Shown: one piece after another, positions 1 to 64,000 of the stretch
Layout of the letters: the number at the start of each line of letters is the position of its first letter
How positions within the stretch are numbered: position 1 is the stretch's first letter
IMG/VR virus record: IMGVR_UViG_2721755662_000004
Direction: 5' to 3' (one strand)
From: a virus
Lineage: Duplodnaviria; Heunggongvirae; Uroviricota; Caudoviricetes
DNA: 64,000 nucleotides
Notes under the pieces: model-generated
Databases searched by the model: none
What the model was told of the DNA's origin: nothing
The model's input: the letters and a program-made list of their open reading frames with translations, nothing else
Position numbers and translations under genes: made by a program

Positions 1-1164
1 TTATGCTTTCTTTGCATCCTCAAAAACCTCAGGGTGGGACAAATTTGGGACATCGTCACCCAATATGTCGTCAATTTTCCTCGCGTGCTCTGTCAAATGA
101 TTAGGTGCAAGGTGTGCGTACCTACGCACCATTTCGATAGACTCCCAGCCGCCCATTTCCTGAAGTACTGACAGTGGTACACCTGACTGAATTAACCAAC
201 TGGCCCAGGTATGGCGGAGGTCATGAAAACGGAAATTTTCAATTCCTGCCCGACGACATGCTGTTAACCACGATGTGTTATAGTCCAGGCGCATCTTTCT
301 GATGCTTGGTGTCATTGTCCCGTCAGGCCTTCTGGCAGCAGTGGTATAAACAAACACCCAGCGGTGATGTTTGCCTATTTGATCACGCAACACCTTGCAG
401 GCAGTGTCATTCAGTGCGACCCCAATAGCGCGGTTTGACTTACTGTCTTCAGGGTTTACCCAGGCAACACGTCGCTGCATATCGATTTGTTGCCACTCCA
501 GATTAATAATGTTTGATCTCCTCAGGCCAGTTGCCAGTGCAAATTTAACTACAGATTTCAGGGGATCAGAACATGCATCAATGAGTCTCCTGGCTTCTTC
601 TTTTTCCAGCCATCTCACGCGTTTGTTTTTTACGGCAGGTATTTTGATTACAGGTGCTTTTTCAAGCCATTTCCAGTCTCGCTCTGCGGCGCGCAGAATA
701 GCCTTGATCATTGCCAGGTGTGTTGCTTTTGTTTGCGTGCTCACCGATTTAGGTATATAGGCTGGTGGTTCTTTCCCTTTTCTTAATGCAGCCTCCACCT
801 GCAACTTCCATCTCTCCTTTGTTTTTCGGTTATACGCTTTGCTGATAACTGAGTAGATCATTGCCTCCGATATATCCTTAATCCTTATTCCCTCGAAATG
901 CTCAATCCAGAATGCGATTCTGGATTTATCGGAATCGATGGATTTCTTGTCGGCTTTTTCCTCAAGCCATCTCAGGCAGGCTTCTTCGAAAGTGACATCT
1001 GGCATATCCCCCAGTCTGTCTACTCGCCAGAGTTCTGCTTTTCGCTTGTCGTGCAACTCCTGAGCTTGCCGCTTGTCCTTTGTGCCAAGAGACTCCTTAA
1101 TTCGCTTCCCGCCCGGGAGCGAGTACGAGGCGTACCATATTTCACCTCTGCGGAAGAGTGACAT
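1..1164 (-). CDS. int: Tyrosine recombinase / phage integrase
   Basis: 387 aa; C-terminal catalytic region with [10 protein letters not shown] and RRYAHL motifs; sits at the prophage edge. Confidence 0.9.
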
Positions 1165-1391
1165 TTTCTTTCCTCTGTTATGCCATCACCCGCGCTCACC
1201 TGGACAGTATGCAGCGGTGAATGAAGTGCTGCAATGCAGGCTTGCCGGGTTGTGAGATAAGGTGATCTTTTACCGGAAGAATTTTTTCGGGTTGCCTGTA
1301 GTCGGCCCGTTCGTATCCAGTTAACAGCTGTTGGCCTTGATATCTTGAGAAACTTACAGGCCTCTTTGAGGGTGATACTGTGTGAATCCAT
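1020..1391 (-). CDS. xis: Putative excisionase (Xis/AlpA-like HTH)
   Basis: Internal Met of ORF 1020..1484; [24 protein letters not shown] resembles excisionase HTH; overlaps the int start as in lambda. Start and length uncertain. Confidence 0.45.
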
Positions 1392-1425
1392 ATTTTCGCC
1401 ATTAAAAACCGCCCGAAGGCGGTTG

Positions 1426-1677
1426 TCAGTTGATTGATATGCGGCGCATTTTTCGAAGGCTGGCAATATGCTTTTCCTTCTCAATTTCTGCTTTAATCAT
1501 GTGTAGTTCGTTGTGATCGATTCGCTCAAATTCTGCATTAAATGCGCTAATTGAAGCGGCTCTGGTTCTCCCATCCAGCCTGCGGAAGATTACCTGCGTC
1601 AGAGTGATTTTGCAGACTTCAACCGGATAGTTGTTGGCATCGACGAAAGACTGCCCGCGCTGGATTAGAACGAACAC
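1426..1677 (-). CDS. Hypothetical protein
   Basis: 83-aa ORF between xis and exo; no recognisable motif. Confidence 0.3.
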   Translation of the reverse strand: MFVLIQRGQSFVDANNYPVEVCKITLTQVIFRRLDGRTRAASISAFNAEFERIDHNELHMIKAEIEKEKHIASLRKMRRISIN

Positions 1678-1728
1678 CGGTAGTATTCCTTAATTGTCAT
1701 ATCATTTGCACCTCGTTGCTACTGGCTA

Positions 1729-2406
1729 TCACCATTGCTCCCCAAATACAAAACCAATTTCAGCCAGTGCCTCGTCCATTTTTTCGATGAACTCCGGCAC
1801 CATCTCGTCAAAACTCGCCATGTACTTTTCATTCCGCTCAATCACGACATAATGCAGGCCTTCACGCTTCATGCGCGGGTCATAGTTGGCAAAGTACCAG
1901 GCATCTTTTCGCGTCACCCACATGCTGTACTGCACCTGGGCCATGTAAGCCGATTTTATTGCCTCGAAACCACCGAGCCGGAATTTCATGAAATCCCGGG
2001 AGGTAAACGGGCATTTCAGTTCAAGGCCGTTGCCGTCACTGCATAAACCATCGGGAGAGCAAGCGGTGCGCATACTTTCGTCGCGATAGATGATCGGGGA
2101 TTCAGTAACATTCACGCCGGAAGTGAACTCAAAGAGGGCTCTGGCGTCGTTCTCGTACTGTTTTCCCCAGGCCAGCGCTTTAGCGTTAACTTCCGGAGCC
2201 ACACCGGTGCAAACCTCAGCCAGCAGGGTGTGGAAGTAGGACATTTTCATGTCAGGCCATTTCTTTCCTGAGCGGGGTTTTGCTATCACGTTGTGAACTT
2301 CTGAAGCGGTGATGACGCCGAGCCGTAATTTGTGCCACGCATCATCCCCCTGTTCGACAGCTCTCACGTCGATCCCTGTACGTTGCAGGATAATGTCCGG
2401 TGTCAT
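1729..2406 (-). CDS. exo: Lambda-type 5'-3' exonuclease (Red alpha)
   Basis: 225 aa, near-identical to my recollection of lambda Exo ([40 protein letters not shown]...). Confidence 0.95.
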
Positions 2407-3188
2407 GCTGCTACCTTCTGCTCTGTGACTTTCTGTTTCAGGAATCCAAGAACCTTCACAGCTTCAGCCTGTGTTAGTTCTGAAGATGTGTAAATGTTGC
2501 GGCGAAAAATCTGGGAACAGAGCGGCAACAGGTCGTCATCCCACGTTTTTTCCATGGAAGTAAGAAGGGCGTTAATTTCCGACATGGTTTCTTCGTTAAC
2601 CGGGGTGATGTCGCGTTCCGGCTGACGTTCTGTAGTATATGCAGTATTTTCGACAATACGCTCGGCTTCATCCTTGTCATAGATGCCAGCAAATCCGAAG
2701 GCCAGGCGAGCACACTGAATCATGGCTTTGTGCCGTAACATCCGTTTGGGATGCGACTGCCACGGTCCGGTGATTTCTCTGCCTTCGCGGGTTTTGAATG
2801 GTGCGCGGCGACATTCATCCATCCACTCGGTAACGCAGATCGGGTGATTGCGATCTTTGCGGTAAATCCGGCATGTACAGGACTCATTGTCCTGCTCAAA
2901 GTCCATGCCATCAAACTGCTGGTTTTCATTGATAATGCGGGACCAGCCATCAACGCCAACCACCGGAACGATGCCGTTCTGCTTGTCAGGGAAGGCGTAA
3001 ATTTCTTTCGTCCAGGGATTAAGGCCGTACTGGTTGGCGACGATCAACAATGCGATAAATTGCGCATCGCTGGCATCACCTTTAAATGCCGTCTGGCGAA
3101 GAGTGGTGATTAGTTCCTGTGGGTCGACAGAATCCATGCCGACACGTTCAGCCAGCTTCCCTGCCAGCGTTGCGAGTGCTGTACTCAT
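2403..3188 (-). CDS. bet: Single-strand annealing protein Bet (Red beta)
   Basis: 261 aa, matches lambda Bet over its length; start overlaps exo. Confidence 0.95.
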
Positions 3189-3193
3189 CCGTT

Positions 3194-3490
3194 TTATACC
3201 TCTGAATCAATATTAATTTGGTGACGGGCGATGGTTTCAGCCATGTAGCGGATGTGTTCTGCCATGCGTTCCTGAAAATCGACATCGTCATCAAATGCAC
3301 GGGAAATAGCTTTTTTGCTGGCCCCGTGACGTTGCAGATTATCGATGCATAGCGATTCAAACAGGTGTTGGGGCAGACCTTTTTCCAGGTCGTCTGCCAG
3401 CTCAGCTTCAGTTTCTTCACGGGCAATTTGCTGGTAGTGTCGTGCCCATGACTGCTCTTCAATGCGATCGGGGATAAGCCAGGCATTCAT
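3194..3490 (-). CDS. gam: Gam, RecBCD inhibitor (short GamS form)
   Basis: 98 aa matching the C-terminal 98 residues of lambda Gam (SWARHYQQ...[12 protein letters not shown]...). Confidence 0.9.
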
Positions 3491-5559
3491 GATTTATCAC
3501 CTTCGAAATTTTCAAGCCTGTTGGCAATCATGATGGCGATATCAGGGATTGCTGGCGCTGTGGCTATACATGCGGGGTTGGCGCACAAACCATAGACGGC
3601 GGCAATCACGAGCTGTCTTTTCCAGTCGAGAGTTACTGGCTCAGAATTGGCGTCATCGCCGGACGTATCACTGCCTGGCTCGTTCTGAACAACGGTTTCG
3701 CCCTCCTGAGCGGCATCAACAGAGTTTTCCTGAATGATCTTCTCCTCAGTTTGTGCTGAGTCTTCTCCATCAGCGGCGTCATTTTCTCCAAAAGTTTCAG
3801 CGTAAGTTTCATCTCCCATTACTGGACCACAGTCAGGGCAATGGCCGCCACCGTTCTGACTGCATGTGGTGCAAACCTTTTCCACTTCCTGTTGCATTAC
3901 TGGCCCTGGCTGTTGCTCTTCTGGCCCGTTTTGTTGCGTATCCGGGCTGTTTTGTCCCGCTTCTGGGGCAATTTGTTCCACTTTGGGCTGATTCTGGTCC
4001 TCAGTGTCGCGAGTCTGGATCCCCTTCACCCACTTCGGATCAGCAGGGTTACTGATGCCTTCAACGAATTCTCCACGCGAGGCAGCCAGTAATTTGTCGG
4101 CATCGACTGGATTTTTTGGGGGGATGTTTTCCCTGGCTTTATTGAGTTCCTCCCTCAGTTCCTGGTATTTCGTTTCTACAGATGAGACATTTTCCAGTGA
4201 TTGCGTGTCCTCATTATGTTTAACTGGAATTTCTTCCACTGATTCAGGCGCTGCCTGTTCATTAGCCATTGTGTCCGATGTTTGTTGCTTTTCTTCATCG
4301 CCATGTTTTCCTTCTGCTGTTCCGCGCTGCGGCATCGGTGCTGATGAGCGACCGCAGGCAATTTCCACGATTTCCGGATCCGGGTTAGCGTGATCGGTTT
4401 CGGTCAACACTTTGTTGAGATATTCAGTCACGCGTGCCGGGATGGCCTCAATGCCGATTGGTGCTTCTTTCACGGAAGCCACCACAATGGCGCGGGAATA
4501 ATCCAGCCCACCGGGCATGGCGATAAATTTGTCGCGAAAAACAGAAAAGGGCGGCTTATTCTCTGACACGATTTCTTCAACGCGTTTTGCGTGTGCTGGG
4601 TGCAGGTTATAAATATCCACATCCATTGAACGGGCCAGAACGCCGGTGGCTACATCTCGTGCGAGTGATGTCTTATCATGTTTGAATCCTTCACCACGAT
4701 CGGTAATATTTCCGCCGCCAGCGTTAGCACCGGAAGGCGTACGGGTAATGCCTGAAACATAATTTCCGTTCTGCCATTCTTTTGTCAGCAGGCCCTGATC
4801 AAGGTAGTCAGTTTTCATCCAGGTGGAAATGAACTTGTCGAATTCAGCCGGGCTGATGCGATGATTTGCAGAGTGGGGGAATGCTTTCCCTACAGATTCA
4901 GCCAGGCGACTAAGGTGATAGTTCGTCAGTTTATCCAGTTCATGATGCGCGGCGCGCACAGCAGTAAGCAGGCTCTGAAGGTAACTGTCCTCTGTGTCCA
5001 TCTCCATACGGATCACGTTATTGCGTTGTTCTGGTGTGGCATGATGCCGGTATTTTCCATCTTCATCTTTGCTGAATAAGAAGAGGTGAAGGAAGCGATG
5101 AGTAAGGCTCAGAGTGGCGACGGGAATTTCACACTCAGAACAGTCATCGTCGCTGTCCGGGGATTCGCTTTTCTCCACATCATCCGGAATAGTTCCGTCC
5201 AGGTTATCGTTGTCATCGCCAGCAGTTGTGGCATCTTCACCGTTGATGTTGTCATCGAAGGGGATAGCCATCATGGTGATGCCATCGTTACCGCCTTTTT
5301 CATAGCGGTTGCAGAATTCAGTATCAAACACGCCTTCCGGTGGAAGGTCATTCACGACGGGGAAATTTACGCGAACGGGTTTTTTGAAATCATCCTCGTC
5401 GTAGCCTGCATCGTCCATGGCTGCAATGCAGCGGGAAACTGCGACAGAAAGTTTTCTGGCCTCGGTCCAGAAAAAACCGCCTTTGATGCCAAGGCGTTTT
5501 CTGACTTTATCGTTTTTTGCTTCGCAGTGTAGTGCAAAAGTCTGTTTATCAGCGCTCAT
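3487..5559 (-). CDS. Large acidic hypothetical protein
   Basis: 690-aa ORF with D/E-rich low-complexity stretches and a Cys cluster ([16 protein letters not shown]); stop overlaps the gam start. Confidence 0.6.
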
Positions 5560-5666
5560 TGTATTTAAACCTCTGGCTGGATTAGAATTAGCGACCCTTT
5601 GTCTGATTTCTCCGAATACGGTGACGCAGGGAGAAATCCGGTAGCCTGCGCTGCCGGATTTTTATT

Positions 5667-6053
5667 TCAGTGGAAGGTTGCCTGGTTTGCTGTTTTGTGA
5701 GTTGTTTTTCCCTTTTCGTGCTGGCATTCAGGGCAGTCGCACTCAGAATTTTCTCTTGCAAACTCAAGAGCCTGTGCAAGTGTATGGATTTGTTGTACTC
5801 CAATGTTGCTTCTGACAACTTCACGTGCAGCATGAATATATGGGCTTGGTGTTTTGCCATTTAACCCACATAAAACAAAACGACTGTCCTTATATTCGTT
5901 ATTTCCAACTTCTGTAAGCACTGAAAAAGAAAATACAAAGTCGATTTTGTATTCTTTGCATATTTTACTGATGCGTTCTGCAATTTCTTTGAGTTCATTT
6001 ATTGCATCAGGACTGGTTTTGGAAAATATTTCATTTTGCGCAAGTTCTTTCAT
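5667..6053 (-). CDS. Hypothetical protein in AT-rich segment
   Basis: 128 aa; C-terminal Cys/His cluster (ECDCPECQHE); local AT-richness suggests acquired DNA. Confidence 0.4.
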   Translation of the reverse strand: MKELAQNEIFSKTSPDAINELKEIAERISKICKEYKIDFVFSFSVLTEVGNNEYKDSRFVLCGLNGKTPSPYIHAAREVVRSNIGVQQIHTLAQALEFARENSECDCPECQHEKGKTTHKTANQATFH

Positions 6054-6136
6054 TTTGATTTTTCCGTGATTGATAATTAATGCGGTTTTATTTCGGCTTG
6101 TCTGTTACAGATATGGAAGGTGTATTTTATTACTCG

Positions 6137-6376
6137 TCACAACGACGCTGCTTTTACGGGTAAGCCATCGCGCCCGATGAAAACTTTAATCATGCAGTCG
6201 GTAATGCATGTTTTTGTTGTGAAGTTACGAATATAGAGTTTTCTCTTTTCAATATTGTTTGCTGAAGCGATATATGTCCGACCTTCATGAAGAACATAAT
6301 CGCCAGGCGTCACGCACTGACGTGGTATTTCATCAGTTCCGAAGTGATGAGCAATCATAATTATCTCCATTTTCAC
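6137..6376 (-). CDS. Hypothetical protein in AT-rich segment
   Basis: 79-aa ORF. Confidence 0.35.
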
Positions 6377-6814
6377 AAATGAACTTTGTTGATGCGGTGC
6401 CTGGTGCCTCCAGGTGACGTTAACCAGTTAACAACTAACGCCGGGTCAGGGGACGATGACTTTCCGTGACATCCTGTCGGTTTAACTGTTCCGCGTGCGC
6501 ATAGCCGCATTCACCGCATCACAAAATTCACTTTAAAAAGGGCGGACATCAGCAATCGGCAAACCGATATCCGCCAAGGGTTACACACAGCAATGTTGTT
6601 ATTCACAACCGGAAGCGCACGGTCGAAGAAATCTAACGACAATCCTTCTATGGGAAAGAGTCTTCGCCTCGCGCTTTCGTGTAGTACCCTGGCTTTCAGG
6701 GTAATGTCTGTTCAGTAAACTGAGAGTGCAGGAACTCACCCGTGTCCGGCGCACGATCTCCACCTCACCCGTGGAGAACTCCTCAACTACAAACCCCGTA
6801 AGGAGAGTGAATTT

Positions 6815-7024
6815 ATGACACAAGAAGAAAAAGTGATGTTTCTGATGCGGCTGGCTGTCGATACTTACAACACACAATTTACGGAGAAAGATATACCTCA
6901 AAAGGCAGTTCCTGCCGCGGTAGATAAGGGCGGTGCTATTGCCGTATTTTACGATGCATTTGAATCATTTTTTAATGAAAAACTCGACGCTGTTAGCGAC
7001 TTCGGAACATCGAGTAATAAATAA
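6815..7024 (+). CDS. Hypothetical protein, opposite orientation to the surrounding operon
   Basis: 69 aa; consensus Shine-Dalgarno (AAGGAG) 7 nt before the ATG; 3' end overlaps the convergent ORF 6993..7373. Confidence 0.45.
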   Translation: MTQEEKVMFLMRLAVDTYNTQFTEKDIPQKAVPAAVDKGGAIAVFYDAFESFFNEKLDAVSDFGTSSNK

Positions 7025-7373
7025 CGTTCATTACGGTTCTTAAACAACAATCAGTGGGCTTGATGTTGTTCTTTTCAAGCTCACTTGCCATCACTTCCAT
7101 TATTCTTGCACTTACACGAATTATTTGGTGGCTGTAAGCGACGCAACTGTCGCTGATATTGCTGTTTATTTCTATTACTTCATTTTCACTGGCGGCGCTA
7201 AATTTGGATATGCCGTTTCCATTGTCCTGTTTCAGTGCTGTTTCCGCTATCCGGATGCGTTCCTGCGTTGCGGAATTTGGGCTAAGTCGATAAACCTGTC
7301 TGGCATCTTCCAGAAGCAGGGCGATAATGTGCTTCAGTTCTGTTTCATTCATAGTTAACTCCGGTAGTTGCAA
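6993..7373 (-). CDS. Hypothetical protein
   Basis: 126-aa ORF; likely start at the internal Met (MNETELKH..., about 7352). Confidence 0.4.
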   Translation of the reverse strand: MQLPELTMNETELKHIIALLLEDARQVYRLSPNSATQERIRIAETALKQDNGNGISKFSAASENEVIEINSNISDSCVAYSHQIIRVSARIMEVMASELEKNNIKPTDCCLRTVMNVIYYSMFRSR

Positions 7374-7383
7374 TTTATTAATA

Positions 7384-7569
7384 TCAGGCGGTCAGCTCTT
7401 TAAGCTTCTGAACTGCTTTATTCATTTCATCCATACAGTCGATGAATTCGTCCAGTTTAAGCTGCATTTTTCCGGCGGCCTGAAGAATTTCAAGTTTTAA
7501 GGGCGCAAGTTTTTTGTTGTAATCGACGCAGGTTATTAACTCGCGGCCAGTAATATTTTGGCTTGGCAC
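7384..7569 (-). CDS. Hypothetical small protein
   Basis: 61-aa ORF; overlaps the next ORF in another frame, so one of the two may be shorter. Confidence 0.3.
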   Translation of the reverse strand: MPSQNITGRELITCVDYNKKLAPLKLEILQAAGKMQLKLDEFIDCMDEMNKAVQKLKELTA

Positions 7570-7774
7570 GAGATCCGGGTCTTGAACCTACACAAACTAT
7601 ATAGCTCTCTTCTTTCCTCGGAAGGCCAGGTGCATCTAGCAGACGGCCTAGTTCGAATTTTTTTACGTTGACACCAGGAGGAATCACCTCGACGATAAAC
7701 CCGATTTTTACCTTCGTTACACCGTTTGATGAGCTTGACCATTTAACTTCATCGTTCAATTTGAACTTCATCAT
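7490..7774 (-). CDS. Hypothetical protein immediately downstream of N
   Basis: Starts MMKFKLNDEVKW directly after the N stop. Confidence 0.4.
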   Translation of the reverse strand: MMKFKLNDEVKWSSSSNGVTKVKIGFIVEVIPPGVNVKKFELGRLLDAPGLPRKEESYIVCVGSRPGSRAKPKYYWPRVNNLRRLQQKTCALKT

Positions 7775-7779
7775 TAACC

Positions 7780-8085
7780 TCAATCGTAATAAGCCGGAAT
7801 TGATTTTCCGCGTTGTTTCTGGCGGCCTGAGCAAGTCACACCCATTTCACTGCGTGGTTTGCGGTAGTAAATACGGTTCTGTTTACTCTCGACTTCTTCT
7901 GCCTTCTTGCAGCGAAGGCTTCCGAGTGATACTGCTTTGTCTGCTCCGACGCAACCAGAGATCTTTAGCGCAATCTTCCGTGTCAGTCTTTCACTACTGC
8001 GCCGCTCTGCAATAAGTTCTTCCCTGCGAGCTTTATAGCGGCTTTTTGCCGTACCTTTGGATTCTTTCCAGATTATGGTTACCAT
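7780..8085 (-). CDS. N: Antitermination protein N
   Basis: 101 aa from the internal Met with AAGGAG upstream; N-terminal arginine-rich motif (KGTAKSRYKARREELIAERR); C-terminus ...VTCSGRQKQRGKSIP aligns with lambda N (...ITCSGRQKIKGKSIP). Confidence 0.8.
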   Translation of the reverse strand: MVTIIWKESKGTAKSRYKARREELIAERRSSERLTRKIALKISGCVGADKAVSLGSLRCKKAEEVESKQNRIYYRKPRSEMGVTCSGRQKQRGKSIPAYYD

Positions 8086-8279
8086 GATGGTCTCCTTTAA
8101 GTGGCTTTGGTGTATGACGCGTCGAGGTGTTTTTCTTCTCGATCGCGGCCTTGCAACTGAAATTCGCGTCATCCCCAAAACCACTTAGATTTTGGTCTCA
8201 ACGGTTAGGTTGAGAGTCCATCAATGTTAAAGAGCCGGCCAATCTGTTCCGTTTGGCTTCCAGCGTCCTGCTGTTGAAT

Positions 8280-8370
8280 TGAAGATAACCTAAGTTATCT
8301 GGTTGTGCAATAACTATATTTATCATTTTATGAAAAACGTTATAAATGACTGATAACAAAAATATTTTAT
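8280..8370. promoter_or_regulatory. Putative OL/PL operator-promoter region
   Basis: Palindrome GATAACCTAAGTTATC (8284-8299) and further ATAAC/GTTAT half-sites matching those between cI and cro. Confidence 0.5.
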
Positions 8371-8418
8371 TTTTTGTGGTATCCGCGTGATATTTTCAAG
8401 GGGGAAAGGCTGATTGTT

Positions 8419-8640
8419 ATGGGTGATTGCATGTTAATCGAAGGGGAATTTGGTGTGTTGCACCAGCGGGTAGTCGAAATTCTAGGGGTGTCGTTGCTTG
8501 AGGTTATTGCTACTGGGGAAGCTATTTCAGCAGATGCTATTGCGGGAATGATCCGAGTGCTTCACCATGATGAATTGGATGATCTCGCTGTGAAGTTAGC
8601 TATAGATGTGTTACTTCAGGATATGCGACTGTGTAATTAA
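8419..8640 (+). CDS. Small hypothetical protein in the immunity region, opposite strand to cI
   Basis: 73 aa from the ATG at 8419, preceded by a G-rich SD (AGGGGGAAAGG); occupies the slot where lambda has rexAB. Confidence 0.4.
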   Translation: MGDCMLIEGEFGVLHQRVVEILGVSLLEVIATGEAISADAIAGMIRVLHHDELDDLAVKLAIDVLLQDMRLCN

Positions 8641-8668
8641 GTAAATAAAACCCGGCACTGGAGCCGGG
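8641..8668 (-). terminator. Intrinsic terminator downstream of cI
   Basis: Stem CCCGGC / GCCGGG followed on the minus strand by a T-run (TTTTATTT). Confidence 0.55.
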
Positions 8669-8793
8669 GGGATTTAGAAATGGCATTTTATGAATTGGCT
8701 ACTTGGCGAATGGTTTACCATCGGTGGTATTGAGCACAATAAAAGGCCGTTCTTCGTGAGTGTTCTTATAGCAAAAGTTCAGTTGGAGTCTGA

Positions 8794-9501
8794 TTACCAG
8801 CTATGTGATGACCAGAACACTCGCCCTATGATTCTTACGTTTTTGTAGAATTCTTCTCTGTTCATTACTTCATCAGGATACTCTTCGCGGTTTATCGATC
8901 TGATAATTACCGATGTTGGCGTGGCTATGAGCGTTTTTACCCTTAACAAATCAGCTTGGCAAATTGCATATGTTTTACCATCCCTGATGCTCGTATCTTG
9001 CGTGTTTACCCCCACCACATCACCATCATGGAGTGTTGGCTCCATGCTTTGCCCAACAACCCTGACCAACTTTGCCGCTTTTTCTGGAACTCCCATTTTT
9101 TTCAGGTAATAGCGCCTAAAAACTAGAGAGAATTCTGCGGACTCCTCCAATGCACAACTTCCTCCGCCAGCTGAAAGTGAAATATTTAGAAGGGGGAGCG
9201 CAACAAATTCTTCATTATCATTTTGATGATCATCCCAGGCGATAGCTTTTAAAGATGATTCCCGAGCATTAGATGGCTCTTCTGCGCTCTGTGGTCTCAT
9301 TGACCCTATACCAGAGCTTAGCCATTCAGGGCGAACTCTTAACGCGTTGGCTAATTCGACCATTTTACGTGATCCGGTTGTTTTACCAGATGACATCTTT
9401 TGTATGGCTGGTTGTGATACCCCCACCATGTCTGCAAGTTGTGCTTGTGACAACCCGGCTGAACTCATGGCGGCATTTAGTCTTTCTGCGAATGTTTTCA
9501 T
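8794..9501 (-). CDS. cI: CI-type repressor (HTH plus S24 LexA-like autopeptidase domain)
   Basis: 235 aa; N-terminal HTH (LSQAQLADMVGVSQPAIQKM); C-terminal GQSMEPT...DGD peptidase signature. Confidence 0.9.
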   Translation of the reverse strand: MKTFAERLNAAMSSAGLSQAQLADMVGVSQPAIQKMSSGKTTGSRKMVELANALRVRPEWLSSGIGSMRPQSAEEPSNARESSLKAIAWDDHQNDNEEFVALPLLNISLSAGGGSCALEESAEFSLVFRRYYLKKMGVPEKAAKLVRVVGQSMEPTLHDGDVVGVNTQDTSIRDGKTYAICQADLLRVKTLIATPTSVIIRSINREEYPDEVMNREEFYKNVRIIGRVFWSSHSW

Positions 9502-9611
9502 ACCTGTAATCTATAACCACGGTTATCAAAAGTAAAACAACAATTGTTATTGCCCTGGTGTATAACTCATGTTATTTTTGGTTATGCTTTATTTGCTGTA
9601 GAGGTATGCTC
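9502..9611. promoter_or_regulatory. Putative OR operators with divergent PRM/PR
   Basis: Palindromes ATAACCACGGTTAT (9514-9527) and TATAACTCATGTTAT (9561-9575) between divergent cI and cro. Confidence 0.6.
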
Positions 9612-9836
9612 ATGAATTTAGTGATTCAGCGAGCCTTGAATATTGTTGGCAGTCAAAAACGACTTGCAGCTGATTGCGGCGTATCACAGCCCGCTGTTCA
9701 TAAATGGTTGCGAGGCGGAAAAGTTTCTCCTGAAAAAGTTTTCGCTATCGTTAATGCCACCAATGGTCAGGTTAAGGCTTACGAAATTCGCCCGGACTTA
9801 CCGCACCTGTTTCCTCATCCGAACCAGGCTGAATAA
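9612..9836 (+). CDS. cro: Cro-like HTH regulator
   Basis: 74 aa from the ATG at 9612 with GAGG SD; HTH (LAADCGVSQPAVHKWLRG); divergent from cI. Confidence 0.75.
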   Translation: MNLVIQRALNIVGSQKRLAADCGVSQPAVHKWLRGGKVSPEKVFAIVNATNGQVKAYEIRPDLPHLFPHPNQAE

Positions 9837-9952
9837 GTAACACCGCTCTTTAACATTGCTGGTCGTTCACCTCTAACAGGGTGAGCAAACATCAGTGGCA
9901 AACCCATTGGGGATTGCCGCTTAACCCCATATCAATATAGGAAAATTAACAA

Positions 9953-10249
9953 ATGTCACAAACAAGTTACAGCAAACTGTCACAGCGCGATATCGATCGC
10001 GCTGAAACGGATTTACTTATCAACCTGTCAGCTCTGACGCAAAGGGGACTGGCGAAGATGATTGGCTGCCATGAATCGAAGGTCAGTCGTACCGACTGGC
10101 GATACATCGCGGCGATTTTATGCGCGTTCCAGATGGCATCTGATATCAGTCCGATCAGCCGGGCTTTCCAGCATGCCATTAACGTTCATGCAAATAAAAA
10201 ACGTCCGGTTGGGGCCGGACGTTCTGAGCAAATCCTGATGAACATCTGA
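9953..10249 (+). CDS. cII: CII transcriptional activator
   Basis: 98 aa; C-terminus NKKRPVGAGRSEQILMNI matches lambda CII (NKKRPAATERSEQIQMEF). Confidence 0.85.
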   Translation: MSQTSYSKLSQRDIDRAETDLLINLSALTQRGLAKMIGCHESKVSRTDWRYIAAILCAFQMASDISPISRAFQHAINVHANKKRPVGAGRSEQILMNI

Positions 10250-10323
10250 TATTCAGGCAGGGCATGGAGCAATACACGGGAATAATTCTGCCACATCTGG
10301 AAGAATTTCGCCAGCAACAACAC

Positions 10324-10470
10324 CAACCGCAGCAGCCTGAAGCCGATTGGGTTAACCCGGAGATACCGGGACCGTCTGTGAAGATGTGCAGTCACACCAA
10401 TGTGCAGTCACACCAACCGCAGCAGCCTGAAGCCGATTGGGTTAACCCGGGAGATACCGGGACCGTCTGC
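10324..10470. repeat. Two direct copies of a 57-bp unit plus a 15-bp tandem repeat upstream of the replication gene
   Basis: CAACCGCAGCAGCCTGAAGCCGATTGGGTTAACCCGG... at 10324-10380 and 10414-10470, with a third, interrupted copy at 11163-11243 inside the O-like gene; GTGCAGTCACACCAA x2 at 10383-10416. Confidence 0.8.
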
Positions 10471-10502
10471 GGTATGGAGTAAATCTTGTATGCGAGGGGA
10501 CT

Positions 10503-39341: not shown

Positions 39342-39681
39342 ATCGTATACTATGTATAAAATGTTTAGCTAATGCTAATTGATAAATTGTCATGAAACAG
39401 GCAAATCTGAAATACGTAAAGAAGCACTACACAGCAGGAGATTTTTGTGTGGCTGGGTGCAGTGGTAACGCTCTGTGCAGTGGCTGCCGTAATGATGCAA
39501 TAAAAAGGGGAGCAACATGCTCCCCGACCAGAAGAAAGAAGTTTGATAACAATTAGTGAGTTGTTACGTCTTGCCCAGAATATCATAGCAACACTCTGTT
39601 GCAGTGATACCGATCGCGATTTTAGCGAATTCCATCATAAATCCCCTGATTTTTAAGCCTGAAGCAGTCAAAGGAATTTCT

Positions 39682-41307
39682 ATGCCCTATATCGATATCA
39701 CCACGATGCGTGGGATGATGCCGCGCGTTGTGACATCCATGCTGTCCGAGCATTCCGCTGTACTGGCGGAGGACTGCCATTTCCGGTTTGGTGTTATTAC
39801 ACCAGAACGTCAGATATCCGGGGTTGAGAAAACATTCACAATTAAGCCAAAAACAATTTTTCATTACCGTGACGATTTCTGGTTTGCATGGCCGGATGTG
39901 GTGGATGTGATCCGCAGTCCGATCGCTCAGGACCCCCACGGGCGTATTTACTACACTGACGGGCGTTTTCCTAAAGTGACGGATGCGACTATTGCCACAA
40001 AAGGGGACGGGAATCACCCGACATCATCGTATCGTCTTGGGATCCCCGCGCCGACGACAGCTCCTGTCTGTACTGTCCAGCAGGGCGGTGATGTTTCTGA
40101 CGATAACCCGAATGATGATGAAACCCGGTTTTATACGGAAACCTTTGTCTCAGATTATGGTGAAGAAGGTCCGCCAGGTCCGGCGTCTCTGGAGGTAACA
40201 CTCCGTACTCCGGGAACTGCGGTACAACTGGCGCTGGCTCCGGTACCATTGCAGAATGCCAGTATTAAACGTCGCCGGATTTATCGCTCTGCATCAGGTG
40301 GAGGGGAGGCGGATTTTTTACTTGTGGCTGAACTGGATGCATCCGTGCTCAGTTACACGGACAAAATACCGGCGAAAAACCTTGGGCCTTCCCTGGCGAC
40401 ATGGGATTACCTGCCGCCGCCAGAGAATATGACAGGCCTTTGCCTGATGGCTAACGGTATTGCCGCCGGGTTTGCCGGTAATGAAGTGATGTTTTCGGAA
40501 GCGTATCTGCCGTATGCATGGCCGGAAGTGAATCGTCACACGACGGCAGAAGATATTGTAGCTATCTGTCCGCTGGGAACGTCACTGGTGGTGGCGACAA
40601 AGGGGGAGCCTTATTTGTTCAGTGGGGTATCACCGTCCACAATTTCTGGTTCCAAAATCCCTTCCATGCAGGCATGCCTGAGCCGAAGAAGTATGGTGGC
40701 GATGGAGGGATTCGTGCTGTATGCAGGAACAAATGGCCTGGTATCGGTTGATGCAGGCGGCAGTACAGCCGTGGTAACGGAAAAAATCATTTCACCAGAA
40801 CAGTGGCAGAGTCAGTTTAATCCGTCGTCCATTGTGGCTTACTCATGGCGTGGTGAGTACATTGCCTGTTACACGAAACCTGATGGTAAGCAGGATGTGT
40901 TTGTCTTCAACCCGGTGAACATGGATATCCGCTATCTCAGTACACCGTTTGACTGCGCATGGGTTGATCTCGCAAAAGATATGATGCGCGTGGTGACAGG
41001 AGACAAAATGTCAGTGCTTGCCGGGGGCTCTCTGCCGTCCACGATAAGGTGGCATTCAAAAATTTTTTCATTGCCTGAAAGAACCTCTTTTTCCTGTATC
41101 AGGGTGAAATCTCCAGCACCTGAGCGGGTGGGGATCACCGTTATGGCTGATGATGTTCCTGTTATTCATTTTGCGCCGGGTACGTTTAAGGGAAGTGTGG
41201 TGAGACTTCCGGCAGCAACCGGGCAAAACTGGCAGGTGATGGTATCCGGATTTGGGCAGGTGGAACGAATAACCCTGAGTACATCGATGTCGGAGTTACC
41301 GATATGA
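39682..41307 (+). CDS. Hypothetical tail or virion protein
   Basis: 541 aa from the ATG at 39682 with AAAGGA SD. Confidence 0.5.
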   Translation: MPYIDITTMRGMMPRVVTSMLSEHSAVLAEDCHFRFGVITPERQISGVEKTFTIKPKTIFHYRDDFWFAWPDVVDVIRSPIAQDPHGRIYYTDGRFPKVTDATIATKGDGNHPTSSYRLGIPAPTTAPVCTVQQGGDVSDDNPNDDETRFYTETFVSDYGEEGPPGPASLEVTLRTPGTAVQLALAPVPLQNASIKRRRIYRSASGGGEADFLLVAELDASVLSYTDKIPAKNLGPSLATWDYLPPPENMTGLCLMANGIAAGFAGNEVMFSEAYLPYAWPEVNRHTTAEDIVAICPLGTSLVVATKGEPYLFSGVSPSTISGSKIPSMQACLSRRSMVAMEGFVLYAGTNGLVSVDAGGSTAVVTEKIISPEQWQSQFNPSSIVAYSWRGEYIACYTKPDGKQDVFVFNPVNMDIRYLSTPFDCAWVDLAKDMMRVVTGDKMSVLAGGSLPSTIRWHSKIFSLPERTSFSCIRVKSPAPERVGITVMADDVPVIHFAPGTFKGSVVRLPAATGQNWQVMVSGFGQVERITLSTSMSELPI

Positions 41308-42578
41308 GCAAAAAACCGTGGCGGGCGGGGAAGGATTTATCCGCTGTTGTGGAAAATATGGAAATTGGCACCGGGCAGCGTGGCGACGGTCGTCATGCTT
41401 TTGTGACCCGTGAAGAGCTGGTTGGCCTTAAACTTGCCCGACGTCGTACACAGGGTGGTGCGGGTACCTCATATGCACTGAATCCAGGAGTTGACATTGA
41501 CAGCACCTTAATGGCTGTTGATTTTCCCACAAAACCACTGAATTTTAAGGCGACCGGAGGATTTGGTTCAGTTCTTCTGGAATGGGATGTGGCCAATTAT
41601 CGGGGGCATTCACTGACAGAAATCTGGCGGGGAACGAAGGACGACCTTTCAGATGCTGTGCTGGTTGCCACGACACCGGGGCAGGTTTATGGTGATCCGG
41701 TTGACCCGGGTTGGTCGGGATTTTACTGGATACGCTTTGTCAATGCAGCGGGAGTGAAGGGGCCGTGGCACGCAGTGGCAGGCGTGGCAGCACAGACACA
41801 GATATCAGTTCAGGCGGTGATTGACCAGATAAAAGAAGAGGCGGCGAAGTCTCCCGTCATAGAAGAGCTTCGCAAGGAAATAAAAAACGCGCAGGGGCAG
41901 GCTGTAAAGGATGCGGCAATTAAGACAACCGAAGTTGTGGGGGCTCTCAGGGAGGAAACGACAAGAACGATTGGTGGTATTGAAACCCGCATAACCACAC
42001 TGGATTCGTCAACCAGTGAATCGCTTAATGAGGTCGACAAGCGCATCACTAAACTGGATAAAGAAGGCGGTGAGGCCTTCCTTGCGATGTGGTCAAAAAA
42101 AGCGGGAGTTGATGGCATCACTGCGGGGATCGGGATTGTCGCCGGAAAAGACAGTGAAGGCAGGCCTGTAAGTCAGGTTGCAATTTCTGCGTCACAGCTG
42201 TTTGTCTTTGACCCGAATAATCCGGATAACACCGCCTATCCGTTTGCGGTATCAGGTGGCAAGGTAGTGATCCCGAAAGCGATGATTTATGACGCGGTGA
42301 TTGAAACACTGGTGTCGCGGAAGGTTGTGGCGGATGAGGTAAAAGCCGGGGTAAGTATCACTTCGCCAGTTATCCGGAGTGCCGTTATTCAGAACGGAAA
42401 CTTTCAGGTTGATTCTCAGGGTAACCTGAATATTGGAGGCCTTTTCAGTGTTACGTCACAAGGGCAACTGACAATTCGTTACTCTAATCAGAATGTAGGA
42501 CTGGTGATCCGCAATGATAAAATTGAGGTTTATGATCAGAATGGACGACTGGCTGTTCGCATAGGCAGATTACGCTGA
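41304..42578 (+). CDS. Hypothetical tail or virion protein
   Basis: 424 aa, overlapping start. Confidence 0.5.
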   Translation: MSKKPWRAGKDLSAVVENMEIGTGQRGDGRHAFVTREELVGLKLARRRTQGGAGTSYALNPGVDIDSTLMAVDFPTKPLNFKATGGFGSVLLEWDVANYRGHSLTEIWRGTKDDLSDAVLVATTPGQVYGDPVDPGWSGFYWIRFVNAAGVKGPWHAVAGVAAQTQISVQAVIDQIKEEAAKSPVIEELRKEIKNAQGQAVKDAAIKTTEVVGALREETTRTIGGIETRITTLDSSTSESLNEVDKRITKLDKEGGEAFLAMWSKKAGVDGITAGIGIVAGKDSEGRPVSQVAISASQLFVFDPNNPDNTAYPFAVSGGKVVIPKAMIYDAVIETLVSRKVVADEVKAGVSITSPVIRSAVIQNGNFQVDSQGNLNIGGLFSVTSQGQLTIRYSNQNVGLVIRNDKIEVYDQNGRLAVRIGRLR

Positions 42579-42592
42579 TCAGGAGGTGAGTA

Positions 42593-42871
42593 TTGGAATA
42601 CGGTTTTGCCATTTATAACAGAAATAACGTTAATGTTACGGGCGTGCTTACTCCCATATTTTTCCTGGACAGGTTTACGGCGGAGTCGGGATCAAAAACG
42701 TATACGAATAAACCAGAAGGGAAAACATTGCAGGCAGTCTGTTCATTATTTCCGTGGAATAATGTATTTAAGGACCGGAAAGTACCGAAGATAACCATTA
42801 ATGGCAATACGGTGATGTGGTCAAATCTTGAGCAGGGGATGGGGTCATATATTTATACATTCTGGGGGTGA
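42593..42871 (+). CDS. Hypothetical protein
   Basis: 92-aa ORF. Confidence 0.4.
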   Translation: MEYGFAIYNRNNVNVTGVLTPIFFLDRFTAESGSKTYTNKPEGKTLQAVCSLFPWNNVFKDRKVPKITINGNTVMWSNLEQGMGSYIYTFWG

Positions 42872-43494
42872 GTTGTATGTATGGTTTAAGCATTACGAAA
42901 CCAGATGGCAGCTTGTGGATAAGCCCGGGGTTTACGCCTCAGTGTCTGATCAATAAGGGAACTATTCCGGCGACTGAGAAGGCTTTTTTTAAAACGTCAA
43001 TTCCGTCAGGAAAAAGTTGTTTTTTCTTTATCAGAACAGAGAAGAAGGCCGATGTCATGTACACGCATGAACAGATTGATGGATATCATGCCTTAAGGCT
43101 TCATCAAATTGTCAGGGGAACGAATCCTGGTGTTACGACTGTTTATGCTTTTGCGAATATGGTTACTCAACCTTCTGAGTATGGTATCGCCATGTATAAT
43201 CCGTTGGGTGAGATGATTTACCATGGCGAAATGATGCTGCTTGACGCGAAGTTAATACCTGTTGATATCAAATTTGAAAAGGACCTTGGATATCCATGCG
43301 CAATTATGCCTGCACTGGTCGGGTATTATAACTGGAAAAGAACTCCTTATGATCGACCGATTTATACCACATCCACTGGCGCTACAGGAAATAAAATATA
43401 TTCCTGTGAGCATTATTCAGGTGGTGCAACATGGGATATTCGAAAGCCTTATGTAGACAAAGTTCTTGTTATTAATACTTCAATGTATGATTAG
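42868..43494 (+). CDS. Hypothetical protein
   Basis: 208-aa ORF. Confidence 0.45.
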   Translation: MSCMYGLSITKPDGSLWISPGFTPQCLINKGTIPATEKAFFKTSIPSGKSCFFFIRTEKKADVMYTHEQIDGYHALRLHQIVRGTNPGVTTVYAFANMVTQPSEYGIAMYNPLGEMIYHGEMMLLDAKLIPVDIKFEKDLGYPCAIMPALVGYYNWKRTPYDRPIYTTSTGATGNKIYSCEHYSGGATWDIRKPYVDKVLVINTSMYD

Positions 43495-43620
43495 CACAAT
43501 AAAATTTATCAATCATTTTAAGAAAAATTTTTATTTTTTATTTCCAGGCAGGATGGTAAATAATCAAAAATGTGGAAAGGACAGAGAGAACAATGTTTTT
43601 AATATAGGAAGATTCTTAAA

Positions 43621-44358
43621 ATGAAAAGTATCACAAAATTTCTTGTGTGCGCAACTCTGGGCTTAGGTGGATTAACTGCACAGGCACATGCTGCATCTGG
43701 TGATAGTACCGTATCCCTTGGATTCGCTCACCTTCAGCTATCCGGGCTGAATAATTTTGTTAAGGATTTAAGTCTTCATAACCTTGATACCTTTAACAAT
43801 TTTGTGAATGAAAACTATTTCAATTCACCTGGAGAATATGACGATGCGTTTGTCCGGGGCCATGATGGTAAAGAGAAAAGTCCCTTGGGAATGAACATTA
43901 AGTATCGTTATGAGATTACGGATGAGATCGGTGTTATAACCTCTTTTGCATGGGCTCGATCCATGACTAATGCACAGGCATTCATTGATGTTAAGCCTTC
44001 CGATCCATCACGAGAGGTAAAAAAACCGGCAGCTTCAGCGAGAACTGATATCAGGGCTAATTACTGGAGTCTACTATCCGGTCCTTCGTGGCGGTTTAAT
44101 GAATACCTCAGTGTGTATTCAATGGCAGGTGTTGCGGTTGCAAAAGTAACTTATGATTTGAAAGTTAACGACAATCTTAATGGTGGTGTAGGTAGTTTTT
44201 CTGAAAGTAACAGCACCAAAAAAACGTCTATTGCATGGTCTGTCGGCGCGCAATTTAACTTCAATGAAAGTGTTACTATGGACGTCACTTATGAAAGCTC
44301 AGGCTCTGGCGACTGGAAAACTGATGGTTTATTTGCAGGCATTGGCCTGAAATTCTGA
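43621..44358 (+). CDS. lom: Ail/Lom-family outer-membrane beta-barrel protein
   Basis: 245 aa; signal peptide ending AQA-HA; C-terminal aromatic residue (...GLKF); own terminator. Confidence 0.65.
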   Translation: MKSITKFLVCATLGLGGLTAQAHAASGDSTVSLGFAHLQLSGLNNFVKDLSLHNLDTFNNFVNENYFNSPGEYDDAFVRGHDGKEKSPLGMNIKYRYEITDEIGVITSFAWARSMTNAQAFIDVKPSDPSREVKKPAASARTDIRANYWSLLSGPSWRFNEYLSVYSMAGVAVAKVTYDLKVNDNLNGGVGSFSESNSTKKTSIAWSVGAQFNFNESVTMDVTYESSGSGDWKTDGLFAGIGLKF

Positions 44359-44382
44359 GTAATACCCGACAACATGTCATAA

Positions 44383-44406
44383 CCCGCTGTGATGGCGGGT
44401 TTTTTG
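44383..44406 (+). terminator. Intrinsic terminator after lom
   Basis: CCCGC-TGTGATG-GCGGG followed by TTTTTT. Confidence 0.7.
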
Positions 44407-44590
44407 TTGCCCGTGCAGGGCAAAAATCGTAGATTATGCGCGGGTGTCTTTCGGCTGATGGCTGGAAGGTGAACCTGAAGGCCTGATGTGGAAAGGCCCC
44501 GAGTCAAACATTTTGTTTAACCCGAGGCCCTAACCATCATACCTTAAGCAAGTAGAAGGTTAGCGCCTCTCCACTCAGGAGGCAAGCGCT

Positions 44591-44731
44591 ATGTCGCAAA
44601 AATCGCTCATCACCGTCACAATTTGTATGACGGTAATCTTCACCATCTGGATGTTACACGGCTCGTTGTGTGAGTTCCGGCTGAATTTGTGGGGAGCGGA
44701 GTTTGCGGCGTTCTTACAGTGTAAGCAGTAG
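44591..44731 (+). CDS. Divergent Hok/Gef-like small membrane toxin candidate
   Basis: 46 aa MSQKSLITVTICMTVIFTIWMLHGSLCEFRLNLWGAEFAAFLQCKQ; TM segment followed by SLCEF...EFAAF, as in Hok proteins. Confidence 0.5.
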   Translation: MSQKSLITVTICMTVIFTIWMLHGSLCEFRLNLWGAEFAAFLQCKQ

Positions 44732-44787
44732 GAAAACCGCGACGGGGACGAAAGTCCCCGTCAACTGGTTGCTGAGGTTCAGCCGAT

Positions 44788-45189
44788 ATGGCACCCGTTT
44801 CTGGTGAGAGAATGGACGACAAAATTCTCCGGTATATGCAGCGTGTTGTGAGAAATTCCCGCAACCCTGAATTTATGAATGAAGTTAAAGACGCCTGCCT
44901 TAAAAAGCAGGCGTTTTGTTTTGAGGCACCTGATGGCTTTCTGGTGCTGCGTTCTGTGCTCAGTGCTGATGGTATCCCTTATGTTTTGGTGTTGCTGGGC
45001 GTGTGTACGGGGAGTAACAGCGTTGAGCGTTATCTGCCGGAGGTGAAGACATTAACCCGTCTGGCTGGCGGACGCTGGGCTGAATTTCATACGGCAAGAC
45101 GGGGATTTATCCGGCTGGGAAAACGTCTGGGCTTTGAGCGAATGCCGGATGATGAGGATGGCTTCATGGTGTTCAGGATAGCGGTCTGA
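44788..45189 (+). CDS. Hypothetical protein
   Basis: 133-aa ORF (alternative start at 44812). Confidence 0.45.
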   Translation: MAPVSGERMDDKILRYMQRVVRNSRNPEFMNEVKDACLKKQAFCFEAPDGFLVLRSVLSADGIPYVLVLLGVCTGSNSVERYLPEVKTLTRLAGGRWAEFHTARRGFIRLGKRLGFERMPDDEDGFMVFRIAV

Positions 45190-45280
45190 CTGCCACTGTA
45201 TTCATTATCGTGTGTAAACCAATTGCAATTCACATTCTGACCCTGCCCCGGCAGGGTTTTTTGTTATCCAGGGGGCCATA

Positions 45281-45937
45281 ATGGGCGGAAAAAAAGGCGG
45301 TGGTGATACCAAAGTAAAACCAACAGCAGCGCAAATAGCACAGGAAGAAGTGGCCTGGAAAGGGTGGCAGGATTATCAAAAAATCCTCCGCCCGGCTGAA
45401 GATAACTTCATGGAAAAGGTCGATGACCTGAACAGTGAGCAGCAGTACGACAATATTGCTGGCACCACAAATCTGGGGTATCAGAAACAGTTTGGCGAAG
45501 CACGGAAGGAGCTGGCGGGTAATCTTGCTCAGTCCGGTGTTGACCCGTCCAGTGGTCGCTTTAACGCGGTAATGAATGCGAACCAGAGTGATCAGGTAAC
45601 CGGGCAGATTGACACAACCACACGGGGGCAGGTATCGCAGGCAGATAAGTATGTTGCCGGGCTACAGGATGTTGCTGCTCTCGGTTCTGGTCAAAAGGCG
45701 GATGCGTTACAGAGTTTTAACTCGCTGGCAGACAGCAGTCTGGCAAAAGCTAAATCGGACGCACAGGCTGCGTTTACGAAACAGCAGGGGCGAGCCTCTC
45801 TTGTTGGCGCTGGTTTGGGTGCGGTAGGTGCATATGCGATGTATAAGGCTGGCGGTAGCGGAGGAAGTGGCGGTGCTAAAACACCTGGCATCGGCGCTAA
45901 TGCCATTCAGCATCAGGCTCAGAACTGGAGACTGTGA
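45281..45937 (+). CDS. Hypothetical virion protein
   Basis: 218 aa; Gly-rich C-terminus. Confidence 0.5.
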   Translation: MGGKKGGGDTKVKPTAAQIAQEEVAWKGWQDYQKILRPAEDNFMEKVDDLNSEQQYDNIAGTTNLGYQKQFGEARKELAGNLAQSGVDPSSGRFNAVMNANQSDQVTGQIDTTTRGQVSQADKYVAGLQDVAALGSGQKADALQSFNSLADSSLAKAKSDAQAAFTKQQGRASLVGAGLGAVGAYAMYKAGGSGGSGGAKTPGIGANAIQHQAQNWRL

Positions 45938-46386
45938 TTATGGAGTACGGTAAATACGAAACACTTGCGAGATACGGTTATACCGGAGCTGCCCGTCCAC
46001 AGGGTGACTGGCAGACGTCAGCAGCGCTGACACGCCAACAATACGACGACTGGCGAACCAGATATTTGCCCCGCGTGGCAAGGCTGGCTGACCTTGGCGA
46101 GAACAACAGCCTGATGAATGCACAGCTTGCCCGGGTGGGCGGCCTTGCCACTTCCAGTCTCCGTACAGCGCAGATGGCGCAGGATAACCAGATGGCGAGA
46201 TACGGGGTAAGCCGCCCGGATAATCCCAACAGTAACACACTGGGTTTGCGTAATGCTCTGGCAATTGCTGGCGCGAAAAATGGTATCCGTGAAGCAGAGC
46301 AGGATCGCCAGATGAACATACTGACGGGGGCTTCTGCACCTGCAAGACAACAACTGAGTGTTGGCGGAAAACTGGTGTCAGCGTAA
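45934..46386 (+). CDS. Hypothetical virion protein
   Basis: 150-aa ORF. Confidence 0.45.
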   Translation: MIMEYGKYETLARYGYTGAARPQGDWQTSAALTRQQYDDWRTRYLPRVARLADLGENNSLMNAQLARVGGLATSSLRTAQMAQDNQMARYGVSRPDNPNSNTLGLRNALAIAGAKNGIREAEQDRQMNILTGASAPARQQLSVGGKLVSA

Positions 46387-46395
46387 GGGGGCAAT

Positions 46396-46647
46396 ATGGG
46401 ATACGGTTTACTGGATATTGCGAATCAGTCGCGGCGTGAGGCATTACAGGGAATAAGTGATGCCGACAGACGACGTGAAGAAATTGAGGCCGCGAACAAA
46501 CAGATGGCGGCGCAACAGAAAGCGCAGAACAAACAGAATATCGGCACGGGAATTGGTACGGGTGCAGCTATGGGCGCTGCTGTTGGTGGTCTCCCCGGTG
46601 CGGCTATTGGTGCTGTCATAGGTGGTATTGCTGGTTCTTTGTTTTAA
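46396..46647 (+). CDS. Hypothetical small protein with Gly-rich hydrophobic tail
   Basis: 83-aa ORF. Confidence 0.4.
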   Translation: MGYGLLDIANQSRREALQGISDADRRREEIEAANKQMAAQQKAQNKQNIGTGIGTGAAMGAAVGGLPGAAIGAVIGGIAGSLF

Positions 46648-46657
46648 GGAGTGGTGA

Positions 46658-47923
46658 ATGAGCGGATTTGCACAGGGTTTACTTGCCGGATTCAGCACGG
46701 TTGACCAGGCAATGACCCGTCGTAAGGAACTTGGTTTGCGAGAAGCACAGCTTGCTCAACAACAGAAAAATAACGAGCGCGATTTTGAATTTGCACAGTC
46801 GCAGTTTGAACATAATAAAGACGTTGATCAGCGGAACTTTGATTACAGAGCCAAAGTCGACGACCGTAATTATGCACTGCAGGAAAGGGAGTTTAACGCC
46901 AACCAGAATTACCGGAATGCGTCGCTGGGTATGGAGCAGCAGCGACTCCGGATGCAGAAATACAACCAGCGACGGCTTGAGTATAACGATATGCTGGCGC
47001 GCGATCAGCCTGTGATGGCGGCGCTTGGAAAGGCTGTGGATGCTGGCGATCGGGATGCAGCAATGCGTCTTTACGGCCAGTTGTCAGAGGGTAATCCGCT
47101 GAGGCTGATGGCGAATGATGGCTATGTAGCGAAAGCGGGTCAGGCCGTGAACAACCTGCAAAAAATCTTTGATGACAAGCCAGACAGGGCTATCGCTTCA
47201 CTTAATACGCCGGAGAATCTTGATGTCCTTTCCGGGGTGTTTGGCCCGGAACTGCAACAGCGTATTGGCATGCCCGATTCAACCGGGAAAAAGACGATAA
47301 AAGAGGCCAGGATTGGCAGTATAGTACCGGCACAGCAGGAAGGGTACATACTTATCGGCCTTGATCTCACATACAGTGATGGCTCTACAGCACATAAACC
47401 CGTTACGGAATACGGCAGTGCACATCCTGATGATCAAACCGTGCTGGCGGTGCCTGTTGATAAGGCTGTTGAGCTTGTCAGGGAACGCAGTAAATTCGCG
47501 GAAATTTCGAAAAATTTCGGCTATTTCACGCCGAAGCAGCAGGGACTTTCTGCGGATCAACTTCAGAAAGGAGCCAGCCAGGTAGCGATAAAGGTTGCAC
47601 AGGACGGCGGTGATGCGCAGGGAGCAGTGACGCAATATTATGCTTCGATGGGACTGCCGCAGTATCAGCAGCAAATTCAGCAGCAAAAAATTCAACAAGG
47701 GATTACCAGTTGGGCGGGTGATGATCCGGATAAGCAGGCATTTGCCAGAGAAGTGGCCTCCCGTCAGCCAGAAATGCTGGAGCCTCAGAATCAGAAATTG
47801 CTGGAACACGGGTATGCGAATTTTCTCCGTATTCAAAAGGCCAGGGAGGAACAGGCCAGGGATGATAGCGCGGCCTCTGCATCTGAGTTTATCCGTGGTC
47901 TGAAACAGAATTACGCGCAGTAA
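46658..47923 (+). CDS. Hypothetical virion protein
   Basis: 421-aa ORF. Confidence 0.5.
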   Translation: MSGFAQGLLAGFSTVDQAMTRRKELGLREAQLAQQQKNNERDFEFAQSQFEHNKDVDQRNFDYRAKVDDRNYALQEREFNANQNYRNASLGMEQQRLRMQKYNQRRLEYNDMLARDQPVMAALGKAVDAGDRDAAMRLYGQLSEGNPLRLMANDGYVAKAGQAVNNLQKIFDDKPDRAIASLNTPENLDVLSGVFGPELQQRIGMPDSTGKKTIKEARIGSIVPAQQEGYILIGLDLTYSDGSTAHKPVTEYGSAHPDDQTVLAVPVDKAVELVRERSKFAEISKNFGYFTPKQQGLSADQLQKGASQVAIKVAQDGGDAQGAVTQYYASMGLPQYQQQIQQQKIQQGITSWAGDDPDKQAFAREVASRQPEMLEPQNQKLLEHGYANFLRIQKAREEQARDDSAASASEFIRGLKQNYAQ

Positions 47924-47991
47924 TTCACCATTCCCGTTAATACTATTTCCTGATACCCGGTCATTGTGCCGGGTTTTTTTATGGAGTCTGT

Positions 47992-50900
47992 ATGGCTTAT
48001 TCCGATGAACAGCGCCCTGAAGCGCAATTTGGCAACCAGAGCCGCAACAGCCTGAACATTCAGCAGCCGGGAGAGACTGACAGCTATGATGTGTTTTTCT
48101 CCGATCCCAATCGCTGGAAGGACAACAGCACGTCGTTCAGCCTGGGCGATGTATTGCCAACTATGGGGAAAGGTGTCGCCCAGTCCGTCCGGGGGACAGG
48201 GGAAATGGCCCGTGGACTCGGTGATGCGATGATTCAGAGCCCGGTAAAAACAGGGGTACGTATTTTAAATGAGTTCAGCCGTATGGGGCTGCCGGGAGTC
48301 GCAACTGTTCAGGATATTTTTGTCGGTGGCAGCAAGGGGGCGGATGAGGTCATCGACACTCTGCCTGATGGAAAAAATGCGGTTACTGATACTGTCGGTA
48401 AAGGTCTGAAGGTCACAGGCAAGGCCGTCAGTGGCGGCGCTAAAGCCTCGGATGAATGGCTGACTGGCAAGATGTCGCCGGGGGCGCAGCGGGCGCTGAA
48501 TACACCGATGACTGAAGGATATGATGATTCAGCGGTCTGGGTAGCGAAAGGGGTTAACCTGATTGGTGCGCTTGTACCGGATATGGTTGCAGGCGGTGTG
48601 ACTAAAAAGCTGGGTGATGTCACTCTGCGAAAAGTGCTGACCGCCGGGCTGGAGAAAAAATACATCGCGGCAGGGATGCAGCCGGAAAGAGCCACAGCAC
48701 TGGCAGCCGAAGCTGTCGATAAAAAAATGCCGGATTTTTTCCAGGCAGGCCTGATCACCCATTCCACTGTCAGTGCGCAAGGGCGGAGTGCAATGGCAGC
48801 GGCAGATGCTGTTCTTAACGCGGATTATTCTGAGCTGGCGAAGTCACCGAAATTTCAGCAGACCTTTTTGTCAATTGATGCAGATCCGCAGCACGCGCAG
48901 CTTACTGACCGCCAGAAAATGGACCTGGCAAAAGAGCGTGTTGCCGATGAGGTGCGTGCGCAGCTGGCAACCGATCCTGAATTGCTGGCTGTGAATGCCA
49001 TGGCGGCAAAACTGGGCGATGCTCAGTTGCTTAATCTGGCGATGCGGGGCACGGCGAAGACCGTTAAAAGCGGCATTGTCAGAAATGCCACGGAACAGGG
49101 GACGATTAATGCGGCGCAGGGTGGCTATTCACGCTATCAGGAAAACACGGCATTGCGTGAGACCGCCGGAATGGATGTGTCACCGTGGGAGGGCGTGGCT
49201 GACGCAACGATCGAAGGTGCAGCCCTTGGTGCTGCAATGGGGGCACCATTCGGTGCGGCTGCCGGATATCGTGGAAAACGTCAGGCGGCAGATGAAGCAG
49301 CCATGCGTGAGGCTGAAAGCGTTCCTCAGGACGAATCGGCTCCGCAACCCGAACCGGTTGATCCGGTGGCACAGCATCGTGAATCTATGCAGGGGATGAA
49401 TCGCGAGCAGCTTCTGGAACAGTATGCTGATGCGGATATGGCACATGAGGGAGACACGTCTGCCGTTCATCGCCGGGAAGCCGCCAGCCAGCTGTTGAAT
49501 GAACTGGATGAACAGGCGAAGCGACAGGCGGTGATGGATGAGCTGAAGGCGAAGCCGCGCCCTGAACTGCTTGAGGAATACCGAAAACTCAGCCAGAAGG
49601 AAGGGCGTACTGATACTGAAGAGCAGCAGTTACAGGCAATACGTGATGTGCTTCGCCCTCAGCGGGAGGCCAGACCGGAGGCACAGCCACAGCCGGAAAA
49701 TGCGGATGATGGCGACGGGAGTATTTACCCGACGGTGCGGTTCCGCGATCCGGATGAAGTTCGTATTGAAATTAACGAGAGTGGTGCGTCCAGACCAGCA
49801 GAACGCATTGAAAAGGTGCGTCCGGACAACCGTTATTTCACGGATGAAAAAAGTGCTCTGGGGAGCGACGTTTTCCGCAATGCCAGCGCCACCGGCCTGA
49901 AACCGTCCGTAGTGAAGAAAGGCGAGAATCAGTATGCCGTTGAAATGGATAATCCTGCGTTCTCTGAAGATGTGGCAACGGAGACCATTAACACTCTGGC
50001 TGACGGAGAGCGTATTACTGATGCTGATCCGATGGAACAGCCCGCGTTCATGCGTGACCCGCGATTCCGTGGTTTTACGGGGGATGATACAGAAGTGCAG
50101 GCCCGTCTTGCTCGTGGCAACGCGCCGACGGCGGAAGAACTGGTGCGTTCCCAGATGGCTGAAGGTGATGCCGGTCCGACAGCACAGGAGTTAACTGAGC
50201 GTCCACGCCTTCCCGCTCCCGGCGATATTCATCCCGGACAGGGATATCCGTTACCAGGAGAAGTAGCGCGTACGCCGGATGAAAATCAGGCCGGACGTGG
50301 TGGTCGTTTTACCACAACCGGTGAGGTGAAGGGCCAGAGTTTCCAGAAAGGACGTGCGCAGGCACCGGAAAATGCCGCTGGTCGCCAGGGGGAAATACTG
50401 GAGGGCGAAACAGTTCGTCGTGGTCTGCCGTCACCGGATGAGCAGAACGCCACAGCACCAGTGCGTGAAGGTCTTCCTGCACCTGAAAGTCAGCGTGGGG
50501 TTGATATGCCACAGCCTGAATCACTCCCTCGTATGGTTCGTGACTCCCTTCCGGAACTGGCACAGCAGGCAGAAGCACGCAGACAGACCGGGGATAATCG
50601 CCAGACCATAACCGATGTTCCGGATACTGAGGTGCCGGTGCCGGTAGATAAACCGAGCACTCACCAGCAGGCGCGTGGTGCGAAAATTGAAGACTTTGGC
50701 GAGGAGATTAAGGGCGCGGCAAAACACCGTTATGCGCAGCTTGCTGAAGCTATGGGTAAAACGCTGGAGGATGGGGAGTACGCGACACAACCACTGAGCA
50801 AACTGTTTCCAAAGCCGGATTATGCCCGTCTGGAAAAAGAAGGTGTGGATAGTGACACGCTGGCAATGATGGCGTTGTATCGCAGTGAAATTCCCACCAG

Positions 50901-64000: not shown

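Follow-up and report, generated by a model that had tools for sequence, protein, structure and literature searches.

A stand-alone, nuclease-less homologue of the RecE N-terminal region encoded directly ahead of gam-bet-exo

Results

The 690-amino acid (aa) protein encoded at positions 3487–5559 (minus strand, ATG start) of the window, by which we mean the whole 64,000-nucleotide stretch of Caudoviricetes DNA analysed here (IMG/VR record IMGVR_UViG_2721755662_000004), is almost certainly a stand-alone, nuclease-less RecE N-terminal scaffold of the ‘RecE-2’ type, in which conserved parts alternate with acidic linkers, whose family carries three interchangeable C-terminal ends, and whose gene reached its present form by mosaic joining. 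The whole of our best explanation, which couples this identity as a RecE scaffold to an accessory mechanism in recombination, we consider evenly balanced.

The open reading frame (ORF) was confirmed as originally predicted, and its homologues are under purifying selection. PGAP gives the ORF identical coordinates in an E. coli genome with 100% identity, and 690 stop-free codons would occur by chance with a probability of roughly (61/64)^690, about 1e-14. Reading of the sequence revealed a Shine-Dalgarno-like AGAGG at 5570–5574 (minus strand), 11–15 nt 5′ of the ATG, and a second such site, AAGGTGA, within the tail-coding sequence at 3497–3503 (minus strand), 7–13 nt ahead of the gam ATG. The gene ends in GAT AAA TCA TGA, and the gam ATG lies inside the final ATGA (3487–3490, minus strand), so the predicted overlap of its stop with the gam start is present; by itself, this overlap makes translational coupling of the two genes plausible. 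The genes that follow, all on the minus strand, are gam (3194–3490; 98 aa, the GamS-length form; Pfam PF06064, E 4.8e-65), bet (2403–3188; a RecT-family annealase by Pfam) and exo (1729–2406; YqaJ/lambda exonuclease by Pfam). From the cI-like repressor gene (8794–9501) to int (1–1164), every gene is on the minus strand and in lambda order. Because of this gene order, we place the 690-aa ORF in the early-left operon with exo, bet and gam, in agreement with the earlier claim. An Rfam scan of window positions 1–12,000 gave no matches, and a repeat search inside the 690-aa gene returned nothing notable.

Profile and pairwise searches related the protein to the N-terminal part of RecE. It matches PF06630 (Exonuc_VIII) at aa 55–197 with 48 bits against a cutoff of 25 (Pfam), PHROG 607 with an E value of 2e-260 over profile positions 1–617 of 883, and NCBIfam NF007259 over model positions 1–598 of 877 with 740.4 bits, which is below the equivalog cutoff of 1269. 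By BLASTP, aa 43–578 of K-12 RecE align with aa 51–635 at 51% identity, rising to about 89% in the core, and an O111 RecE-like protein (1049 aa) aligns with aa 1–611 at 88% identity. RecE (exonuclease VIII) of the Rac prophage (E. coli K-12 b1350, 866 aa) has in common with the 690-aa protein the PF06630 N-domain, the core motifs, an RGEFVxGISDPxDPKW motif, a CxxC-x7-CxxC element and acidic linkers, and it occupies the same early-left slot downstream of kil/ydaE. Thus, the size and composition that had been thought unusual for this position are not: Rac-type prophages have RecE in the same slot, with N-terminal ∼600 aa that are homologous and equally acidic.

The two proteins differ at their C-terminal ends. 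RecE contains the PD-(D/E)XK nuclease (PF12684, RecE aa 615–850) that defines exonuclease VIII, whereas the 690-aa protein does not; PF12684 was not found in it at E ≤ 0.1 but was found in K-12 RecE (E 4e-28) and in the O111 RecE-like protein (E 5e-13). After aa 580, AlphaFold2 predicts only disorder and two helices, and the resulting 48-aa C-terminal helical hairpin is missing from RecE. The downstream genes also differ, recT being next to recE and gam-bet-exo next to the 690-aa ORF. Because the nuclease domain is absent, ‘exodeoxyribonuclease VIII’ is, going by the sequence, the wrong name for this protein, and it is predicted to lack 5′-3′ dsDNA exonuclease activity. The original prediction regarded homology to a characterised recombination protein as incompatible with its reading. 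Such homology does exist, to RecE, but it is restricted to the functionally obscure part of RecE and does not include the nuclease domain.

The protein can be divided into conserved parts and disordered linkers, all encoded on the minus strand. An N-terminal alpha/beta domain (aa 1–104; 5248–5559; pLDDT 84–98) overlaps the start of the PF06630 Pfam match and is followed by acidic disordered linker 1 (aa 105–140; 5140–5247; net about −15, from composition and AlphaFold2). Alignments and the predicted structure delimit a conserved all-alpha core (aa 141–412; 4324–5139), which acidic disordered linker 2 (aa 413–456; 4192–4323; dN/dS 0.7–0.8, AlphaFold2) separates from a long helix with a conserved short motif at aa 487–510 (whole part aa 457–513; 4021–4191; alignments, AlphaFold2). 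Linker 3 (aa 514–560; 3880–4020) is disordered, rich in Q, P and E, and holds the mosaic junction. Beyond it lie a CxxC-x7-CxxC element (aa 561–580; 3820–3879), acidic disordered linker 4 (aa 581–639; 3643–3819; net about −20), which is very variable between homologues, and, in the nuclease domain’s place, a conserved C-terminal helical hairpin (aa 640–690; 3490–3642).

The 272-aa core carries the motifs RTxSGxNAGGGxxTDR, DxDIYN, PGxLDYSRA and LTETDH between aa 272 and 390. Twelve close homologues share them without variation, a diverse 12-sequence core alignment shows them unchanged or almost so, and they are 80–89% conserved across 65 representatives. Remote-homology searching and structure prediction, suggested at the outset as checks, returned RecE N-terminal homology and, for the core, a predicted fold that matched nothing among solved structures in a PDB fold search; PDB sequence searches with the 690-aa protein alone and with a core profile also gave no matches. 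The invariant polar residues of the core (T286, D287 and R288; D353, Y354, S355 and R356; E387; H390) would suit an active site and a binding surface equally well.

The predicted Cys cluster was located at C563, C566, C574 and C577, which form the CxxC-x7-CxxC element. All four residues are kept in every one of 12 close homologues, K-12 RecE among them, but just 7 of 85 family representatives have the cluster. The model confidence here is only about 60 (pLDDT), and the zinc ribbon is putative.

The protein is as acidic as had been claimed, with a pI of 4.56 and 126 D+E versus 67 K+R (net −59). Its most acidic runs (aa 101–140 and aa 581–640) coincide exactly with the segments that AlphaFold2 predicts to be disordered (pLDDT < 50), and they are under the weakest sequence constraint (dN/dS about 0.55–0.8); the net negative charge of the linkers is kept family-wide though their sequence varies. 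T7 Ocr, ArdA and lambda Gam are compact folds in which carboxylates are held in a fixed DNA-like array. Similar to these proteins, the 690-aa protein is strongly acidic, encoded by a phage or mobile element, and early, and Gam is the product of the next gene. In contrast to the rigid surface of Ocr, ArdA and Gam, its acidic residues lie in predicted disordered linkers, and no Ocr- or ArdA-like fold was found in a fold search of the predicted structure. DNA mimicry in its usual structured form, which the composition had originally suggested, is therefore not supported, the acidic runs being disordered and fast-evolving. The acidic disordered segments may nonetheless have a role of some kind, and the protein may bind host proteins.

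In prophages of the Enterobacterales, the same scaffold occurs with three C-terminal ends: a PD-(D/E)XK 5′-3′ exonuclease, a DnaQ/Rv2179c-like 3′-5′ exonuclease, and the hairpin tail. Among 84 representatives of at least 450 aa, PF12684 was found in 19 and PF16473 in 14, and RecT was fused in three. PF16473 was C-terminal in all ten proteins tested. The scaffold-DnaQ/Rv2179c-like fusions, from Klebsiella, Citrobacter, Kluyvera, Enterobacter and O157 prophages, have the PF06630 N-domain and core as in the 690-aa protein, but in place of its hairpin they end in a 180-aa PF16473 exonuclease (E about 1e-66 to 1e-71); they are annotated ‘exonuclease’ or ‘3′-5′ exonuclease’. Each type has its own neighbours. 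The PD-(D/E)XK form has recT directly downstream in at least 22 loci, and the DnaQ type is followed by xis/int with no annealase. The tail type is followed by DUF7740/xis/int outside Escherichia, and always by gam-bet-exo in Escherichia and Shigella. Some prophages with tail-type or DnaQ-type proteins have no recognisable annealase or Exo nearby.

Nucleotide comparisons traced how the present gene was joined. Identity to the full-length O111 RecE-like gene is 95–99.8% up to about aa 520 and about 70% thereafter, the mosaic junction, at which a stretch of 96% identity stops, lies near window position 3974, and lambda-like DNA (92.6% nucleotide identity) starts about 21 nt inside gam. A Rac-type scaffold has recombined, within the disordered linker, onto a block that comprises the putative zinc ribbon, the tail and a gam-bet-exo module of lambda type. 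The gene is transcribed together with this module from pL.

The tail is a conserved 48-residue helical hairpin with a ‘QGLCANP’ motif. A regular expression located the motif at the very end of at least 23 of the 85 representatives, and phmmer placed the tail at the C-terminus of 27 proteins, some only 25–35% identical. When the last 99 aa were compared with phages by tblastn, the only matches were to the same gene family. Docking of the tail on lambda Exo, Bet or Gam is disfavoured, tail-type proteins being found also where those genes are missing. It is extremely improbable that the tail spans the inner membrane and so anchors to it an acidic domain in the cytoplasm. The E. coli tail is hydrophobic, one 19-residue window averaging about 1.75 on the Kyte-Doolittle scale when calculated by hand, but orthologous tails in other genera are amphipathic, with Q, N, D and E in the same helices (for example YQQQLTIAALQGLCANPAYCTTSDEIPEMACLMAQAII), which led us to reject the anchor, and AlphaFold2 gives a two-helix hairpin instead. 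A very improbable reading of the entire gene is that it is an inert recE remnant, left when the nuclease domain and recT gave way to a lambda-type gam-bet-exo block, and kept only as ribosome-binding context for gam. Such an origin would fit the clear mosaic junction within the gene, the start of lambda homology at gam, and the absence from lambda, Rac and the O111 gene of any homologue of the last approximately 300 nt. However, more than 100 clusters hold proteins of 680–700 aa, so that full length is preserved among variants 77–99% identical to the 690-aa protein; dN/dS among homologues is 0.22–0.28 over the whole gene and 0.11–0.19 in the tail; and proteins from distant genera in which no gam lies downstream end in the same tail motif. 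These data on selection and distribution largely refute the remnant. A truncated pseudogene was likewise rejected, on length conservation, purifying selection and the distribution of the tail. Within the nuclease-less clade, to which the tail value also refers, dN/dS is 0.14 in the core and 0.11 in the helix, and the core compared with K-12 RecE gives 0.09. Of 5426 complete E. coli genomes, 98 carry the gene at full length; the prophage PhiR5_2 is 99% identical, and the nuclease-less architecture recurs in distant Enterobacterales.

Discussion

How might a RecE scaffold with no nuclease act? We tentatively favour a role as a recombination accessory, in which the 690-aa protein would be a non-catalytic adaptor in DNA-end transactions. 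It would correspond, in trans, to the RecE N-terminal region, whose presence in cis boosts RecET linear-linear recombination. Its core would contact a target that is itself conserved, either DNA ends or a host DNA-metabolism protein, and the C-terminal end would supply an effector or, in the 690-aa protein, recruit one. In the work of Fu et al. in 2012, the RecE N-terminal fragment reportedly may have failed in trans, which would speak against this role. The N-terminal ∼600 residues of RecE have been known since 2012 to raise linear-linear recombination (direct cloning) strongly, by a mechanism that is obscure (PMC11611040, PMC11610958), and RecE with this region deleted keeps its exonuclease and basic recombination activity intact (PMC11611040). 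A strictly recombination-linked role is weakened because there are tail-type and DnaQ-type prophages with no recognisable annealase or Exo nearby. Since tail-type proteins occur in the absence of a phage exonuclease or annealase, lambda Exo, Bet and Gam are less likely partners of the tail than the scaffold itself or some host protein.

A target in the host would also accommodate a different function. A conserved host protein may be what the core and hairpin bind, so as to neutralise or commandeer it; an immune sensor, a repair nuclease or part of the replisome would be examples. The acidic linkers would then be nucleic-acid-like decoys or spacers, and the nucleases of the sister proteins would be optional extras. 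The ‘sequestration’ idea in the original prediction survives most nearly in this form, which we regard as doubtful. The scaffolds that lack a phage recombinase nearby speak for it, as does the tail motif, whose retention across genera with differing phage neighbours suits a conserved host partner; the linkers keep negative charge rather than sequence, host-takeover genes typically sit in the early-left operon, and RacC, the neighbour of RecE, is a retron blocker while RecE is a retron trigger (bioRxiv 10.1101/2020.06.22.160242). Yet no known anti-defence or DNA-mimic fold was matched, PADLOC-DB models gave 0 families at E ≤ 0.01 against the 690-aa protein, the acidic runs are disordered rather than a rigid phosphate mimic, and the sole functional datum on the homologous region of RecE concerns recombination (PMC11611040).

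Another alternative is that the core is itself an enzyme of a new fold, distinct from the PD-(D/E)XK nucleases, with the Gly-rich loop and the invariant T-D-R, D-Y-S-R and E-x-x-H residues forming an active site that acts on DNA, a nucleotide or a protein. The invariant or near-invariant cluster of polar and charged residues and the GGG loop do sit in a domain with pLDDT > 90, purifying selection on the core is very strong (dN/dS 0.09–0.14), and the scaffold stands alone as a gene in several prophages. We nevertheless judge catalysis decidedly unlikely: Pfam and NCBIfam give no catalytic family beyond RecE, the PDB offers no match by sequence or fold, binding modules just as typically take the form of all-alpha domains with conserved loops, and the deletion of this region leaves RecE with exonuclease and basic recombination activity (PMC11611040). 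Elements of the two alternatives can be combined, although we think the combination unlikely: the RecE N-terminal scaffold may be an autonomous module of a new all-alpha fold with enzyme-like residues, aimed at a conserved host component for counter-defence or repair hijack, with the PD-(D/E)XK, DnaQ-like and hairpin ends as interchangeable effector or recruitment cassettes.

Nuclease-less ‘RecE-2’ proteins of lambdoid phages have been noted in passing, with obscure roles, in a recent article (Genome Res 2025, PMC12315714), and the description given there fits the 690-aa protein, a likeness by description only. That article gives no analysis of them, and four points come from the present work: the hairpin conserved at the C-terminus, the modularity of that end in three forms, the data on selection and the orphan core fold. 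The P22 proteins Abc1 and Arf, non-essential accessories of a recombination module described in the same article as having obscure molecular functions (PMC12315714), resemble the 690-aa protein by role and position only: all lie in or beside a lambdoid Rec module and are neither nuclease, annealase nor main RecBCD inhibitor. Unlike the 690-aa protein, Abc1 and Arf are small.

These results correct an annotation error, RefSeq, GenBank and PHROGs naming a nuclease-less protein ‘exodeoxyribonuclease VIII’ or ‘exonuclease VII’. RecE/RecT is a recombineering workhorse, and its RecE N-terminal region exists naturally as a separate, selected protein directly ahead of lambda gam-bet-exo. The 690-aa gene thereby provides a ready-made trans test of RecET-like linear-linear recombination by lambda Red, and the core motifs, the short conserved motif, the Cys4 element and the tail define targets for mutagenesis. 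Models of how the scaffold works are constrained by its pairing with nucleases that act in opposite directions. If the scaffold does prove to be an autonomous module, the stand-alone form described here would be its natural ‘minimal’ version and would reveal the role of the N-terminal 600 residues of RecE.

Results

The 690-aa ORF begins with ATG and runs across 3487..5559 on the minus strand, and profile and sequence matches identify its product as a homologue of the RecE (exonuclease VIII) N-terminal region. It matched Pfam PF06630 (48 bits; cutoff 25) and PHROG 607 (E 2e-260, profile positions 1–617 of 883); NCBIfam NF007259 scored 740 bits, below its cutoff of 1269, over model positions 1–598 of 877. 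BLASTP identity was 51% to K-12 RecE aa 43–578 and 88% to aa 1–611 of a 1049-aa RecE-like protein from an O111:H8 strain. Both of these proteins carry the PD-(D/E)XK nuclease domain PF12684, whereas Pfam found no PF12684 in the 690-aa protein, where a 48-aa segment stands in place of the nuclease. The original prediction had named clear homology to a characterised recombination or replication protein as counting against it; the match to RecE is homology of this kind, confined to the N-terminal region. In public records the protein appears under the names “exodeoxyribonuclease VIII,” “RecE family exodeoxyribonuclease” and “exonuclease VII,” because annotation was transferred from the N-terminal match. 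Such nuclease naming is a systematic annotation-transfer error across public records; mislabelled nuclease-less entries include PV340546.1, KF766125.2, NC_029120.1, NZ_CP023061.1 and PHROG 607.

The ORF ends in AAA TCA TGA, and the ATG within ATGA is the start codon of gam (3194..3490; PF06064, E 4.8e-65), followed on the same minus strand by bet (2403..3188; RecT family by Pfam) and exo (1729..2406; YqaJ by Pfam). The stretch from about 21 nt inside gam to where exo ends aligns with lambda 33091..31350 at 92.6% DNA identity. Every gene from a cI-like repressor down to int lies on the minus strand in the order seen in lambda, which places the ORF in the early-left operon, as predicted. Judged by this gene order, it would be co-transcribed with Gam, Bet and Exo. 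An AGAGG Shine-Dalgarno-like site lies 11–15 nt upstream of the ORF (minus strand), and the ATGA overlap together with AAGGTGA before the gam ATG makes translational coupling to gam plausible. In one variant of the gene the overlap with gam is 23 nt, versus 4.

Several other features of this operon, all on the minus strand, were observed. A terminator-like hairpin (CGCCTT-N7-AAGGCG, then GTTTTTT) at 5478–5496 falls within codons ~22–30 of the 690-aa ORF; since the peptide encoded there is conserved, it may be a coincidence, or it could be a terminator overridden by N antitermination. ORF 7780–8184 contains GTAKSRYKARREELIAERR, which resembles the arginine-rich motif that binds RNA in the N protein of phage phi21; this resemblance suggests a phi21-type N antiterminator heading the early-left operon. 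Directly upstream of the 690-aa gene, a 128-aa ORF (5667–6053) sits where racC, a retron blocker, sits in Rac; it had no significant match in Pfam or PADLOC, and related phages keep it beside the 690-aa gene. Between exo and int, an 83-aa ORF (1426–1677) encodes a DUF4222 protein (E 2.8e-15). Elsewhere in the window, a direct repeat of ~70–90 nt occurs at 10313–10381, 10403–10472 and 11152–11244, two copies just upstream of a 360-aa replication-initiator-like ORF (10503..11585, plus strand) and one inside it; the repeats are candidates for iterons or a replication origin.

AlphaFold2, run on an 85-sequence alignment, predicted four high-confidence regions: an alpha/beta domain (aa 1–104), an all-alpha core (aa 141–412), a helix with a conserved short motif (aa 457–510) and a C-terminal two-helix hairpin, or tail (aa 640–690, pLDDT ~80). 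The acidity (pI 4.56, net charge −59) and the Cys cluster (CxxC-x7-CxxC, aa 563–577) are as originally described. However, the composition is not unusual. All 85 family representatives are acidic (pI 4.4–5.6, net charge −11 to −75), and acidity is therefore a trait of the whole family, true RecE nucleases included. In the 690-aa protein it peaks at aa 101–140 and 581–640, and the core-to-tail linker is net negative in every representative, with a sequence that evolves almost freely. In the predicted structure the acidic residues lie in disordered spacers and not on a rigid DNA-like surface, which argues against DNA mimicry in its rigid form; the initial observation stands, and its interpretation is supported in part.

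This conserved N-terminal scaffold is found with three alternative C-terminal ends: PD-(D/E)XK, PF16473 (an Rv2179c/DnaQ-like 3'-5' exonuclease) or the tail. Of the 84 representatives that are 450 aa or longer, 19 carry PF12684, 14 carry PF16473 and three a fused RecT. In at least 22 loci recT directly follows a PD-(D/E)XK form. PF16473 was C-terminal in 10 of 10 forms tested, with xis/int next, and no annealase was found in those loci. Tail forms in Escherichia and Shigella are always followed by gam-bet-exo. At four tail-form loci outside Escherichia (L012, L044, L048 and L051) a DUF7740 protein, excisionase and integrase follow, and no Exo or annealase family was found among the larger upstream ORFs; the small DUF7740 protein differs from the window's DUF4222 protein. 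Apparent direct scaffold-RecT fusions occur in a few members, including representatives in alignments A3 and A4, and may be real fusions or frameshifted assemblies; a Citrobacter braakii locus (L009, 7308–8729) with a RecT-like segment at aa 388–473 is another candidate.

The gene is kept at full length (680–700 aa, 77–99% identity) in more than 100 clusters, and in 98 of 5426 complete E. coli genomes. Within the nuclease-less clade, dN/dS was 0.22–0.28 for the whole gene, 0.14 for the core, 0.11 for the helix (aa 457–513), 0.11–0.19 for the tail and 0.55–0.8 for the acidic linkers; core comparison with K-12 RecE gave 0.09 (dS 0.78, dN 0.07). The tail motif, approximately L-x-[WYF]-x-Q-Q-L-x-I-A-A-x-Q-G-L-C-A-N-P-A ... 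[DE]-[DE]-[IL]-P-x-[MI]-A, forms the extreme C-terminus of 27 proteins, some merely 25–35% identical overall, and a regex matched it in 23 of 85 representatives. The family is small: of 1.84 billion cluster representatives, 208 belong to it at E≤1e-3. In our genome scan it was seen only in Enterobacterales.

DNA comparison indicates that the gene is a mosaic. Identity to the O111 gene is 95–99.8% until ~aa 520 (window ~3974) and ~70% beyond; this drop puts the swap point inside a disordered linker. Nothing corresponding to the final ~300 nt was found in lambda, Rac or the O111 gene. The putative zinc ribbon, last linker and tail move together with lambda-type Red genes.

Discussion

The 690-aa protein belongs to the RecE N-terminal scaffold family, lacks a nuclease and is under selection. 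Nuclease-less RecE-type proteins (“RecE-2”) have been reported, as have DnaQ-like nucleases within or close to Rec modules (PMC12315714); new relative to the published accounts we found are the conservation of the tail, the three-way cassette arrangement on a single scaffold, the selection pattern and the orphan fold.

Two reviews (PMC11611040, PMC11610958) say that what the RecE N-terminal domain does is unknown and, in their passages citing Fu et al. 2012, state that linear-linear recombination is efficient with full-length RecE and not with the nuclease domain alone. By analogy with this sole functional datum on the homologous region, we tentatively favor a role for the 690-aa protein as an accessory or adaptor in DNA-end transactions. 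The scaffold is joined to nucleases of both polarities or to none, and tail forms occur without a phage recombinase; lambda Exo and Bet are therefore less likely as its conserved target than DNA ends or a host protein, and the tail probably partners with a host protein or with the scaffold itself. A host-directed hub or counter-defence factor is a rival reading that we rate only slightly lower. An enzyme of a new fold is a further rival, which we think unlikely. A decaying fragment is ruled out by the kept full length, the low dN/dS and the tail motif in distant homologues, and an inert remnant is correspondingly very improbable; a membrane-anchored protein is the least probable reading. An accessory role in DNA-end transactions remains our preferred, if tentative, account. 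The 690-aa protein is a variant of RecE and would be a natural trans-acting version of its unexplained N-terminal region.

Follow-up and report, generated by a model that had tools for sequence, protein, structure and literature searches.

A conserved small gene at the OL-proximal border of lambdoid immunity regions, with a candidate promoter of its own and a possible likeness to YmgB/AriR

The immunity region and the small gene

The window analysed here is the whole 64,000-nt stretch of the Caudoviricetes record IMGVR_UViG_2721755662_000004 (IMG/VR). Based on its ORF list, Pfam matches and comparison with phage records, positions 7780-10249 are a lambdoid immunity region. The first gene of the PL operon (7780-8085, minus strand) encodes an N-type antiterminator with a weak Pfam match to N_peptide (E 8e-4), and its counterpart in the record of phage 06-3462 is named "antitermination protein N." The cI repressor gene (8794-9501, minus strand) encodes HTH_3 (PF01381, E 3.8e-9) and Peptidase_S24 (PF00717, E 1.5e-17) domains, and cro (~9612-9836) and cII (9953-10249) lie on the plus strand. 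The switch region from N to cro (7780-9836) is of the JH2010/PA28/08-3914 type.

A pattern scan identified OL operators of the ATAACnnnnGTTAT type at 8285-8343, to which no strand is assigned: OL1 (8285-8298) matches ATAACnnnnGTTAT without mismatches, OL2 (8310-8323) has one mismatch, and a possible OL3 (8330-8343) is weak, with two. The same scan found three copies of ATAACnnnnGTTAT between cI and cro, at 9513, 9537 and 9562; the rest of the 64 kb holds just two further sites with ≤1 mismatch. On the minus strand, a promoter candidate at 8282-8310 (-35 TTGCAC at 8310 to 8305, a 17-nt spacer, and -10 TATCTT at 8287 to 8282) overlaps OL1 and OL2, and we interpret it as PL.

Between PL/OL and the end of cI, on the strand opposite to N and cI, lies a small gene (8419-8640, plus strand; stop codon 8638-8640). 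Its product is 73 aa long if translated from ATG 8419 and 69 aa long if translated from ATG 8431. The original prediction had claimed a rightward 73-aa ORF with a Shine-Dalgarno sequence at this place: the ORF from ATG 8419 is present within 8374-8640, GGGGGAAAGG (8400-8409) stands 9 nt before that ATG, and the placement is borne out by the ORF, Pfam and operator positions. A second ribosome-binding candidate, GGTGA (8422-8426), precedes ATG 8431, which aligns with the first codon in all homologues; the candidates in those homologues are GAGGGA or GAGGAG, 6-8 nt ahead of the start. Judging from these signals, the true start is either ATG 8419 or ATG 8431. The longest plus-strand form of the ORF has 88 codons and begins at TTG 8374 (8374-8640); we rejected this start because a conserved promoter-like element at 8388-8396, described below, falls within the extension.

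Further along the window, we observed three copies of a ~70-nt segment (10313-10381, 10403-10472 and 11152-11244; 63-97% identical) that encode the peptide QQPEADWVNPG. A tandem pair lies just upstream of the replication-initiator gene (10503-11585), which itself contains the third copy. These repeats may be a partial duplication of an internal, possibly origin-containing part of the initiator gene.

Coding status and conservation

Chance ORFs of 60-90 aa are numerous nearby in the ORF list, and length alone does not make the small ORF unusual; conservation, rather than length, decides that it is a real gene. The protein matches the phage family PHROG 3946 (E 2.6e-30, 105 bits), residues 2-66 aligning to positions 2-67 of the 67-position profile, to which its Salmonella, Klebsiella and E. 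coli-type homologues are also assigned; no function has been described for this family. At the DNA level, sequences ≥98.6% identical are present in phage PA28, phage 06-3462, a set of Stx1a phages and 50 of 5426 complete E. coli genomes, and the 06-3462 record annotates the 73-aa ORF as hypothetical. More distantly, a sequence search returned two relatives (P0009 and P0010) with about 65% protein identity, and profile searches returned 26 clusters among 1.8 billion cluster representatives and 618 homologues, all unnamed, among 90% clusters. These 618 homologues come from Salmonella, Klebsiella, Enterobacter, Citrobacter, Serratia, Yokenella and Jejubacter.

Compared with the homologous genes of loci L002 and L003, the gene in the window is 61-65% identical in DNA, with differences mostly at third codon positions (pS 0.73-0.88, pN 0.23-0.29). 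Between Salmonella and Klebsiella, pS is 0.68 and pN is 0.11 (dN/dS 0.07). The remaining five reading frames are all closed. The original prediction was to be abandoned if related prophages failed to conserve the reading frame and there was no translation signal; in the comparison with relatives the frame is conserved, and pS exceeds pN in every family pair compared. Within the family, identity among the Salmonella, Klebsiella and Jejubacter loci compared is 77-94%, and Serratia shows 65-73% identity to them. The protein in the window belongs to the most divergent clade: it is 28-44% identical to the main Salmonella/Klebsiella type, from which its C-terminal tail also differs.

The pattern of substitutions identifies the small ORF as a protein-coding gene under purifying selection. 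The opposing reading, a chance ORF that is no gene, could appeal to the short ORFs of similar size in the region and to several reference phage records (ST104, epsilon34, g341c and PA28) that leave the gene unannotated. However, it is already refuted by conservation, given the full-length HMM match, the hundreds of homologues, the excess of pS over pN, the closed alternative frames and the fixed synteny, and we regard its probability as practically nil.

Annotation in other records is uneven. The SPN9CC record (L028) annotates a 37-aa ORF, SPN9CC_0018 (2891-3004), just upstream of the conserved 67-aa gene (3001-3204), which is left unannotated. BTP1 is absent from the 56 phage records in which the family occurs. 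A pattern scan of species-representative genomes gave no confirmed relative; this result does not equal absence, because the patterns describe a narrow E. coli-type clade and the family is common in Salmonella and Klebsiella.

The original prediction had also stated that the product has no recognisable motif. This holds for Pfam, NCBIfam and PADLOC, none of which matched the small protein; however, the protein belongs to PHROG 3946, and one of its predicted structures is similar to YmgB/AriR (see below). One family member has a sub-threshold match to DUF2767 (E 0.032), and one UniRef cluster carries that name. Searching the PDB by sequence returned noise alone. Literature searches by peptide strings and by PHROG id found no mention of the family, and nothing relevant that joins AriR with prophages. 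Databases already list the gene, both under the name hypothetical protein and within a PHROG, and it is a member of a known uncharacterised family, not a new kind of system.

Candidate promoter and operators

Upstream of the gene, the plus strand carries a candidate extended -10 element, TGaTATTTT (8388-8396), whose TGn + nAnnnT pattern is conserved in relatives. Among nine distinct upstream types, eight show this pattern 36-43 nt ahead of the start codon, as TGcGATACT, TGcCATACT, TGcTATGCT, TGgTAAGCT, TGgTAGGCT or the form in the window; the Serratia loci have no extended -10 at the corresponding position. The informative -10 positions are kept and the others vary, as would be expected from a working promoter. 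In alignments, a T-rich block, ATTTTATTTTTTGT (8364-8377, plus strand), occupies the -35 region of the candidate, and relatives conserve it as (A)TTTATTTTT(R)TAAA. A two-hexamer scan found no plus-strand promoter, a negative result that is explained by its model, which does not include the extended -10 class. That the gene would need a rightward promoter of its own had been foreseen, and the conserved promoter-like element at 8388-8396 is a good candidate for it.

In some relatives, a C precedes a -10 hexamer of the form CATACT or GATACT (TGCCATACT, TGCGATACT; L020 3961-3969, L002 and L003 4961-4969, L028 2961-2969), an arrangement that we take to resemble the sigma-S type extended -10 consensus. 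The TGaTATTTT element of the window is without this sigma-S-like signature.

The original prediction placed the rightward promoter over the operators and suggested that expression of the gene could be tied to repressor occupancy; the geometry supports neither idea. We located the operators of each immunity type by similarity to that phage's own OR. In the window, the last operator-like site (8330-8343) ends 47 bp upstream of the -10, and in the other immunity types the gap between the nearest upstream operator and the -10 is 41-66 bp. No operator overlaps the interval from -35 to +1 in the window or in the other immunity types compared, so operator overlap is unsupported and direct occlusion by repressor is not indicated. 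The distances from operators to promoter are nevertheless near-constant, at about 90, 63 and 41-47 bp, and this constant spacing leaves room for an indirect effect of repressor through OL3 or an OL-OR loop. We also considered a rightward promoter that does overlap OL, TTGTGC-17-TTTTAT (8303-8331), and rejected it, because A2 is missing from the hexamer and the element shows no conservation.

These distances bear on a second interpretation, in which repressor controls the gene and its expression belongs to early lytic growth. The rightward promoter would be silenced in the lysogen by repressor at OL3 or by an OL-OR loop, and on induction it would fire divergently from PL; the product would then serve lytic development, for instance by opposing the repressor, inhibiting a host factor or countering defence. 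Many small acidic phage proteins act as inhibitors, and the product of the gene is small and acidic. The promoter candidate stands back to back with PL at an operator distance that is rigidly conserved across immunity types, and the gene stays on the OL/PL side while all else changes; in addition, the ORF lies within the N-to-cro region that JH2010/PA28-type Stx2a phages need for higher RecA-independent toxin release (PMC10458857). Against this, the -35 to +1 interval is free of operators, the nearest of which ends at least 41 bp upstream of the -10, and the OL3 of the window is weak, with its two mismatches. We consider the early lytic interpretation unlikely on balance, though a serious contender.

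Hairpin and 3' untranslated region

A GC-rich hairpin, CCCGGC-N6-GCCGGG (8651-8668, without strand assignment), is conserved 3' of the small gene in all loci. Its predicted stability in the window is -13.4 to -14.7 kcal/mol, and the form AAAACCCGGC-N6-GCCGGG is present in every locus. The T-run of the hairpin is on the minus strand, which identifies it as the terminator of the cI operon; the plus-strand T-run is poor in the window, and some relatives have T-runs on both sides.

Many relatives carry a conserved stretch of 110-125 nt between the stop codon of the small gene and the shared hairpin (L020 4205-4340, L024 4205-4350, L002 5202-5320, L033 4205-4325); it is absent in the window. We distinguished at least two sequence types of this 3'UTR, one in L002 and Jejubacter and the other in Salmonella and Klebsiella, and several of the stretches end in a good plus-strand terminator. 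The stretch could be the source of a small RNA.

A third interpretation would assign the function to the RNA, which would work as an antisense transcript, interfere at the level of transcription with cI-operon read-through, or yield a small RNA derived from the 3'UTR, and would make the protein secondary. Transcription of the gene would converge on cI, the poor plus-strand T-run makes read-through into antisense cI conceivable in the window, and the long 3'UTR is conserved in many relatives. However, purifying selection on the amino-acid sequence is strong, an Rfam search over positions 7700-9700 gave no match, and the window is without the long 3'UTR, all of which leave a primarily RNA-based role highly improbable.

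Beyond the hairpin, a plus-strand ORF of 52 aa (8690-8848) runs antisense into the end of cI. It contains TTGGCGAATGGTT (8703-8715), which resembles part of the Salmonella-type 3'UTR sequence GGCTGGCGAATGGTT. We rejected this ORF as a gene; the TTGGCGAATGGTT motif is common to relatives but in another reading frame, and in the window it is out of frame with the 52-aa ORF. The stretch is probably a remnant of rearrangement and not a gene.

Variable interval beside cI

We compared the locus with two E. coli-type metagenomic contigs, Salmonella P22-like prophages, SPN9CC, Klebsiella prophages, Serratia and Jejubacter. In all these loci, the small gene is opposite to the PL and cI operons, with ~400 bp between its start and that of the first PL gene. 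The operators differ among these loci, and the phages are on that account heteroimmune. The interval from the hairpin to cI holds no cargo in the window and a 140-aa gene in L002, whereas in L003, Salmonella and Klebsiella it holds a P63C-domain gene of 290-409 aa (PF10546, PHROG 2384), in Serratia a gene of 341 aa whose product is unknown, and in Jejubacter BstA (KilA-N + BstA_C) together with an AAA_31 ATPase. Between cI and the small gene, the cargo lies at L003 5238-6110, L020 4350-5429, L024 4357-5304, L028 3243-4472, L030 4361-5386 and L033 4335-6297.

Throughout, the small gene is the constant OL-side border of a variable slot; it is not an occupant of the slot and is not tied to one cargo. 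The original prediction had located it where lambda carries rexAB. It does lie between cI and OL, but it stands outside the slot of rexAB and forms the fixed OL-side border of that slot.

The slot itself looks like a hotspot for defence cargo, in which the P63C proteins, which had no PADLOC match, are uncharacterised candidates. Its Jejubacter version invites comparison with BstA/aba, as a BstA homologue lies in the same neighbourhood, between cI and the small gene. However, cargo of the BstA type reads from the cI strand and differs among phages, whereas the small gene occupies the other strand and is constant; moreover, aba is a DNA element rather than a protein (PMC8585504). The BstA paper makes no mention of such a small gene (PMC8585504).

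The small gene might still be the partner (antidote, regulator or sensor) of a convergent P63C or BstA cargo gene, the two forming a unit for defence or self-immunity. It is convergent with the P63C gene, with which it has a common terminator, in most Salmonella and Klebsiella loci, and BstA-type systems in the slot downstream of cI need cognate self-immunity (PMC8585504). However, the cargo is inconstant and the gene remains intact and under purifying selection as the cargo changes, and no PADLOC model matches it. Because the cargo varies, we rejected a partnership with P63C; a two-gene unit with either cargo is largely refuted by the cargo-free locus of the window, and the partner is also absent in L002. 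We regard this interpretation as very unlikely.

Predicted protein

The proteins of the family are acidic, with pI 4.1-4.4 and a net charge of -8 to -12; the product in the window has a pI of about 4.3. AlphaFold2, given an alignment of 14 sequences, predicted three helices in one model (pLDDT 85), whereas the other four models were far less confident. The best PDB match of the confident model, in two programs, is E. coli YmgB/AriR (2OXL), with a Foldseek probability of 0.98 and TM scores of 0.59/0.65; for the second model, YmgB/AriR was not top-ranked.

When profiles were compared, the family matched an AriR/YcgZ alignment weakly, in the register VLGxAV... (hhalign score 21, P 0.0014-0.0026, probability 12-17%, 35 columns). 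All 200 column-shuffled controls scored lower, 18.8 at most. Against PF10798, which has a gathering threshold of 22.3 bits and which AriR itself matches with 90 bits, there was no match for the window protein or for P0044, P0072 and P0041 at E up to 1, nor for 14 family members at E up to 10. By manual alignment, the SpoT-binding residue R74, and also K75, are apparently not conserved in the phage family. We take the likeness to AriR as a lead and do not assign the protein to its family.

In the E. coli K-12 ycgZ-ymgA-ariR-ymgC cluster (L029 3790-4997), neither YmgA nor YmgC matches Pfam. YcgZ gives a weak hit to the YmgB model (E 1.9e-5), as does AriR to the NCBIfam YcgZ model. These connector proteins are very divergent, and this limits tests of membership by sequence.

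Discussion

The locus can be set beside known systems of similar position, organisation or product. Like lambda rexA-rexB, the small gene lies in the interval between cI and OL. However, rexA-rexB are co-transcribed with cI from PRM and encode two larger proteins, whereas the small gene reads from the opposite strand, has a promoter candidate of its own, is separated from cI by a terminator hairpin and encodes one small protein predicted to be soluble; no search revealed any sequence relation between them. Morons are cassettes of promoter, gene and terminator, such as lambda bor/lom and those of HK97. The small gene appears moron-like in that its ORF, together with a promoter-like element, a Shine-Dalgarno sequence and a hairpin, makes up a self-contained cassette among core phage genes, and a single gene flanked by a conserved extended -10 and a conserved hairpin is the moron arrangement, as far as in silico signals go. 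Whereas morons are sporadic, this small cassette keeps precisely the same place in heteroimmune phages from at least five genera, and its conservation is high.

The comparison with YmgB/AriR (PDB 2OXL; PF10798) concerns the product, which is likewise small, acidic and predicted to have three helices. However, the N-terminal part of AriR, roughly 30 residues, is missing from the phage protein, and whereas AriR is encoded within the ycgZ-ymgABC operon, the small gene is phage-borne and stands alone. YmgB/AriR is a connector that works by binding other proteins; it activates Rcs and binds SpoT through R74 (PMC10704370, PMC3509220).

Our general model, to which we give a little less than even odds of being right, is an autonomously transcribed small gene whose product is an acidic adaptor that binds a conserved partner. 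The unit would comprise the extended -10 (8388-8396), a short leader, an ORF of 69-73 codons and the hairpin (8651-8668), which the small gene and the cI operon have in common, tail-to-tail. In many lambdoid and P22-like prophages of Enterobacterales this module stays fixed on the OL side of the immunity region, while operators, repressor and post-cI cargo change around it. The product, a very acidic three-helix protein of roughly 8 kDa, would bind a conserved partner protein and not DNA, as connectors like YmgB/AriR do, and this binding would alter the physiology of the lysogen or its threshold of induction. The identity of 77-94% beside unrelated repressors argues for a conserved target in the host or the phage. 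The comparisons show that the gene is coding, which family it belongs to, its synteny, the conservation of the promoter-like and terminator elements, and the absence of operator overlap. That the promoter fires, and when, that the product binds a partner and that it is AriR-like are steps that we infer. A connector-like binding role of the product is our best guess, and roughly a third of the weight of the general model falls to a connector that is specifically AriR-like.

In its most specific form, the general model would make the product more than a passenger: a connector-like component of immunity with a YmgB/AriR-like fold, expressed from a promoter kept at a set distance from OL and linking host stress (Rcs, ppGpp or another target) to the maintenance or induction of the prophage; it might aid RecA-independent release of Shiga toxin, and its gene would mark the left border of the cargo slot. 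We offer this full version as speculative and rather improbable as a whole.

The link to toxin release comes from O157:H7, in which replacement of the N-to-cro region alters RecA-independent Stx2 release, an effect attributed to cI; the JH2010/PA28-type region gives higher release than the TW14359 type (PMC10458857). The small ORF is inside the deleted segment and is not mentioned in that study (PMC10458857). Because it lies inside the N-to-cro segment, the small gene is an unexamined candidate in the Stx2 phenotype.

The lambdoid immunity region is among the best-studied stretches of DNA, yet it includes, beside OL (at about 45 bp in the window), a conserved gene with a promoter candidate of its own and no known function. 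Its carriers are Stx phages, classic Salmonella phages (ST104, epsilon34, g341c and SPN9CC) and Klebsiella prophages. What sets it apart is its constant OL-side position in heteroimmune phages of several genera, its conserved promoter candidate and its possible link to AriR. If the likeness to AriR is true, the gene would be a compact route by which a prophage reprogrammes the stress, capsule or biofilm signalling of its host; if it is an ordinary accessory gene, the gain would be better annotation and a clear marker of the variable slot for defence cargo beside cI.

What the first reader, a model, noticed from the sequence alone, without database searches (positions are those of the whole stretch)
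44440..44760. Second, divergent Hok-like toxin gene between lom and the virion genes
A 46-aa ORF with a strong SD (AGGAGG) encodes a TM helix followed by SLCEF...EFAAF, the Hok-family pattern, but is shorter and more divergent than the canonical hok at 14646. A GACGGGGAC-GAAA-GTCCCCGTC hairpin follows the stop.
Basis: partly seen in the sequence, partly recalled or inferred. Interest (0 to 1): 0.5.

Follow-up and report, generated by a model that had tools for sequence, protein, structure and literature searches.

The report
Second Hok toxin module in Stx phage
The small gene after lom is a real Hok-family membrane toxin with its own regulatory RNA structure; this exact peptide is already catalogued and reported toxic, so the finding is correct but not new.

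Summary
ORF 44591-44731 (+) encodes 46 aa, with AGGAGG 8 nt upstream and a hairpin at 44741-44762. It passes Pfam HOK_GEF (33.2 bits, cut-off 22) and PHROG 251.

The unit is larger than reported, about 44407-44796. It has its own promoter after the lom terminator. The 5' end (tac) pairs with the 3' end (fbi), and all five inner pairs show compensatory changes across 20 homologues. An alternative tac/ucb pairing also covaries. A conserved antisense promoter (TTGCCT-17-TAACCT) predicts a Sok-like RNA. The hairpin is a covarying mRNA 3' stem-loop, not a terminator.

The window is a short-tailed Stx phage. The hok at 14.6 kb is the known hokW/sokW type. This second locus shares no DNA similarity with it. 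It lies unannotated in the 933W and VT2-Sakai RefSeq records, yet RefSeq E. coli genomes call it "Hok/Gef family protein". The same clade sits next to ogr in P2-like prophages.

A 2026 preprint catalogues the identical peptide (72_1589) and reports it toxic on overexpression.

One departure from the R1 paradigm stands out: no conserved mok leader ORF. Family: already known. Regulation: unstudied.

The parts
44407..44435 (+). Predicted hok promoter: -35 TTGCCC (44407-44412), 17-nt spacer, -10 TAGATT (44430-44435). It starts immediately after the lom terminator (44381-44406).
   Evidence: Read from the sequence. A -10-like hexamer (TAGATT, TAAATT, TAGAAT, TAGAGT or TACAGT) sits at a fixed 6-nt distance from the conserved GGGTG 5' end in 19 of 20 homologous modules. 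The lom terminator was found by the scan. No expression data.
44442..44796 (+). hok mRNA, minimal extent from the tac 5' end to the fbi 3' element. The true 3' end is unknown.
   Evidence: The Rfam hok-leader model aligns from 44442. The fold has MFE -155 kcal/mol and z = -7.4, with the ends paired. The homology block shared with P2-like prophages is 44422-44796. In the consensus structure 97.8% of cells are paired, against about 40% when partners are slid.
44442..44458 (+). tac element (5' end). It pairs with fbi in the full-length RNA and with ucb in the 3'-truncated RNA.
   Evidence: MFE partners are listed. Alignment columns 10-11 covary with fbi columns 365-366 and also with ucb columns 50-51.
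44488..44500 (+). ucb-like box (GGAAAGGCCCC). It pairs with GAGGC in the full-length fold and with tac in the truncated fold.
   Evidence: Folds. The tac/ucb helix has 94.9% of cells paired and 2 pairs with changes on both sides.
44488..44549 (-). Predicted Sok-like antisense RNA, about 60-65 nt. It has a 5' single-stranded tail of about 17 nt followed by a long GC-rich hairpin and then UUUCC. Both ends are approximate.
   Evidence: The start is inferred from the promoter position. The hairpin is predicted in 20 of 20 homologues despite sequence change. The base pair at columns 54/90 switches GC to AU in 7 sequences. Only 3 U follow the stem, so termination is uncertain. No expression data.
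44524..44528 (+). Invariant GAGGC, at the position of the mok SD in R1. It switches partner from ucb (full-length) to GCCUC 44565-44569 (truncated).
   Evidence: Invariant in 20 of 20 sequences. The GAGGC/GCCUC helix is part of the Rfam consensus and is paired in 20 of 20.
44557..44585 (-). Predicted sok promoter on the minus strand: -35 TTGCCT (44585-44580), 17-nt spacer, -10 TAACCT (44562-44557). The -35 overlaps the hok SD.
   Evidence: The -10 is TAACCT in 17 of 20 sequences and TATCCT in 3 of 20; the -35 is TTGCCT, TTGCTC, TTGACT or TTTACT, with near-constant spacing. The same TAACCT/GCCTCT context is what primer YO-421 mutates to make the sokW promoter-less construct of Takada 2021. The stringent consensus scan did not report it.
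44564..44573 (+). GCGCCUCUCC: the anti-SD of hok in the full-length fold. Its GCCUC part is the dcb-like partner of GAGGC in the truncated fold.
   Evidence: MFE partners. The sequence block is nearly invariant. Pair counts for the SD hairpin were inconclusive because of a register shift in the alignment.
44577..44582 (+). Shine-Dalgarno AGGAGG of hok, 8 nt before the ATG.
   Evidence: Homologues carry AAGGAG or GGAG at the same place.
44591..44731 (+). hok-family toxin CDS, 46 codons plus stop. One N-terminal transmembrane helix, and Cys27 and Cys44 in the C-terminal part.
   Evidence: The identical peptide is catalogued and was tested.
44741..44762 (+). It is most likely the protective terminal hairpin of the 3'-processed mRNA.
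   Evidence: 5 of its 9 pairs show changes on both sides, and 98.9% of cells are paired. No U-run follows on the + strand. The role is inferred by analogy with the last stem-loop of Tr-hok in R1.
44779..44796 (+). fbi element (CAGCCGAUAUGGCACCC), complementary to tac.
   Evidence: MFE partners. In helix columns 10-14/362-366 all 5 pairs show compensatory changes. Helix 2-7/370-375 is 100% paired.

Best explanation
This is a complete, apparently functional hok/sok-type type I toxin-antitoxin module, carried as an autonomous moron between lom and the next phage operon.

Proposed mechanism, step by step:
1. A promoter just after the lom terminator makes an mRNA of at least 355 nt.
2. In the full-length RNA the 5' tac element pairs with the 3' fbi element. 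The leader is closed, with ucb paired to GAGGC. The hok SD is held by CCUCUCC, and the AUG region pairs with the AEFAAF-coding stretch. The RNA is therefore inert (inferred).
3. Slow 3' trimming back to the 44741-44762 stem-loop removes fbi. tac then re-pairs with ucb and GAGGC re-pairs with GCCUC. This opens the antisense target and strips most of the anti-SD from the hok SD (inferred).
4. A short, presumably unstable antisense RNA is made from TTGCCT-17-TAACCT on the minus strand. It pairs with 44488-44549 and blocks or destroys that processed RNA (inferred).
5. When antisense supply stops, the 46-aa peptide is made. Triggers could be prophage loss, transcription shut-off by an infecting phage, or prophage induction. 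The peptide inserts into the inner membrane and kills or permeabilises the cell.

Shown here: family membership of the peptide, purifying selection, the RNA pairings by covariation, and conservation of both promoters. Reported elsewhere: toxicity of the identical peptide on overexpression. Inferred: transcription, processing, antisense action, direct mok-independent translation control, and the biological role.
For: Peptide family and selection:
- Pfam HOK_GEF scores 33.2 bits against a cut-off of 22. PHROG 251 scores 85.8 bits over the full length.
- The Hok-family invariant positions C12, T14, L26, C27, E28 and E37 are kept.
- The ORF is intact in 20 of 20 modules, with dN/dS 0-0.5. Against the 933W-type copy there are no non-synonymous changes at pS 0.28.

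RNA structure:
- The Rfam hok-leader model hits 44442-44602 with E = 3e-6.
- The full-length fold has z = -7.4 and paired ends.
- RNAalifold and pair counts give 97.8% paired against about 40% when slid. The inner tac/fbi helix has 5 of 5 compensatory pairs, and the 3' hairpin 5 of 9.
- The truncated fold switches tac to ucb and GAGGC to GCCUC. The tac/ucb helix covaries at the same tac columns that covary with fbi.

Promoters and antisense RNA:
- The antisense promoter hexamers, their spacing and the Sok-like hairpin are conserved in 20 of 20.
- The same -10 context was mutated in sokW to abolish antitoxin activity.
- The hok -10 is conserved at a fixed distance from the 5' end in 19 of 20.

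Toxicity and the canonical model:
- The identical peptide, 72_1589, was toxic in an arabinose-induced assay.
- The canonical tac/fbi/ucb/dcb model is described.
Against:
- The Rfam score is below the gathering threshold (35.1 against 59).
- The stringent promoter scan did not call either promoter.
- The predicted Sok-like RNA has only 3 U after its hairpin.
- No intrinsic terminator follows fbi in this phage. The next one, at 44891-44922, lies inside the downstream ORF.
- No conserved mok ORF exists, although mok translation is mandatory for hok translation in R1. The way translation is switched on is therefore not explained by the paradigm.
- In the predicted ensemble the SD is only marginally more open in the truncated RNA (P unpaired 0.18 to 0.22).
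- Chromosomal hok loci of K-12 and related strains were reported unable to mediate post-segregational killing.
Confidence: 0.8

Rival explanations
1. The locus is regulated exactly as in R1, through a Mok leader peptide that starts at a non-canonical or otherwise overlooked start codon after the conserved GAGG. Sok would act by blocking that leader's translation.
For: - GAGGC at the position of the R1 mok SD is invariant in 20 of 20 sequences and lies inside the antisense target.
- mok translation up to the hok SD is required in R1.
- The authors of the Hok catalogue note that identifying Mok is not trivial.
Against: - A scan for ATG, GTG or TTG ORFs starting in the leader found ORFs reaching the hok start in only 5 of 20 modules. 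Their starts and frames differ, and the window has none.
- An in-frame TAG (44561-44563, within the conserved GGTTAG) blocks an N-terminal extension. The other two frames close at 44545 and 44669 in the window.
- The 7-14 nt after GAGG show no conserved near-cognate start.
- The invariance of GAGGC is already explained by its two alternative pairings.
Confidence: 0.15
2. The module is a decaying, silent relic, like several chromosomal hok loci. The peptide is toxic only when artificially overexpressed, and the locus does nothing in the phage.
For: - Chromosomal hokA, hokB and hokC loci did not mediate killing and were proposed to be inactive.
- Some copies are visibly damaged. L023 and L024 lack the tac 5' end.
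- The overexpression assay used only the CDS with a constant SD.
Against: - Compensatory changes keep three separate helices.
- Both promoters keep their hexamers and spacing.
- dN/dS is below 1, with zero non-synonymous changes between Stx-phage lineages.
- The module is kept in 196 phage records and in 1550 of 5426 complete E. coli genomes.
Confidence: 0.1
3. Same molecular module, different biological role. It is not an addiction or defence device but is released during prophage induction and helps lysis and phage release, as reported for hokW-sokW in Sp5.
For: - Takada 2021 found that MMC induction removes sokW RNA, HokW accumulates in the inner membrane, and phage yield halves without the locus.
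- The second hok is present in that same phage. VT2-Sakai carries the identical ORF at 44701-44841.
Against: - The same clade sits at the ogr end of P2-like prophages and at the ends of lambdoid prophages. These have different lysis systems and the module lies next to att sites, the typical moron position for lysogen-expressed genes.
- There is no data for this locus.
- R1 hok/sok is reported to exclude T4, so a defence role is equally open.
Confidence: 0.3
4. The hairpin at 44741-44762 is the transcription terminator of the small gene, and the RNA ends there.
For: It is a GC-rich 9-bp stem with a tetraloop just after the stop codon. The scan lists it as terminator-like, but only on the minus strand.
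Against: - No U-run follows on the + strand (AACTGGTTGC).
- Conserved sequence continues 34 nt further, to the fbi element that pairs with the 5' end and covaries with it.
- In P2-like contexts a canonical terminator lies 25-40 nt after fbi.
Confidence: 0.05

Closest known systems
hok/sok (parB) of plasmid R1, the paradigm type I toxin-antitoxin system (Pfam PF01848; Rfam RF01794)
   Same: - A small toxin with one transmembrane helix and the LCE and E..A.F motifs.
- A long structured mRNA with tac/fbi end pairing.
- A tac/ucb and SD-like/dcb refolding predicted after 3' truncation.
- A protective 3' stem-loop.
- A cis-antisense promoter overlapping the toxin's ribosome-binding region.

   Different: - No conserved mok reading frame.
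- The toxin has its own strong SD, whose anti-SD overlaps the dcb-like box.
- The peptide is 46 aa rather than 52.
- The Rfam score is below the gathering threshold.
- The antisense hairpin has a short U-tail.
- No terminator follows fbi directly in this phage.
hokW/mokW/sokW of phage 933W and Sp5 (Takada et al. 2021, PMC8621323), present in this window at 14477-14890
   Same: - Same phage and same toxin family.
- The same antisense -35 and -10 hexamers (TTGCCT-17-TAACCT).
- The same tac/fbi logic.
   Different: - A different locus. In 933W hokW lies at 58460-58734 near ant/ea22, whereas this one is in the unannotated lom-p67 gap at 45428-45856.
- 33% protein identity and no detectable DNA similarity.
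- The predicted antisense RNAs share at most 6-8 nt of exact complementarity with the other mRNA, so cross-regulation is not expected.
- hokW has an in-frame mokW; this locus has a conserved in-frame stop instead.
Hok 60%-identity cluster 72 of Escalera-Maurer et al. (bioRxiv 10.1101/2025.08.07.668861): peptides 72_1589 and 72_1621
   Same: 72_1589 is identical to the window's peptide. 72_1621 is the P2-prophage variant seen in L007 and L010. Both were cloned, and neither is among the three non-toxic homologues.
   Different: That study dealt only with the coding sequence. It explicitly left Sok, Mok and the mRNA structure unanalysed.
HokA of E. coli K-12 (NCBIfam NF007290)
   Same: It is the closest named chromosomal paralogue: 44% identity, a W in the helix, hard-coded Cys at both conserved positions, and a C-terminal FL.CK.
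   Different: The score is far below the HokA equivalog cut-off (38.4 against 89 bits). The peptide is 4 residues shorter. It is phage-borne rather than at the cspA-glyS chromosomal site. hokA has an annotated in-frame mokA.

Membership tests
Hok/Gef toxin family (Pfam PF01848) | Sequence match to the family profile above the curated gathering score | tested here: met
   33.2 bits against a cut-off of 22, E = 4e-8, residues 8-44 on profile positions 6-42 of 42. PHROG 251 scores 85.8 bits over the full length.
Hok/Gef toxin family (Pfam PF01848) | Peptide of about 50 aa with a single N-terminal hydrophobic helix and the family's conserved residues (C16, T18, L30, C31, E32, E41 in the logo numbering of the preprint) | tested here: met
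   46 aa; hydropathy peaks at 2.25 over residues 5-20. C12, T14, L26, C27, E28 and E37 are invariant in the alignment with HokW-type and HokA. The conserved positions are listed.
Hok/Gef toxin family (Pfam PF01848) | Growth arrest or killing on expression | not testable with these tools
   Reported elsewhere. The identical peptide 72_1589 (plasmid LRP157) is in the table of tested homologues. Only 19_179, 60_1482 and 69_1540 were non-toxic. This is a preprint, and the assay was CDS-only overexpression.
hok/sok type I TA locus (Rfam RF01794 and the Gerdes model) | Match to the Rfam hok-leader/sok covariance model at the gathering score | tested here: not met
   35.1 bits against a gathering score of 59, although E = 3e-6 for the 601-nt search and the alignment covers the full model. 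The hokW-type copy scores 110.3 bits.
hok/sok type I TA locus (Rfam RF01794 and the Gerdes model) | tac/fbi pairing of the mRNA 5' and 3' ends | tested here: met
   The pairing is present in the MFE fold. There are 11 pairs, 98-100% paired in 20 sequences, and all 5 inner pairs change on both sides.
hok/sok type I TA locus (Rfam RF01794 and the Gerdes model) | Alternative fold after 3' truncation: tac/ucb and SD-like GAGG/dcb | tested here: met
   The predicted MFE of 44442-44766 shows both switches. On the alignment 93.8% of cells are paired, and tac columns 10-11 covary with ucb columns 50-51. Processing itself was not tested.
hok/sok type I TA locus (Rfam RF01794 and the Gerdes model) | Cis-encoded antisense Sok RNA with its own promoter, complementary to the leader | tested here: inconclusive
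   The hexamers, the 17-nt spacing and the hairpin are conserved in 20 of 20 sequences, and the -10 is homologous to the experimentally mutated sokW -10. However, the stringent scan gave no call, the U-tail is short, and there is no expression data.
hok/sok type I TA locus (Rfam RF01794 and the Gerdes model) | Overlapping mok leader ORF whose translation is coupled to hok | tested here: not met
   No conserved ATG, GTG or TTG ORF runs from the leader into hok: 5 of 20 sequences have one, they are heterogeneous, and the window has none. There is a conserved in-frame TAG 30 nt upstream of the start.
HokA (NCBIfam NF007290, equivalog) | Score at or above the equivalog cut-off | tested here: not met
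   38.4 bits against 89. The Hok subfamily model NF007279 gives 22.7 against 73.
hokW/sokW of 933W | Same locus or sequence as the annotated hokW | tested here: not met
   hokW is at 933W 58460-58615, whereas this ORF corresponds to 933W 45660-45800. Identity is 33%, and blastn finds no similarity between the two loci of the window.
Known anti-phage defence systems (PADLOC-DB 2.0) | Match to a defence-system protein model | tested here: not met
   No hit for either Hok peptide of the window at E <= 1.

The most novel reading that the evidence does not exclude
This widespread phage-borne Hok clade (cluster 72) may be a natural mok-less variant of hok/sok. The dcb-like box doubles as the anti-SD of a strong hok SD. 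In that case 3' processing and the antisense RNA would control toxin translation directly, through a structural switch, rather than through a coupled leader peptide.

Because short-tailed Stx phages carry it together with the non-cross-reacting hokW/sokW, published single-deletion phenotypes in Sp5 may underestimate what Hok toxins do for Stx-phage lysis, stability or exclusion.
Probability: 0.4. Interest if true: 0.4.

Novelty: already known. Interest (0 to 1): 0.2.

Why it matters
As a gene call this adds little. RefSeq's pipeline already names the gene "Hok/Gef family protein", PHROGs holds it, and a 2026 preprint lists the identical peptide and found it toxic.

Three practical points follow.

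1. The reference records of the two best-studied Stx2 phages, 933W and VT2-Sakai/Sp5, leave this gene unannotated. The only functional study of Hok in an Stx phage deleted hokW-sokW alone. That strain still carried a second, orthogonal Hok module, which could mask phenotypes in lysis timing, prophage stability or superinfection exclusion.

2. The regulatory RNA of this clade has not been described. The covariation data here give a testable map of tac, ucb, the dcb/anti-SD box, the 3' stem-loop, fbi and the sok promoter.

3. The lack of a mok frame, in an otherwise complete hok architecture, offers a natural test of whether leader-peptide coupling is dispensable in this family.

Tried and rejected
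- **Rfam at gathering threshold:** nothing at this locus; only the permissive search found the leader. Other weak Rfam hits in 44300-44900 (Trp_leader on the lom terminator, mir-675 and others) are chance.
- **Consensus promoter scan:** neither promoter was called at its stringency. The promoters were then argued from conservation.
- **Search for a mok ORF:** in frame, in the other two frames, and across 20 homologues. None is conserved.
- **Cross-regulation with the hokW/sokW-type locus of the same window:** rejected. There is no sequence similarity, and exact complementarity is at most 6-8 nt.
- **SD/anti-SD hairpin covariation:** inconclusive, because the SD is shifted by one position between lineages in the alignment.
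- **Hairpin as terminator:** rejected.
- **PADLOC defence models:** no hit. **NCBIfam HokA and Hok models:** below cut-off.
- **Genome-contig scan:** only 7 loci, three of them labelled with implausible hosts (Xanthomonas, a Planococcaceae MAG, Vagococcus). These are most likely enterobacterial contamination. Diversity was obtained instead through the look-up of encoding contigs.
- **Literature searches:** hok + 933W + lom returned nothing. hok + P2-like + ogr returned nothing relevant.
- **Not run:** structure prediction, fold search and the large profile search. The family assignment was already secure.
Full report

Yes. The + strand carries an ORF at 44591-44731 encoding MSQKSLITVTICMTVIFTIWMLHGSLCEFRLNLWGAEFAAFLQCKQ, 46 aa. 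AGGAGG lies at 44577-44582, 8 nt before the ATG. Residues 5-22 are strongly hydrophobic, with a Kyte-Doolittle 15-residue mean up to 2.25. SLCEF and EFAAF follow.

The hairpin GACGGGGAC-GAAA-GTCCCCGTC is at 44741-44762. The gene upstream, 43621-44358, is an Ail/Lom outer-membrane protein.

**2. Is it a Hok?**

- Pfam HOK_GEF scores 33.2 bits against a curated cut-off of 22 (E = 4e-8).
- PHROG 251 ('MokW-like host killing') matches over the full length at 85.8 bits.
- The NCBIfam models are not reached: HokA equivalog 38.4 against 89 bits, Hok subfamily 22.7 against 73. The peptide therefore belongs to the family but to none of the named subfamilies.
- It is 33% identical to the 51-aa Hok at 14646 in the same window and 44% identical to K-12 HokA. 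The family's conserved C, T, LCE and E positions are kept.

**3. What is the window, and which hok is which?**

The 441-nt region is 92-100% identical to 196 phage records, nearly all of them Stx-converting short-tailed phages of the Sepvirinae. It is 100% identical to a prophage of E. coli FORC_069.

In 933W the annotated mokW/hokW/sokW lies at 58460-58734, next to ant/ea22. That corresponds to the window's Rfam sok hit at 14477-14651 (110 bits).

The locus studied here corresponds to the lom-to-p67 gap of 933W (45428-45856). That gap carries no annotation in the RefSeq records of 933W or of VT2-Sakai, the Sp5 phage. Both nevertheless contain the identical 46-aa ORF, at 933W 45660-45800 and VT2-Sakai 44701-44841.

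Other records call the ORF 'Hok/Gef family protein', 'small toxic polypeptide', 'host toxic membrane protein' or 'MokW-like host killing'. RefSeq E. coli genomes annotate it routinely.

**4. Distribution**

A block equal to window 44422-44796 recurs at 81-84% identity. In all, 1550 of 5426 complete E. coli genomes have a match. The protein clade, always 46-47 aa, occurs in E. coli, Shigella, Salmonella, E. albertii and Citrobacter.

Outside Stx phages it sits in two kinds of place:
- immediately after ogr, at the right end of P2-like prophages;
- at the end of lambdoid prophages.

It is sometimes present as a tandem pair. It is thus a mobile moron-type module that has been placed in several phage backbones.

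**5. Anatomy of the RNA**

*Leader and full-length fold.* The Rfam model RF01794 is in practice a model of the hok mRNA leader on the hok strand. It aligns to 44442-44602 at 35.1 bits: below the gathering score of 59, but E = 3e-6 locally. Folding 44442-44800 gives -155 kcal/mol (z = -7.4). The 5' end (44442-44458) pairs with 44779-44796.

*Covariation.* I aligned 20 non-identical modules (A3). RNAalifold and explicit pair counting gave these results:
- 97.8% of cells are paired, against about 40% when partners are slid by 1-3 columns.
- All five inner tac/fbi pairs change on both sides (for example CG to UA in 8 sequences, GC to CG in 8, AU to GC in 9).
- Five of the nine pairs of the post-stop hairpin change on both sides.
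- The start-codon region pairs with the AEFAAF-coding region (13 pairs, 98.5% paired).

No U-run follows it on the + strand. By analogy with R1 it should be the terminal stem-loop that protects the 3'-processed mRNA.

*Truncated fold.* Folding the RNA truncated after that hairpin (44442-44766) reproduces the R1-type switch described:
- tac re-pairs with GGAAAGGCCCC, the ucb-like box at 44488-44500;
- the invariant GAGGC (44524-44528) moves from ucb to GCCUC (44565-44569).

The tac/ucb helix is 94.9% paired. It covaries at exactly the tac columns (10 and 11) that also covary with fbi. That is what a two-state switch predicts.

**6. Promoters and antisense RNA**

*hok promoter.* Directly after the lom terminator (44381-44406) lies TTGCCC-17-TAGATT (44407-44435), 6 nt before the conserved GGGTG 5' end. 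The -10 is conserved at that fixed distance in 19 of 20 modules.

*sok promoter.* On the minus strand, TTGCCT (44585-44580), 17 nt, TAACCT (44562-44557) is conserved. The -10 is TAACCT in 17 of 20 and TATCCT in 3 of 20. The hokW-type locus of this window has the same hexamers in the same place. Primer YO-421 of Takada et al. mutates precisely that AGGTTA/TAACCT element to make their 'pro-less' sokW construct, which lost antitoxin activity.

*Predicted antisense RNA.* It runs from about 44549 to about 44488. It has a variable 5' tail of about 17 nt and a long hairpin that is predicted in all 20 homologues. Its U-tail is short, at 3 U.

None of this is expression evidence. It is conservation plus homology to a tested promoter.

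**7. What differs from the paradigm**

In R1, translation of mok up to the hok SD is mandatory for hok translation, and Sok acts through mok. Here an in-frame TAG (44561-44563, inside the conserved GGTTAG) excludes an N-terminally extended Hok. The other two frames are closed in the window. A scan of 20 modules finds leader ORFs reaching hok in only five, with different starts and frames.

The GAGG that serves as the mok SD in R1 is invariant, but its two alternative pairings account for that. hok itself has a strong SD here. In the full-length fold that SD is paired with CCUCUCC, flanked by a GCGC/GCGC clamp. In the truncated fold GAGGC takes over GCCUC and leaves the SD only a 3-bp partner.

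My inference is that this clade controls hok translation directly through the switch, and that the antisense RNA works by preventing the GAGGC/GCCUC pairing, by RNase III cleavage, or both. Support is modest:
- the predicted opening of the SD is small (P unpaired 0.18 to 0.22);
- the SD-hairpin pair count was inconclusive.

**8. Relationship to the other hok in the phage**

The two loci share no blastn-detectable similarity. The predicted antisense RNAs share at most 6-8 nt of exact complementarity with the non-cognate mRNA. They should act independently.

**9. Selection on the peptide**

The ORF is intact in every module examined. dN/dS against the window copy is 0-0.5. Between this phage and the 933W lineage there are only synonymous differences (pS 0.28, pN 0).

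Stx2 phage 86 carries near-identical UTRs around a strongly diverged CDS allele (dS 1.36). This indicates mosaic exchange.

**10. What is already known**

- Fozo et al. 2010 counted 14 Hok/Gef genes in O157:H7 Sakai.
- Escalera-Maurer et al. (bioRxiv 10.1101/2025.08.07.668861, version of Jan 2026) catalogued 1264 Hok peptides.
  - Their Table S2, 'All experimentally tested Hok sequences', lists LRP157 = 72_1589 with exactly this peptide, and 72_1621 with the P2-prophage variant.
  - 42 of the 45 tested were toxic, and the three exceptions are other peptides.
  - They report that hok is enriched in prophages and that only 3.5% of hok-carrying phages have two copies.
  - They state that Sok, Mok and mRNA structure were not analysed.
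- Takada et al. 2021 characterised hokW-sokW in Sp5 and do not mention the second locus.

**11. Verdict**

The gene is a real second Hok toxin embedded in a complete hok-type regulatory RNA.

As a discovery it is already known: annotated, catalogued, and the peptide tested. This analysis adds a covariation-supported map of the module, evidence that it is orthogonal to hokW/sokW, and the absence of mok. The last is a modest but testable departure from the textbook mechanism.

The biological role is open. Candidates are prophage addiction, exclusion of other phages, and help with lysis. I lean towards a lysogen-expressed stabilisation or exclusion moron, given its att-proximal position in several unrelated prophage types. 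I have no direct evidence for this.

Noticed in passing
window 44788-45189: The ORF downstream of the hok module is annotated from ATG 44788 in phage records, which overlaps the fbi element. The PHROG 610 profile aligns only from residue 9, so the real start is probably ATG 44812 (MDDKIL...). Function unknown; no Pfam hit.
   Followed up: partly
window 44891-44922: A strong terminator-like hairpin (ACGCCTGC-cttaaaaa-GCAGGCGT followed by TTTGTTTTG) lies inside that downstream ORF, about 100 nt after fbi. It may be where the hok transcript ends in this phage, or it may attenuate read-through into the downstream operon.
   Followed up: no
window 14477-14890: This is the hokW/mokW/sokW-type locus (Rfam sok 110 bits). 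Its tac (GGGTGCTTGAGG) is complementary to CCTCAACGCACCC at 14852-14864, and a canonical terminator follows at about 14870-14890. Its antisense promoter uses the same TTGCCT-17-TAACCT as the second locus.
   Followed up: partly
L015 (Stx2-converting phage 86) 1561-1914: The leader and 3' UTR are near-identical to the window, but the CDS allele is strongly diverged: MPQKTIIVSILCITILVIVWMIHNSHCEFRLNIMWSQFAAFLQCKQ (dS 1.36, SHCEF instead of SLCEF). This suggests recombinational swapping of the toxin-coding segment.
   Followed up: partly
L027 1354-2200 and L028 1355-2200 (Salmonella): Two complete copies of the 46-aa hok module in tandem, about 490 nt apart. In L028 the peptides have diverged and a YafO-type toxin gene lies next door.
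   Followed up: no
L023 / L024 about 1330-1710 (Salmonella, end of a lambdoid prophage): This copy has an intact ORF and fbi but has lost the tac 5' end, which is replaced by unrelated sequence. It is a candidate for a deregulated or dead copy.
   Followed up: no
L008, L009, L011 (genome-contig hits): Near-identical enterobacterial hok modules appear in assemblies labelled Xanthomonas pisi (an 857-bp contig, 100% identical to the Stx-phage peptide), a Planococcaceae MAG and Vagococcus sp. These are most likely contamination of those assemblies.
   Followed up: no
window 16516-16714, 18101-18299, 21441-21646, 60670-60759, 61553-61638: Other Rfam hits above the gathering score: two sets of c4-a1b1 / isrK / C4 antisense elements (an immI-type anti-repressor control region, duplicated), STnc100, and two copies of sRNA-Xcc1 on the minus strand.
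   Followed up: no
NC_000924 (933W) 45428-45856; NC_000902 (VT2-Sakai) 44469-44897: Both reference Stx2 phage records leave this gap unannotated although it holds the intact 46-aa hok. The Sp5 hokW-sokW deletion strain used in the literature therefore still carries a second Hok module.
   Followed up: yes

Follow-up and report, generated by a model that had tools for sequence, protein, structure and literature searches.

Large polyvalent proteins of phages were described by Iyer, Burroughs, Anand, de Souza and Aravind (Iyer 2017; PMC5512222), and that paper gives them the same LPD5, LPD1, LPD38 and MuF_C/PBECR domains, the same two classes of zincin and the same late-gene context as the giant protein analysed here. 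A giant polyvalent protein family is already described and it has close members in the Stx phages, where phi24B gp47 (vb_24B_48, ADN68472) and its orthologs in 933W, VT2-Sakai (Sp5), Stx2-86 (gp35) and P13374 carry the same Pfam domains and are likewise encoded at the end of the virion module. These orthologs differ only allelically from our protein (2807-2811 aa against 2784 aa), and most of the differences fall in the linker and LPD5 regions. More distant are the 'DarB-like' giants of 4.5 kaa from Bcep22 (gp75), JC1 (gp69) and the Ralstonia phage Cimandef (gp14), with a C-terminal module homologous to the one here (identity about 28% over 85%). Like the giant here they are products of the final virion-module gene, contain zero cysteines and accompany related portal and capsid genes, whereas their cargo, annotated as helicase, methylase and lytic transglycosylase, is absent from the giant here.

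Ejection proteins of other podophages offer a functional comparison. In T7 (gp14, gp15 and gp16) and P22 (gp7, gp16 and gp20) they reside inside the head and are expelled to build a trans-envelope conduit, and their genes form a small, medium and large series adjoining the tail genes (PMC8402733). The virion RNA polymerases N4 gp50 and DEV gp71 are cysteine-free proteins of 3.4-3.5 kaa with a zincin-like motif that are packaged in the capsid and ejected, and in the three-gene ejection operon of Schitoviridae mid-sized and small cysteine-free proteins precede the giant. The RNA polymerase itself is absent from the giant here. Comparison of N4 vRNAP with the giant by hhalign gave a marginal match in the peptidase region (E 4e-4, probability 34%) and similarity to the C-terminal module was not found, so that N4 vRNAP is treated as an analogue of the constant chassis and not as a demonstrated homolog.

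The window, the whole 64,000-nucleotide stretch of DNA that was analysed, derives from a 933W/phi24B-type (Traversvirus-like) podophage, and the stx operon is absent from the phage in the window. The giant gene is a single 8.4-kb ORF located exactly where the initial annotation had placed it, with a GGAG 7 nt 5' of its ATG (47992). It lies downstream of the nozzle, needle and other virion genes of the same plus-strand module and closes the late/virion block, the next genes being on the minus strand. No gene of tape-measure size was found in the window, which bears out the initial annotation and is as expected for a 933W/phi24B-type podovirus. PHROG 616 matches the protein end to end, its RefSeq label is "LPD5 domain-containing protein" and it is the ortholog of Stx2-86 gp35 and of phi24B gp47 (vb_24B_48), with 90% amino acid identity to the latter over the full length. 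The gene is carried by 186 sequenced Stx-type podophage records (90-96% nucleotide identity) and the synteny extends to Vibrio and Ralstonia phages, where as in the Stx phages the giant is the final virion-module gene with a 420-510-aa protein encoded immediately before it.

Table 1 Features of the giant gene and its upstream neighbours, with positions in the window
Feature	Coordinates (nt)	Strand	Residues (aa)	Remarks
Four cysteine-free genes upstream of the giant	45281..47923	+	218, 150, 83, 421	
Terminator-like hairpin	47955..47981	+		7 pairs (5 GC), then T7; pattern match only
Giant ORF, complete	47992..56346	+	2784 plus stop	ATG start; 307 kDa; pI 7.5; zero cysteines
N-terminal domain	47992..49278	+	1-429	At the N terminus of 60/64 giant relatives
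Acidic Pro/Glu/Gln/Ala/Arg-rich linker	49279..50676	+	430-895	pI 4.7; no Trp
'IEDFGE..' conserved lead-in and Pfam LPD5	50680..51561	+	1047-1190 (LPD5)	pLDDT mostly >80
Predicted zincin-like metallopeptidase 1 and LPD1 C-terminal part	51511..52308	+	1174-1439	
Predicted zincin-like metallopeptidase 2, HExxxH class	52381..52953	+	1464-1654	Pfam covers none
MuF_C / PBECR RNase-like domain	53026..53505	+	1679-1838	Pfam 1740-1832
C-terminal mostly helical module of ~910 aa	53605..56334	+	1872-2781	pLDDT 85; pTM 0.81
Pfam LPD38	55390-56007	+	2467-2672	Sole Pfam cover of the C-terminal module

Several unrelated domains including LPD types are combined in this late/virion gene product, and the Pfam matches to LPD5 (4.5e-43), LPD1 (7.6e-23), MuF_C (1.1e-16) and LPD38 (2.6e-47), all above the gathering score, agree with its initial annotation as a polyvalent protein. 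Neither peptidase core has a Pfam model, and in the C-terminal module Pfam reaches only about 190 aa; the unassigned pieces gave nothing significant against Pfam, a Peptidase_M76 hit (E 0.18) being treated as noise. We scored 64 giant relatives of 1.3-4.7 kaa with domain profiles. Peptidase 2 was present in 58 of these, always upstream of the C-terminal module (27/27), and the C-terminal module profile matched 31/64, always terminally, a proportion which may reflect divergence or truncated predictions or a module that is not universal. By comparison LPD5-peptidase 1 was found in just 19/64 and MuF_C in 17/64; in the Cimandef giant the N-terminal, peptidase 2 and other profiles gave no match. 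A glycine-zipper domain at the N terminus, the HExxxH peptidase and the helical C-terminal module of ~900 aa make up the constant frame, around varying cargo in the middle. Our analysis adds this shared frame, a near-total absence of cysteine in the family and a five-gene cysteine-free late block; the fixed frame and the cysteine depletion are not spelled out in the text of PMC5512222 available to us.

Within the N-terminal domain a glycine zipper (G413xxxG417xxxG421, nt 49207-49266) is conserved at 100/100/95%, and the Pfam Gly-zipper model gives a hint only (E 0.096). The most hydrophobic segment of the protein is also found here (aa 181-199, nt 48532-48588, score 1.38), including W183 which is 95% conserved. 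The C-terminal hydrophobic segments of the initial annotation are present as two windows, scoring 1.35 (aa 2440-2458) and 1.04 (aa 2506-2524), but they are weak and the highest window is the N-terminal one. As all scores lie under the usual transmembrane threshold of 1.6 (Kyte-Doolittle, 19-residue windows) transmembrane helices were ruled out as a reading of these segments, an observation that counts against the reading favoured below. The linker that follows is probably disordered and no family match was found for it. LPD5, which may itself be enzymatic according to Iyer 2017 (PMC5512222), opens a mobile LPD5-peptidase-LPD1 unit.

The initial annotation had noted two HExxH motifs. Both are present and conserved in homologs, the second however belonging to another class. 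Site 1 falls in LAHEWFHSLDNY (aa 1272-1283), with HEWFH starting at aa 1274 (nt 51811-51825); its key residues are H1253, which closes strand 2, H1274-E1275-W-F-H1278 and D1281, and EMAARAFE (E1365/E1372; nt 52084-52107) lies on a later helix. HEW[FWLM]H occurs without exception in 93/93 homologs, the most divergent of them at about 35% identity, and H1253, D1281 and E1365/E1372 are each at least 90% conserved. The structure model places HEWFH in helix 233-248 (model numbering) with pLDDT about 90 or higher, and the positions of H1253 and E1365/E1372 match strand 213-216 and helix 324-342 (model numbering). On sequence and model together site 1 is assigned to the HExxH + Asp class with E1365/E1372 as candidates for the metal-ligand Glu, and a HExxH class with a strand-2 His and a +3 Asp is among the polyvalent-protein zincins in PMC5512222. 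Membership of CLCA_X (NCBIfam) was dropped, the score of 154 bits falling under the cut-off of 260.

Site 2 lies in RHEIIHHAMEH (aa 1540-1550), with HEIIHH starting at aa 1541. Across 48 distant giant-protein domains H1541, E1542 and H1546 (nt 52612-52629) are conserved at 92%, 100% and 100%, and E1597 and E1604 (nt 52780-52803) at 100% and 92%. As H1546 is conserved and H1545, the histidine of the HExxH reading, is not, this site is of the HExxxH class, which also occurs among the polyvalent-protein zincins of PMC5512222. The model topology fits a zincin at moderate confidence (pLDDT 65-90). The site may resemble DPP III (M49, HELLGH/EECRAE), a similarity that is not claimed here. With HEW[FWLM]H in all 93 homologs and HE...H kept in the 48 distant domains the motifs are not chance occurrences. 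Structure prediction modelled both regions with a zincin fold; zinc binding and peptidase activity are predicted.

These folds invite an alternative in which the zincin domains are effectors acting on host targets, either by opening a route through the cell wall (peptidoglycan cross-links or Lpp) or by destroying host or defence proteins once delivered. The closest folds include host-protein-cleaving toxins (anthrax lethal factor, botulinum light chains and Pro-Pro endopeptidases), and the giant is without a lysozyme or transglycosylase domain of its own by Pfam, unlike its relatives, so that another envelope-breaching activity could be needed. We consider this alternative unlikely. Peptidoglycan endopeptidases usually have folds (LAS, M23, M15, NlpC/P60) other than MtfA- or lethal-factor-like zincins, and peptidase 2 tracks the constant chassis rather than the variable cargo, which is a better fit to a housekeeping than to a host-specific role. 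Action on host proteins is listed as one possible role in Iyer 2017 (PMC5512222) and peptidoglycan degradation was proposed in the phi24B preprint (bioRxiv 10.64898/2026.04.10.717836), which however credits the peptidase activity to MuF_C, an RNase-like PBECR domain. PADLOC and Pfam gave no anti-defence link.

The reading of MuF_C as an RNase-like PBECR domain is that given in PMC5512222, and its sequence points to an RNase-like domain and not a peptidase. Conserved residues in 18 domains are K1735, H1742 (100%), H1791, S1806 (100%), Y1808 and G1809. This part of the structure model is poor (pLDDT below 50), and H1742 and S1806 are placed from the sequence.

The C-terminal module always lies at the extreme C terminus of relatives, joined to many different cargoes, and its fold turns up again in phage polyvalent proteins where lytic transglycosylase, RelA/SpoT or methylase is attached to it. 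Sequence searches of PDB chains with the whole protein and two profiles found no relative; the module is without a solved relative and we infer its role only from position and conservation. It is also the source of a further candidate identity, that of a DarB-like anti-restriction protein, the annotation given to homologs in Ralstonia and Burkholderia phages. PHROG 10089 ('DarB-like antirestriction') matches aa 2345-2672 and tblastn matches fall in genes so annotated, but the PHROG match is confined to the common C-terminal LPD38 region and the label has been inherited from other parts of the 4.5-kaa Bcep22-type proteins. The defining DNA methyltransferase and helicase domains were not found by Pfam, NCBIfam or PADLOC, the last of which returned 0 families, and with these parts missing the DarB identity, which we regard as highly improbable, was rejected. 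The anti-defence domains of the initial annotation found no support in the same searches.

Cysteine content sets the giant and its neighbours apart. Not one of the 2784 residues of the giant is Cys (P about 2e-10 at 0.8%), 60/65 giant relatives are cysteine-free and the Vibrio D75 giant, the Cimandef giant and N4 vRNAP are also without cysteine. The four genes upstream extend this to a 3656-aa cysteine-free block formed by the last five late genes, with 0/872 Cys in the four upstream products against 36/4958 (0.73%) in ten window proteins, mostly virion/late. The 83-aa product carries a glycine zipper, and for the other three genes (218, 150 and 421 aa) the phi24B orthologs are clearly seen in virions. 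Suppression of cysteine against the remaining proteome is a published mark of ejection proteins passing through the periplasm (Lokareddy 2024; PMC11445570) and the last five late genes probably encode a co-ejected set.

Virion data on orthologs agree with the initial annotation of an internal or ejection protein. The 90%-identical phi24B gp47 was identified by mass spectrometry of purified virions, where its 10,962 spectra were exceeded only by those of the capsid protein, and it is missing from the cryo-EM model; an ejection role was proposed for it (bioRxiv 10.64898/2026.04.10.717836). The giant of the Bcep22-like phage JC1, which has the C-terminal module in common and whose portal, capsid and head-closure proteins have homologs in 933W, is also virion-associated by mass spectrometry. 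The spectra of gp47 were concentrated in four gel slices above the 80-kDa portal, which suggests that most of it stays unprocessed in the virion; self-processing would then come after ejection, or not at all. The initial interpretation was largely right but already published, the same reading being in print for the ortholog in that preprint and for the protein family in PMC5512222.

The abundance of the ortholog in virions could also be accounted for by a mainly structural head-internal or assembly protein, retained in the capsid, with HExxH sites serving morphogenetic maturation only. The T=9 capsid of phi24B with its ~58-kb genome would leave spare internal volume, and in P1 DdrB and other head proteins processing precedes packaging. 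Nevertheless we think this improbable, as family-wide cysteine loss is a signature of proteins that leave the virion and cross the periplasm, variable enzymatic cargo (RNase-like, ART, methylase, RelA/SpoT, transglycosylase) is sensible only if delivered, and an unassigned density in the phi24B tail adaptor lumen is lost on ejection.

The giant is in our view likely to be a capsid-packaged large polyvalent ejection protein with a constant delivery frame, interchangeable cargo and peptidases that cut the polyprotein or its partners. We infer a capsid-interior location, ejection, self-processing, conduit formation and an RNase activity along the following lines. The protein would be made late and packed into the capsid mainly as a very large polypeptide, to be expelled at infection via the portal and nozzle. 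Its constant parts would act in packaging and/or in ejection and passage through the envelope, probably with the four upstream cysteine-free proteins, and the delivered cargo would be the middle, comprising the LPD5 / HExxH+D peptidase / LPD1 unit and the RNase-like PBECR domain. The two zincin peptidases would most likely cut the polyprotein (or partners) and free modules after ejection. More tentatively, the giants of 933W-, Bcep22-/GP4- and Vibrio D75-type podophages might represent one delivery platform, a fixed cysteine-free chassis that accepts arbitrary enzymatic cargo and in which, after ejection, the HExxxH peptidase frees the cargo while the chassis and four partners form a trans-envelope DNA conduit; if true, podophages would have an ejectosome of a new type with no relation to the T7, P22 and N4 ones.

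The giant gene makes up about 14% of the genome in phages that spread Shiga toxin genes. A self-processing multi-enzyme package, if injected, would show how the E. coli envelope is crossed after BamA binding and what the phage does to the cell in the first minutes. The practical gain is modest and consists of a corrected domain map with two zincin cores without a Pfam model and a MuF_C domain that is not a peptidase, together with named predicted catalytic residues and the recognition of five cysteine-free late genes as a probably co-ejected set. As a minor observation, the hairpin and T7 run upstream of the giant gene stop 10 nt short of its ATG.

The 2784-codon ORF at the centre of the initial annotation is confirmed as one open frame on the plus strand, running from an ATG at 47992 to a stop ending at 56346, with a GGAG 7 nt 5' of the ATG, and it is the final gene of the plus-strand virion block. 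Both motif strings quoted in that annotation are found in the protein, LAHEWFHSLDNY at aa 1272-1283 and RHEIIHHAMEH at aa 1540-1550. Megablast matched the gene in 186 phage records, each with coverage of 80% or more and an identity of 90-96%, and with few exceptions these are Stx-converting or related E. coli/Shigella podophages of the 933W, VT2-Sakai, Stx2-86, P13374 and phi24B types (genus Traversvirus, subfamily Sepvirinae). Because phages of this group are short-tailed, the lack of a tape-measure gene remarked on earlier is as expected. The ortholog Stx2-86 gp35 is named 'LPD5 domain-containing protein' in RefSeq, PHROG 616 (labelled 'unknown function') aligns end to end, and phi24B vb_24B_48 (gp47) is 90% identical over the full length.

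A 2026 cryo-EM and proteomics preprint on phi24B (bioRxiv 10.64898/2026.04.10.717836) found gp47 (2811 aa) to be abundant in purified virions and invisible in the reconstruction, and its authors proposed an ejection protein packaged in the T=9 capsid. In their supplementary table gp47 spectra per gel slice run 2188, 1686, 1187, 1260, 663 and so on; the maximum for the 80-kDa portal is in slice 5 and that for the capsid protein in slice 11. From these counts we infer that most gp47 in the virion is much larger than 80 kDa and hence largely unprocessed. The unfractionated sample gave 746 gp47 spectra vs 101 for the portal (same preprint), by our arithmetic about twice the portal per residue, which would very roughly suggest some 20 copies per virion. 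The best supported reading of the giant protein is a head-packaged, ejected polyvalent protein; its abundance in virions would also suit a purely structural role in the head, which we regard as very unlikely.

Four Pfam domains score above threshold in the giant protein and neither HExxH lies inside any Pfam model, the real zincin cores falling outside them (table). No lysozyme, transglycosylase, methylase, helicase or ART domain was found by Pfam, and PADLOC returned nothing for the protein.

Features of the giant protein and its upstream neighbours, with occurrence among 64 relatives of at least 1300 aa scanned with local profiles of each query part
Feature	Position	Basis	Relatives
N-terminal domain			60/64
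LPD5	aa 1047-1190	Pfam, above threshold	19/64 (with peptidase 1)
Peptidase 1 (site 1)	aa 1174-1439	zincin core	19/64 (with LPD5)
LPD1	aa 1351-1430	Pfam, above threshold	
Peptidase 2 (site 2, HExxxH)	aa 1464-1654	zincin core	58/64
MuF_C	aa 1740-1832	Pfam, above threshold	17/64
C-terminal module	aa 1872-2781		31/64
LPD38	aa 2467-2672	Pfam, above threshold	
Four consecutive cysteine-free genes (218, 150, 83 and 421 aa), just upstream of the giant gene	45281-47923		

Two HExxH motifs had been claimed. The first stands: site 1 reads HEW[FWLM]H followed by xxD in 93/93 homologs aligning across it, down to ~35% identity, and in a 63-sequence alignment conservation reaches 90% or more at H1253, E1255, H1274, E1275, W1276, H1278, D1281, E1365, R1369 and E1372. 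In an AlphaFold model spanning aa 1040-1870, confident over aa 1040-1440, H1253 ends the second of three strands, the HExxH lies on the next helix and EMAARAFE, Pfam's 'LPD1', on a later one, a predicted arrangement that exactly matches a peptidase class of Iyer et al. (PMC5512222). NCBIfam CLCA_X matches aa 1172-1427 with a score under its cut-off. The second motif has to be redrawn, as a local profile of site 2 aligned 48 domains from distant giant proteins in which H1541 (92%), E1542 (100%), H1546 (100%), E1597 (100%) and E1604 (92%) are conserved and H1545 is not, most homologs having HEV-L-A/G/V-H. Since H1545 varies and H1546 is invariant, conservation identifies HExxxH as the real motif, a separate peptidase class of polyvalent proteins in Iyer et al. 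(PMC5512222). In the model a helix and three strands precede the motif helix and a Glu helix comes later, a topology that fits at moderate confidence. PPEP-3, thermolysin, neprilysin and botulinum light chains are listed in the zincin fold comparison.

An exhaustive search with aa 1-470 returned 100 proteins, mostly giants of 1.3-4.7 kaa with the match N-terminal. Within the N-terminal domain a glycine zipper (G413xxxG417xxxG421) is invariant and a hydrophobic stretch containing Trp is conserved. The C-terminal module is never followed by more than 20 residues, and the HExxxH peptidase is upstream of it in 27/27. Structural matches to the whole module in BFVD (TM 0.6-0.89, ~900-1000 columns, identity as low as 12-16%) fall in the last segments of numerous polyvalent proteins from phages, where LT_GEWL, RelA/SpoT or type I methylase domains are fused to it. 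Bcep22-type podophages of Ralstonia and Burkholderia also have this module, as the C-terminal part of their 4.5-kaa 'DarB-like' proteins. One such protein, JC1 gp69, is virion-associated according to mass spectrometry, and the portal, capsid and head-closure genes of its virion module have homologs in 933W. Despite the shared module, a DarB-type anti-restriction protein is contradicted by the domain content of the giant protein and is highly improbable. Stx, Vibrio D75 and Ralstonia Cimandef phages all have the giant at the end of their virion genes, and the gene before it encodes a protein of 420-510 aa; the Stx (here 421 aa) and D75 versions of that protein are homologous (E 3e-14).

The constant frame, or chassis (N-terminal domain, HExxxH peptidase and C-terminal module), would serve packaging and envelope crossing, and the middle (LPD5, peptidase 1 and LPD1, and PBECR) would be cargo. 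Most plausibly, by analogy with the polyprotein processing argued by Iyer et al. (PMC5512222) for the polyvalent-protein peptidase class, both peptidases would process the giant polyprotein after ejection, a role we favour for peptidase 2 because it goes with the chassis rather than the cargo. Action of the peptidases on host targets, among them the wall as the preprint proposes, is a rival reading that we consider unlikely. The preprint labels the gp47 MuF_C a peptidoglycan-degrading 'metallopeptidase domain', a mislabel, as MuF_C is an RNase-like PBECR domain (H1742 and S1806 conserved in all 18 domains; the model is unreliable in this part).

The giant protein has no cysteine in 2784 residues. 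Zero cysteine is found in 60/65 giants (maximum 0.07%), likewise in the giants of D75 (3066 aa) and of Cimandef (4545 aa), and throughout the last five late genes of the window (45281-56346, 3656 aa), against an average of 0.73% in ten window proteins, mostly virion and late. The N4 vRNAP (3500 aa; L004 9524-20026, minus strand) is likewise cysteine-free. Cysteine suppression is conserved in the ejection operon of Schitoviridae and has been linked to passage through the disulfide-forming periplasm (Lokareddy et al. 2024, PMC11445570), and the depletion is thus independent support for ejection of the giant protein, the signature itself being already known. It also points to the four upstream genes as ejection partners; their products are candidates for co-ejection, and phi24B orthologs of the 218-, 150- and 421-aa genes (gp51, gp50, gp48) are clearly detected in virions. 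The N4 vRNAP has a single HELVH at aa 2228, and the strands before it align weakly with the Stx-family HExxxH profile (hhalign E 4e-4, probability 34%).

The 83-aa product (46396-46647) goes under the name 'bacteriocin' in RefSeq relatives; its C-terminal glycine zipper is of the YMGG type and falls just short of the Pfam cut-off (E 4.5e-6). The phi24B authors set a 'bacteriocin homolog' aside as a contaminant, and their table gives 13 spectra for an unlabelled 86-aa product at the same position (bioRxiv 10.64898/2026.04.10.717836); the 83-aa product may be a small membrane-inserting virion component rather than a contaminant.

Earlier literature already covers the giant gene and its family, the two classes of peptidase, where the ortholog is located (in virions) and the signature of cysteine loss. 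Our analysis adds a corrected, fuller domain map, the reassignment of site 2, an explicit chassis-plus-cargo architecture with counts and the five-gene cysteine-free block, which are useful annotation and no discovery; as the gene fills ~14% of the genome of medically important phages, some interest remains.

The C-terminal hydrophobic segments noted earlier are present but weak. With Kyte-Doolittle 19-residue windows their top values are 1.35 and 1.04, the maximum is N-terminal (1.38, aa 181-199), and no window of the protein reaches the usual transmembrane threshold of 1.6. A terminator-like GC hairpin followed by seven T (pattern match only) at 47955-47981, between the 421-aa gene and the giant gene, ends 10 nt 5' of the ATG. 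It could lower expression of the giant gene relative to the virion genes upstream; alternatively, Q antitermination could allow read-through.

Only ~0.77 kb separates the Q antiterminator gene (20569-21102) from a NanS-like SASA esterase gene (21868-23778), an interval ~1.75 kb longer in Stx1c/Stx2a phages, where it holds stxA/stxB, and ARAGORN found no tRNA genes anywhere in the 64-kb window; by these signs the phage seems to belong to the group as a stx-negative (or stx-deleted) form. Three anti-repressor-type genes stand in a row at 16768-19832 (ORF6N + P22_AR_C twice, plus a KilAC/ANT gene), with NinB between the two ORF6N genes, all upstream of rusA and Q.
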